50,198 nucleotides of DNA. Source: a virus. Lineage: Duplodnaviria; Caudoviricetes. Both the position numbers and the translations under genes were made by a program. Under the pieces are notes generated by a model, which was given only the letters and a program-made list of their open reading frames with translations, did not search any database and was not told the DNA's origin. Shown here in pieces: positions 1 through 50,198 of this stretch; position 1 is the stretch's first letter; the number at the start of each line of letters is the position of its first letter. The stretch is taken from positions 1 through 50,198 of IMG/VR virus record IMGVR_UViG_3300027868_000002, one strand, 5' to 3'.

Positions 1-127
1 TTTGAAAGGATAGAACGATGATAGCACTTAAATTTATAATGATATGTTCAGCGATTAGTTTTGTATGTTCGTTGTGGGCGGATTATTTGTTGGAGGATTA
101 AAATAATGAGAACACAATATAACAATG
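1..127. repeat. Terminal direct repeat, copy 1 (likely assembly overlap of a circular contig)
   Basis: 1-127 identical to 50072-50198; 127 nt is a common assembler k-mer length. Confidence 0.95.
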
Positions 128-327
128 GCAATGATATTAGTCTACAGGAAAACGGATGTGACGGATGTAGTCCCGATATGATAAATGGGATTTTATGCCA
201 TGAAAGTGGTTGTCCAGACGCATGGCGGGATTATGATAGAGATTGTAAATGGTGTGGACAAACATTTCAGCCAGAAAACAGAAATCAACAATTCTGTGAT
301 AATGAATGTGCCACCGCGTATAATTAA
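106..327 (+). CDS. Small Cys-rich early protein
   Basis: GGAGG RBS before ATG106; CDGC, CHESGCP, CKWC, FCDNEC motifs. Confidence 0.75.
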   Translation: MRTQYNNGNDISLQENGCDGCSPDMINGILCHESGCPDAWRDYDRDCKWCGQTFQPENRNQQFCDNECATAYN

Positions 328-488
328 CAACAGTGCTACTGTATTGGAGGTGAAGATGTTATATCAAAAAGCAGATATTAAAGATGGACAAATTGTAATT
401 ACTGAATCAAAACAAATGGATAAAGTAATTAAATGGTTGGCAATAGCGGCGTTTGTGGCATCGTGTTAACGAGAAAGTGAGGAATAAA

Positions 489-764
489 GTGGATAGAATT
501 ACACAGAAAAATTTAGAATGCTTAGTCAAGAGAATTAACCAAGCTACCAATTCACCGGCAGAAACATTTACAAAAGAAGGTAATCCGCCGTTTTTGTGGA
601 ATATTGGCAATTACCACTTGGATTATGCTTATAGTGGTGTTAAGCTTGTACAAACAGCTAATGAGCATGGTGGAATTAGAACTATTTCCACTGGTGGATA
701 TAGAACAAAACGAGAGCTGTATCAGTGGATGCAAGCATTCTTGGCTGGATTAGAAAATAATTGA
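489..764 (+). CDS. Hypothetical early phage protein
   Basis: GAGG RBS before GTG489; ORF track. Confidence 0.7.
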   Translation: MDRITQKNLECLVKRINQATNSPAETFTKEGNPPFLWNIGNYHLDYAYSGVKLVQTANEHGGIRTISTGGYRTKRELYQWMQAFLAGLENN

Positions 765-774
765 AAGATTTTAC

Positions 775-803
775 TTGCACTTTGAATGGAAATAGTTTAT
801 ACT
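775..803 (+). promoter_or_regulatory. Sigma70-type promoter
   Basis: TTGCAC-17 nt-TATACT in intergenic AT-rich DNA. Confidence 0.65.
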
Positions 804-831
804 TTATGTAGGTTAATTGAAAGGGATAAAA

Positions 832-1002
832 ATGATAAAAGAGCTTTCAAAATTTGATTTGCCAAGTGGCTATAGGAATGCAGGATTTAATAATAATCCT
901 GAACCGCTTTTAACACAAGAAAATATGTCAGCTATATGGAATAAGTTAAACGAGTTAATTGATGCGTTTAATAGACATATAGAGCAAAGACACCATAGCT
1001 AA
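832..1002 (+). CDS. Hypothetical protein
   Basis: GAAAGGG RBS before ATG832. Confidence 0.65.
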   Translation: MIKELSKFDLPSGYRNAGFNNNPEPLLTQENMSAIWNKLNELIDAFNRHIEQRHHS

Positions 1003-1027
1003 TAAAATCATCTATCCTTCTCTTAAT

Positions 1028-1054
1028 ACCCTCCAGTGTGTAGCTGGGGGGATT
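1028..1054 (+). terminator. Possible intrinsic terminator hairpin
   Basis: CCCTCCAG-loop-CTGGGGGG followed by ATTT. Confidence 0.45.
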
Positions 1055-1087
1055 TAAGCGAATGATGGTTTGATTAGGAGATTAAAA

Positions 1088-1384
1088 GTGAATAAATATA
1101 CAAATGGGCAATTAGCAGTATCCTCAAGTTTCATAATTGTGAACATTGAGACTGGTAAAGTTGTTGGTAATACACAACCAATGGGAGTTGAAGGTTTGGA
1201 TATATCTTATGCTGAAGCGTGTGCGTATGCTGTTCTTTTTGCTGTCGCTCCTGATTTACTGAAAGCATTAAAGAAAATAGCTAAACATGAGAAAGGATGT
1301 AAAAAACGCAACATAGGGTATGATATTACCGTTGATAATATAGCCACAGAAGCTATAACTAAAGTGGAGGTAGAAAATGAGTAA
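1088..1384 (+). CDS. Hypothetical early protein (APDLL-type C-terminus)
   Basis: AGGAG RBS; AVAPDLLKALK motif common in phage early proteins. Confidence 0.7.
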   Translation: MNKYTNGQLAVSSSFIIVNIETGKVVGNTQPMGVEGLDISYAEACAYAVLFAVAPDLLKALKKIAKHEKGCKKRNIGYDITVDNIATEAITKVEVENE

Positions 1385-1482
1385 ATGGACGTTCAAAAGT
1401 GACAGTGCTGGTCATGGAGCACAGAAACGCAAGACAAAGCGTATTAAGAAGAAGCGTGTTAAGCGTGATATATGGAGGTAAG

Positions 1483-1782
1483 ATGAAAGACAAAGAACAA
1501 ACCAAAACAGTGTTTCGGATTTATCCAGACGGAGAGGTTATTGCGTTGTTTCCTCAAATAGAAGCGCGTGGTTATTCATGTAGTAGTTATTTGCATGTAG
1601 GACAACATGGTGCGGCTGATATTGACCTTGTAGTCCGTGAAACCAGATTGGCTAAACCAAAAGAATATAAATCGTTGTTGAAAGAACTTAAAAAGATTGG
1701 ATATAGGCCGAAGATTATGAAACGATGTACTTATAAAGACTTTTTGTTGCGGAGGCAAAAGAATGAGCAAAGAAGATATTGA
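1483..1782 (+). CDS. Conserved-type hypothetical phage early protein
   Basis: GGAGG RBS; VFR..GEVIALFP..SYLHVGQHG pattern. Confidence 0.75.
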   Translation: MKDKEQTKTVFRIYPDGEVIALFPQIEARGYSCSSYLHVGQHGAADIDLVVRETRLAKPKEYKSLLKELKKIGYRPKIMKRCTYKDFLLRRQKNEQRRY

Positions 1783-1913
1783 CAGACAATGTGAACGTGA
1801 GGGGCAAGCGTTACGGCGACAGGGCAGGAATTTTAATCATAATGACAGCCGGACGAGACAGCAGATGAACTATAACAAAAAGCGGTTTGATAGATTGTTT
1901 AGGAGATAGTAAA

Positions 1914-2102
1914 ATGAATATTAGAATTGAGATTAATACGGATAATGATGCGTTTACGGATAATGAATCTCAAGAAACTTGCAGGATATTACATGAGCTA
2001 ATAGATAGGATTTACAGATATTCTCACTTTAGCCCTGACCATTGTCAGCTGTTACGTGATTATAACGGCAATACAGTAGGGCGTTTTGATATATTAGAAT
2101 AA
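1914..2102 (+). CDS. Hypothetical protein
   Basis: AGGAG RBS; NDAF...LRDYNGNTVG pattern. Confidence 0.7.
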   Translation: MNIRIEINTDNDAFTDNESQETCRILHELIDRIYRYSHFSPDHCQLLRDYNGNTVGRFDILE

Positions 2103-2119
2103 TCTGCGGGGGTAATAAA

Positions 2120-2317
2120 ATGGCCGATAGCTTTATAAATCGTAAGGCATGTAAAGAGTTTGCATTAAGATGGGCGCAAGAGACAAGGACAGGATGGATG
2201 CCAAGTCAGGTGTCTAAGGGGTTTATTGATGATTTGGATGCTAAGGTTAGATTGTTGATACAAGGTGCGGTGCAAAAGCATAGGACGGTTGGGCGGACTG
2301 TAAAGGATTTGTTTTGA
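2120..2317 (+). CDS. Putative prokaryotic histone-fold protein
   Basis: 65 aa; helix1 (RKACKEFA), loop VS, long helix2 (KGFIDDLDAKVRLLIQGAVQKH), loop GRTVK resembling the RKTV motif of bacterial/archaeal histones. Confidence 0.6.
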   Translation: MADSFINRKACKEFALRWAQETRTGWMPSQVSKGFIDDLDAKVRLLIQGAVQKHRTVGRTVKDLF

Positions 2318-2343
2318 TAATTGTTTATTGAAAGGAAATAAAA

Positions 2344-2544
2344 GTGGGAGATTATAAGAAAAACCCAATATATCCATTTGAAATTAAAGTGCCCAATAAG
2401 ATTAGGAAACGAATAACACTACATGAAAAAGATGAAGTTGACGATAATATTACTAAGAGAAATAATCTGAAAAATCAAGGAATAAAAAGTACGCTTTTTA
2501 ATGTAGGATTAAAGATACGAGACAAAATAAGAGGGAGAGTATAG
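2344..2544 (+). CDS. Basic hypothetical protein
   Basis: GAAAGG RBS before GTG; ORF track. Confidence 0.5.
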   Translation: MGDYKKNPIYPFEIKVPNKIRKRITLHEKDEVDDNITKRNNLKNQGIKSTLFNVGLKIRDKIRGRV

Positions 2545-2733
2545 AAATTAAATAGAGCACGGTATGAACTTGTGTGGTTTAGCATGTGAATAGAGGATTA
2601 TTGAAAGTGAGGTAGAAAATGAATCCAAGACTGGAACAGGTATTAAATAGTTTGCCGGATTTGGTGTATCGTGGTGTGTATACCAGTAAGGAAGCGGTGC
2701 AGATATTGTTGGCGATTTGGGAGGAAACGCAAA

Positions 2734-3687
2734 ATGAGAACCACTAAACTTATTATTTTACTGTTATTGGCATCTGTGGCAACAGCGACAACTTCGGATT
2801 TGGTGGTCGAAGGTGTTGGGCCAAATAATAATATCAATCTACATCAAGTCGGCGGGCAATTGACACAAGCGCCTAATTACGAATGGTGGTACGGATGTAG
2901 CCCGACTTCGGCGGGAATGATGATGGGGTATTATGATAGGAATGGATTTAGCGATATTGTGCCTGGGACTATTGCCGAATTGAACACATATCCATCGGAA
3001 GCGGGATGGTGGGATTATGCGATTCAGAATAAGATTGCAAGTGTGGGGCATGTTGCAGACTTTTATTATGCCGGTAATGATGGTTATGGCGATGACCCAT
3101 TGATACCCTCACATAGTTTTAATTGCCTTGCGGATTTTATGGGGACGAGTCAGGATAACTTGAGCCCTATTTATAGCGGCAATCCGAATGGATGGACGGC
3201 GTTTCTTTATTATAATGACAATAGGCCGTTGTCTGTTGTGGATTTGGATGCGTTAGGTGAGGATTATTATAATATTGATGGCGGCTATGGGATTGATGAG
3301 TTTATGGAGTATGCTGGATATGATACTGCCGATGTTTACAATCAATATATTGCCGGTTATAATGGAGTGGCAGAAGGGTTTACATTGGAACAGTATAAAA
3401 GCGAGATTGACGCTGGCAGGCCGGTATTGATTCATGTGGATAACCATACGATGTTTGGATATGGATATATTGATGGGACGGATTATATTAATGTATATGA
3501 CACGTGGTTCCCAAATGGACAAAGCCCTGGGTTAATGGCCTGGGGCGAAACATATCCTTATGGAGTTATAGACCTGGAACATTATGGCGTTACCGTTATG
3601 CAGCCTATCCCTGAGCCGTCTACAGTGGTGATATTGGGATTAGGTGGGATGTTTTTATTGATACGTAAATTGAGGAGAATAAAATGA
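2734..3687 (+). CDS. Secreted papain-like (C39/C10-like) cysteine peptidase with PEP-CTERM sorting signal
   Basis: Signal peptide MRTTKLIILLLLASVATA; GCSPT (Cys), NHTM (His), VYDTW (Asp); C-terminal IPEPS + TM + RKLRRIK. Confidence 0.85.
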   Translation: MRTTKLIILLLLASVATATTSDLVVEGVGPNNNINLHQVGGQLTQAPNYEWWYGCSPTSAGMMMGYYDRNGFSDIVPGTIAELNTYPSEAGWWDYAIQNKIASVGHVADFYYAGNDGYGDDPLIPSHSFNCLADFMGTSQDNLSPIYSGNPNGWTAFLYYNDNRPLSVVDLDALGEDYYNIDGGYGIDEFMEYAGYDTADVYNQYIAGYNGVAEGFTLEQYKSEIDAGRPVLIHVDNHTMFGYGYIDGTDYINVYDTWFPNGQSPGLMAWGETYPYGVIDLEHYGVTVMQPIPEPSTVVILGLGGMFLLIRKLRRIK

Positions 3688-3809
3688 GTATGACCTGTAT
3701 TGCAGCTATAGCTAAAGCAGAGAAATCCGAATAACTCCAATATATGAGAGTTATGAGCAAGTATTATGTCGCCCGGAACCGAGATCGGGCTTTAGAAAGG
3801 ACATGAGAT

Positions 3810-4004
3810 ATGACATATAGAAATCTAACAAGCGAACAGTTTAACAAAGTGAAAGATCTTGCATCCCATAGATGTACTAAACTCGGATTGAAAACCATAG
3901 GAGAGTATAAGCGGGTTGGGAATGAGATAATTGATGAAATAGAAGCCGGAAAACTAAAGTTCATTTTCGATTGCCAAAATAACATTGTAATTGTTGAAAA
4001 CTAA
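3810..4004 (+). CDS. Hypothetical protein
   Basis: ORF track; GAAAGGA upstream. Confidence 0.55.
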   Translation: MTYRNLTSEQFNKVKDLASHRCTKLGLKTIGEYKRVGNEIIDEIEAGKLKFIFDCQNNIVIVEN

Positions 4005-4057
4005 CACTAACCGAGATCGTCGCTCCTGCGGCGGCTCACAAATTGAAAGGGTGGAAA

Positions 4058-4330
4058 ATGAAACAGATGATTTCAAAATGTGATAAATGTAAGAAGCTGA
4101 CGGATGAATTGATTGATGTGTCTGTGGTTAATCGCAACCAAGAGGTAAATCAAGAAAATAAAGGCGGTTATCACAAGAACTATAATGACTATTTTACTGC
4201 GACTTTTCTTAGTACTCCTAATACAAAATATCCTACCATTAAGATGGAACTATGTGAAGATTGTGTGCGAGTATTGCTGCATTGGCTCGGCCATCCTGAG
4301 AATGAGTTTGTTAGATCACAGATAGGATAA
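4058..4330 (+). CDS. Zinc-ribbon-like hypothetical protein
   Basis: CDKC...ELCEDC; GAAAGGG RBS. Confidence 0.7.
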   Translation: MKQMISKCDKCKKLTDELIDVSVVNRNQEVNQENKGGYHKNYNDYFTATFLSTPNTKYPTIKMELCEDCVRVLLHWLGHPENEFVRSQIG

Positions 4331-4335
4331 ATATA

Positions 4336-4785
4336 ATGAGATTGATAAGAGATAAAGGCTATTTTGGTATTGGTATTTATAATACAAAAATAGGCGCGAA
4401 TGTTGGTACTTTATGGCGAAGTGCAAATATTTTTGGTGTGTCTTTCATCTTCACAATAGGGCATCGGTACAAAAAACAAAGCTCGGACACCATGAAAACA
4501 CCGAATGACATACCACTTTTGGCCTTCGATAATTTCGATGATTTCTACAAACACTTGCCCTATGGATGTCAATTAGTGGGTATAGAAATTGTTGAGACAG
4601 CAATAAAGATTCAGGAGTTTGAACACCCAAAACAATGTGTTTATTTGCTTGGGGCTGAGGATCATGGGCTGCCTGATAGTGTGCTTGGTAAGTGTCAGGG
4701 TGTGGTTGTGCTGCCTGGTGATTATTGTTTGAATGTTGCTACGGCTGGTTCAATAGTGTTGTATGATAGAATATTGAAAGAATAA
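4336..4785 (+). CDS. SpoU/TrmH-family SPOUT RNA methyltransferase
   Basis: NVGTLWRSA, LGAEDHGL, CLNVATAGSIVLYD SPOUT motifs. Confidence 0.9.
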   Translation: MRLIRDKGYFGIGIYNTKIGANVGTLWRSANIFGVSFIFTIGHRYKKQSSDTMKTPNDIPLLAFDNFDDFYKHLPYGCQLVGIEIVETAIKIQEFEHPKQCVYLLGAEDHGLPDSVLGKCQGVVVLPGDYCLNVATAGSIVLYDRILKE

Positions 4786-4802
4786 ACAATGAAAGGGCGA
4801 CA

Positions 4803-4994
4803 ATGACTGACGATGAGATTATGTATAAGGCGTTTATGGTAGTTTGGAAAGTGTTAGGACAGGTGCGGCCTGGAATTACCTATGAGGAGAGGTTTATCAG
4901 GGCACTTTTGGCAACAAGTCAGGATAAGTTTGACAGGGCTAAGAGGCTAAATCCGAGGAAAATTGACAAATTAAGACGAATTGTGTCAAAATAG
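4803..4994 (+). CDS. Hypothetical protein
   Basis: GAAAGGG RBS; ORF track. Confidence 0.6.
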   Translation: MTDDEIMYKAFMVVWKVLGQVRPGITYEERFIRALLATSQDKFDRAKRLNPRKIDKLRRIVSK

Positions 4995-5260
4995 GGAGGC
5001 CAAATAAGGGTAAAAAGTGTGTCATATCGTTGTTTTTAAGCTGAAAACAAGATGTCACTACCCTCGTTTTTAGACTAAAAATAACGGTGACAAGAAAAAT
5101 AGCTAAAATGGCGTGTCACTACCCCTATTTTCAACCTAATTAAATGGCTTTATCTGAAAAAGAAACAATTTGTATATATATTTTTTATTTTTTTTATTAT
5201 ATAATAATAAATAGCAAATGGTTCCTTTTTTGGAGGTAATTTTTAATTAAATATCAAATT
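4982..5260. other. Candidate replication origin (iterated TGTCA(C) sites plus AT-rich tract)
   Basis: TGTCACTACCC at 5053 and 5114, related sites at 4984, 5020 and inverted at 5088; very AT-rich 5160-5255; upstream of the helicase-like gene. Confidence 0.45.
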
Positions 5261-5274
5261 GTTCCGTTTTTCAC

Positions 5275-5302
5275 TTGACTTTTGACGGATGTGTGATATA
5301 AT
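5275..5302 (+). promoter_or_regulatory. Sigma70-type promoter with extended -10
   Basis: TTGACT-16 nt-TATAAT with TGn. Confidence 0.75.
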
Positions 5303-5336
5303 AAAGGTGAATGATTGAGAGTAAAAGGAGACAAAA

Positions 5337-5495
5337 ATGAAAGACTATACACCTGGTTTACTAAGACATAGATGTTCAAATTTAATGCGAATTGGTAAGC
5401 CAATAAAAGTTTATCAATATACAGCACAAAAACGTAAACCATGTCCTAATTGTGGTAAAAAAATACCTGTATTAGTAACCAATAAAGAATACTAA
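5337..5495 (+). CDS. Small zinc-ribbon protein (52 aa, not in ORF track)
   Basis: AGGAG RBS; HRC...CPNCGK. Confidence 0.65.
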   Translation: MKDYTPGLLRHRCSNLMRIGKPIKVYQYTAQKRKPCPNCGKKIPVLVTNKEY

Positions 5496-5504
5496 GGATA
5501 AACA

Positions 5505-6752
5505 ATGACCAAGAAGATTAAGCGAGCAAAGAGTAAAAGAGCAATCAATCCGGTAGAAGAGTATAAAAAGACAGTAAGTAAATATCTTGTTCTGAATGAA
5601 AGCCATGATTACATTGATTTTGTCTTTGGTGTGATTTTTGCAAATAGATTGGATGCCAAACCAATATGGGCTTATTTGATTGGGCCAAGTGCGGCGGGGA
5701 AGACTACAGTAATTGACCCAATGAACGGGCATGAAAGTGTTTTGGTAACAGATGATTTAACTCACGCCAGTTTGTTACCTGGCATTAAGGCGGGGAGGCC
5801 AACTGAGAAGACAGCAAAAGCAGCAGTTAAAAATTCATTATTAAGTCGTGCCGATGGAAAGATTCTTATTGTAAAGGATATGTCGCCGTTGCTGACAAAA
5901 CATTATGATGAGTTGAAGTCAATTTTAGGTGTATTGAGGACGGCCTATGATGGCACATATTCCAAGAATTTTGGCAATATAGGTGAAGTTAAGATTAATT
6001 GCAGGTTTGGTTTTATTGCTGCTGTTACTGATGATATTGATAACCATTCTATTATTGATTCGGAATTGGGGCAAAGGTTTATTGGGTACAGGATGCCTTC
6101 TATCAGTTTGAAGGAGGAGAGAGCGATATGTGATGCTGTGAGGGAGAATAAAGAAAGTGTGTTGAATGAGGTGCTGCATGAAGCGGCGTGTAAGGTGTTG
6201 GATAGAGGGCCAAAAGAGCCGAGTATTACGAAAAGGCAAGCTGATACAATTATGTATGCGGCTGAATTAGTTGGTTTGGCGAGAACAGGGATAAGAAGAG
6301 ATAAATACAGACGTGATGCCAGAGTGTCGAGACCGGAAAGAACGGCAAGGCTGTATTCTCAATTGATTAGTTTGGCGAAAGGCGTGGCGATGGCAAGAGG
6401 GCATAAGAGGGTGATGGGGGAGGATGTGGTGTTTGTCAGGCATGTGGCCGCACATACATTGAGCCTTGAGACATTGCGCTTGTTGAACATGTTTATCGAC
6501 TTCGGCGGGCTGACTATTGATAGGCTGCATGATAGATTCGGTTGGCATAAAGATACGTGTTTTGAGAAACTTGACAATCTTAAACAAGTGGGAATATGTG
6601 ATACCGAACCAATTGCCGGTAAAAAGGGGAGGGATGAAACTATGTGGACGTTGAAGAGGCCGGATCAGTGGGAGAAGATGTTGAGGAAATTGGATTATGA
6701 TGTATGTTATCATGGTAGTGCGAGTAAGAGGGGTAAGAGAATTAAATTTTGA
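5505..6752 (+). CDS. MCM-like AAA+ ATPase / putative replicative helicase with C-terminal winged helix
   Basis: Walker A GPSAAGKT; ADGKILIVKD (Walker B region); FIAAVT sensor 1; QRF arginine finger; RLYSQLISLA...V..EDV sensor-2 helix. Confidence 0.75.
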   Translation: MTKKIKRAKSKRAINPVEEYKKTVSKYLVLNESHDYIDFVFGVIFANRLDAKPIWAYLIGPSAAGKTTVIDPMNGHESVLVTDDLTHASLLPGIKAGRPTEKTAKAAVKNSLLSRADGKILIVKDMSPLLTKHYDELKSILGVLRTAYDGTYSKNFGNIGEVKINCRFGFIAAVTDDIDNHSIIDSELGQRFIGYRMPSISLKEERAICDAVRENKESVLNEVLHEAACKVLDRGPKEPSITKRQADTIMYAAELVGLARTGIRRDKYRRDARVSRPERTARLYSQLISLAKGVAMARGHKRVMGEDVVFVRHVAAHTLSLETLRLLNMFIDFGGLTIDRLHDRFGWHKDTCFEKLDNLKQVGICDTEPIAGKKGRDETMWTLKRPDQWEKMLRKLDYDVCYHGSASKRGKRIKF

Positions 6753-6857
6753 TTTGAATAATAGGAGATGAGACTATGTGTGTTGATAAAGCTATTTTTC
6801 CCAAGTACATTGGTCAGATGGATGTTAAAAAATCTGTAGAAAAGTAAAAGATTTTTC

Positions 6858-6885
6858 TTGACATTAACCAAATATGTGTTATAAT
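6858..6885 (+). promoter_or_regulatory. Consensus sigma70 promoter
   Basis: TTGACA-16 nt-TATAAT with TGn. Confidence 0.85.
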
Positions 6886-6933
6886 GTTGTATAGAGATTG
6901 AGAGTAAAAGAGGGATTAAAAGGAGCGAAACTA

Positions 6934-7185
6934 ATGATTAAATTACTAAAAGATGAAGTGCCGAAAGGAATTTGGGTTGGTAATATGAAGGATGGAGATG
7001 TTGGTGTTATTGTTGCATGGGCTTGTGATGAACATGAATATGTAAATCAAATTGTTCAAAGGTTTGATGATATATTAATCACAATTGGTGAATCATCTGG
7101 CTGTGTGTGGCATGGTATGAATAAGTTGGATGTTCGTTGCCGTGTGAGGCTGTTGGAAAAGGGTGAGAAGTTGGTTGTAACTTAA
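6934..7185 (+). CDS. Hypothetical protein
   Basis: AAGGAG RBS before ATG6934. Confidence 0.7.
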   Translation: MIKLLKDEVPKGIWVGNMKDGDVGVIVAWACDEHEYVNQIVQRFDDILITIGESSGCVWHGMNKLDVRCRVRLLEKGEKLVVT

Positions 7186-7242
7186 AATTTGAAAAAGCAA
7201 TTGACATAATCCTCCATTTATATACGACAGAGGTAATAAAAA

Positions 7243-7554
7243 ATGAATCCTAATGCCGGTAATTCTAAATTAACAAGAATGGGATCATTGAACATACTTG
7301 AAAGACGTAATCTTGTTGAACTTTATTGTAATGTGGCGAACCTACTTCCTATTGACGAGTGCATGCTTTTTCATCTTTTTTACAGACATGGATATTCAAC
7401 TATAGAAATATCACAGCTTTTAATGAAGCATGATGCAACAATATCAAGACGTTTGAAAAAAATAGGAGACAAAATAACAAAAATAATAAGAGGGAAAGTG
7501 CCGCGCTCACAAATGACAAGGACGGCAGACGCACAAGTAAGACTAAAAAGGTAG
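7243..7554 (+). CDS. Sigma70 region-4-like HTH transcription regulator
   Basis: LP..E..LFHLFYRHGYSTIEISQLL..HDATISRRLKKI pattern. Confidence 0.8.
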   Translation: MNPNAGNSKLTRMGSLNILERRNLVELYCNVANLLPIDECMLFHLFYRHGYSTIEISQLLMKHDATISRRLKKIGDKITKIIRGKVPRSQMTRTADAQVRLKR

Positions 7555-7596
7555 ATGTTCTTGCTCGTCCTTGTTTGTTTTTTGACAAATAAATAC

Positions 7597-7695
7597 AGGA
7601 GGATATGCCGATAGTTGGGTAATGGCGGTTCAACACCGTCCGTTATAAGGTTACCACCATGTAACTGGTGCTTATGGCGTAGGCAATCCTTTTTT
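7597..7695 (+). ncRNA. Candidate structured ncRNA with T-loop hairpin
   Basis: Outer stem AGGAGGAT-TGCC/GGCA-ATCCTTTT; GGCGG-TTCAACA-CCGTC; CGTTATAAG/CTTATGGCG stem; CACCA/TGGTG stem. Confidence 0.6.
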
Positions 7696-7717
7696 GAAAA
7701 GTAAATAATACCAGCAA

Positions 7718-7806
7718 GGGGCGGCGGCGTGTGTGAAACGCAGGGTGTAGTACAGCTTTAATCCGCTACCGGAGATAGCAAGCAGGTAAGAATCCTGCCT
7801 GCCCAT
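7718..7806 (+). ncRNA. tRNA-like element (degenerate/pseudo-tRNA, no valid anticodon arm)
   Basis: Acceptor GGGCGG/CTGCCC, D arm GCGT/ACGC, variable arm GCTA/TAGC, T arm GCAGG-TAAGAAT-CCTGC. Confidence 0.55.
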
Positions 7807-7848
7807 TTATTTTTGATAAACTGGAGCAAATAATTAAAGGAGAAAATA

Positions 7849-8733
7849 ATGAAACTAAAAGTACGTTGTTATAAAGATTATTATATAGGCGGTATAGGCG
7901 GTAAAGGCTGGTATTTATGGCATGACGGCACAATTCATAATGTAGCATATGACATAAAGGCAAACAAATTAGATGAGGGATATTGGACTTCTAAGCAAGA
8001 GGCGCAGCAATTCCTCGATGACTGGCTACCCCAAAAAGATTGGATAACGCAGGAACAAGTGAAACAAGCTGCCGAACATTCAGATGAAATGGCTTTAATG
8101 TGTTCGTTAAACCATTGGAAACAAATGTTGTTGGCCGGAAAAGATAAGTATTTTGTTGGTGTTTATGAGGAAAAAGTAAACCATACTCAGGATTATTGTG
8201 CTTTATGTAAACGACATAAATCTGAGAGAAACTGCCCATTAGAAAAGAATTGTGACTCTCATTGTGTACCAGAGTACAGAGATTGGAGCCGCCCAACTTG
8301 GGAAGAAGGGCATATTAGGATGTTGAATAAATTGCAGGAGACTTACAATAAATTATATATTGATGCTAAAGACGTGCCAAATGGAGAAGCACTTTTTTGG
8401 TGTGATTCAGGTGGCGTTTATTGGAATGATAAAAAAGTTGTTAATTTTAAGGGCAAGAAAATGAAAGAAATAGAAATTAAAGGCAAGAAGTTTTCGGAAG
8501 AGACAATAGTTGAGGCGTTGAAAGCCCATGTTGGATTTGAAGAGACGTATCAGTTTAAGGCTGGGGATGTTTGTATAAACGATTTTGGAGATAAAAGAAT
8601 TATTTGTAAATCAAATTCAGCTTCAGAATTAGTTTCTTTTAATTCAGAAGGAAAAGCACAGAGTGTTGGGCAGAGTGGGTTTGAACTCATGGGCTATGAG
8701 AAAATCGGAGAATTGAAAGATTTCTTGAAATAA
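7849..8733 (+). CDS. Modular hypothetical protein with Cys cluster; possible internal start at 8461
   Basis: AAGGAG RBS; CALC..CPL..C..HC. Confidence 0.75.
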   Translation: MKLKVRCYKDYYIGGIGGKGWYLWHDGTIHNVAYDIKANKLDEGYWTSKQEAQQFLDDWLPQKDWITQEQVKQAAEHSDEMALMCSLNHWKQMLLAGKDKYFVGVYEEKVNHTQDYCALCKRHKSERNCPLEKNCDSHCVPEYRDWSRPTWEEGHIRMLNKLQETYNKLYIDAKDVPNGEALFWCDSGGVYWNDKKVVNFKGKKMKEIEIKGKKFSEETIVEALKAHVGFEETYQFKAGDVCINDFGDKRIICKSNSASELVSFNSEGKAQSVGQSGFELMGYEKIGELKDFLK

Positions 8734-8835
8734 ATCAGGCTGAAAATGTTTTTACATTTATCATCGATGAGGCTGATGATGCAAAGCTAATTGGTAAAGG
8801 AATTCCACAAAGAGTGTATACTGGAGAGCCAAAAA

Positions 8836-9006
8836 ATGACTAAAGAAAAGTTTGAAAAATTAGAAAGAGGGTGTATTGTTCGACATGTTCGTAGTGCAAA
8901 TAGCTATGTTATTGAGCAGTGTATTTCATCAAAGCGAGATAGGTTTATTGGTGTAGATACGATAGTAATAACTAATCCTGATGAGTGGGTTGTTGTGAAG
9001 GAATAA
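8836..9006 (+). CDS. Hypothetical protein
   Basis: GGAG RBS; ITNPDEW C-terminus. Confidence 0.65.
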   Translation: MTKEKFEKLERGCIVRHVRSANSYVIEQCISSKRDRFIGVDTIVITNPDEWVVVKE

Positions 9007-9007
9007 A

Positions 9008-9655
9008 ATGAGCAAAAGAAGTGACAAATTAGAACATCTAAGTAAATTCTGCAATCTCGAAACGGGTGAACTTGATATGAATGAGTTCGCCGATTTGGAA
9101 TTGCTATACCAGAAAGGCAGACGTTTCCACAAGTTATCACAAAGGATAAGTCGCTGTCATCTATGCGAAAGGATGAATATAGGTAGGGTGACGGAAGCGT
9201 GTTCAGGGTGGGGTAATCTCAATGCTGATGTAATGTTTGTAGGACAGAGTTTGCACGAACCAGGGATGTATTCTCAGATACCGTTTATACTTGGATCAGG
9301 TTTGATGATTGATGCTGCTTTGAGATTAAGTGGAATTGACAGGCATGATTGTTTTTGGACAAATGTTGTATTATGCCATCCTGAGAGGAATAGGGCGAGC
9401 ACGGATGAGGAGAAGGAAAATTGCTGGTCATATCTGGCAGAGGAGATTGACATTGTTCAGCCGCGTGTGGTTGTAGCATTAGGTAGAGATGCCGAACAAG
9501 GTGTTAAGAAATACATGGAAACAAGGGAGTATGGGTTTAAGTATCTAAAGTATCAACATCCGGCAAGTTTGATATATAGCAGCCCTGAAGCGAGGCCGAA
9601 TTGGGTTGTGAAATTGTCACTTGATTTGGATAAAATTTTGGGAGACAAGAAATGA
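9008..9655 (+). CDS. Family 4-like uracil-DNA glycosylase (Fe-S)
   Basis: CHLC, ADVMFVGQS, PF..SG, TNVVLCHP..NR, C..YL..EI..VQP.VVVALG, HPA motifs. Confidence 0.85.
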   Translation: MSKRSDKLEHLSKFCNLETGELDMNEFADLELLYQKGRRFHKLSQRISRCHLCERMNIGRVTEACSGWGNLNADVMFVGQSLHEPGMYSQIPFILGSGLMIDAALRLSGIDRHDCFWTNVVLCHPERNRASTDEEKENCWSYLAEEIDIVQPRVVVALGRDAEQGVKKYMETREYGFKYLKYQHPASLIYSSPEARPNWVVKLSLDLDKILGDKK

Positions 9656-10041
9656 AAAAGAAACTTGGGTTCTGGTACTTTTGTCATCCATACTCAGCCG
9701 AGACCGAAGAAGGTAGGATAGCTAATTACGAATTGTGTTGTAGAAGGTCTGCCAAACTTGTTCTTAAAGGGCATAATATATTCAGCCCGATTGTTCATTC
9801 ACATTCGATTGAAATAGCCAGCCCTGAAATGTTGAAATGGCCGATAGATAAACGATGGCAATTTTGGATGGATATAGACTTTGCTATCCTCGAATATGTC
9901 GGGTTTACAGGAGTGATACTTGGGCCGGAATGGGGCAAGTCAAATGGATGTCAAAGGGAATATGATTGGTTTTTGTCACATGTTAGGCCGGATGGTAAGC
10001 CGTATGATGTTTTGAGATACTATGATTTGATGGGAGATTAA
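9652..10041 (+). CDS. DUF1937 / nucleoside 2-deoxyribosyltransferase-like protein
   Basis: YFCHPYS, FSPIVHSH, W..SNGCQRE. Confidence 0.8.
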   Translation: MKKKLGFWYFCHPYSAETEEGRIANYELCCRRSAKLVLKGHNIFSPIVHSHSIEIASPEMLKWPIDKRWQFWMDIDFAILEYVGFTGVILGPEWGKSNGCQREYDWFLSHVRPDGKPYDVLRYYDLMGD

Positions 10042-10044
10042 AGA

Positions 10045-10386
10045 ATGAAAACATCTGAATTTATATCATTTGTTGTATCATTAGAAAATAATAATCTTGA
10101 TTTATCTGACACCCACACGCTTCATTCTGTTTTGGGCATCGCAGGAGAAGCAGGAGAGATAATAGATTTGGTAAAAAAGTCTGTAGTATATCATCAGACA
10201 CTTGATATAAAAAACCTTAAAGAAGAACTTGGTGATTTGCTGCACTATGTAGCAATGCTGCTAAACGCCCAGAATTGGTCTTTTGAAGAGGTGTTTGAAT
10301 CTAACGCAATAAAACTAAGAAAACGCTATCCAAATGGATTTACTTATGAAGATGCAGTAGCCAGAAAAGACAAACAAGGAGATTAA
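10045..10386 (+). CDS. MazG-like nucleotide pyrophosphohydrolase
   Basis: GIAGEAGEIIDLVKK...EELGDLLHY...N..KL.KRYP. Confidence 0.9.
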   Translation: MKTSEFISFVVSLENNNLDLSDTHTLHSVLGIAGEAGEIIDLVKKSVVYHQTLDIKNLKEELGDLLHYVAMLLNAQNWSFEEVFESNAIKLRKRYPNGFTYEDAVARKDKQGD

Positions 10387-10388
10387 GA

Positions 10389-10868
10389 ATGGAAGATTTT
10401 ATAAACAAACACACTGATGAATTACACAAAAATGAAGAAGAAAAGAAACAAAATAGTGATATAAGGCAGTTTGAAGGTGGAGCGACAAGAGATGCAGACG
10501 ACCATCCAGAAAAGCCAAGTTACTATAAAGCTTTGTCACCAATTGTTCTACGTGAATATACGAAATACTTGGGACGACACAGAATAGCAAGTGGTGGTTC
10601 AAAGCGTGATTGGGACAATTGGAAATCGGGAATACCCAAAGATGTTTACATGGATGGATTGCTTAGACATACAATGGCTGTTTGGTTGATTCAACATGGA
10701 TTTAGAAGTTTTGATAATCACGGTGAAGTTAGTTTGGTTGATTCATTGAATGGTGTGTTGTTTAACACAATAGGGATGTTGCATGAGATTTTGAAAAAAG
10801 AGATTAAAGTCGAAGATAAAGCGTATTATGATTCTATAACTGAGATGATTGATAGTAAAAATGAGTGA
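10389..10868 (+). CDS. dATP/dGTP diphosphohydrolase-like (DUF5664-type)
   Basis: RQF..GATRD...DNWKSGIP...LLRH...FN. Confidence 0.75.
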   Translation: MEDFINKHTDELHKNEEEKKQNSDIRQFEGGATRDADDHPEKPSYYKALSPIVLREYTKYLGRHRIASGGSKRDWDNWKSGIPKDVYMDGLLRHTMAVWLIQHGFRSFDNHGEVSLVDSLNGVLFNTIGMLHEILKKEIKVEDKAYYDSITEMIDSKNE

Positions 10869-12771
10869 TTATCAAGATATATTGCTGCAACATAAACAAG
10901 CCAAACGTATTTGGAAGTACGATAAGCAATCAAGGTTATTGCTGCGAAAAAAGAAAGAGATAGTAGCGGCAGATACAGAAACGACCAGTTTGTTGTTCCA
11001 TACACCGTCTGTCTTACACGATGACAATGATAGAATAGTTGACAATCCATTTCCATTTGGTTTGACGCTTGCCTTTCCTCATCGTGACAGATTGATTTTA
11101 GTGTGGGGTAGATATGGTACAGACTTGTATAAAGCTTGTATGGATGTGTTTGCTTCCGACTGTATGAAGGCGTGGCATAATTCAAAATACGATTTGAGGG
11201 TGTGTAAGACAAATGGAATTGAAGTTAATGGTGTTCAGTTATGTACCTTGACGATGAGTAGGATTTATTGGGATAGACGTAAGAGTCATTCATTGCAGGC
11301 ATTGAGCGAATTTATCTGTCCTGGTATATCAGATTGGGAGGAAGGCTTAAAGAAAGAATTGACCAAATTGAGACGGCAATGGAGTAAGAAGAAAGATGAA
11401 TGGAATCCGGCCTGGACTGGAGACCCGAAGGAATATGTAAATTATAGTTTCCTGCCTGATAGGATGATTGGTGAGTATAGCCAGACTGATGTGTTTGTAG
11501 TGTGGCAGTTGTTTAAGAAATTGTCACCGTATATGTGTGAGGAGTATGCGAGCATATTTGACAGGGAAATGGCTGTCACTCATGTTGTTACTAAGATTGA
11601 AGAAGCTGGAATGGGATTTGATGCCAAACGTGGCAGGGCTGAGTTGAAGAAATTGTTGCCCAAGATTAAACTGAAGAGGAGAATACTTGAGGAATTGTCA
11701 TCACCTGATTTCACACTTGGGCCAAAGAGGATTTTGGAAGCGTTGCGGTTTTTAGGTGTTAAGTCAAAGCAATTAAAAGCGAAAGGCAAAGAGACTACGA
11801 ATGTCGATGTGTTGAATCAAGCTGTTAGAGATGGTGTGCCTAAAAGGGCTGAGAGGTTTATCAAAGTGTTGTTGGACTATAGGGCGTATAATAAGATAGC
11901 CAATACCTATTTGAAACCATTGACCGAACAGGCTGAGAGAACTGGCGGGACTGTATATACTACTATTAATCCCACTGATTCAAGGACAGGGAGGCCAGCC
12001 AGTCGCGATCCAAACCTATTAAATATACCTAATCAGGATGTGAAGCAAAGAGGTAGACAGAATAAAGTAAGAGATTGTTTTGTTCCTCGCAGCAGTAAAA
12101 AATATAAATTTCCTAAAATTATTTTGCCTGTTTATGATGAACTTCAAATCGAATGGAATGGAGCTATATATTACTTCGATGTCAGTCAACAGGAAATGGC
12201 AATGTTTCTAAGCTATGCTGGTGCTGACGATATGTTACGGGCATATTTTGATGGTGCTGACCTTCACCAACACATGGCTGATTTGTTAGGTAGACCGGAG
12301 AAAAGAAAGATTATTAAGAACCAGAACTTTGGCGTGATATACGGATTGGGTATTAGGGCTATGGCCGCTTCACAGAATCTAAGTATTGAACAGGCCAAGA
12401 AGGAGATGAAGATTTACAATGAAGAGTTTCCTTTTATTTATGAATTGCAGGAAAGATTGAAAGATGAATTAGGGTTTTACAAATATGTTCAAGATTATTT
12501 TGGTAAACCATATCATGTTCCATACGGTCAAGCGTATAAGGCAGTTAATGCAATTGTTCAGGGTGGCTGCGCCCAGGCTTTTAAGCAAGGGTTGTTACAG
12601 GTTGATGAATTGTTGGAGAAAAAGAAACGAAAAAGTGAAAAACAGTTTTGCCAAGAGACTATAAGAGCGATGAGTGAAGTTAAGGAATTGATGGGTGTTG
12701 GTTTGAGGTTCAGGGTGGATGTTAAGAAAACGACTACGAATTGGACAGAAAAGAAAAAATTAAAAATTTAG
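10861..12771 (+). CDS. polA: Family A DNA polymerase with 3'-5' exonuclease; motif C relocated upstream of motif A
   Basis: ExoI DTET, ExoII HNSKYD, ExoIII YSQTD; TGR...PNLLNIP; motif A FDVSQQE; motif B KNQNFGVIYG; NAIVQG; motif C-like PVYDELQIE. Confidence 0.92.
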   Translation: MSDYQDILLQHKQAKRIWKYDKQSRLLLRKKKEIVAADTETTSLLFHTPSVLHDDNDRIVDNPFPFGLTLAFPHRDRLILVWGRYGTDLYKACMDVFASDCMKAWHNSKYDLRVCKTNGIEVNGVQLCTLTMSRIYWDRRKSHSLQALSEFICPGISDWEEGLKKELTKLRRQWSKKKDEWNPAWTGDPKEYVNYSFLPDRMIGEYSQTDVFVVWQLFKKLSPYMCEEYASIFDREMAVTHVVTKIEEAGMGFDAKRGRAELKKLLPKIKLKRRILEELSSPDFTLGPKRILEALRFLGVKSKQLKAKGKETTNVDVLNQAVRDGVPKRAERFIKVLLDYRAYNKIANTYLKPLTEQAERTGGTVYTTINPTDSRTGRPASRDPNLLNIPNQDVKQRGRQNKVRDCFVPRSSKKYKFPKIILPVYDELQIEWNGAIYYFDVSQQEMAMFLSYAGADDMLRAYFDGADLHQHMADLLGRPEKRKIIKNQNFGVIYGLGIRAMAASQNLSIEQAKKEMKIYNEEFPFIYELQERLKDELGFYKYVQDYFGKPYHVPYGQAYKAVNAIVQGGCAQAFKQGLLQVDELLEKKKRKSEKQFCQETIRAMSEVKELMGVGLRFRVDVKKTTTNWTEKKKLKI

Positions 12772-12781
12772 GAGATTTCTC

Positions 12782-12809
12782 TTGACATTGGTGAAATATA
12801 TGTTATAAT
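12782..12809 (+). promoter_or_regulatory. Consensus sigma70 promoter
   Basis: TTGACA-16 nt-TATAAT with TGn. Confidence 0.85.
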
Positions 12810-12853
12810 AGTTTACAGAGTGGATGAGTAAGAGAGATTAAAAGGAGCAAATA

Positions 12854-13006
12854 ATGTCAGATAGATGGGGGCCAAGTGAAGATTGTCCGGTATGTAGCCA
12901 ACCACAATCGTATGGTCATTTTGCCAAATGCCCTGTATGTGAGAGAACGATGTGCGATTGGTGTGTTGGACATGAGCATGAATGTGGGAATGAACAGGAG
13001 AAATAA
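12854..13006 (+). CDS. 50-aa zinc-finger protein (not in ORF track)
   Basis: AAGGAG RBS; CPVC..CPVC..CDWC..H.HEC. Confidence 0.75.
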   Translation: MSDRWGPSEDCPVCSQPQSYGHFAKCPVCERTMCDWCVGHEHECGNEQEK

Positions 13007-13010
13007 AAGA

Positions 13011-13244
13011 ATGATAGAATTTGAAAGCAATGATATAACCATAAGAGCTACAAGGCAACAATACATTGAAGCCAAAACTAAAGATTTGCAGGAATTTGGT
13101 TATCCTCATTTAACTCAAGCACATGTAGAGACTCAATTGGAATATGTGCTTACGGGCAGAAGGCCGTTGGATATAATTGGAAGCTTTATTGAAAGTGATA
13201 GTGTTAAAGAAACAGGTGGGGATGAACAAGGAGATTTAGAATGA
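13011..13244 (+). CDS. Hypothetical protein
   Basis: AGGAG RBS before ATG13011, in frame with track ORF 12876..13244. Confidence 0.7.
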   Translation: MIEFESNDITIRATRQQYIEAKTKDLQEFGYPHLTQAHVETQLEYVLTGRRPLDIIGSFIESDSVKETGGDEQGDLE

Positions 13245-13675
13245 GAAAGATAAAATTTAGACTAATTCGAGATAATAAAATTGTTGGATATGAATTACAT
13301 GAATTTGATATGAACCATGTTTACATTTTTCATAGCAGAATTAATGATGACAGTAGTTATAATATTACTGCCGTAGAAGGTGCTGAAATAACATGTGATA
13401 TGAAAGAACAATTTACTGGTCTTTGTGACAAGAACGGCAAAGAGGTATATGAGGGGGATATAGTAACACTATCTTACGGCATACCACCAACATTTGATAC
13501 ACTTCTTATTGAATATGCAGACGATGAATATGTTGCAGATATATCAGTAAGTGGATGGTGGATGCGAAACATAAGACCAAATGGTTGTTCTTCGAGTTTG
13601 TGTAAAACGTATGAAAATGACATCGAAATCATAGGCAACATCCACGAAAATCCAGAACTATTGAAAGAACAATAA
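13241..13675 (+). CDS. YopX family protein
   Basis: MRKIKFR, QFTGL.DKNGKEVYEGDIV, EIIGNIHENPELL. Confidence 0.92.
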   Translation: MRKIKFRLIRDNKIVGYELHEFDMNHVYIFHSRINDDSSYNITAVEGAEITCDMKEQFTGLCDKNGKEVYEGDIVTLSYGIPPTFDTLLIEYADDEYVADISVSGWWMRNIRPNGCSSSLCKTYENDIEIIGNIHENPELLKEQ

Positions 13676-13781
13676 TGAGAAAAATAGACGACATGGATTA
13701 TATGTGGATTATTATAGGTTTGATTGCGGCATTTTTAGTTTTTGGTGTTCCTGCTTTAGCTACTTGGTTAGGGGTGTTTTA

Positions 13782-14270
13782 ATGAGATATTTGAAAGTCA
13801 AAAAAACCCCAAAGCAATTCACCGTTCTTGTTGACGACCGTGAAAAGAAAGCATGGGACTTGCCGTATAAAATTGAAAAGAAACGATTGAAGACAGGGGA
13901 TTATACGATAAAAGGTTTTGAGAAAGTTGTGGCAATTGAAAAGAAAAGTGGAATGATTGAGTTGTTGAACGATTTGGCAAATGGGTATCGTGGTACGTTT
14001 GAAAGATTTTTGAAACGTCTAAGTGAATATCCGGTTAAGGTTATTGTCGTAGAAGATACCTTGAGTGAATTGAGTATTAGTAGGGCATTAACACATGTAA
14101 GGAAAAAGAGTAGAGGTAAGGCAAGGTTGACATCAAGGTCGATACACTATTGGGCGGCAGATATAGCCACTAAATATGGAATACCGATTGTGTTTGTTGG
14201 AAAGAGGGCTAAAATGGATTTATTGCCGGAGATTTTCAGAGCGGCTTTTGAAAGGGCGAATGAATTATGA
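13782..14270 (+). CDS. ERCC4-domain nuclease (putative resolvase)
   Basis: VDDREK, LKTGDY, IEKKS, IVVE motifs. Confidence 0.85.
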   Translation: MRYLKVKKTPKQFTVLVDDREKKAWDLPYKIEKKRLKTGDYTIKGFEKVVAIEKKSGMIELLNDLANGYRGTFERFLKRLSEYPVKVIVVEDTLSELSISRALTHVRKKSRGKARLTSRSIHYWAADIATKYGIPIVFVGKRAKMDLLPEIFRAAFERANEL

Positions 14271-14398
14271 AACGTAAAAAACACAAAAAGAAATGTGCAT
14301 GTGACAGTTGTAGAATGAAAGCAACATGTCCGGCTAAAGGTGAGAGGTGTAATGATTATGTTAAAGACGAATGAACTTTAATTAAAAGGAGCAAAACA

Positions 14399-14989
14399 AT
14401 GGTTAAGAAAAAACCAAATAATTCAATTGTACCTGTTGAAGTTGTTCAAAAGGCTGAAAGTGATGCTGTCTTAATGACACAACAGGCTGAGGCTATTCAA
14501 GTGACTACGGCTGAACAGGAGGAACAGGCATATACAGCTTTGACAGAAATCAAACAGGCGATTAAGACTATCGAGAGTAAGAGGAAAGAGATTACAAAAC
14601 CGCTTAATGCCAGTCTGAAGGCTACTAATGCAATGTTCAAAACATTGAGCGGGCCGTTTTTGGAAGCAGATAGAGTAGTACGGGATAAGGTAATGGATTT
14701 TAGAGAAGTGCAAGAGGAAAGGGCACAGAAAGAATTGGAACGGAGGCAGAAAATTCAGGCCGCACATGAGAAGAAGGGACACGAAACACATGAGATTACA
14801 GCACCTAAAGTTGAAGTAGCCAAAACGACTGTGACCACAAAGCGATGGACGTTTGAATTGATTGATATTAATAAAGTGCCGAGAGAATACCTTGCTTTGG
14901 ATAATGTGGCTGTAAATAAGGCCATACGGAATGGTGTAAGAGAGATAGCTGGGTTGGATGTATTTCAAGTAGAAGGGTTAAGGGTTTAA
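14399..14989 (+). CDS. Coiled-coil phage protein (gp157/Gam-like, recombination-associated)
   Basis: RKEITKPL coiled coil; C-terminal VPREYL..D...I.G. Confidence 0.65.
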   Translation: MVKKKPNNSIVPVEVVQKAESDAVLMTQQAEAIQVTTAEQEEQAYTALTEIKQAIKTIESKRKEITKPLNASLKATNAMFKTLSGPFLEADRVVRDKVMDFREVQEERAQKELERRQKIQAAHEKKGHETHEITAPKVEVAKTTVTTKRWTFELIDINKVPREYLALDNVAVNKAIRNGVREIAGLDVFQVEGLRV

Positions 14990-15007
14990 GGAAAGAAAGG
15001 ATAACTA

Positions 15008-15907
15008 ATGCACATCATTGAGCATACGATTAATTGTCAATCACGTTCAGATAGAATTGAAATATTTCCGTTTTTTGATGCCCATGTAGGAAAATACAAC
15101 TGTGATGAAGAGGCTATAAAGAAACAAATCACCGAGATTATTCGCCGGTCTGAGATGCCTAACCGTCATGTACGTGCGTTTTTTGGTGGTGATAATGTGA
15201 ATAGCATCAAAGCCACCCAGGACAAGCGGTTCGACTTTGGTGAATTGGCCGATTGGTTTGTTGAAGGTAAAGCCCTTAATATTAAGGAAAAGTTAAGCGA
15301 TATATGTGGACAGGAAATTGACCATTTTTGCAAACTTTTTGATCCCATTAAACATCTTATACTTGGGGCGATGTGCGGCAATCATGAGAAATCAATGAAG
15401 ACGAGGAATAATACAAATGTCCATGAGGCTGTGTGTCAACGAATGGGGCTTGTGAATTTAACCGATGAATGTTTGATTGTTCTACACTTTAAGCGGGGCA
15501 AACGAGACAGTAAAACTATTACTATATACGCTCGTCATGGCTATGGTGGTGGTCGTACTGCCGGTGCTGAGGCCAACAAACTTGAGCGGCTGGTAAACGA
15601 GTGGGAATGTGCTGATGTGGCGTTGAGCGGCCATACACATAGTTTCAGAATTGAACCGCCTAAGCCGTCACCTTATATCTACGGTATGAAGTCTAAGGAC
15701 GGGCCTACGCTTGAATACAGAAGCCGTTGGGCGGCTAATCCTGGATGTTGGCTGTTAAGTCATAAACTTGGGCCAGGGAGTTATGAATCTATGCAGGCGT
15801 ATCCGGCAAGGGCAATGATGACACTGAAGATTGTAGTTTGGCCGTTTTATGGTAATGGTAAGATTGAGCGGCCTAAATTAGAATTACGTCATTATCCGAT
15901 TTTGTAA
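15008..15907 (+). CDS. Calcineurin-like metallophosphoesterase
   Basis: DAHVG, GGD, GNHE, HG, GHTH motifs. Confidence 0.88.
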   Translation: MHIIEHTINCQSRSDRIEIFPFFDAHVGKYNCDEEAIKKQITEIIRRSEMPNRHVRAFFGGDNVNSIKATQDKRFDFGELADWFVEGKALNIKEKLSDICGQEIDHFCKLFDPIKHLILGAMCGNHEKSMKTRNNTNVHEAVCQRMGLVNLTDECLIVLHFKRGKRDSKTITIYARHGYGGGRTAGAEANKLERLVNEWECADVALSGHTHSFRIEPPKPSPYIYGMKSKDGPTLEYRSRWAANPGCWLLSHKLGPGSYESMQAYPARAMMTLKIVVWPFYGNGKIERPKLELRHYPIL

Positions 15908-15916
15908 GGGATTGAA

Positions 15917-16108
15917 ATGGGAAGTTATTACTATTTATTTGATACAGAGTGTCCCTATTGTGGTAAAACAGTTGACGAAATAATATTTGCTGAAAATTCC
16001 TACAATGAAAACGGAGAGCCACAAGGATATGATACTTCGAGATGTGAACATTGTGGTGAATTAATCAAAGTCTGGATGGAGACTAAAACAGGGAAACTTG
16101 AAGAATGA
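15917..16108 (+). CDS. Small zinc-ribbon protein
   Basis: CPYCG...CEHCG. Confidence 0.7.
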   Translation: MGSYYYLFDTECPYCGKTVDEIIFAENSYNENGEPQGYDTSRCEHCGELIKVWMETKTGKLEE

Positions 16109-16404
16109 AAAAACCAAATAAAACAAAACTTATCAACTTAAAAACATATAATAAAGAAGATTATGTATTAATTGATAGGACTACAATATTTGGTAATCCA
16201 TATCTGATAGGAAAACATGGCAGCAGAAAAGATGTTATTGCGAGACACAAAAGGTATTTTTATAATAGACTTAAAGACGCGCTGTTTCGAGAAGCTGTAG
16301 AAAGTCTTGCTGGTAAGACATTAGCCTGTTGGTGTACGCCACTGCTTTGTCATGGTGATGTAATTATTGAATATCTGGAGTCATTAGATGAAAAAACCAA
16401 ATAA
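16105..16404 (+). CDS. DUF4326 family protein
   Basis: IDR.T.FGNPY...L.GK.LACWC.P..CHGDV. Confidence 0.88.
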   Translation: MKKPNKTKLINLKTYNKEDYVLIDRTTIFGNPYLIGKHGSRKDVIARHKRYFYNRLKDALFREAVESLAGKTLACWCTPLLCHGDVIIEYLESLDEKTK

Positions 16405-17380
16405 GATAATTCCAAGTACTAAATTAAAAATGGTATCTTGCCATAAAATGTGGGACTTTGCCTGTCCTCGTAGATACTTCTGGCGGCGTGTGATGAATTT
16501 TCAAAGTAAGAACCTAAATATGAACTTTTATTATGGAAGTGTCTTAGGTGCTGGCTTTGAAGCTATCCTATTAGGCAAGAAAAACTGGAAACAATTGATG
16601 CGTAAGGAACATAATCGTCAGATTAAAGGGTATGACATAAGCAAGTTAGTTGATGAACTTGATTTGCAATACCGTCTCATTGAAGTCATATTAGAACAAG
16701 CTAAAGTACAGGCCAAGCAATATGGAATGTCACTCACTAAGTCACAAGTATCTGTCAATACTAAACTTAGGTGTGGTGTCATTTACTGCGGCACTGAAGA
16801 TGGTGAAGGTGTGTATGAAGGAAAGCAAAGTTTGTTTGAGATTAAGACAGCTTCTAAAGTCAATCAAGGATATTTAGACTCATTAAAACTCGACAAACAG
16901 ATTAACGCCTACTGTTGGGCCAATCGAAGTGGTGAGTTATATGATCCTATTAAAAAGAAAACATTGAAAAACAAACACTATAATAAATGTGTGTATTGTA
17001 TTTTTAAGAAACCCCAAAAAAGACTGAAGAAGAACCAAACACCCGATGAGTTTGTCGAAGAGATTGCGCAAGACTGTATTGACAGGCCGGAAATGTATTA
17101 CGAATGGTTGCAGTTGTCACTTGTCAAACCGTTTGTCGATTCGGTTGGCCAAAGTATTGAACGTATGGCTGAGATACTTAAAGATATTTATTGTAGATTA
17201 AGTAAAAAACAATTACTTGATCCTAACTACTGGCCTGAAATGGAATCTAAATGCAGCGACTATTCAGGTTGTGAGTTTCTGCCGTTATGTCTAAAGCCGA
17301 ATGGGTGGCAGATGTATCTTAGATTCTACGAGCAACGTACCATGTTATACGATTTGGAAAAAGAGGAGTTGGAACAATGA
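16388..17380 (+). CDS. PD-(D/E)XK Cas4/RecB-like exonuclease
   Basis: CPRRY, G.ED, EIKT, QINAY, C-terminal C..C..C (Fe-S pattern). Confidence 0.85.
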   Translation: MKKPNKIIPSTKLKMVSCHKMWDFACPRRYFWRRVMNFQSKNLNMNFYYGSVLGAGFEAILLGKKNWKQLMRKEHNRQIKGYDISKLVDELDLQYRLIEVILEQAKVQAKQYGMSLTKSQVSVNTKLRCGVIYCGTEDGEGVYEGKQSLFEIKTASKVNQGYLDSLKLDKQINAYCWANRSGELYDPIKKKTLKNKHYNKCVYCIFKKPQKRLKKNQTPDEFVEEIAQDCIDRPEMYYEWLQLSLVKPFVDSVGQSIERMAEILKDIYCRLSKKQLLDPNYWPEMESKCSDYSGCEFLPLCLKPNGWQMYLRFYEQRTMLYDLEKEELEQ

Positions 17381-17559
17381 AAGCATTTGAAGAATGGACG
17401 AACACGATTAAATACTGGAATCCAGAGAAATATAAAGGCGCTAAAGATGCTTGGAAAGCGGCTTTGAAGCGGGTGTTGAAGGCTATAATAAAAGAAAGTA
17501 ACGGGCCAAGCAACCCAAAAGATTTGATGGATTGGATTAATGAGGAGTTGGAGCAATGA
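17377..17559 (+). CDS. Small hypothetical protein (W.AAL family, paralog 1)
   Basis: MKAFEEW...AWKAAL...EELEQ. Confidence 0.7.
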   Translation: MKAFEEWTNTIKYWNPEKYKGAKDAWKAALKRVLKAIIKESNGPSNPKDLMDWINEELEQ

Positions 17560-17690
17560 AAACGGCAGTAATGCTATTAAAAGGTATAGGATATATATTT
17601 GGTATATTCTTTATATTCTATATTTCTGGTTTATTATTTGGTATATTATTATATTTATTAATTAAAACTACTGAGTTTATAGGGGTTTAA
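17556..17690 (+). CDS. 44-aa membrane protein (not in ORF track)
   Basis: ATGA overlap with upstream stop; hydrophobic stretch. Confidence 0.55.
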   Translation: MKTAVMLLKGIGYIFGIFFIFYISGLLFGILLYLLIKTTEFIGV

Positions 17691-17691
17691 C

Positions 17692-17877
17692 ATAAAAGCG
17701 TTTCAAAAAGAATGGAAAGAATCACCACCTCAAATTGAGGAAAGTTCCCATCATAAATCAATAGCTGCGTTTTTCTGGAGAGCGGCGTTGGAGTGGGCAC
17801 TAAAACATCAAACTGATATAGGCTATAGTATTCCCGCTATTCCAGTTGATATTATTCAAAAAGAATTAGAACAATAA
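17692..17877 (+). pseudogene. Paralog 2 of W.AAL family with ATA in place of start codon
   Basis: (I)KAFQKEW...FWRAALEW...KELEQ open frame, AGGGG RBS, ATA at the expected ATG. Confidence 0.55.
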
Positions 17878-17893
17878 TACAAAGGAGCAAAAG

Positions 17894-18130
17894 GTGAAAT
17901 TAAATCAAAACTTTACAAAACCAGAAACCCGCTCAGTGTTATCATTCACCAAGGAAGAATTAATTGATGCACTTCAAGAATATGCCGAACAGTGTGGATA
18001 TTCTTTTACAAAGGGCAGCACATACAGGGTTTGGCATCCAGATAAAATGTGTAGAGATGAATATTTAACTAAATTGGTGGTAGATGCAGGTGGTAATATT
18101 GGCGCAATACAGAAAGGAGCAAGAGAATGA
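17894..18130 (+). CDS. Hypothetical protein
   Basis: AAGGAG RBS before GTG. Confidence 0.7.
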   Translation: MKLNQNFTKPETRSVLSFTKEELIDALQEYAEQCGYSFTKGSTYRVWHPDKMCRDEYLTKLVVDAGGNIGAIQKGARE

Positions 18131-18321
18131 TTGACCCAAACATAAATCCACATGAAGTTGCAGTTGAAGAATTAGAGAAAGCTATAGCAGAGGGAGCGAG
18201 ATTTGCATTTGATATGGAAGCGGTTGTATTGGCTGATTTGTATAGAAAAAAACAAAACTGTATGCCCAATCCGGTTAAGGGATGTAGTTTGTCATTGTTT
18301 CCTATGAAAAAAGAGTGCTGA
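18127..18321 (+). CDS. Hypothetical protein
   Basis: AAGGAG RBS; ATGA overlap. Confidence 0.6.
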   Translation: MIDPNINPHEVAVEELEKAIAEGARFAFDMEAVVLADLYRKKQNCMPNPVKGCSLSLFPMKKEC

Positions 18322-18341
18322 TTTGTATAGGGGAGATAAAA

Positions 18342-18524
18342 GTGAAAAAGAAAACACTAATTGAGAAAATCAGAAATTATCTTGATACATCAGGTATGTG
18401 TTATTGCTACCGTTGTGGTTGTTATTATGATGATGAGAGAAGAGCTAAGAGCCTGGCAAGATTCGTACAAAAAATAATTAAGGAGCAAAAGAATGAGAAA
18501 AATAATTCGCGGAACAGTAGGTAA
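18342..18524 (+). CDS. Hypothetical protein
   Basis: GGGAG RBS before GTG18342. Confidence 0.55.
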   Translation: MKKKTLIEKIRNYLDTSGMCYCYRCGCYYDDERRAKSLARFVQKIIKEQKNEKNNSRNSR

Positions 18525-19449
18525 AACCGATAGCGGCAAGTCAAGCAAGTTCGCCTCCCGTCTAAAGCGAATCGAGAAGCAGCAAACTGCCCATGACATT
18601 GTGTTCGAGTCAGAAGCATCTGTCGCTACTACGTGTTTTGAAGAATCTATAAGTGCTGTATTCGGTATGCCTGGGGTTGGCAAGTCAAAGTTTGCCGAAG
18701 AAATGGGATTTGCCTTACAAAAGAAATACAACTTATCCCAATCCGGTGTATACTTTATCCAATGTGAACGTATTAACCACAGTTGGAACATCCGCAAGAC
18801 AATGGTTCCGACTTGGCCAACCTTCCGAGCCTTTGTCGATAAGATGGAGAAATCGCCCGAATTGGTAAAAACTGTAAAGATGTGGTGTATTGATACCATA
18901 GACGCTTTAGCCCCTCTTGGCATTAGCACCATCTGTCACGACATGGGTATTGCGGATTTACGAGAGGCCACAAGAAAGTTAGGCAGCGATGGCTGGTTTG
19001 CCGAAGCCTGGCAAGAGTTACGATTTGAATTGGAATATCAGATATTAAGGCTGGCCTCATTCGGCCCAGGTGTTTTGATACTGTCACATGAAAGAGAGAG
19101 AAAGAGGACGGAAAACAATAGAGAAGTTAATAAGGCCAGTATGGATTTGAGTAATTCGATTTACAATTCAGTGGGCGATGCTTGTTCGATGATACTCCAC
19201 ATGAGAGTTGTAAATGATGTTACAAGAAAAGCAAAGAGCAGGCCGATTAGGTGTTTAAGTTGTTTGAGTAGTGAAAGTGAAGAGGCTAAGGATAATTTAG
19301 GTGTATTGTTGAAGAAGTATCCAGAAGGAACTATGAGATTTGGGTCAGAGCGAGAGGCCGTTGATAATCTTTTAGGGTGTTTTGGTAAGCAAAAAAGTGT
19401 TGTCAAGAAGCATAAGAAAGTCAAGAGAACTGTAAGACGAAAGAGATAA
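18493..19449 (+). CDS. AAA_24 / Sak4-like recombination ATPase
   Basis: Walker A GMPGVGKS, Walker B CIDT, ILSHE, AKD; context with exonuclease and SSB. Confidence 0.8.
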   Translation: MRKIIRGTVGKTDSGKSSKFASRLKRIEKQQTAHDIVFESEASVATTCFEESISAVFGMPGVGKSKFAEEMGFALQKKYNLSQSGVYFIQCERINHSWNIRKTMVPTWPTFRAFVDKMEKSPELVKTVKMWCIDTIDALAPLGISTICHDMGIADLREATRKLGSDGWFAEAWQELRFELEYQILRLASFGPGVLILSHERERKRTENNREVNKASMDLSNSIYNSVGDACSMILHMRVVNDVTRKAKSRPIRCLSCLSSESEEAKDNLGVLLKKYPEGTMRFGSEREAVDNLLGCFGKQKSVVKKHKKVKRTVRRKR

Positions 19450-19452
19450 AAC

Positions 19453-19629
19453 ATGCCAAACGAAAGAGATGTTCCTAAGAAATATACTGGTCTTTATGAT
19501 AAATGCAAGAAAAGCAGAAAAGCAGCCATACGTTCCTTTTGTGTCGAGTGTGTGGGTTATGTCAGTTTTGAAGTAATAAAATGTACTGATAAAGGCTGTC
19601 CGTTGTATAGTTGGCGTAAGACAGGATAA
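19453..19629 (+). CDS. 58-aa Cys-rich protein (not in ORF track)
   Basis: AIRSFCVEC..EV..C....CPLY.WR. Confidence 0.7.
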   Translation: MPNERDVPKKYTGLYDKCKKSRKAAIRSFCVECVGYVSFEVIKCTDKGCPLYSWRKTG

Positions 19630-19834
19630 CAACGTCTTATTTTAGCTGGATTATCTACGTCAAATTGATCCACAATTGATTGTTTTTAGAAATAAGTGCT
19701 ATGAGTCAAGGATAAAAAGTAGGACAATTTAGTGTGCTTTAGACACGTGAAAGGAGGTAATTCAACAAACAAATAACCGTATAGTAGTAATAGTCACATG
19801 AAATAGTATTATTTTTTAATGAAAGGAAAAGTGT

Positions 19835-20449
19835 ATGGCACAAGTAAGTGTAGCATCAAAGTTAAGAGCGTTAAAGAAAGAGTGGAAGGGAGCTGCACCA
19901 CGAACAGGCGGTGGGCTGCCAGATGGAGAGTATGAAGGAGTCATCAGAACTGCTGTTGTCGGCCTGTCTAAGTCTGAGTCCAGGCGGCTGCAATGTGTAT
20001 GGTCGATAGAAACCACAGCACCAGAGGGGTTTGAAGGCCGTAAGCAGACTAAAACTGCTGGCCTTGAGTCCGAGGATAATCTGTGCTGGTTTCAGGGCGA
20101 TTTGGCTGTTCTTGGGATTGATCCTCCAGATGATGTGGATGACATTCCTGATGCTGCCGGTCAGACTGAGGGATTGCCTATTGCCTTTAAGGTTCGTACC
20201 AATAAAGAATTTACCAATGTTGACTTTATTGGTTTGCTTGAAGGTGTAGAAGTAGAACAGCCGAGTAGTGAAGTTGAGGAAGGCAACGAAGATGAATTGA
20301 CAGCAGAGATGGTGACAGCGATGGGTAAGGAAGAAGATGAGGACGGACTTCAGGCGATTATTGATGAGTATGAGATAGACATTGACCAAGACGACTATGA
20401 GACGTATGCTGAAGTGGCCGACCTTATCATCGCAGAATTGGCACTGTAA
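19835..20449 (+). CDS. DUF669-like single-stranded DNA-binding protein
   Basis: LPDGEYE..I OB-fold start, acidic C-terminus, position after Sak4-like gene. Confidence 0.75.
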   Translation: MAQVSVASKLRALKKEWKGAAPRTGGGLPDGEYEGVIRTAVVGLSKSESRRLQCVWSIETTAPEGFEGRKQTKTAGLESEDNLCWFQGDLAVLGIDPPDDVDDIPDAAGQTEGLPIAFKVRTNKEFTNVDFIGLLEGVEVEQPSSEVEEGNEDELTAEMVTAMGKEEDEDGLQAIIDEYEIDIDQDDYETYAEVADLIIAELAL

Positions 20450-20502
20450 GAGAGATTAGAATGAGATTTATAGAGACATAGACATACATCTCTTTTGCTC
20501 AA

Positions 20503-20545
20503 ACTGAGCGGTCTTGGCTCACCGCTGAGGCCGCTTGGTATTTTT
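20503..20545 (+). terminator. Intrinsic terminator
   Basis: ACTGAGCGGTCTTGGC/GCTGAGGCCGCTTGGT stem plus TTTTT. Confidence 0.8.
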
Positions 20546-20559
20546 GATTAAGGAATACA

Positions 20560-21054
20560 ATGAAAGAAAAGCTATATACAATACCAGAGTTTTTTGATTA
20601 CAGTATTACTAAAACCGGAAAAGTTTGGTCGAGTTACACTAATAAATGGCTAAAAACACACAAACATCGAGACGGATATTTGCTTGTTTCTATGTCCCGC
20701 AAAGGCAAGCACTATCATCGTTCTATTCATCGCCTGCTTCTACAGACTTTTGTCGGCCCATGTCCGAAGGGAATGGAATGTAGACATTTAGACGACAATA
20801 ATCAAAATAATAGTTTATCTAATCTAAAATGGGGAACGCATAAAGAGAATATGCAGGATACTATCAAACATAGAGGACGTAATGGAGGCAGTCTCAAATT
20901 ATCTGAGACAAATGTCAGAATGATTATCTATATGTGGCGAACAGGATTATTTACTCAAACAAAAATAGCTGATGTTTATGGCGTTACTCTTTCTTGTATT
21001 AATCATATCATAGACAAAAGAACTTGGAAACACGTTTGGAGTAAATCAGCATAA
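20560..21054 (+). CDS. HNH homing endonuclease (NUMOD4/HNH_3 type)
   Basis: HRLL..F.G, ECRHLDDN..NN..SNLKWGT..EN, C-terminal HTH. Confidence 0.9.
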   Translation: MKEKLYTIPEFFDYSITKTGKVWSSYTNKWLKTHKHRDGYLLVSMSRKGKHYHRSIHRLLLQTFVGPCPKGMECRHLDDNNQNNSLSNLKWGTHKENMQDTIKHRGRNGGSLKLSETNVRMIIYMWRTGLFTQTKIADVYGVTLSCINHIIDKRTWKHVWSKSA

Positions 21055-21094
21055 ATTGGGGCGCTCGTCCCTTTATTGGAATTATAGGGGTTGA

Positions 21095-21994
21095 ATGATG
21101 AATAAATTAATCTGCGGTGGTTGTTCAAAAATAATGAGAAATATGCCGGAAGATTTGGTTGATTTAGTTTTTGGCTCCCCACCTTATGAAGACGCCCGTA
21201 CTTATGGAATTGACTTTAATCTGAAAGGCCAAGATTGGGTTGATTGGATGGTTGAAATTTACGAAGAGTCTGTCCGAATTTCTAAAGGACTTGTGGCTTT
21301 TGTAGTACAGGGTAGAACGAGGAAATTCAAGTGGTCTTGCACACCGGCGCTGTTGATTGCTGATTTGCACAGGGCAGGACTTAATGTTCGCAATCCTCCA
21401 ATTTATTATCGTTCTGGTATTCCTGGTTCTGGTGGGCCGGATTGGTTGCGGTCTGACTATGAATGGATTGTTTGTGCGTCTAAGCCTGGACGGTTGGTTT
21501 GGAGTGACAATACTGCTTGTGGAAATAATCCGAAGTATAAGCCAGGAGGTGACTGCACTAATCGGAAAAAAAATGGGAAACGGGTGAGAGTTTCGGGTAT
21601 GTTATCAGGAGCAAAAAACGACATGCCACATGCACAGCATGGTGGTCGCTCTGGTGAGTTGAGCACTGATGGTACGATTACTCGTAAAAATGGCAAGGTC
21701 TATCAGCCTCCCAAAATAGCTAACCCTGGTAACGTAATCCAATGCAGCGGTGGCCATCTTGGTTCCAAACTTGCTCATAAAAACGAAGCCCCATTTCCGC
21801 TCAAACTGGCTGAGTTTTTCATTAAATCATTCTGTCCTCCAAACGGTACAGCGCTCGATCCGTTTTGTGGTAGTTCAACAACCGGCCATGCTTGTGTAAA
21901 GAATGGAAGAAATTACATTGGTATAGATTGTCGTCAATCTCAAATTAAATTAAGCCGTAAAAGACTTGTAGCAGCCAAAAAAGAATTGAGATGA
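21095..21994 (+). CDS. Beta-class DNA amino-methyltransferase (N4-C likely)
   Basis: SPPY before the DPFCGS SAM-binding motif; APFP. Confidence 0.9.
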   Translation: MMNKLICGGCSKIMRNMPEDLVDLVFGSPPYEDARTYGIDFNLKGQDWVDWMVEIYEESVRISKGLVAFVVQGRTRKFKWSCTPALLIADLHRAGLNVRNPPIYYRSGIPGSGGPDWLRSDYEWIVCASKPGRLVWSDNTACGNNPKYKPGGDCTNRKKNGKRVRVSGMLSGAKNDMPHAQHGGRSGELSTDGTITRKNGKVYQPPKIANPGNVIQCSGGHLGSKLAHKNEAPFPLKLAEFFIKSFCPPNGTALDPFCGSSTTGHACVKNGRNYIGIDCRQSQIKLSRKRLVAAKKELR

Positions 21995-22237
21995 GAGAGG
22001 CACTTTGTGTAATAGTATTGTTTTATTGTGTACTTAGAATATGTTGGATAATTGGTACATGGAGTAAACGGTGGCACAAATAAATGAGCGAATGAAACCC
22101 TGGGGAATAACACAAGAAGAATTGGACTTACGCTTTGAATATGCTGAAGGCAGGATTACTATGAAGGAATTTAAGAGAAGGTATAAAGAATTAATGAGAC
22201 AAGATTTGATTAGACGGAATGGAAAGGTGGTGAAAGA

Positions 22238-22768
22238 ATGATTAGGCGTTGGAAATTTGTAAAAGGCTTTAGTGCTTACATGGTAACAGACGAAGGAGAG
22301 GTATTTAGGCAATCTTTGGTTAAACCTTGTTCCGGTGGTTCTAATGGGTACCAAATAGTTTCTCTATCTCAAAATGGGCAAAAGAAAAGCGCTGCAATTC
22401 ATTCGCTTGTATTGGCCACTTTCGGCCCCCCAAAACCCGAAGGATATATAGCACACCATATTGATGGAAATCCTTTTAATAACGCCATTGAAAATCTAAA
22501 ATGGATTTCAAGATCAGAACATAGTAAAATACATCCCAGGCGTAAAGGAGGCAAGAGAAACAGAACTGGTATTGCTTGTGATAATCCCTGGAGAGGTGAA
22601 AGAGTTAGTTCAGCAAAATTAACAAGCGAGAAAGTACGAGAAATAAGAAGATTGTATGCCGTTAAAAATGGAAAATATGATCTTCTTACTCTTTCTAAAA
22701 TGTATGGCGTTAATATGCCAACTATAAGTAAAATAATAAATTATAAAACATGGAAGCATGTAATATGA
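22238..22768 (+). CDS. HNH homing endonuclease (NUMOD4/HNH_3 type)
   Basis: HSLVL.TF, HHIDGNPFNN..ENLKW, SAKLT...WKHV. Confidence 0.9.
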   Translation: MIRRWKFVKGFSAYMVTDEGEVFRQSLVKPCSGGSNGYQIVSLSQNGQKKSAAIHSLVLATFGPPKPEGYIAHHIDGNPFNNAIENLKWISRSEHSKIHPRRKGGKRNRTGIACDNPWRGERVSSAKLTSEKVREIRRLYAVKNGKYDLLTLSKMYGVNMPTISKIINYKTWKHVI

Positions 22769-22782
22769 AAATCTGATAAGAC

Positions 22783-23088
22783 ATGAAAAGTCTATTGAGG
22801 AAAATAGCCGAAAATAGGAAACTAATGACAAGATCAAGAAAAAAACCGCATATTATTATCTCTAAGGCGTGGGACAAATTCAAAGAGAAAATGTTTCGCC
22901 ATAAAATTAAGAAAGAATTACGAATTATCGAAAAAGAAATTCCATTTAATCCAGATAGAGATTTTGAAAAATCTTTGGAGTATAATAAAATGGGCAGTTG
23001 GGGTACTCGTTTAGGATGGGACATTCCGCCACAGGAATCAGACGATACTTGGATGCACAAAGAATATAAAAAGGCAAAACGAAAGTAA
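22783..23088 (+). CDS. Basic hypothetical protein
   Basis: ORF track, operon position. Confidence 0.55.
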   Translation: MKSLLRKIAENRKLMTRSRKKPHIIISKAWDKFKEKMFRHKIKKELRIIEKEIPFNPDRDFEKSLEYNKMGSWGTRLGWDIPPQESDDTWMHKEYKKAKRK

Positions 23089-23125
23089 AACAAATATTAT
23101 CAACTTTAATGAAAGGGAAAAACAA

Positions 23126-23314
23126 ATGAAAGTAATTAACACAGCATTACAAGTAGAAATGACACAAGAAGAGGCCAGAACAATAGTTAAAATGATTGGG
23201 CCAACTTCTACTGAAAGCAGGATGAAGGATTTTAATTTAACCAAAGAAGAGGGCGATCTTGCAGAGAAAATTTATGACGTACTATCAGATGTTGTAGGAG
23301 ACAACTATGACTAA
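23126..23314 (+). CDS. Hypothetical protein
   Basis: GAAAGGG RBS. Confidence 0.7.
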   Translation: MKVINTALQVEMTQEEARTIVKMIGPTSTESRMKDFNLTKEEGDLAEKIYDVLSDVVGDNYD

Positions 23315-23768
23315 AAAACAAAAACTATTTGCAGGATTTTTGGTACTATTCTTAATTGTATTCATCGGTGTAGGTTGTATTCAAGACGCCATTGTTCCGT
23401 GTGAAATTGACCAAGATGCTATAGAATATACCGGCGAAGCACCAACAATGTATGCTCCCTGGACTACAATTCACGATGGAAACAGAATAAAGCGTAAAAT
23501 GGAATACATTCATTTGACAAAACAGGAGACAGCCAAACGTCTAAGTGAAGATGACACTATGTTTTATGACTATATTAACAACAATATGACAATCAACTTG
23601 GATAATGCACAACAGATTAAGGACGCTGTGTTTGACCCCACCGGCCCATTGGCTATGATGCTTCCTGCTCTGATGGGCATGGGTTTGGGTAGGTATATGA
23701 AATCGCCGCGCGAACAAGCGTTGGAAAAAGAAGTGAATGGAAACAGCAAAACAACTACTTCAGCTTGA
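23307..23768 (+). CDS. Lipoprotein with C-terminal hydrophobic segment
   Basis: MTKKQK + hydrophobic core + lipobox-like GVGC; C-terminal PLAMMLPALMGMGLG. Confidence 0.75.
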   Translation: MTKKQKLFAGFLVLFLIVFIGVGCIQDAIVPCEIDQDAIEYTGEAPTMYAPWTTIHDGNRIKRKMEYIHLTKQETAKRLSEDDTMFYDYINNNMTINLDNAQQIKDAVFDPTGPLAMMLPALMGMGLGRYMKSPREQALEKEVNGNSKTTTSA

Positions 23769-23931
23769 GGAGCAAAACAATCAAAGTAATGATTAACCCA
23801 ACACAAACTGTAAATGTGTAAAAGGCGTAATGAAAATGATGCTCCAAATGATTGTCAAAACCAGTTTCAATGTTTTCCAGCCGTTCATCTATACGCATTA
23901 GTAAATCGTGGTCAGTTTGTTTATCAATCAT
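23755..23931 (-). CDS. 58-aa coiled-coil plus C-terminal TM protein (XhlA/holin-like; not in ORF track)
   Basis: MIDKQTDHDLLMRIDERLENIE...NHLEHH + hydrophobic tail; AGGTG RBS. Confidence 0.7.
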   Translation of the reverse strand: MIDKQTDHDLLMRIDERLENIETGFDNHLEHHFHYAFYTFTVCVGLIITLIVLLLKLK

Positions 23932-23947
23932 TTAGTCACCTGCCATT

Positions 23948-23986
23948 GGTCATAGCTCACGGACGAAGCTATGGCCTTTTTATTTT
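23948..23986 (+). terminator. Terminator at convergence of the two genome arms
   Basis: GGTCATAGCT/AGCTATGGCC stem plus TTTTTATTTT. Confidence 0.75.
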
Positions 23987-26900
23987 CTCATTTCTCTTTG
24001 CAATTCAGCAAACGCCCTATTTTTTGCGTAACTAACGGCGGACTTTAATAACACACGCTTCAACTCTGGCCGTAGTCCTTCTCGTATTTCCAATTGAGAC
24101 AGCCGTTCATCTAAATTTTGTGATACCAAAGCAAGGTATTTGGAATACCGTTCATCATTAAGATAAAACCCACTTGGATTTCTTCCTACATTAGTTGACA
24201 CACCTTCAACCTTTTTTTGATTAGTTTTACTTAACTTGGAATGAATATATTTACCAGCCCTTTTTTCTTCATCTTTTATTCTTTGTGAATTAAAGGGGTC
24301 TTTAGCTCTATCTTCGGCTACTTGTTCGTCCAAATCAGCAAACTCATCTTTATACTTCATTTTGAGTCGGGCTTGTTCTAATCTATTTAGAGCACCCCAA
24401 TCTTTATCATACTCTTGATTAGCCATTGTCTCTCTAAACTTAGCTCTGGTAGAAGCAGGGTTGACAGTATAAGACAAAGTTCCTATACCAGCAAAACCCA
24501 TGACGCCAATTGGTGTATTGCCAATAAAATCTTTTACAGCCTCTGAACCATCGCCCTCAGATAAAGCTTCCCACATACCATCAGCCTCACCAGCTTCAAC
24601 AATAGACACCAAAGCCTCAAAGGGAACTTGTTTTAACAAAGCTTCTGTTCGGCCTATGTCATTACCTATCCAATCTTTACCAGTTGCTAATGTCTTCAAT
24701 AATCCTATCAATACGGTCTCACGGGATTGTAAGTATGTAAGTAATTCTTCTCCTGCACCTCTACCCCTTCGCGGTTGATATTCTCCTGTTAGTTGTTGCT
24801 TTGCATATTGATGAGCACTAACTCCCAAACGGGCTAATAAGCGATACCAAGAAGCCTCTCCGAAAGAAAAATCAATTACATCATTGCCTATACGTCCCTT
24901 CCCCCATAATGAATCTGTTGGATTATATGAACCGTCAATAGGCGGCTCTTTAGTAGGGTCTTTAATACGATATTTGTTACCAACATAAGCAGCCATACTA
25001 CCCATACTGGCGATAGCAGCAATATTACTCAATACTAATTCAGCGCCATAAAGCCTATTTCCAGGCCCACCAGCAAATAAATTTGTTATGGCTTGTATCG
25101 TGCCTTTAGGCCGAGCAACAGTATAAGAAGGAGAGAATAAAAACCAGTTAGCGGCTCTTTGAATTTCTTTAGCTTTAGGATGTTTGGCCTGTACTCGTTT
25201 GGTAAATGTATTGATTATACTAACTCGTTTTTTCAGGAATGTATCTATCTGAGGCTGTGTGTAGCCTCTCATTCTCATTTTTTCGGTGTTCCGAAGAGTT
25301 TGATTAGTCAAAGACTCCATAGCTGAATTAATGCCAATAGAAGCCCCTCGCTCTGAAGCAGCAAAAATTTCTCCCCATTTTCTTAATACTATATTTTTAC
25401 GGCTTAATAGAAAATCCGTCCACATACCATATTGTTGTAATTTAGTACCGGCCTCATGTGAGGCTGTCCAGGGTTTCATTCCTAAATAATTAATACCTAA
25501 TTTTTTACCGGCCTTCCATGCAGGATCGGCTTCTATTTGTTGTATTAATTTATTAGCTCGTTCTTTGCCTCCTAAATAACCAACAAGGTTTTTCCATATA
25601 GCATTAAGATACATACGCGGGTGTCTGGCAGATAAAAGTGTAAGAGAACGTGCAGACTGAGGATCATAACCAAATTTAGATTTAAGGCCATCTCGCATTA
25701 ATACCGGCACATCCCATAGACCATAAGTTCTTTGGGCAGCTAATTGGGAATACATTTTCTGGATTGTAGGTGTACCCAATACTGGTTCTAACAATCCAAA
25801 TTCATAATTCGTTGGTATTTTTTTATAATATCGAAGATTATCCAAACTTCTTTGTAAATTGGAAAGCTTAAAGACATCTGCTTTAGAGCCATACACATCC
25901 ATTGCTTTAGCAGAAATACTGTTCCACTGTGAACCAGTTAGTTTAGGCGGCTCAACTTCAGGCCGTATAGCTTTTACCTTAAATCCTTTCTGTGCCGAAC
26001 GTATGGCCTCTTCAGCAGCAACTCCTTTTTTCTTGGCTATGTTTAATACTTCGTTGCCACCAGTTATTTGTTGAGCACGAAGTTTCTTAACTGCTGGTTG
26101 CCATTCTGATTTCTTAATCTTTTTGGCAGTAGGAACCCATTCATTGATAACTTTAATAGTCGAATCTATTTCTTGAAGAACTTTTAATTCTGGTTTCTTT
26201 TCAATTGGAACTTTTTTCGATACATCCTGAATAGCTTTTAATACCTTTGGGTCTTTGGCACGTATTCTTGACTGCACATACCCCAAACTTCGCAGGGCCG
26301 GAGGTATACCAGCACTAATAGCAACGTCAGCCCAATCTATTTCTCCAGTAGTTATTTTTTGTTCTGCCGCTGTCATTCCACCTAACATTGCTGATTCAGC
26401 GGCCAACCTACCAGTACGGGCTAATCTTGACGTACCAGGGATTACTTTGCCAGGAACAGAAAACGCTGTGTGCATTAAAGCTCCCTGCCCAGGCGCGCCT
26501 CCTGATACAAGATTTTGCACTTCCCATATTACTTTATCAGATACACCAGGCATTACTTTCTTTAACACATATAATTCAGCCGCGAATTTTGTTATGCCAG
26601 CAGCTACATCTGTGGCCTTTTCTCCAAAGGTTTCTGGTGTAGATATATCAAACTCCGGTACGGTCTCTCCTAATTTGTTTAGCACACCGTCTTTGATTAA
26701 TTTTTGTGCGTCCTTAAAACCTAAATCTACGCCGCGTTCTTTTGCTTTTCGACTTAACATATAGGCCGCAGGTATGGACATGATTTTACCGCCGCCAACA
26801 CCATAGAACGATTCTTTGGCGATTTGTGGTACTGTATTAATAATGTGTTTGCCAAACCTACCTAATAAAGATTCTGCTTCTTTGGCAGTATTATCAATAC

Positions 26901-27009
26901 CAGACTCAAGCACAAATCCTTCTGGTGTTGAAGATTCTAATACAAATCCTGATGGAAGATTAGCTTGTTGTGTTGGTGTTTCTAATACAAACCCTTCAGG
27001 TAACGGCAT
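23980..27009 (-). CDS. Large internal virion (ejection) protein
   Basis: 1009 aa, helical composition, three N-terminal P.GFVLE repeats, last large gene of the virion operon. Confidence 0.7.
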   Translation of the reverse strand: MPLPEGFVLETPTQQANLPSGFVLESSTPEGFVLESGIDNTAKEAESLLGRFGKHIINTVPQIAKESFYGVGGGKIMSIPAAYMLSRKAKERGVDLGFKDAQKLIKDGVLNKLGETVPEFDISTPETFGEKATDVAAGITKFAAELYVLKKVMPGVSDKVIWEVQNLVSGGAPGQGALMHTAFSVPGKVIPGTSRLARTGRLAAESAMLGGMTAAEQKITTGEIDWADVAISAGIPPALRSLGYVQSRIRAKDPKVLKAIQDVSKKVPIEKKPELKVLQEIDSTIKVINEWVPTAKKIKKSEWQPAVKKLRAQQITGGNEVLNIAKKKGVAAEEAIRSAQKGFKVKAIRPEVEPPKLTGSQWNSISAKAMDVYGSKADVFKLSNLQRSLDNLRYYKKIPTNYEFGLLEPVLGTPTIQKMYSQLAAQRTYGLWDVPVLMRDGLKSKFGYDPQSARSLTLLSARHPRMYLNAIWKNLVGYLGGKERANKLIQQIEADPAWKAGKKLGINYLGMKPWTASHEAGTKLQQYGMWTDFLLSRKNIVLRKWGEIFAASERGASIGINSAMESLTNQTLRNTEKMRMRGYTQPQIDTFLKKRVSIINTFTKRVQAKHPKAKEIQRAANWFLFSPSYTVARPKGTIQAITNLFAGGPGNRLYGAELVLSNIAAIASMGSMAAYVGNKYRIKDPTKEPPIDGSYNPTDSLWGKGRIGNDVIDFSFGEASWYRLLARLGVSAHQYAKQQLTGEYQPRRGRGAGEELLTYLQSRETVLIGLLKTLATGKDWIGNDIGRTEALLKQVPFEALVSIVEAGEADGMWEALSEGDGSEAVKDFIGNTPIGVMGFAGIGTLSYTVNPASTRAKFRETMANQEYDKDWGALNRLEQARLKMKYKDEFADLDEQVAEDRAKDPFNSQRIKDEEKRAGKYIHSKLSKTNQKKVEGVSTNVGRNPSGFYLNDERYSKYLALVSQNLDERLSQLEIREGLRPELKRVLLKSAVSYAKNRAFAELQREMRK

Positions 27010-27011
27010 AA

Positions 27012-27722
27012 TTAAAATTCTCCAGTTGCTCCATATCCTCTAAATTGTCCGCCTGTGGCTGCAATTTCCCATGTTTTGCCGCTATCATAAGATATAATCC
27101 GTTCTCCGGTAGTTGGGTTTATGGCTGTCATAGGTTCAGCAGTTGATTGTGGAATTATTTCTTCGCCTGCCTGTATTGCTTCTGGTGTTGTTCCTAACTG
27201 TGCGGCCTCAGCTTGCAACTCTTTCATTGTCATAAACTTGCTTACGCTTGGGCCAACTATGGCCTCTAATTCTCTACGTTGTTGGGCTATAGTCTGTGGC
27301 TTGAGGGCATGTCTTTCCGCTACTATATCAAAACCAGAATATTTCAAAAGATTGGAGGCTTCAGGATATTGTTGCCAAAGTTCAAAAAGCGCCTTTGCCC
27401 TTTCTCCGTCTGGCATAGGGGTTTTAAGTAGGGTTTTCTCACCAGCTACCGCTTCAGCATTATAGCGTTGTCTCTCCTTTTCCTCTTGTTCAAAATCTAT
27501 CTCTGACGCCCTTCGTGCTTTCTCAAATTCCCATTGTCTGAGGTAAAGTTGATTTTCAAACTTTTGTTGGTCAAGCATCATTGCTTTATTAAGTTCCCAT
27601 TGTTTAGCAGCAAATAGGAGTGCTTGTTCTTCTTGTCGCTCTTTAGCTTTGGCTCCACCTATCATTCTTCCGGCCTCAGCGTAAGCAGCAGCTTCACCTT
27701 TAGGTCTTTTTACAATCGCCAT
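27012..27722 (-). CDS. Putative ejection protein
   Basis: Coiled-coil; C-terminal ATNP.TGE-like module (AINPTTGERI..DSGKTW). Confidence 0.6.
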   Translation of the reverse strand: MAIVKRPKGEAAAYAEAGRMIGGAKAKERQEEQALLFAAKQWELNKAMMLDQQKFENQLYLRQWEFEKARRASEIDFEQEEKERQRYNAEAVAGEKTLLKTPMPDGERAKALFELWQQYPEASNLLKYSGFDIVAERHALKPQTIAQQRRELEAIVGPSVSKFMTMKELQAEAAQLGTTPEAIQAGEEIIPQSTAEPMTAINPTTGERIISYDSGKTWEIAATGGQFRGYGATGEF

Positions 27723-28264
27723 TACACGCCTCCCCAATGTCCGGTGTTGAGTGTCATTATTGCTGTATCGTCTGCCGCTTCTTCATAAACTGCATAAATA
27801 GCGTATAAATATGCCAAAACACCACCAGATACCCAGGGAGTAACTAAAGAAGTTTGTGTTAGCATATAAGACTGTGCATCTCCTACCGAAGATAGTCTAT
27901 CTATATTTGTAGGAGAAGCTGTATCATCAAGTTGAACTGCTATCCAATAAATTGTCTCTGCGGATATTTCCCAATCGACCGAAACAGTTTTCCAGCCAAG
28001 ACCAGTTCCTTTTGCATTAGTGTTATCTACATATAATCGAGTTTGTGGAACACCGGCGTTGTCACTATATAAACCAACTTCAAAATTACTTTCTTCAGTA
28101 GCATTTTCACAATACCAACCAATCTCTGTGATTCTGCCTGCCCCTGCCGGTGAAGTGTCTTTAAGTGCTCTGGAAGTAGTGTCCATAACCTGACTACTTT
28201 CAACAGGGTCTCCAGTGGGGGCTTCTGTTACAAACCCGCAATTTGTTCCTTTTACAAGTCCCAT
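27722..28264 (-). CDS. Virion beta-sandwich protein (tail appendage/decoration)
   Basis: VGLYSDNAGVP...YWIAVQ pattern. Confidence 0.55.
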   Translation of the reverse strand: MGLVKGTNCGFVTEAPTGDPVESSQVMDTTSRALKDTSPAGAGRITEIGWYCENATEESNFEVGLYSDNAGVPQTRLYVDNTNAKGTGLGWKTVSVDWEISAETIYWIAVQLDDTASPTNIDRLSSVGDAQSYMLTQTSLVTPWVSGGVLAYLYAIYAVYEEAADDTAIMTLNTGHWGGV

Positions 28265-28273
28265 AGTACCTCC

Positions 28274-29179
28274 TTACGGTGCAGTAAAGCCCGACACAGT
28301 AATGGAATGGGTAGTACAGTCTACCGATGTATAGCCTAAATCTTTATTGGCTGTTAGTTTAAGCGGAGTTTTTAGATTAATGACAGCCCCACCATTAACA
28401 GCAAAGTACATTACTTCTACTATATCCGCTGCTGAAGCTGTGTCTTCAACCAGTTTAACATTCCCTGCCGTAGCTCCATTGGATATAATTATATCGGTAA
28501 CATACAAACTTAATCCAGAGCCAGGTGCAGAAACCAAAGCGGTGTCTGTTTGGGCAGAAGATTGATTGTCAGTTGCTTTCCAAAAACAGGGATGCACTGT
28601 TTCTACAAACTGTCTGCCATATACATCGCCAATAAAATGTACTCTGTCATTTTCTGCAACAGCCGTGCCAGGAGCAGTTCCATCCAAGTTATAAGCTTTA
28701 CCACCAATCTTAATCGGATTGCCGGAATCAGTGGCATCATGGGCTATGTCACCGGCAGTATTAGACGCCGTAACTGTTCCGTCAACGGTAATAGTGTTTC
28801 CACCATCGGCAATATGAAGAGCGCCATCAGCATCTAAGGCAAAAGCGCCAACATCTGTGTTGCCCAAAGTCCTCGGTGTAGCATCATATCTACCGCCTGT
28901 CAAAACAGGATTACCGGCAGCATTGGCATTTTCAGCAACGTCACCAACAATCTCGATAGTATTGGTCGAAGCCGGTAAAGAGCCTATTGTAGTATGAAGT
29001 CTGCCACTGCTATCTGTAATCAAGGGCTGATAATCACCGTCACTACCACCCAAAGCGGCGGCAGTATTTTGCCGCACTGTCATGGCTGGCACACCAACAT
29101 CACCAGAACTGTGAGCAGCATCTTCAGATTTACCTAAATTACTTGCACCAGTCCCAGGTATAACACCACGAATTGCCAT
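28274..29179 (-). CDS. Putative tail fibre/spike protein
   Basis: Gly/Ala/Thr/Asp-rich with internal repeats GDVAE..GNPV.TGG / GDIAH..GNPI.IGG. Confidence 0.6.
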   Translation of the reverse strand: MAIRGVIPGTGASNLGKSEDAAHSSGDVGVPAMTVRQNTAAALGGSDGDYQPLITDSSGRLHTTIGSLPASTNTIEIVGDVAENANAAGNPVLTGGRYDATPRTLGNTDVGAFALDADGALHIADGGNTITVDGTVTASNTAGDIAHDATDSGNPIKIGGKAYNLDGTAPGTAVAENDRVHFIGDVYGRQFVETVHPCFWKATDNQSSAQTDTALVSAPGSGLSLYVTDIIISNGATAGNVKLVEDTASAADIVEVMYFAVNGGAVINLKTPLKLTANKDLGYTSVDCTTHSITVSGFTAP

Positions 29180-29255
29180 TTTATCCTCCTATTTATTTAT
29201 TTCTACAAGATAATTATTCTATTTATGGTTTTTATTTTCTTTTCCATTATTTCTT

Positions 29256-29834
29256 CTAATGCTTATCAGTATGTTCATACCAATCTATATCTAAACTTGC
29301 CCATACATCGGCATAGGTTGTAACAGCAATAACATATTTAGTATTAGGTTTTAACACAAATTCATTACTTCCTCTCATACTGCCAGCAGACACTGTTTTA
29401 CTTCCCACCCCTGTTGCCCCAGATCGATGATTAACTAATGTAGTAGCTCCATCAGTTGATCCACTTGTCGGAGTGTGGGTTACGATAACCGTAGCCGCTG
29501 TAGGTGTGCCAACTCTGTTTCTATTTAGCTCAGTTAATGCAGTTCCATCTGTCCTATCCGACCCCTCAGTAATAAGCACTAAAATTTCACCAGTACAATC
29601 TATGTCAAAAACCATGTGGGCGTATTTAGTAGTATCTGGTGTAGTAACCTGCCACTTGAAGGTAGTAGTATCAACATTCTGTAAATCAGAGCAAACAAAA
29701 GAGCTACCACTGTGGACTTCGTGATGTTCATACTCTATAGTTTGTATCGTATTGGTTGAAGCATCTATTCTTATTTCATCCGTTTCTCCTGCTCCGCTTC
29801 CCCATCTTGCATTTAATAATTTCCACAAACTCAT
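29256..29834 (-). CDS. Virion structural protein
   Basis: H.EVH.G, E.VLKPNTKY, WYEH pattern; tail region. Confidence 0.55.
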   Translation of the reverse strand: MSLWKLLNARWGSGAGETDEIRIDASTNTIQTIEYEHHEVHSGSSFVCSDLQNVDTTTFKWQVTTPDTTKYAHMVFDIDCTGEILVLITEGSDRTDGTALTELNRNRVGTPTAATVIVTHTPTSGSTDGATTLVNHRSGATGVGSKTVSAGSMRGSNEFVLKPNTKYVIAVTTYADVWASLDIDWYEHTDKH

Positions 29835-29843
29835 TTTATACTC

Positions 29844-30602
29844 CTATATTGCCCAATAAACACTTGCATCGGCTACTACCTTTAAGCATTCGTACTGGTT
29901 TATTGTCTGTGTTGTGTCACCATCTATTGTTGTACTTCCAGTTGTATCGGCATCAACGGTTATCACACCCGTCCCTACATTTTTTATATAATAAGTCTTT
30001 CCCGCTACCGTAGTAGGTAAATCTATTGTGAATGTTTCATTACCCGCTCCACAAGTTATTACATCATCGGTACTTGTTGCTGTATATGCCGCTGTCTTGG
30101 CTACGATATTTATAGAAAAACCTTTTACAGATACCGCACCGGTTGAAGTTAAACCAGCAAAAGTTGGGCTTGCTCCAGTATGTATGTCCTGTGGTGTAGA
30201 CAGTGTAATACTTCCAGCACCATTTGTCACTGTTATCTGATTAGCTGTGCCTGTCAATCCAGCTAATACAGGGTCGTTACCAGTTGAACCTATTGGTAAC
30301 TGTCCATTTGTAGCCGTACCAACAGCAGTAATAGCGCCAGTACCAGAACCAACTAATATTGAATGGTCGGTTAATGTAGCCGCACCTGTTCCACCATATT
30401 GAACAACAAGAGGCACATTGATAGAAGACAAAGCTTTATTGGCGTCAGTAAATACAAACTCACTTGCATCCAACCCTGTCAGAGTTAATCCCGCAAAGAT
30501 AGGGCTGCTGGTAATACCAAGCCCAGAAGCAGAACCTAACTTCTGAATAGCTTTACGTACAGAGGGCCAATCGTCCTCCCTAATTGGATACTTTTGAGTC
30601 AT
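29844..30602 (-). CDS. Putative tail fibre protein
   Basis: GGTGA and SP.FAGLT fibre-type repeats. Confidence 0.65.
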   Translation of the reverse strand: MTQKYPIREDDWPSVRKAIQKLGSASGLGITSSPIFAGLTLTGLDASEFVFTDANKALSSINVPLVVQYGGTGAATLTDHSILVGSGTGAITAVGTATNGQLPIGSTGNDPVLAGLTGTANQITVTNGAGSITLSTPQDIHTGASPTFAGLTSTGAVSVKGFSINIVAKTAAYTATSTDDVITCGAGNETFTIDLPTTVAGKTYYIKNVGTGVITVDADTTGSTTIDGDTTQTINQYECLKVVADASVYWAI

Positions 30603-31453
30603 TATTTAGCCCGATACCAATACCCTTTAGTTGGATGCCATCTCATAACCCTCATTATTCCATTTTCAAAGACATACTGAACACGGTTTCCATCTTCGTC
30701 TGTAGTTTCTACCGCAGTTCCAGGTTTGTCTCTGGCCTGTTGTGTGGCTTCATTCTGTCTAAACGCAGCTAATTGGCCCTCTGAAAGACTTGGCAAAGAA
30801 CTTCCTCCGCCGCCGCCTCCTCCACCTGTAGGCGTTGTGCCGCCTCCTGTCCCACCCGTTCCACCTTGAACACTTCCAGAAGCGTCTTGGCGATTAAAGT
30901 GTCTTGCAGGATCATTTAGTGGATTGTAATTTGTAGGCAAACCACTTCCACCGGAAATCATAGACTGGCCACCAGAACCAGCACCAGCCGCAGATGCCTG
31001 TGTTAAAGCGCTATAATCAGGGTATGGCTCTTGTATTCTTTCAAGAAATGATGCTTTGCCTAATTGAGCAGATGATAGTCGCTCCATCATTAGGTCTTCA
31101 AGTTTCAATCTTGCCGGAGCACCAACTTCTGCTTCCCATTTTCCAGGAATCCCAGCAGTTGTAGTAGTTCCATATAATCCAGAAGAAATCATACCTTGTG
31201 TTTCAGCACCAACATCTCTTGTCTTTTGTGCTCCCAATTGCTGCAAATAACTTTTACCAAAACTACCACCAGGGCCATATCTTGCTATAACTTCGTCAAA
31301 TATGGATTCTATTCGGCCCTGTCGTGCTTCATTAGCACTTCGGGCTTCTGCTCCCGCCGCCTTAAATCGTGCTTCCAGTCGTTTTTGTGATTGACTTTCA
31401 GCTTGAGCGGCAAACTTTTGTTTCAAATAAGGATTAGTTATATTAAGCGGCAT
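30602..31453 (-). CDS. Putative DNA-ejection/pilot protein
   Basis: Helical N-half, Gly-rich linker; follows nozzle. Confidence 0.5.
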   Translation of the reverse strand: MPLNITNPYLKQKFAAQAESQSQKRLEARFKAAGAEARSANEARQGRIESIFDEVIARYGPGGSFGKSYLQQLGAQKTRDVGAETQGMISSGLYGTTTTAGIPGKWEAEVGAPARLKLEDLMMERLSSAQLGKASFLERIQEPYPDYSALTQASAAGAGSGGQSMISGGSGLPTNYNPLNDPARHFNRQDASGSVQGGTGGTGGGTTPTGGGGGGGGSSLPSLSEGQLAAFRQNEATQQARDKPGTAVETTDEDGNRVQYVFENGIMRVMRWHPTKGYWYRAK

Positions 31454-33546
31454 TACTTTACCCTTCCGGCAGGTTTTATGTCACCTGCAATACGATTAAT
31501 CGCCCATGTTTCGGACGCCGTTGAATTTGATAGTTTCAATCCTAAATGAGTTGACCTCATTCTTGTTCTTATTCTATTCTTCCTACCTGTACCACTTAGC
31601 GTTCCTGAAGCAAAGGCTGTTGCTCCATCTATTATATCTTCAAGAATAGTCTCAGCATCATCACCATTATATAATGAATAGCCCACACCATCTGTATCTG
31701 AAAACTCTCCACTTGCCGCACCACCGGCTAATTCAAATGTCAATGAGGTTAATTTGCCATATTTATCCACATCTTCGGACATTCTACTAATAGACCAAGT
31801 AACATAGCTTGATATAGCTGTATCCGAAGCACCTGAATCGTCATCTTTAGCCGTACTTACAAATTCACGTATATACCCATCATTACAACCAAATAACAAT
31901 CCCTTTGAATCTGAATCTGTTGCTTCATAATAAAATGAAGAAAATATCCCACAGGCAGTAGGGTAAGTCTCTGGATAAAACCCCTGAAGTTTAAGGTTGT
32001 AAAAATAATTCAAATTAGTCCCATCTGCCAAAGTGGTAATTGACACCAATACTCCATTTTCATCAGGGTCGTATGCCAATTTTATACGTTTAGTGTCTTG
32101 ATTAGGAGACCAATCTGATATTAAATTAGGAAGATGCAATTCACTTATATTCATCGGCTGTGAACGCCCTCCTTCCATCTTATAAATACCATTAGAACCA
32201 AAGAAATATAAGTTATATTGAGCATCCTTACACCATGAGTAATAGCCATAAACACCAGTATAATCAGCCTTCTCGCCCAATGACCCACCAAAGGCAGGGT
32301 CTCCATCTAACAGATGAATAGAGTCGGCACAACCAAATATGAGAAAATCATCACCATAAGGTATTAATGCTGTCACTGTATCACCAACATATCCGGCGTC
32401 AGTATTATTACCAGCAACAGCCGTAAGAGGGTCGGTAGATGAGTAAACCCAATTCCAGGGATTGCCCACTTTAGCCATATACCATTGATTAGGATAATTG
32501 GCATTGCCTGATAAGACCAATCTACCTCTATACATACAAACTAAAAAGGCAGTATCTGGCATTACACCAAAGGTAGAATCATTTCCAAATACAGTCCAAT
32601 CGTACCAATGTGGGGGGGCTGTTTCAGCAGCCGAAGTAGCAAATGAAATCGAATTACTATCATCATCAGTTCCGGTTACAGTCTCTCCACTTGAAAACGT
32701 CTCTGTTGTAGTTCTTTTGCCATAAATAGTACATGCTGCATCGACAGTAGTAGATGTGATGTAATCTACTATCATCTCTGCTCCAGATGTTCCGCCAGTT
32801 AAAACTGTACCAAAATCAGGAGGATGTGAGCCTACATCCGAAGTGGCTATCTTTGTGTTTTGAAAATCAGCAACTTTAAGATTAGTTTCATTAGCAATAA
32901 AGACTTTACCATAACCTTCAGTCATTGTAAGAAAGGACGATGTATCTATCTCACCAACAGAATCAGCCAATTGAGTCCAGCTTCCTGATAAGGATTTATA
33001 CCACAATTCACTTGAGCCTAAAGCGACCAAATACTTTGTTACGTATAAATCTGTGGAAGGCGGTAAATTAGCATTACCATATTCTTTGAAGTATAAATCC
33101 TTACTGGTCTGCTCTGTCCATGAGGAAAAATTACCCGTATACATTGTGCCGTCAGTATAAGTCGCAGAAGTAGAATCATATTCCCATTTGCAGAAGTTTG
33201 CCCCACCATACTGTGATTGGGCCACAATAGCATAAGTAGTGCCAGCAATAATGGTAGGCCCACTGGTGAAAGTAAAGGTACGTTCTTCATTGCTTGGGTC
33301 GGTTGGTAATGTATCTCCATCTGTAGTAGCGGTATCTAAAGCCGAGCCTGTAGGTTCTCCACCACTGGTAGCATAAATACCAACGGTAATTGTACCAGGA
33401 CTATTACTTCTACCTAAATTCAATATAACTGAAGTAATTTGATGAGTAACCGATGCTTGGAATGTTTGTGCAGTATAAGTGGTGCTACTTCCCATAGTAT
33501 ATCTGGCATCCATACCTGATGTGTATGATTCATAAAGAGTAGCCAT
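31453..33546 (-). CDS. Tail nozzle (beta-propeller, P22 gp10/T7 gp12-like) with extra N-terminal domain
   Basis: YRGRLVLSG..PNQWYM...W, VTAL.PYGD.FLIFG..SI, LYFFGSNGIY propeller blades. Confidence 0.7.
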   Translation of the reverse strand: MATLYESYTSGMDARYTMGSSTTYTAQTFQASVTHQITSVILNLGRSNSPGTITVGIYATSGGEPTGSALDTATTDGDTLPTDPSNEERTFTFTSGPTIIAGTTYAIVAQSQYGGANFCKWEYDSTSATYTDGTMYTGNFSSWTEQTSKDLYFKEYGNANLPPSTDLYVTKYLVALGSSELWYKSLSGSWTQLADSVGEIDTSSFLTMTEGYGKVFIANETNLKVADFQNTKIATSDVGSHPPDFGTVLTGGTSGAEMIVDYITSTTVDAACTIYGKRTTTETFSSGETVTGTDDDSNSISFATSAAETAPPHWYDWTVFGNDSTFGVMPDTAFLVCMYRGRLVLSGNANYPNQWYMAKVGNPWNWVYSSTDPLTAVAGNNTDAGYVGDTVTALIPYGDDFLIFGCADSIHLLDGDPAFGGSLGEKADYTGVYGYYSWCKDAQYNLYFFGSNGIYKMEGGRSQPMNISELHLPNLISDWSPNQDTKRIKLAYDPDENGVLVSITTLADGTNLNYFYNLKLQGFYPETYPTACGIFSSFYYEATDSDSKGLLFGCNDGYIREFVSTAKDDDSGASDTAISSYVTWSISRMSEDVDKYGKLTSLTFELAGGAASGEFSDTDGVGYSLYNGDDAETILEDIIDGATAFASGTLSGTGRKNRIRTRMRSTHLGLKLSNSTASETWAINRIAGDIKPAGRVK

Positions 33547-33779
33547 TATGGTGACTCCACAACACTAACAGAACATATTGCAACAACTGGCCCTTCCAAG
33601 CTTGCTATTTGCTGTGAATAAGCCTTGTCCAACCCTGGTCTCTGGCCTAATCTGATTTTACTCTCCAGTGTATCAATAGGACGTACATTATTCATGTATG
33701 AAGAATACTCTTGTGGTGTTGATGCTACTTCAAACCCTTCGGAAAAACCACGAATAGGCGGCGGAAACTCTGTAGCCAT
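33546..33779 (-). CDS. Probable separated N-terminal segment of the nozzle
   Basis: PPIRG...NNVRP...GQRPGL resembles nozzle N-termini. Confidence 0.55.
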   Translation of the reverse strand: MATEFPPPIRGFSEGFEVASTPQEYSSYMNNVRPIDTLESKIRLGQRPGLDKAYSQQIASLEGPVVAICSVSVVESP

Positions 33780-34027
33780 TATTTTTTCCTCTTATACTTC
33801 GACCGTTTAGCTCCCATTCTTTCCAATTCGGCATCACTAAGTCCCGACCTCTTTAATCGAGATGCAGTAGTTTCTCTTTTAATGCCCTTGAAATACACAC
33901 TTTCTGATTTTTTAGACTTCAAATCAGTTCGCCAATGCTTGAATGGGGTAGGCTTCCTTCCTGCTGCCAATTCTTTCTTCGCATATTTTTGCCAACTTTT
34001 ATGCCGTTTAATATAATCACTTGCCAT
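33779..34027 (-). CDS. Small basic protein
   Basis: Lys/Arg-rich 82 aa, translationally coupled. Confidence 0.65.
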   Translation of the reverse strand: MASDYIKRHKSWQKYAKKELAAGRKPTPFKHWRTDLKSKKSESVYFKGIKRETTASRLKRSGLSDAELERMGAKRSKYKRKK

Positions 34028-34029
34028 TT

Positions 34030-34350
34030 TTATCCTCGGAAATATAGAATATCTACTGTATCGCCATCAGTTCCACCATAGAAATACAAACTGGATACGT
34101 CATCAATAGGAATCCATAGAGGGCCACCAGCATCAGCGTCATTTATTTCTATTCCAGTCGAATCGGTACAAGCAGCACCAATCTGTATTCGTGTGGCAGA
34201 CGTATTGCCACTACTTGGAGACACATAACACCCAGCACAAGGAAGTGAAGTTCCTCCGTTACCCTGCCCTACATTAGAGGCAATAGTAACTCTGGAGCTA
34301 CCTCCTGTACGCCTTATTGTGCTACCAGATGAACCATTATAATTTGACAT
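34030..34350 (-). CDS. Small virion protein
   Basis: Beta-rich; GGAGG RBS. Confidence 0.6.
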   Translation of the reverse strand: MSNYNGSSGSTIRRTGGSSRVTIASNVGQGNGGTSLPCAGCYVSPSSGNTSATRIQIGAACTDSTGIEINDADAGGPLWIPIDDVSSLYFYGGTDGDTVDILYFRG

Positions 34351-34365
34351 TATTATCCTCCAATC

Positions 34366-34737
34366 TTATGTAGCGCTTGAATTCACTAACGCCCATCCCA
34401 ATGTCTCACCATGCCACACAAATTCATTATATCCACCGGCAGCAGTTAATTGAGTGCCATTGTCACCAGTGCTGGATGTAACATCCACAGTCTCAGTACC
34501 ACCTTCTGTCTCAAAAATTACTAAACAACGCTGATCATAATAATAACCATCAGGCAGAGTAATTGTAAGGCTGTAAGTAGATGTGGTTGTTACTCTAATC
34601 ACACGGTCGATGACAAAACCATCTGTTGCACGGCCAGTCTTGGCTGTATAAGTTATTTTGCCCGAAGCTGTAGTAAAGTGCTTTACTCTTTGGGTCACAC
34701 CAAAGTCGTCACGGGCTAAGAAATTTTCTGAAGCCAT
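34366..34737 (-). CDS. Small virion protein
   Basis: TITLPD beta-rich fibre-head-like pattern; GAAAGG RBS. Confidence 0.6.
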   Translation of the reverse strand: MASENFLARDDFGVTQRVKHFTTASGKITYTAKTGRATDGFVIDRVIRVTTTSTYSLTITLPDGYYYDQRCLVIFETEGGTETVDVTSSTGDNGTQLTAAGGYNEFVWHGETLGWALVNSSAT

Positions 34738-34756
34738 TTGTTTTTTCCTTTCATTA

Positions 34757-35518
34757 CTAAGTTAAATCAGTATCATAAACATTCAAATTTGCCCTATCAC
34801 TTCGGGCTTTACTTTCAGTACATCTGTCAACATACAGATTACCGATAATCACATTATCATAATCTTTACTTGAATCTATCATAATTAAATCTTGTATTAA
34901 TTTATTGGCCAATTGAGTGTGTGTTCCTAAATTATTGTCATTCTCTTGTTCCGCTATGGCCAAACAGCTTTCCAAAATAGCCTCAGATGATTTGACACCA
35001 CCGGCTAAAAAGTCAGATGTATTCTCAGGCTTGAGCGGGTCTGATTTGTAATAAAACTGAATTGGGTATGAACTATCCGGCTCTGGATAAAACCATATTT
35101 CATCCACATTACCTACTGACGGGTCATCAGTAGAAGTTACTATAGCAAAGTAGTATGGCGCATAATTAACTACACCAGCGGCGCGAAGATTCATCATATT
35201 CTCAGGTGTGGTTCTGGCCATTTGTTTGAAGTTTTCATCATCACCGTATGTTGGGTCAGTGATTATGGATGAGAAATCTTCCGGCAATTGGTATCGCCAT
35301 TTTCCATCAAGAAGGTTCATGCTATGCAGCGGCCTTAAAAACGACCACTCATAATAATCACCTGTTCTTATATCAACCGGATAGAGGAATTGTCTGTATC
35401 CTCTAATAGTCATTTCTTTTACAGTTTCAAGTTGGTCGCCAACAGGCTCTCTTCCCCAACCTAAAAATTTACTAACAGCCTTGTAAATATCAGAATATGT
35501 TAAGTGTAATGTCGCCAT
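34757..35518 (-). CDS. Head-tail adaptor / tail tubular protein A-like, paralog 2
   Basis: WSFL, YQLP.DF, FYPEPD..Y, ILESCLA.AE. Confidence 0.7.
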   Translation of the reverse strand: MATLHLTYSDIYKAVSKFLGWGREPVGDQLETVKEMTIRGYRQFLYPVDIRTGDYYEWSFLRPLHSMNLLDGKWRYQLPEDFSSIITDPTYGDDENFKQMARTTPENMMNLRAAGVVNYAPYYFAIVTSTDDPSVGNVDEIWFYPEPDSSYPIQFYYKSDPLKPENTSDFLAGGVKSSEAILESCLAIAEQENDNNLGTHTQLANKLIQDLIMIDSSKDYDNVIIGNLYVDRCTESKARSDRANLNVYDTDLT

Positions 35519-36240
35519 TATTTATCCATCCTAAAGCTTGGCACAAACAGTTTATTATCAGAATCAGATTCATTGGAATTAGGAAAGTAAGAACTATCGT
35601 AGTCGATAAATGAGCTTATCATTTCCTTTGCCTTTGTAGCATGTATTTCCAACGCATCATCCATCTGCAATTCGGCCTCAGCCAACGCACATTCCAAAAT
35701 AACTTCAGAAGCTAAAGCGCCACCAACAAACAATTCAGCATCAGCCGTTGGTTTAGCTGGTTCAAATATATAGTCGTATTTATAAGTATATACGGCATCA
35801 GGTGGGCTGTGAAACCAAGCGTAATATGGCGCTATAACTGTGACATCATAATCGCCCATATTAATTGCGTAATACTCAGGAACATCGTTGGCCACAGATT
35901 TACTGCGCAAAGCCCGTAACTGAGACATATTGATTTTTACAGGATTGTCTTTGTTTTCGCCGTTGTCAAACTTAAAGCCAGATATTAGACCAATCAAGTC
36001 TGTTGGTAAACTATAGGATGCTGTGCCTATAGCAGTATTTAATGTCCCTGTTTTCCGCAGAAAACTCCACACGTAAATTTTATTGGTCTCAAGTATAACT
36101 GGAAATAAGAATCTTCTATAGCCACGATACACTAAATCTTTAGCTGTAGTTAATTCAGCACCAGTTGGTGAACTGCCAGTACCTAAAAACTCACTAACCT
36201 TACCATATAAATCTGAGAAAGCAAGCTGTAGTGTTGCCAT
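35518..36240 (-). CDS. Head-tail adaptor / tail tubular protein A-like, paralog 1
   Basis: WSFL, YSLP.D, PPD..Y, ILECALAEAE; aligns with 34757..35518. Confidence 0.7.
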   Translation of the reverse strand: MATLQLAFSDLYGKVSEFLGTGSSPTGAELTTAKDLVYRGYRRFLFPVILETNKIYVWSFLRKTGTLNTAIGTASYSLPTDLIGLISGFKFDNGENKDNPVKINMSQLRALRSKSVANDVPEYYAINMGDYDVTVIAPYYAWFHSPPDAVYTYKYDYIFEPAKPTADAELFVGGALASEVILECALAEAELQMDDALEIHATKAKEMISSFIDYDSSYFPNSNESDSDNKLFVPSFRMDK

Positions 36241-36255
36241 TATCTACCCTCTATT

Positions 36256-36627
36256 TTACGTTGTGCCTGTGACAAGATATTCGTACTTAGGCGTCTGCCC
36301 AGATTCGCCTTTGACATACACGGTTCCAGCCGGATAAGTAATCACAACAGGTATGCCAGCCGCCTTAGCCGTTTGGTCTGCATCAAATGAACTTACAAAA
36401 TCACAGTCTATATCAACATCATAGTCAACTGCGTATAAAACAATAGCTGTTACTGTTGATACATCACCCAAGTCTAAGGCTTCTGCCGTATCAGCGGTTG
36501 CTATAGTACGATACATGTGTGCTTCTGCCGTTGGTGTAGTCTCATCAGTGCCTTTTTTTATAAAAGATATTTCTTCGCCTAAACCAGTTAGTTTAGCAAT
36601 TATATTAACATCAAATGATGCTGCCAT
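36256..36627 (-). CDS. Small virion protein
   Basis: GAAAGGA RBS before MAASF; beta-rich. Confidence 0.6.
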   Translation of the reverse strand: MAASFDVNIIAKLTGLGEEISFIKKGTDETTPTAEAHMYRTIATADTAEALDLGDVSTVTAIVLYAVDYDVDIDCDFVSSFDADQTAKAAGIPVVITYPAGTVYVKGESGQTPKYEYLVTGTT

Positions 36628-36712
36628 GTTACGTCCTTTCAAAATGGTAACAAAGGGAAGTCCATTTCCCTCTGTTACTCAGGAGACAAGAAGCTTACTT
36701 GCCCATCTCCAA

Positions 36713-36922
36713 TTATTCTGATGTTTCAGTTTCTTCTTTTAATGTTTCTTCCAAATCTCTAATATCTTTCTCCAACTTAAATGACAACTTAACTCTGCCA
36801 GAAATTATTCCCATTGTCTGCCTTATGTCGTCATGTTCAGAGCGAGTCAAAGGCGGGCTGATACATCTTGCCAATAAGCTATCAATTTGCTGCAAATCAT
36901 TTAACAAATCTTTCTCATTCAT
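36713..36922 (-). CDS. Hypothetical protein
   Basis: ORF track, operon position. Confidence 0.55.
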   Translation of the reverse strand: MNEKDLLNDLQQIDSLLARCISPPLTRSEHDDIRQTMGIISGRVKLSFKLEKDIRDLEETLKEETETSE

Positions 36923-36932
36923 TTCTTGTCCC

Positions 36933-37118
36933 CTAACTATCCACTTTAATTTCTACTTTTAACGTGCTTTCGCCATTGGCCAACCAACTAAGGATAGCCG
37001 CATTTTCTTGGCCAAGATTAATTCCACAAATTGTCACAGTGTCATTATCATTATTAGTATGTAAATGCACACATGATGGTTCTGCTGTAAATTCACAAGT
37101 CTCACCAATTTCCGGCAT
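36933..37118 (-). CDS. Small protein, paralog 2
   Basis: MPEIGETCEFT..P..V...AAILSWLANG...EIK. Confidence 0.7.
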   Translation of the reverse strand: MPEIGETCEFTAEPSCVHLHTNNDNDTVTICGINLGQENAAILSWLANGESTLKVEIKVDS

Positions 37119-37120
37119 GT

Positions 37121-37312
37121 CTATTCCTCACTTACCTTTTTAATTCTTATCTCTAAGTCATCATTTCCGTTTAACAGCCACGCTAAAGTAGCGGCGTCAC
37201 TTTGAGTTATGGTTATACTACTAACACCTAATTCGCTGCCGTTATTCCTTGCATGAAATACAACATGAGCCGGACTGATAGTGAATTTACATACTTTATC
37301 AATGTTCGGCAT
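37121..37312 (-). CDS. Small protein, paralog 1
   Basis: MPNIDKVCKFT..P..V...AATLAWLLNG...RIK. Confidence 0.7.
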   Translation of the reverse strand: MPNIDKVCKFTISPAHVVFHARNNGSELGVSSITITQSDAATLAWLLNGNDDLEIRIKKVSEE

Positions 37313-37323
37313 AATTACTTTTC

Positions 37324-37360
37324 AAAAATAAAGATAGCCCCACCAAATGGAAGGGCTATC
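37324..37360 (-). terminator. Intrinsic terminator after capsid genes
   Basis: GATAGCCC/GGGCTATC stem followed on - strand by TTTATTTTT. Confidence 0.8.
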
Positions 37361-37376
37361 CTCATACGTCTTTATA

Positions 37377-38585
37377 TTAAGGAATACTATCAACGGCAAT
37401 CAGATAAAAGGTACTTCCACCAAGAACAATCGGAATTACTTTATCATTGGTATCAACAGTAACATCACCAGTACATGCAGCATAATCAACAGCATCAGAC
37501 TCGATGTTGAATAAATTAACAAAGCCATGATCCGCAGCATCTTTATCGATACGGAATACAGTATTCATAGCAGTATTAATTGTTCCACGTGTACGAAGTC
37601 GCATACCAAATTCCTCAGTGGCAGCAGTACCTTCACGGTTGATTGCAACATCTAAACCACCGAAGTAGGATTTAGTACCAGACGTTAAATCCTGCGCGTC
37701 AATTTGACATGCGATACCATTGGTAATATTTCCACTACCTGATTTCAACGAAATTGAAATATTAGCACCATAGATATGACCAAGTGTTCCGGCACTTCTA
37801 TTGCTTATAGAACAATTGATACCTCTATAAGTGTAGTTAGTGTCGTTTTGAGCATAGTTGCTGCCAGAAACATGCAGATAAGCACTATAACCATCGCCTG
37901 TAGTATCATAAGCTGCGGCCTTATCACCAGACAACTCTAACAAATAAGTTTGTGCGGCAGTTGTGCCGACAAAGAGGTTATCACCATCAATCTTTACGCC
38001 ATACTCACGACCACTTGTAGCAGAAGAACGTACTGGCGCAAAATAACCATTAGTAGCCGTAATTTGCTGTCCTGTACGTGACAATCTTGCAAGAGCAATG
38101 CCGTTGGTACTTGAACGGTCAACAGTTTCCTCTACTGTTGCACACGGTACTGGAGTGCCATCACCAGTAACAGCCTGTAGAATGTAAGAATCATCGGTAA
38201 TACCAAGTGACTGCCCAATAGTACAGTCTTTATTGGTATAAACAGGAATACAAGCACCATTTGGAATATAAATATCAACAGCACCAGGGCCAGTAAAACC
38301 ATTTGAATGGCCCACTACAACACCAGCAAGCCACTGTAAGTTGGCCGTAGCTGGCTTTTCAACTCTAATAAACTTACCTTCATTCTGAGAACCTTCTGCC
38401 GTAGTCCCGCTTTCCGTTATCGAAGACGCGGTAGATGTAGCATCAACACTACTAACACCCATCCAGTTGTCCGTTGTATCTTGATTATAGCACAACGCAT
38501 AACCCTGGTAGATGGTATCGCTACCTTCGTAGTAAACGGTAATGGCCTCAGACTTCGGGTCTAAACCCCATGTAGGAAAACCCAT
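37377..38585 (-). CDS. Capsid decoration/cement protein with C-terminal beta-rich extension
   Basis: Directly after MCP; N-terminal cement-like domain, C-terminal beta-helix-like repeats. Confidence 0.55.
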   Translation of the reverse strand: MGFPTWGLDPKSEAITVYYEGSDTIYQGYALCYNQDTTDNWMGVSSVDATSTASSITESGTTAEGSQNEGKFIRVEKPATANLQWLAGVVVGHSNGFTGPGAVDIYIPNGACIPVYTNKDCTIGQSLGITDDSYILQAVTGDGTPVPCATVEETVDRSSTNGIALARLSRTGQQITATNGYFAPVRSSATSGREYGVKIDGDNLFVGTTAAQTYLLELSGDKAAAYDTTGDGYSAYLHVSGSNYAQNDTNYTYRGINCSISNRSAGTLGHIYGANISISLKSGSGNITNGIACQIDAQDLTSGTKSYFGGLDVAINREGTAATEEFGMRLRTRGTINTAMNTVFRIDKDAADHGFVNLFNIESDAVDYAACTGDVTVDTNDKVIPIVLGGSTFYLIAVDSIP

Positions 38586-38615
38586 ATTATTTACCTTACC
38601 TTTCTTTTATATTAA

Positions 38616-39728
38616 TTAACTACTCGGATGTTGTGAAATCAAGAATCCGGCCTTTTTAGGCACGTCACACCATGTTTGATAACCACAATCAATAAATTTA
38701 TCACCTACAAGATGCCGATTATAGTGGTTAGATTCTGATAATGTCATATTCCAATCCTTCAAATATGTGGGGTACAACACATTCATATTGATACCGAAAA
38801 TAGGATCAGTACCATATAGCGAAGTACGGGCGGTATCGAGAATATCAACCCACACTAAACGAATAGCACCAGGAAGCGGAATCATGCTTAGTGGATAGTA
38901 GCCATTTGCAAACGGATTTGGGCCGACCTGACTGTTCAGCCTTGCATACAATGTGTTCAAAGTCAGCATAACATTCTTGGAGCTAAAACATGCGTACTTA
39001 TTTACACGCGCCATAACCGGATCGGGAACATCTACCGGAGGCTTGAAGTTCAATCTCATCATAGCTTCATTGCAAATACGCATCAAACTCTCATCAATAC
39101 TACCTTGATGGTCAGCATAGTAGTTGGCCATCTCAGGGTTGAGAGACGCGGTACTGTTCAAGTTACCCTTTGAATACGCAGTACCAGGAGTGCTGCCATC
39201 ATTATACCGACCTTTATAGCCAGTATATCCGCCAGTAGATGATGCCGTACCAACAGCCAACCACGTATTAATTGACATCATTGAATCAACATCAGACGCA
39301 CTTGTCGGGCCAGTCCAATAAGCAAGACGTATTTCGTCTATCAATTCAGCTTTACATTTACGATACTGCAATCTAACAGCATCAAAAATCTTTTCATCAC
39401 CACTATTAGCCGATACTTCCATTTTGTTAAACGCCATTGCTCCACCGTAATACTTAAATGGAGTAATGGAATACTCTTTGGTAATTTGTTTGACAGCAAT
39501 AGTGTCTTGCGCCCAGGGGTTTTTAGCTCCGGCATTACCAACCGTACCTGTAGTTATAAACCCTTTAAGCTCATCGCCTGTCACCTGCATAATCTGAGGG
39601 TGCATCCAGATGTTCAAATCCTCATACGTTTCATACGCATAAGTGAGAGGCGGCTCTTTAATCATAAAACGCTCTAATGTACCATGTAGTACATCGAGGT
39701 TTTGTTCAAATGTAGGTTCACCTGCCAT
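38616..39728 (-). CDS. Major capsid protein (HK97 fold, inferred)
   Basis: ~370 aa after acidic scaffold; E...NSG..KI.D motif; position. Confidence 0.75.
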   Translation of the reverse strand: MAGEPTFEQNLDVLHGTLERFMIKEPPLTYAYETYEDLNIWMHPQIMQVTGDELKGFITTGTVGNAGAKNPWAQDTIAVKQITKEYSITPFKYYGGAMAFNKMEVSANSGDEKIFDAVRLQYRKCKAELIDEIRLAYWTGPTSASDVDSMMSINTWLAVGTASSTGGYTGYKGRYNDGSTPGTAYSKGNLNSTASLNPEMANYYADHQGSIDESLMRICNEAMMRLNFKPPVDVPDPVMARVNKYACFSSKNVMLTLNTLYARLNSQVGPNPFANGYYPLSMIPLPGAIRLVWVDILDTARTSLYGTDPIFGINMNVLYPTYLKDWNMTLSESNHYNRHLVGDKFIDCGYQTWCDVPKKAGFLISQHPSS

Positions 39729-39787
39729 TTTATTCACCTGCCATTAGTCATTAATCATTCCTTTTATACAGTCCTTTACACTAAGAC

Positions 39788-40750
39788 TCAATCAATACCA
39801 GCGTCTCTCTTCATTTGTCGAATATCATCAAGAATTTCTTCGCGGGTGTCAGCGTATTTCTTTTTAGTTTCCCTTCCTACACGCGCACCTGAGAGCTTCG
39901 TTTCGTGGTTCTTCAAGTCCTGAATCGCTTTCCTTTGCGATTCTTTTTCGAGGTGCAGACCTTTATAAGTCGCAAGAGCGTTAGCCATAGCGGTATCTAT
40001 GTCCACCCCCCGACCCATAAAGGCATCTGCGTACCTTACAACTTCCAGCCTTGCCTTCATAGCCGGACTCGTTGGTATCAACTGTCCAGCCAAACGACCA
40101 GAAGGAAACACAGGAAGCTCGTCTGTTTTCCCGAATACGGGAAATTCTTTAGAAGCCTCATCAAATATTTTAGAAGTCATATCGAACTCTTGTTTCTTCG
40201 ACTGCTCCTCTTGATAGGCTTTAAATTTATCAATTTCTTCCAGAGTTGTTCCGAATTTTTCCTCAAGTTGCTTAGATATTTTTTCGGTTACACTCTCTAT
40301 TAGTTTTGGGTCAATGTCTTTGTTTTCTTCATCCTTGTTTGTGTTGTCATCCTGTTCATTAGCTTCTTCTTTGTCTGACTCTTGTAAAGAAGACTGAAGA
40401 GTCGGTATCATTTCTATTAGCTGTTCATCAGTGTGTTTATTGGCCATATCAATAATATCAGCGGCTTCCATTCCAGCGACTTCGGCGGCATCAGCAAAAG
40501 CATTAGGTATATCTGTGCCAGCTAAATCAGGAATAACACCGCTGTCGCTATCTTGTGCCTTATCACCAACATCAGAATCAGCGTCATCACCAGGTTCTGA
40601 TTTCTTAGCGTCTTTTATGAAATCAATTGTTTCAGCCATAAACTCAGAGTCAGATTGCGGTGCAACATCTTTGTTATCATCAACTTGGCCATCATTAACC
40701 TGACCATCATCAGGTTTATGGTCATTAACTTGTATATTATCATCTGGCAT
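39788..40750 (-). CDS. Capsid scaffolding protein
   Basis: Highly acidic N-half, coiled coil, directly before MCP. Confidence 0.7.
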   Translation of the reverse strand: MPDDNIQVNDHKPDDGQVNDGQVDDNKDVAPQSDSEFMAETIDFIKDAKKSEPGDDADSDVGDKAQDSDSGVIPDLAGTDIPNAFADAAEVAGMEAADIIDMANKHTDEQLIEMIPTLQSSLQESDKEEANEQDDNTNKDEENKDIDPKLIESVTEKISKQLEEKFGTTLEEIDKFKAYQEEQSKKQEFDMTSKIFDEASKEFPVFGKTDELPVFPSGRLAGQLIPTSPAMKARLEVVRYADAFMGRGVDIDTAMANALATYKGLHLEKESQRKAIQDLKNHETKLSGARVGRETKKKYADTREEILDDIRQMKRDAGID

Positions 40751-41064
40751 TATTTTGTCTCCTTACTATCATCTTTCTTAATGCCCTTAGCCGCCCTTGC
40801 TTTTGCCATTCTATCAACCTTATCAGCCACTTTCATCTCGGCCTTAAATTCATTCAACTCCTCTTTGATAATCTGCCTTACTCCATCAGCATCCAGCTTT
40901 TCACCTAAATTTATTTCAGGACGATTGAGCGCCATCGCTTCGGCCTTGTTTTTTACAGTCGGATACTCGGCACGACAAATAGGACATTTACCAGCTTTGT
41001 CAAGAGCACCTGGTCTGAAGTCGGCTTCACAGATACAACATTTGTGGACAATATCATTACTCAT
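40750..41064 (-). CDS. Zinc-finger protein
   Basis: CCIC...CPIC. Confidence 0.65.
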   Translation of the reverse strand: MSNDIVHKCCICEADFRPGALDKAGKCPICRAEYPTVKNKAEAMALNRPEINLGEKLDADGVRQIIKEELNEFKAEMKVADKVDRMAKARAAKGIKKDDSKETK

Positions 41065-41266
41065 TTTTTGTGTCTCCTATCTATTAAAAACTAAATTTCC
41101 AAATACAAAAACAAACTCAATTATTATAGTAAGAAATATCCATGATTTAAGTTTTATTAACTTAATCTCTTCTCTTTTTATAATATTATAGCCAACAACC
41201 CATTTTACCAAGAAAAGTATTAATAACATAATTAAAACAATTGATCTTACCATTGTTTGTCTCCTA

Positions 41267-41512
41267 TTAAAATTCAATATTAATAACATCAAAATTGTAA
41301 TTAAGATCATCACGATCTTCACTGGTATTTTGATCCAAACCAATAAGTTTTATCTTAGCTTTAACTTCAAATGTTTTTCCTATTGATGACTTATCTAAAG
41401 ATAATTTCTTTCTAACATAAAAACTTGGATAGCTTACTTTATTTTTTACAGGTTCAGATATTGCATCATATCTTTCTTTTGTTCCCAAATTTGTTCTTTT
41501 ATATTTTGCCAT
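41267..41512 (-). CDS. Hypothetical protein
   Basis: ORF track, operon position. Confidence 0.6.
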   Translation of the reverse strand: MAKYKRTNLGTKERYDAISEPVKNKVSYPSFYVRKKLSLDKSSIGKTFEVKAKIKLIGLDQNTSEDRDDLNYNFDVINIEF

Positions 41513-41515
41513 AGC

Positions 41516-41890
41516 TTAAAACTCCACAAAATTCATTTCTTTAAGGTACTTTTTATAGTGAGTTTTATTTTTAATCACAGGCATATAGCAGCCGTTATGT
41601 TCACGAAAATCTGTCCCAGGATGTTTCTTATGTGCCTCTGCTTTTTGGTTCATCAAATAGCTGGCTGCATAAGGACGAGTTCCGTTATCACCTTCAAATT
41701 GATACTCCATCATTTGACTATCAACATTACCACCAGCATGTTGGGCCAATAGATTTTGATGTGCCATTTTTTTACACATAGGACATCTAAACTTTGGTTT
41801 CCAATCTTTTACAGACATGGGGCGTTCAAATGTATGGCCACAGCCGTTTTTGGAACTACATGTATAGACGTATATCACTTTAATTTTCAA
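41516..41890 (-). CDS. FmdB-like zinc-ribbon protein
   Basis: Y.Y.C...CGHTFE...CPMC. Confidence 0.75.
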   Translation of the reverse strand: MKIKVIYVYTCSSKNGCGHTFERPMSVKDWKPKFRCPMCKKMAHQNLLAQHAGGNVDSQMMEYQFEGDNGTRPYAASYLMNQKAEAHKKHPGTDFREHNGCYMPVIKNKTHYKKYLKEMNFVEF

Positions 41891-42050
41891 TCAAAGACGT
41901 ATTAGCGTCTCTAATTTCCAAGACTTTAATTAATTCTGCCCTTACTGCCTCTGCTTTACTCTCATCTGCAAATCTGTCCCACAATAATTTTAACTCTTCG
42001 TGTTGCATTTCTTTAACTTGTTCAATTGTATATTCTTCTAAACATTTCAT
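41880..42050 (-). CDS. Hypothetical protein
   Basis: AGGAG RBS before MKCLEE. Confidence 0.55.
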   Translation of the reverse strand: MKCLEEYTIEQVKEMQHEELKLLWDRFADESKAEAVRAELIKVLEIRDANTSLIEN

Positions 42051-42051
42051 A

Positions 42052-42321
42052 TTATTGTCTCCTAAAATTAAGTCGCCATAAAAACTTGGCAATTTCTCTT
42101 GCAGTTCTATCTACTACATCTTCACCTTTAGCCCATTGTTCTGCGTGTAAACATTCGTGTATTATTGATTCCAGTCCTTTATAATTATTTACATCTTCAC
42201 ATATCATAATCACCGGTTTGCATTGGTATGGATAATCACACTTACCATCAATAGCTTTTCCATATAAATCTATATCAAATCTAACCCTATTAAAAGTATG
42301 TGTTTTCACTGGTCGCATCAT
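42052..42321 (-). CDS. Small HEXXH metallopeptidase-like protein
   Basis: IIHECLHA...E. Confidence 0.75.
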   Translation of the reverse strand: MMRPVKTHTFNRVRFDIDLYGKAIDGKCDYPYQCKPVIMICEDVNNYKGLESIIHECLHAEQWAKGEDVVDRTAREIAKFLWRLNFRRQ

Positions 42322-42476
42322 TTACTTCTATGATATTTAGCCTTACTTTTCTTTTCTCTACTCGGCTTCCAGCCCATTCTACGTAAACCACCGTATATAT
42401 ACCTTCTAAGACGTTTACCAACAAAGCCTTTCTTTCGTCCTGACCTTTTAAGCTTTGCCTTTAATTCTTCCGGCAT
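42318..42476 (-). CDS. 52-aa basic virion-associated protein (not in ORF track)
   Basis: MPEELKAKLKR...YIYGGLRRMGWKPSREK; coupled by TAATG and ATGA overlaps. Confidence 0.7.
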   Translation of the reverse strand: MPEELKAKLKRSGRKKGFVGKRLRRYIYGGLRRMGWKPSREKKSKAKYHRSK

Positions 42477-43480
42477 TACTTAACCTCGTAGTATTCCGTA
42501 TTCTCAGTATAATTATAATATGGATTTGTATGCACAGGTGCTTCCTCAAATTCATACTTATCCATAATAAACATCAGCCGTATCTGTTCAATATCCGGTA
42601 TAAATAAATCACACGGCATAGCACAATTAAGAACAGGGGAATAGCCTCCAACAAGAACACCTCTAACGACACCGTCAAGTGTAAATATAGCACCACCGCT
42701 ATTACCTGGATGGGCAGCACTGTCCGAAGTGAAAGCAATTTCCCAACCATAAGGCTCTCCAGTCCAGGGATCAACCATGTCCCAATCTCTATTCAAACCC
42801 GATATAATCCCTTTCGACACCGAATTGAAGTTAATGTCACCATAAGGTGAACCTATTATGAATATGTCTTGGCCTAATTTACAATCTTTAATGCTGCCAA
42901 TCTCAACAACATCATTCATATCCTCTTCAATCCAGATAAAACCAACATCATGCTCTTTATCCGATACCGCTCTTGTTGCATGAGCTTTTTTACCACAATT
43001 AAAAGTAATTTCAAAATCCTCAACATCTTCTACAACATGTCTTGCCGTACATATAATGTGCTTATCAATTATAAATCCTGAACCTTGCCACTGAGGGCAT
43101 CTAACATGAACAACACTTTTGGCCGATTGCGCTACTATGTCTGTAAAATTAGGTTCATTATTTTCTTTTAATTCTCGTATCTCTTCAAGTATGTCTACAT
43201 CACGCTCATATGAATCTATCGACATTCTTTTTATTTCTTTTTTAGTTTGTTGAATTATATCTGTAAAATTAGGTTCTTGTGGAGTATTTGGTTCAACAAT
43301 AACATCAAGTTTTTCTGCCAAAATTGGTTCGTTAGGTTCTATTACGACTGTAGTAGTATTGTTTGTATCTCCTAAAAGTATTAATCTTGGGGCTAAAAAT
43401 TTAGCAAAACAAACAGACACCAAAAATATTACTAAAATAACTAAGATACCTAATCCATTCTTGTTAAGCCATTTTCTCAT
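42476..43480 (-). CDS. Membrane-anchored trypsin-like (S1C/HtrA-like) serine protease
   Basis: N-terminal TM; GSGFII, TARHV (His), DVG (Asp), PGNSGG (Ser). Confidence 0.9.
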   Translation of the reverse strand: MRKWLNKNGLGILVILVIFLVSVCFAKFLAPRLILLGDTNNTTTVVIEPNEPILAEKLDVIVEPNTPQEPNFTDIIQQTKKEIKRMSIDSYERDVDILEEIRELKENNEPNFTDIVAQSAKSVVHVRCPQWQGSGFIIDKHIICTARHVVEDVEDFEITFNCGKKAHATRAVSDKEHDVGFIWIEEDMNDVVEIGSIKDCKLGQDIFIIGSPYGDINFNSVSKGIISGLNRDWDMVDPWTGEPYGWEIAFTSDSAAHPGNSGGAIFTLDGVVRGVLVGGYSPVLNCAMPCDLFIPDIEQIRLMFIMDKYEFEEAPVHTNPYYNYTENTEYYEVK

Positions 43481-45276
43481 GTTTGTGCTCCTTGTCCCCC
43501 TGTGTTAGTGAGTCTATCAATTCCAGTACCATTCCTAAGATCGAACCCTTGTGAATTGGCCTCACGCGAGGGTAGCGTAGCACCCAACTGATCGTTCATC
43601 TGGCCTGGATTTTTATTTTCACCTTTACCTGTCTTCATCAAGTAATCAACATCTGGATTATCCCCTGGCAATACAGATTTATACCATTGTGGAAAACTAT
43701 CAAATCCACCGTGTTCTGCCAAGTAAGTGTCAACCATCTGTATGTCAATGTCAGCACCTTGTTCTCGCCTTAACTGCATTGTCGGCAGTATCCATGTGGT
43801 CATTAGTTGCAGCAACGATTGGTACTTCATCTCAGGCGTTTTTCGCTGTGTACTATACGGCACAACATCCAGAATCAATTGTGAAAAGTCAGCCACTTTA
43901 TCTGCTTTACTGAAATACACTGGATATTCATAATCGCCCAAACCTGGGACTTTTACAGTGTCCAGCACTTCCACATACGATGATGGGTTATCCATAACCA
44001 TGTTCGTCCACTTGCGGAGTATTGATGTCATCCAGCCATGAAATCTAATGTAATATGAATTAACCATCCTGGCAGCATTTGAAAACACCATTTGGTCTTG
44101 ACCTAATGTATCCGAAGTCGGGCCAGCACCCCTGAATATATCTGATGTAGTTGAACCAGCCTTTTGAAATTCATTATCAGCCCATTGAAGATATGCTAAA
44201 CCTTCACTTGAAACACCACCAAAGTCAAACTGCTTTACGCCATCCATTCCTTTGACTGTCATAATGTCCATGTGCTTTGCTTTTTTAACTGCCTCAGCAG
44301 CTTTCTTTCCGACTGGTTCAGCGGCTATAATAGATTTTTGTGCTTCTGCTTTCTGCCTTTCCGATTTTGCCACAACATTAGTAGATTCATCAAGGTCATA
44401 AATATCCCATGCTGGCGGAATAGGTATCGGGCAATTAGGAGGATACCTGTAGCCCAAATAGTCATACGGATTTGCTGGACTGTCAATAGTTTTCAAAACA
44501 ACAGCCTTATGTCCCATCGGCATTATTGTTTCAATTGTTTTCTCTTTACGATTGTATATATCTATGAAAGTGGAAAACTCCTCCAATGCCGCTTTATTAT
44601 AATCATAGCCGCCTTTAGATGTTATTTCTTCAGCACTATATTTAGTAGCAATCTTACAATCAGACTTAATATAATCCGCCACTTGCTTGCCATACTTGTT
44701 CTTTCTGGCAAATAAGTCTTTAGCATATTCAGTAGGTAATCTATACATATCACCTTCAAAGGCAAAATCCGCTCTAACTTTAACCGATGGGTCTCCAATA
44801 TAATCACACGGCTCTATAATTGCAACTTTAGGCGTACCGACTTTTATTCTTTCATTATTAATAGACACACATCTATCATATTCATTGAAAGTACGCGCAA
44901 TAGCTGGCCCGAAGTAAGAGGCTACTGCGCCTGGGATAAATACATTCTCAGCAAAGTTGTGCTTTTCAATAAGAAAGTTTACAATTAACTTCATTGCGTA
45001 TGCAAACGACCTAAGTTTAGGTGCTTTCGGTTCAATTGAAACTTTCGGATTACCTTCGGCCAAATATGATACACCAGCAGAAACGGCACGATTCATAAGG
45101 TTAATCAAATGCCATCGGCTATAACCTTTATTATAATACCCTGAAATCCATAGCTCTTGCAGTCTTTGTGAGTGATCTAAAGCACCTTCCCATTTTTTCT
45201 GCCATGTCTTCACTCTCTCTTGATAGCGAACTACGTGGTTGTGTTTAACATTCTTTTCTTCCAGTATATTAGCCAT
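43477..45276 (-). CDS. Portal protein
   Basis: 599 aa immediately after TerL; podovirus portal-like C-terminal features (TLGQDQM, IVPYS-like). Confidence 0.8.
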   Translation of the reverse strand: MANILEEKNVKHNHVVRYQERVKTWQKKWEGALDHSQRLQELWISGYYNKGYSRWHLINLMNRAVSAGVSYLAEGNPKVSIEPKAPKLRSFAYAMKLIVNFLIEKHNFAENVFIPGAVASYFGPAIARTFNEYDRCVSINNERIKVGTPKVAIIEPCDYIGDPSVKVRADFAFEGDMYRLPTEYAKDLFARKNKYGKQVADYIKSDCKIATKYSAEEITSKGGYDYNKAALEEFSTFIDIYNRKEKTIETIMPMGHKAVVLKTIDSPANPYDYLGYRYPPNCPIPIPPAWDIYDLDESTNVVAKSERQKAEAQKSIIAAEPVGKKAAEAVKKAKHMDIMTVKGMDGVKQFDFGGVSSEGLAYLQWADNEFQKAGSTTSDIFRGAGPTSDTLGQDQMVFSNAARMVNSYYIRFHGWMTSILRKWTNMVMDNPSSYVEVLDTVKVPGLGDYEYPVYFSKADKVADFSQLILDVVPYSTQRKTPEMKYQSLLQLMTTWILPTMQLRREQGADIDIQMVDTYLAEHGGFDSFPQWYKSVLPGDNPDVDYLMKTGKGENKNPGQMNDQLGATLPSREANSQGFDLRNGTGIDRLTNTGGQGAQT

Positions 45277-45279
45277 AAA

Positions 45280-47277
45280 TTAGTTCCACCACTTTTTGCC
45301 TTTAGCCATTAGTTCTTGATCTCTTCGCTCCTTAGCTTCCTTCCTTGCCATAAAACTATTCTCGGAATAAAACCTATTCTCTTGCCCTGTCCCTGGTTGC
45401 TGTTGCCTTTTACCATAGTTCGCAATAGCCACAGCTATAACTCTGTCACCATGACTGGCCTTAGCACCTGATGTCTCAGTTTGTGCGGCGGCAGGGCCAA
45501 CATCAATCTTGCCTTCAAACCACACGTAACTTTCCATTTCATTTATCGTCTGTTCGTCATAAAGCTTCAATGGATTGAATCGTGGTTTCTCCTTCAAACC
45601 TTCATGTAAAGCGCCATCAAGATAATTCATTACTTCAACTTTAGTGCCATTCGGCCCAGGAGTGCTTTTCCAACCATATTTGTTTCCGCTTTTAACTTTC
45701 TTACCCATCTTGTCTTCCTTGACAAATAAACTGTAATAACCCAACTCATCTACTCGCTTTAGGAAGTCAGGCATGGCGTTTTCTTCCCATATTAGTAAAG
45801 GAGGAGTATTACCGCCAACCCACTCACATAAGGCCACAACTTTCTCGGCAAAATCTATCAATGGCAAAAACGGCGTTACTAACAGCCCTTCAATGGCATT
45901 GGTATTAACATTTAATATTGCAGCAACAGAATTAGTAGTACCAGTTCCTTTTGACAAATCACATCCGACTACATAATTATGTCCCTGAAACGGCCTTTGG
46001 CTTGTCGTTAATATGCCCCACCAAGATAAGATGCCGTTTTCACCAATGTTTTCAAACCATGTATCATAGATATATCCATCATTATCAAGTGTGTAGCCAA
46101 TGTCGCCACGATAGTACGGCCTACATGTTTTGTCTCTCAACTTTTCCAGCAGACCGAATTGGAAAAACATATCGGTTGAGCCGCTGTCAATCATCAATAA
46201 GTTCTGGCTCTTTCCTCTCGGCGTAATGGCCTTGTCTCTTTCAAATTTATCTAACCAAGCAGTCCTATCGCACCCAAAATTACTGATATTACCATCAGCG
46301 ATAAAAGAGAAACATTTGGGTAAGTCAGAAAGACTATAAACAATATTATTGTCAATGGTACCAAACACCACAGGATAAGTTCTACGGTAGTATTCCACAT
46401 CTTTAATCAATACCTTTCCATCCTCAGGACTTGTGTATCTTCCCGCTCCCTGCTCTGGATTATCATAAAATGACAACTCAATCACTTTATCAGGATGATC
46501 GGCCATAATTTTAGCATAAGGATGTGCTCCACCCCAGGGGCCGGTTGTTGAATTAAATATATTTGTAGGCGCTGTGTCAGCTAAGTTTTCAATAATGTAC
46601 GAAGCTTCCTTTGGCTCTATCTGTGCGGCCTCGTCAACCAAAGCCACCCTACTTCTAAACGCCTTGCCGAATCCCAGGTTTGTAGCTTCGCCCTTAAACG
46701 CAGAACCATTTGACAAACTCTGCATAAATAGATTCTTCTTATAGATAGGTGGGCGTAGATATTCAGGCATTGTACTAAACATATACAGAAGTTTATAGAA
46801 CAACGTCTCTTCAGAGCCAATTACACTTCCATTTTTTATTTCGCTTCCATCATCAACCAGATTCTCTTTACGTGAACCTAATAAAAACCTCTCATCCTCA
46901 TTGACAATGAAGTAGAGTAAAAGTACACCAAGATTTATGTAAGTAGCGCCTTGCTTACGGCTTTTTTTGAAGAATCTATCTTGGCCATTCTCAATCGCTT
47001 GTTTAACACTTCTTACACCTGTTTCCTGATGTGGCCATAGAATAAAAAGCCAATGCTTGTGTTTTAGTTGTGAGTTGAACGTCCACAAAGAAGAATTGAA
47101 GAAAATCACAGGATCGAGAAATGACAAGGCCAAGTAGTTCGCAGTAGCCTCTTTATCAGTACATAAATACCCATGCAGGTCTTTCCTGAATGCTATATTC
47201 TCAAAAGCGTCTTTTGGTATTGCCGCAAGAAACTTATTAATAGACTTACTTATTTTGTTGTACTTCTCTGCGTTCAT
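45280..47277 (-). CDS. terL: Terminase large subunit
   Basis: KSRKQGAT Walker A, LVDEAA Walker B, NST motif III, VGCDLS.G and HGDRVIA nuclease motifs. Confidence 0.92.
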   Translation of the reverse strand: MNAEKYNKISKSINKFLAAIPKDAFENIAFRKDLHGYLCTDKEATANYLALSFLDPVIFFNSSLWTFNSQLKHKHWLFILWPHQETGVRSVKQAIENGQDRFFKKSRKQGATYINLGVLLLYFIVNEDERFLLGSRKENLVDDGSEIKNGSVIGSEETLFYKLLYMFSTMPEYLRPPIYKKNLFMQSLSNGSAFKGEATNLGFGKAFRSRVALVDEAAQIEPKEASYIIENLADTAPTNIFNSTTGPWGGAHPYAKIMADHPDKVIELSFYDNPEQGAGRYTSPEDGKVLIKDVEYYRRTYPVVFGTIDNNIVYSLSDLPKCFSFIADGNISNFGCDRTAWLDKFERDKAITPRGKSQNLLMIDSGSTDMFFQFGLLEKLRDKTCRPYYRGDIGYTLDNDGYIYDTWFENIGENGILSWWGILTTSQRPFQGHNYVVGCDLSKGTGTTNSVAAILNVNTNAIEGLLVTPFLPLIDFAEKVVALCEWVGGNTPPLLIWEENAMPDFLKRVDELGYYSLFVKEDKMGKKVKSGNKYGWKSTPGPNGTKVEVMNYLDGALHEGLKEKPRFNPLKLYDEQTINEMESYVWFEGKIDVGPAAAQTETSGAKASHGDRVIAVAIANYGKRQQQPGTGQENRFYSENSFMARKEAKERRDQELMAKGKKWWN

Positions 47278-47448
47278 TTATCTCTTAAATATCAAAACAC
47301 TTGCTATAATGCCTAAAAGTATATTTTGCACTAACGCAAGAGTGCGTGGGCCTTCCCACTCATTAAAAGTACCAAGTATTAATGTTGTATATGTTCCAAT
47401 GTAGATAAATACAAAAATAGCAATAATACATAAAGTTTTCTTAATCAT
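47278..47448 (-). CDS. 56-aa two-TM membrane protein (not in ORF track)
   Basis: AAGGAG RBS; two hydrophobic segments. Confidence 0.6.
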   Translation of the reverse strand: MIKKTLCIIAIFVFIYIGTYTTLILGTFNEWEGPRTLALVQNILLGIIASVLIFKR

Positions 47449-48074
47449 TTCTTTGTCTCCTTTTCAACTACCTCAGCTTCAATCTGTTTAGTGTCCCCAC
47501 CGCTTAGCAATTTACCGGCCAACCTATCTATTTGGTCTCCAATCAATTCGGCAGTTATGTTCAAATTAAGATTTTTGTTCTCCACCTCAACCTTCTGCTT
47601 ACTCTTAAACGCTTCTTCATCAGCCAACTTCAATTGATTGGACAAATTACACATCATAAACGTAGCCAAAGTAGCATTACCAGCTTGGTGCATTGGTATG
47701 TCCTGCTTTTCAGTCTTTAACACATTTCCTTTGGCATCATACTCAGTTTTGGTCTTAGTGGCTGTCCAATCATAACCAGTGGCCTCTCTCATTCCACTCG
47801 CGGCCAATCTCTTCAACTGCCCCCGTTTACCGTCATTACACGCCTTCTTAAAACTCGGAAAACTTCTTTTCCATCCTTTTATCGCTGATGCTGGCACATC
47901 AAACGTATATCCTAAATCATTTTCGCTAAAACCAGCCCCTATCAATCGTGCTGCTATATCATCGTATTCAGACTTATACATTGAAGTCCAATGGCCTTGT
48001 GGGGCACGTTCATCTCCTGGCTGCCACTTGACCCGCTTAACTTCTGCTTCTGTTTTTTCTTTGTTTTTAGCCAT
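47445..48074 (-). CDS. terS: Terminase small subunit
   Basis: HTH (GFSENDLGYTFDV..AI..W...PSF), ATGY, position upstream of terL. Confidence 0.8.
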   Translation of the reverse strand: MAKNKEKTEAEVKRVKWQPGDERAPQGHWTSMYKSEYDDIAARLIGAGFSENDLGYTFDVPASAIKGWKRSFPSFKKACNDGKRGQLKRLAASGMREATGYDWTATKTKTEYDAKGNVLKTEKQDIPMHQAGNATLATFMMCNLSNQLKLADEEAFKSKQKVEVENKNLNLNITAELIGDQIDRLAGKLLSGGDTKQIEAEVVEKETKK

Positions 48075-48081
48075 TTGAATT

Positions 48082-48125
48082 AAAAAATGGGAAGGGTGTC
48101 ATCAGTATCCGTGACTCCCCTTCCC
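48082..48125 (-). terminator. Terminator/attenuator immediately upstream of terS
   Basis: GGGAAGGG.GTCA/TGAC.CCCTTCCC stem plus ATTTTTT on - strand. Confidence 0.7.
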
Positions 48126-48170
48126 CAATCGGATAAATATATGTATAATCATCAAAGTTAAAGTGTGTTT

Positions 48171-48389
48171 TCATTCTTCTAATTTATCTATACGACTATC
48201 TAATTCACACAAAGTCTGACATACATGAATGGCATACTCATTCCAGTCTTCATTATTATCAAATAATGCTTGACTACATCTATATGCCATTTCATTGATT
48301 ACTTGTGTTTTGTTTTTAAGTTTTAGATAATCTATTGTGAATAAAGTCAAACATATTCCCAACGCAAAAATAACAATATTCTTAGTCAT
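48171..48389 (-). CDS. Small membrane-anchored protein
   Basis: AGGAG RBS; N-terminal TM. Confidence 0.65.
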   Translation of the reverse strand: MTKNIVIFALGICLTLFTIDYLKLKNKTQVINEMAYRCSQALFDNNEDWNEYAIHVCQTLCELDSRIDKLEE

Positions 48390-48451
48390 TTCTTGTCTCC
48401 TAATTCGGCTATATTCATTATAGCTTCACATCTACTCAAAGTATTATAGGG

Positions 48452-48730
48452 TTATACGATATTCAAACTAATGCGATTTCTGTGTGATACTTCTGTACGC
48501 CCAATTTCAAGGCGACTAAGCATTTTATTACATTGTTCATCTGTTTCAGCACCTAAACCAAACACAAGATTCTCTGTTCCTCTAATCTTATCCACAAAAT
48601 CAACAACCGTGTAAAGCACAGTTCCTTGCAGATTGAATGGTTTAGTACACACGGCATATCTTTTTCCTAAAGCCCTAATTTTATATGGCCTCTTTTCTTC
48701 TTCAAATTCAATCTTATCTCCAGTTTTCAT
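48452..48730 (-). CDS. Hypothetical phage protein
   Basis: CTKPFN..TVLYT..D...RG.ENLVF...EVSHRN. Confidence 0.75.
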   Translation of the reverse strand: MKTGDKIEFEEEKRPYKIRALGKRYAVCTKPFNLQGTVLYTVVDFVDKIRGTENLVFGLGAETDEQCNKMLSRLEIGRTEVSHRNRISLNIV

Positions 48731-49145
48731 GTCACTCTTTCAAAACATTATAGGACTATACCTTTTTTCTCATCCAAAATTGAGAAATATTTCTCTAACA
48801 GTATACCACCCTTCTCACTCCGATTCATCAAGGGACGTACCTCCCCCCTCCCGCTTGTGTGCATGAGATGTAGTGTGTTGCATGAACGAATGATTGTATG
48901 GCTTTATGTTCAACCGTTGGCCGATCAACGCTGCCGAGCCAAGCACTAATGGCCGTGCCACTGTCAATGTAGTAGTAGCCAAAGCGATGCGGACAATAGC
49001 TTGCCCATGTTATTGGTTCACTATCTGTCAAACAACGCTCAAGCGGAATGGGCCAACTGTATTGTTCGCCGCTTAGTACGGTACATGGTGTTTGGTTAAG
49101 GCCTAACAGACGTTTGATTAAACCGGAAAGTTTTTTATTTTCTGT

Positions 49146-49174
49146 TTGCATTTTGTTTCTTTATATGTTATAGT
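49146..49174 (+). promoter_or_regulatory. Sigma70-type promoter for 49216..49527
   Basis: TTGCAT-17 nt-TATAGT with TGn. Confidence 0.6.
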
Positions 49175-49215
49175 TTATGTATGGCGATAGTGCCGAATTG
49201 GAGGAGAATTGAAAA

Positions 49216-49527
49216 ATGTCAAGAGTAAAAATAGGTATGAACGGCGACAAAGTAGTGTGGGGCAAAACACGCAACATAGTCTCATACTATGAATTGTCAA
49301 CAAAATGGCAAGCCGAAGCAAGATCAAACAGTAATGACTATGAAGATACAAACTACTTAGAACCACTTGCAAGCCAAAATCCGACCAAACATGTTTTGTG
49401 GGATTTGTCTGAATGTATGCGAGTAGATGACCCCAACATGGACGGGGTTATTAGCATTAGTAACAATAGTGCAATGGCCGTCAAACTGTCTGATTGTGGC
49501 ACAGTTGCAATTATATGGTTTTTATAA
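49216..49527 (+). CDS. Hypothetical protein
   Basis: GGAGGAG RBS, own promoter. Confidence 0.7.
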   Translation: MSRVKIGMNGDKVVWGKTRNIVSYYELSTKWQAEARSNSNDYEDTNYLEPLASQNPTKHVLWDLSECMRVDDPNMDGVISISNNSAMAVKLSDCGTVAIIWFL

Positions 49528-49585
49528 ACTTGCCAAAGAATCTATCTACTACGTTTGTAGTATTACAACTGTAGTAGATACAACT

Positions 49586-49614
49586 ATTCTAACATAGGTT
49601 TTCGGGTTTGTCAA
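49586..49614 (-). promoter_or_regulatory. Leftward sigma70 promoter
   Basis: TTGACA-17 nt-TAGAAT with TGn on - strand. Confidence 0.7.
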
Positions 49615-49745
49615 GGGAAAAATTGGAATTGAGAGGAAAAAAATTGAGATGGATATAAGTATTCGCTTATATACCAAAGGCTAAAGCCATACAACACAAG
49701 GACTTAGGTTTGTTGAAATATTTTTTATTTTATCGGATTTTTTAT

Positions 49746-49774
49746 TTGCATTAGTGGTAAAAAGTTGTTATAAT
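49746..49774 (+). promoter_or_regulatory. Rightward early sigma70 promoter
   Basis: TTGCAT-17 nt-TATAAT with TGn. Confidence 0.75.
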
Positions 49775-49830
49775 ATGGTATAGAGTAAAAGATTTCACCG
49801 AATTTTGATAGTTTAATGAAAGGATAAAAT

Positions 49831-50016
49831 ATGTTAGATTATAATGAGAAAATTGACCATCATTTGAATTTGGCAGCAGAGCATGAGAAAGCCGGAGATT
49901 TACCAAAGGCTGAAACAGAGTTTAAGCGGGCTGTGTTTTATGATGCTCGGAATCAGGGTATTGATGTAAAACAACACGTAGCTGGTTGCTGCCCGGTACA
50001 TCCTGTGCAAGACTAA
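49831..50016 (+). CDS. Small helical (TPR-like) protein
   Basis: GAAAGGA RBS; LA..H...GD..KA..EFKRA. Confidence 0.65.
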   Translation: MLDYNEKIDHHLNLAAEHEKAGDLPKAETEFKRAVFYDARNQGIDVKQHVAGCCPVHPVQD

Positions 50017-50071
50017 TCAGCAAGGCCGAGCAAGACGATGTTTCCGCTTGCTTGTGCCTTATTGGTTAAAT

Positions 50072-50198
50072 TTTGAAAGGATAGAACGATGATAGCACTT
50101 AAATTTATAATGATATGTTCAGCGATTAGTTTTGTATGTTCGTTGTGGGCGGATTATTTGTTGGAGGATTAAAATAATGAGAACACAATATAACAATG
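50072..50198. repeat. Terminal direct repeat, copy 2
   Basis: Identical to 1-127. Confidence 0.95.

Follow-up and report, generated by a model that had tools for sequence, protein, structure and literature searches.

A viral family A DNA polymerase gene with motif C ahead of motif A and an inferred non-circular permutation of the palm

The window, the whole 50,198-nucleotide stretch of viral DNA that was analysed, is a complete record (50,198 bp; terminal repeats, CheckV 100%) and contains a single match to the family A DNA polymerase profile PF00476 (DNA_pol_A), in the open reading frame at 10861-12771 on the + strand (Table 1). An alternative in-frame start, the TTG at 10849, would give 640 residues, and all 640 codons are free of stops, in agreement with the open frame described in an earlier note on this DNA. 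The score exceeds the curated cut-off by a wide margin (137.5 bits against 34.3; E 7.3e-40), which meets the criterion for membership in the family; the match covers profile positions 28-327 of 381 and ends before motif C. Alignments to PDB chains end at query residue 593-594 (phmmer to Klenow chains, E 2.7e-27). At E <= 1, the only Pfam matches are DNA_pol_A and DNA_pol_A_exo1 (PF01612; 24.0 bits, cut-off 23.6). With residues D38, E40, D111, Y206 and D210 invariant in an alignment of 25 sequences (A1), the protein satisfies the criterion for a DnaQ-like exonuclease, a PF01612 match plus the acidic residues; its conserved stretches are presumably those named Exo I-III. No second polymerase was found in the complete 50,198-bp record by matches to PF00136, PF03175 or PF07733, and a tblastn search of cultured phages, which matched 1,722 records, found no close cultured relative (all < 60% identity, the best listed at 23.8%).

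Table 1. Features of the polymerase gene and their coordinates in the window
Feature	Positions	Strand	Basis and remarks
Family A DNA polymerase gene	10861-12771, including stop	+	636 aa from ATG 10861; ORF list, Pfam
3'-5' exonuclease domain	10960-11541, limits approximate	+	PF01612; DTETT, HNSKYD and YSQTD motifs
RDCFVPR	12070-12090	+	Conserved stretch; both-site alignment of 42 sequences and codon alignment
Linker SSKKYKFP	12091-12114	+	Variable; leads into strand 1 of the moved hairpin
Relocated motif C hairpin KIILPVYDELQIEW	12115-12156	+	Ends two residues ahead of the motif A strand
Two-residue turn NG	12157-12162	+	Connects hairpin strand 2 with the motif A strand
Motif A	12163-12195	+	Strand AIYYFD, Asp440 at 12178-12180, then SQQE with Glu445
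Motif B, fingers O-helix RKIIKNQNFGVIYG	12304-12345	+	Conserved columns of alignment A2
Helix NAIVQGGCAQAFKQGLLQVDELLE	12547-12618	+	Precedes motif C in canonical enzymes
Vacated motif C site	12619-12636	+	Short Lys-rich loop KKKRKS in place of ~19 residues of canonical relatives
C-terminal palm elements	12637-12768	+	Helix EKQFCQETIRAMSEV..., last strand GLRFRVDVKK, ...NW

The translation of 12061-12204 reads NKVRDCFVPRSSKKYKFPKIILPVYDELQIEWNGAIYYFDVSQQEMAM. In canonical family A enzymes, motif A comes first and motif B second, and motif C follows the QG..A...K helix; the window protein differs in that the observed linear order is C-A-B, which makes it a homolog with changed connectivity rather than an enzyme of standard architecture. 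We assign motif A to AIYYFDVSQQE because this stretch aligns with the invariant Asp column of 113 family A sequences, in which D440 is invariant and Q443 and E445 are nearly so; a HMMER pairing of KIILPVYDELQIEW with the motif A of Klenow was rejected. In canonical relatives, CFVPR runs by way of [DN]GK directly into the motif A strand. Here, that strand is preceded by a motif C hairpin whose turn fits h[HY]DE. The hairpin is identical in sequence to the block that relatives carry at the canonical site, and its presumed metal-binding pair is Asp426/Glu427 (12136-12141). Motif B is intact, with R482, K486, N489, Y494 and G495 all kept in nearly invariant A2 columns, and the conserved residues N563, Q567, G568, A571 and K575 lie in the helix that closes with ...LLQVDELLE at 12618. 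No hDE hairpin was found after this QGG...K helix in the window protein, and the canonical motif C Asp and Glu columns (A2 columns 1589 and 1590) are gaps. Except for these two residues, every listed invariant or nearly invariant A2 residue is kept. On the evidence of the alignments, the relocated block is what supplies the missing Asp and Glu, which would complete the catalytic inventory; activity itself is inferred. The profile match ends early (327 of 381) because the hairpin has moved and the canonical site is cut to a short loop.

The earlier note had already placed motif C ahead of motif A and had seen nothing like it at 12618/12619, and both readings stand, the first with the hairpin and motif A Asp as located in Table 1 and the second because the Pfam and PDB alignments end before motif C. 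Some of its details need adjusting. The RDCF stretch, put at 12061, begins nine nucleotides later. The 63-nt block at 12094-12156 does correspond to SKKYKFPKIILPVYDELQIEW, but the unit that moved is, by comparison with homologs, closer to 57 nt; and 12618/12619 is an allowed position for the vacated junction, but any point as far as 12627/12628 fits equally, depending on the alignment. LLQVDE, which had been offered as a possible stand-in for motif C, is not a substitute because canonical relatives carry both LLQVDE and their own hairpin.

The rearranged order recurs in natural sequences. The family set comprises 61 members: 7 permuted, 52 canonical and 2 fragments that end before the site. 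Metagenome loci contribute three more permuted sequences (L013, L025 and L026); two other loci are redundant, L006 repeating P0005 and L032 part of P0004. The search for PolA homologs with C-A-B order that the earlier note had recommended thus yields ten distinct sequences (the window and at least nine relatives) from independent metagenome assemblies, with jgi, ena and lgn as sources. Six permuted proteins of the family set are 81-88% identical to the window protein. The closest canonical relatives (P0007/L005, P0010, P0019/L007 and others) have 75-89% protein identity, the same length and the same block, KIILPVYDELQIE, but differ in carrying it after the QGG...K helix, with Arg or Lys rather than Trp behind it, and in having Tyr or Ile at column 619 where the permuted genes have Leu. 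All 62 sequences that are complete at both sites (52 canonical, 10 permuted) contain exactly one hairpin.

Broader searches added no permuted sequence. A 48-residue junction peptide, compared with 1.84 billion representatives, had a sole match at E <= 0.001, the canonical P0122 (36.6 bits; best stretch, query residues 35-48); this blank says little, given so short a query and 50%-identity clusters in which permuted and canonical proteins fall together. A short-protein search with residues 396-460 gave three candidates and two matches (P0122 and P0123), both canonical. The pattern YDELQIEW had 0 matches in IMG/VR, in a scan from which the window's own record was possibly excluded. IMG/VR was also scanned for DYSQxE preceded, at 25-55 nt, by H-D-E codons in generic form; the scans returned 14, 5, 0 and 5 stretches, and none of these 24 is a permuted polymerase; the pattern is narrow, and this is no evidence of absence. 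Five of the 24 fall in family A genes (L045, L051, L053, L058 and L060); these genes are canonical, and the pattern had hit either an HD[DE] string that occurs by chance or letters outside the reading frame.

Comparison with these relatives defines what moved. In canonical relatives matched in length (634-637 aa), KIILPVYDExxxE occupies the ordinary site and no block stands ahead of motif A; because they carry the block KIILPVYDELQIE at that ordinary site, the block was moved rather than newly inserted. Some 19 residues (57 nt) were transferred, corresponding roughly to KYKDAKIILPVYDELQIER of the canonical relatives, and the vacated site is a gap in 10/10 permuted rows of the 42-sequence alignment, as against the 32 canonical rows. 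At the target site, canonical relatives read PR-[DN]G-K-A[IV]YYFD, and the permuted L013 reads PR-NG-K-M-YKDM-block-NG-AIYYFD; by inference from these sequences, two extra residues in the window protein may be a duplicated target-site 'NG'. The block itself, [KR]IILPVYDELQIEW, is present in all ten permuted sequences, and the linker before it differs in length and sequence among them (pN 0.40, 6 pairs). At the block flanks we found only short, chance-level repeats and no splice-like elements, in line with the earlier note's statement that long junction repeats are missing.

On the rest of the gene, the permuted sequences do not form one clade: monophyly was tested and rejected (AU p = 0.000216, delta lnL 215), and a tree built without the block columns requires 6 changes of the trait, of which well-supported branches force at least 4. 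Taken alone, these two results favour the view that the permutation arose several times, or that it switches by way of a dedicated mobile in-frame cassette. We nevertheless judge this unlikely. All 10 permuted rows have the insertion point in common, and also, whatever the nearest canonical block variant, the block sequence with Trp after QIE (canonical Arg or Lys); P0003 and P0004, for example, keep the permuted-type block although the neighbouring canonical P0021 has QIILPVYDECQVER. Also common to them are a Leu at column 619 (10/10, against 0/18 canonical rows) and the lack of Asp at column 650 (0/10, against 17/18). Only the junctions show a peak of association with the trait, with r2 of 1.0 (column 619) and 0.86 (column 650) over a background of ~0.06, and it weakens with distance from each. 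No repeats longer than chance flank either site. In addition, one permuted gene is visibly composite: L006 matches the canonical L007 at 96-100% DNA identity in most of the 45-nt bins between 10906 and ~12067, turns L013-like (permuted) at ~12157-12340 and again at ~12600-12700, and between these stretches has 0.87-0.98 identity with L007. Judged by these identities, L006 is a patchwork on a canonical backbone. Our reading is therefore a single origin inside the canonical clade followed by spread through recombination; this history is inferred, and its support comes from the markers linked to the junctions and from the mosaic rather than from the tree, because the permuted genes are not one clade.

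Structure prediction joins the relocated hairpin to the motif A strand. The AF2 model of the permuted protein (mean pLDDT 93.6, pTM 0.90) has confidence equal to that of the canonical P0007 (93.0 and 0.89), which was predicted from the same 113 sequences, reordered. In the permuted model, strands 419-424, 427-432 and 435-442 run back to back as a three-strand meander, with pLDDT 94 over the hairpin strands and 96 over the motif A strand 435-442; the linker is less certain (~82 over residues 411-420). The direct path from hairpin through turn to motif A that the earlier note had envisaged is thus predicted with high confidence. In the P0007 model, the motif A strand is 413-420 and the hairpin 572-577/580-586. 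Helix 558-587 of the permuted model precedes the vacated site, after which helix 593-605 and strand 618-624 correspond to helix 591-603 and strand 617-622 of P0007. Foldseek superposes the permuted model on Klenow 8oo6_A (TM 0.71, E 8.9e-23) and lists 172 PDB chains at E <= 0.001, so that the criterion for a Pol I-like fold (exonuclease, thumb, palm and fingers) is met, by prediction only. Only 7 sequences, nearly identical, extend over the block, so its position in the model comes from the network and not from covariation. The palm sheet has the strand order 4-1-3-2. That order in the permuted enzyme and the geometry of its carboxylates are inferred, with no distances, assay or experimental structure behind them.

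We propose, with good though not complete confidence in the explanation as a whole, that the gene encodes a working polymerase with a non-circular internal permutation of the palm, of single origin and spread by recombination, its activity and history being inferred. The product would be a DNA polymerase of Pol I type, serving replication or repair and equipped with a proofreading exonuclease. A segment of ~57 nt for the motif C β-hairpin with its Asp-Glu pair would have left its site after the QGG...K helix and entered in frame ~155 codons upstream, where conserved CFVPR-xGK meets the strand of motif A. From the linker, the chain would then pass through hairpin strand 1, the Asp-Glu turn, strand 2 and a two-residue turn into the motif A strand; folded as a meander, these three strands would restore the sheet of canonical enzymes, with the two carboxylate motifs next to each other as they are there. 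Beyond motif A, the chain would take its usual course through the fingers (motif B) and then enter the short Lys-rich loop, the last palm helix and the last strand. Homologous recombination would carry both junctions together onto other backgrounds, and genes with no hairpin or with two would, we infer, be selected against. The earlier note had inferred such a permutation, and it is supported by the ten diverged sequences, the conserved residues kept, purifying selection and the AF2 model, with catalysis still an inference.

The gene could instead encode a homolog that has lost catalysis or taken on another role, perhaps as a protein that only binds DNA or acts only as an exonuclease, with replication left to a host polymerase. 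The two carboxylates are missing from their canonical site, no activity data exist, and several large ORFs of the early region lack a family assignment. Codon-level comparison makes this alternative very improbable. The 13-codon core of the block has the same protein sequence in all permuted rows, and its pS of 0.83 is accompanied by a pN of 0.019 (10 pairs of 5 DNAs; DNA was lacking for P0002, P0003, P0004, P0006 and P0009), so that neither the Asp-Glu pair nor the two hairpin strands vary in protein, although synonymous sites are free to change and are near saturation. Across the gene, pN/pS is 0.12-0.15 in permuted and 0.15-0.17 in canonical sequences; these values are rough because pS, which is uncorrected, approaches saturation. 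Purifying selection on the relocated block is strong, and the gene-wide constraint is like that of canonical relatives. A dead homolog would also leave unexplained why the motif A Asp and Glu, the motif B Lys and Tyr and the other conserved columns are kept, and why the hairpin count is never none or two in 62 sequences.

The remaining possibilities raised in the earlier note, an artefact of assembly or a scrambled gene whose DNA or RNA is put in order before use, can be virtually dismissed: short-read metagenome assemblies can misjoin, and read-level support is weak, with a single sequencing run found as the probable source (DNA, Logan contigs) and no RNA run listed, but the same order occurs in ten diverged copies from different assemblies and data sources, a 50,101-nt contig from a second assembly of that run (not independent reads) matches 11800-12900 without difference at depth 20, no repeats or splice-like elements flank the block, and the frame, open as it stands, shows normal codon constraint.

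A working permuted polymerase, as we propose, would have several implications. The locus shows how a permutation can spread through a recombining virus population, and it provides 'before' and 'after' enzymes as natural pairs with 85-89% identity, in which the biochemical cost or benefit of the rewiring can be measured directly. Profile-based annotation truncates or misaligns such genes, as when HMMER put the relocated hairpin on motif A, and the arrangement suggests a design route to engineered Pol I variants with altered connectivity. We also entertain, only tentatively, the idea that C-A-B is a recurrent viable solution in DNA polymerases too and that the permuted and canonical forms are a long-lived dimorphism with a built-in recombination barrier. 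If so, the barrier would lie in an essential gene because single crossovers between the two sites give no hairpin or two; only double exchanges carrying both junctions would pass, as in the L006 mosaic. The relocated hairpin could alter fidelity, fingers-palm coupling or sensitivity to a polymerase-targeting host factor, and such altered properties would give selection grounds to keep both forms.

Among known enzymes, the Klenow, Bst and Taq large fragments (PF00476) are homologous to the window protein over the exonuclease, thumb, fingers and palm; the window enzyme differs from them in that its hairpin is tied to motif A by a two-residue turn and the canonical site is a short loop. No permuted DNA polymerase was found in the literature searched, which was covered partly as titles and abstract openings and without supplements; within it, published C-A-B rewiring was found only for a few RNA-virus polymerases. 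According to the part of one source that was available, the order A-B-C is taken as universal for template-dependent polymerases, with the RdRPs of birna- and permutotetraviruses named as exceptions (PMC8310298). In the accessible portion of a second, the Thosea asigna virus RdRP has the order C-A-B, with GDD on the β6-β7 hairpin followed by motif A on β8, and its authors call the permutation spatially compatible with a canonical active site (PMC4666646). The RdRPs of Birnaviridae, Permutotetraviridae and Grapevine virus Q likewise have the motif C hairpin directly upstream of motif A and retain their active site, as far as the available text of these two papers goes (PMC8310298, PMC4666646). 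By analogy, the window enzyme probably works topologically like these permuted RdRPs. They are another polymerase class with no detectable sequence homology to the window protein, and the criterion for homology to viral RdRPs was not met at E <= 1 in Pfam; the likeness to permuted-palm RdRPs is a topological analogy and not membership. Permutation in the RdRPs is of ancient date and characterises entire virus families, whereas the permuted and canonical forms described here differ by only 11-25% in protein sequence and are still recombining.

The 50,198-bp virus record is complete (direct terminal repeats, CheckV completeness 100), and the product of its polymerase ORF matches Pfam DNA_pol_A (E 7.3e-40; the match ends at profile position 327 of 381) and, barely over the cut-off, the Pol I 3'-5' exonuclease domain. 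A phmmer search against the PDB matched Klenow-fragment chains at E 2.7e-27; those alignments break off at query residue 593-594 and do not reach motif C. Around motif A the translation reads ...RDCFVPR-SSKKYKFP-KIILPVYDELQIEW-NG-AIYYFDVSQQE..., followed downstream by motif B, RKIIKNQNFGVIYG, and then by NAIVQGGCAQAFKQGLLQVDELLE-KKKRKS-EKQFCQETIRAM...; the positions that the earlier note had assigned to the displaced motif C block and to the site it vacated are right to within a few codons. The PDB alignments made by HMMER paired the relocated hairpin kiilpvydelqiew with the Klenow motif A, ivsady--sqiel (window 12115-12195), so that the genuine motif A fell in a region of poor alignment. Permuted polymerases are liable to be misannotated in this way.

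Features of the window, with the matches found for each
Feature	Coordinates	Strand	Length (aa)	Observation
Polymerase ORF	10849 or 10861 to 12771	+	640 or 636	
Relocated block	12094-12156			
Vacated site	12618/12619			
Genes directly upstream of the polymerase	9008-10386			UDG-superfamily, nucleoside 2-deoxyribosyltransferase-like, MazG pyrophosphohydrolase
Large early-region ORF	5505-6752		415	No Pfam or PHROG match at thresholds used
Large early-region ORF	7849-8733		294	No Pfam or PHROG match at thresholds used
Large early-region ORF	16388-17380		330	No Pfam or PHROG match at thresholds used
ORF	2671-3687			Peptidase_C39_2 match, E 2e-07; C-terminal PEP-CTERM motif, E 1.9e-4, 21.8 bits vs cut-off 20.7

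A search for PolA homologs with the C-A-B order, suggested in the earlier note, yielded ten distinct permuted sequences from three sources (jgi, ena, lgn). Among 5.8 billion proteins, the search delimited a compact family of 61 sequences at E <= 2e-101, separated by a gap from ordinary bacterial Pol I enzymes, which come in at E 1e-19. In seven members (P0001-P0006, P0009) the VYDE hairpin precedes motif A, in 52 it follows the QGG helix, and two are fragments that end too early to show the hairpin site. Metagenome contigs added three further permuted sequences (L013, L025, L026); they also supplied the DNA of P0005 (as L006) and a portion of that of P0004 (as L032). Six of the permuted sequences from the protein search share 81-88% identity with the window protein, and the nearest canonical relatives of the permuted proteins are 75-89% identical, of equal length, and hold the same block at the ordinary site. 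At the old site, canonical proteins read ...VDELYERKY-KDAKIILPVYDELQIERKI-KKDEKQFC..., whereas permuted ones read ...VDELLEKKK-RKSEKQFC...; at the new site the canonical ...CFVPR-DGK-AIYYFD... is matched by the permuted ...CFVPR-xxKxYKxx-KIILPVYDELQIEW-NG-AIYYFD.... A unit of ~19 residues has thus been relocated ~155 codons upstream. Wherever both sites are complete (62 sequences: 10 permuted, 52 canonical), insertion and deletion always go together, which fits with genes that lack the hairpin or carry it twice being selected against. No further permuted lineage was found in narrow searches of IMG/VR and a 1.84-billion representative set.

Several relatives have features of their own. The canonical-order polymerase at L002:2989-5739 (also P0024) has, upstream of motif A, a 279-residue intein-like insert that separates ...RTGRPA from SRDPNL...; it begins with Cys and ends with His-Asn, and Ser follows. 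P0024 has a precomputed PF14890 match. The permuted P0005 (L006:2001-4013) and canonical P0020 both end in an additional zinc-ribbon-like tail of ~37 residues, containing two CxxC pairs, which the window protein lacks. The first strand of the hairpin is altered in two canonical relatives, L008:1456-3402 and P0044/L036 (KIILCPYDEIQIE; PYDEI in P0044). The window polymerase's clade has Tyr in place of the usual His before Asp-Glu, with VHDE in more distant members (P0045 onward), and a UDG domain is fused to some distant PolA matches (P0085, P0106, P0115).

All ten permuted proteins have the same 13-residue core, IILPVYDELQIEW, in the relocated block, and in the five available DNAs most of its synonymous positions differ (pS 0.83, pN 0.019, ten pairs; we read the small pN as path averaging between Leu codons), as against pN 0.40 in the adjoining linker. 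Over the whole gene, uncorrected pN/pS lies at 0.12-0.15 for comparisons among permuted genes and at 0.15-0.17 for those among canonical ones; constraint on the permuted genes is not relaxed. In an alignment of 113 family A sequences, the window protein keeps all listed invariant and nearly invariant residues except at the canonical motif C Asp and Glu columns, and the relocated block supplies the missing Asp and Glu. Nothing else in the complete record matches PF00476, and PF00136, PF03175 and PF07733 have no match in it at all. The surrounding genes are those of nucleotide and DNA metabolism (UDG superfamily, deoxyribosyltransferase-like, MazG, YopX, ERCC4-type nuclease, exonucleases, Sak4-like annealing protein, DNA methylase); the 17 ORFs scanned yielded no primase or helicase. 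Overall, the gene encodes a genuine and conserved family A DNA polymerase, very probably active, whose palm is permuted in a non-circular way.

The permuted genes do not group in a maximum-likelihood tree of 42 rows built without the block columns; six changes are needed, at least four of them forced by well-supported branches, and a single permuted clade is rejected by the AU test (delta lnL 215, p 0.000216). The main rival to a single origin, that the permutation recurred independently, is not fully excluded. The informative columns form a reticulate pattern. With 7 near-duplicates and 7 outgroup rows set aside, 10 permuted and 18 canonical rows remained, and across these association with the trait stays at background over most of the gene (mean r2 ~0.06) and peaks at the two junctions: Leu at alignment column 619 occurs in 10/10 permuted vs 0/18 canonical rows, Asp at column 650 in 0/10 vs 17/18, and Ile at column 470 in 10/10 vs 6/18. 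The Trp after the block is common to all permuted genes, irrespective of the block variant of the nearest canonical relative. At the DNA level, permuted L006 and canonical L007 are 96-100% identical in most 45-nt bins from 10906 to ~12067, with L009 equally close up to ~11930; just after the new site the closest sequence to L006 is permuted L013 (0.96 and 0.87 at 12157-12246), between 12382 and 12606 L006 is again L007-like (0.87-0.98), and at the old site L013 is again closest (0.84 at 12640-12684). Our reading, from sequence comparison alone, is that the permutation arose once, inside a canonical clade since all seven outgroup rows are canonical, and that both junctions were later carried onto other backgrounds by recombination. 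The L013 insert is bordered by NG-K and NG, and P0003, P0004 and L013 retain Lys/Arg-Tyr at the old site, with ...YK... also ahead of the block at the new site; these flanks and Tyr remnants would fit a copy-then-delete history. As for an assembly artefact, a separate assembly of the one run holding the window gave a 50,101-nt contig with no difference over 11800-12900, but because that run is probably the window's own source, it is the diverged copies from other assemblies that are the real argument against it.

The palm is a ferredoxin-like sheet of order 4-1-3-2 in which the second motif C strand adjoins the motif A strand, antiparallel; because of this adjacency, a direct turn between them would keep the sheet. 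The carboxylate geometry is a prediction only. AlphaFold2, given a 113-sequence alignment, models the permuted protein with mean pLDDT 93.6 and pTM 0.90, and places the hairpin and motif A on consecutive strands (419-424, 427-432, 435-442; 10-residue block means 82, 94 and 96), so that the previously proposed hairpin-turn-motif A connection is predicted as three back-to-back strands. Helix 558-587 then leads through a short loop to helix 593-605. Canonical P0007, modelled from the same sequences (pLDDT 93.0, pTM 0.89), has its motif A strand at 413-420 and its hairpin at 572-577/580-586, with the remaining elements in the same order. In a Foldseek search, structures matching the permuted model were Klenow (8oo6_A, TM 0.71) as well as Bst, apicoplast Pol and Pol theta.

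No report of a permuted DNA polymerase was found in the literature searched; among the matches listed, permuted palms were confined to RNA-dependent polymerases, and those on PolA in virioplankton included no permuted DNA polymerase. What makes the present family particularly valuable is the coexistence of, and recombination between, nearly identical canonical and permuted forms. In homology, residues and predicted fold the window enzyme is a family A DNA polymerase, but it does not meet the family's defining linear motif order. Topologically it probably works like the permuted RdRPs, to which it is unrelated; the families named as departing from the A-to-D order are Permutotetraviridae and Birnaviridae (PMC8310298). 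The C-A-B RdRP of Thosea asigna virus, whose structure has been solved, carries GDD on a beta6-beta7 hairpin, and its beta8 ends in motif A, a layout the authors call compatible with a canonical active site (PMC4666646). Locally, with the hairpin followed by the motif A strand, this layout is the same as in the window enzyme.
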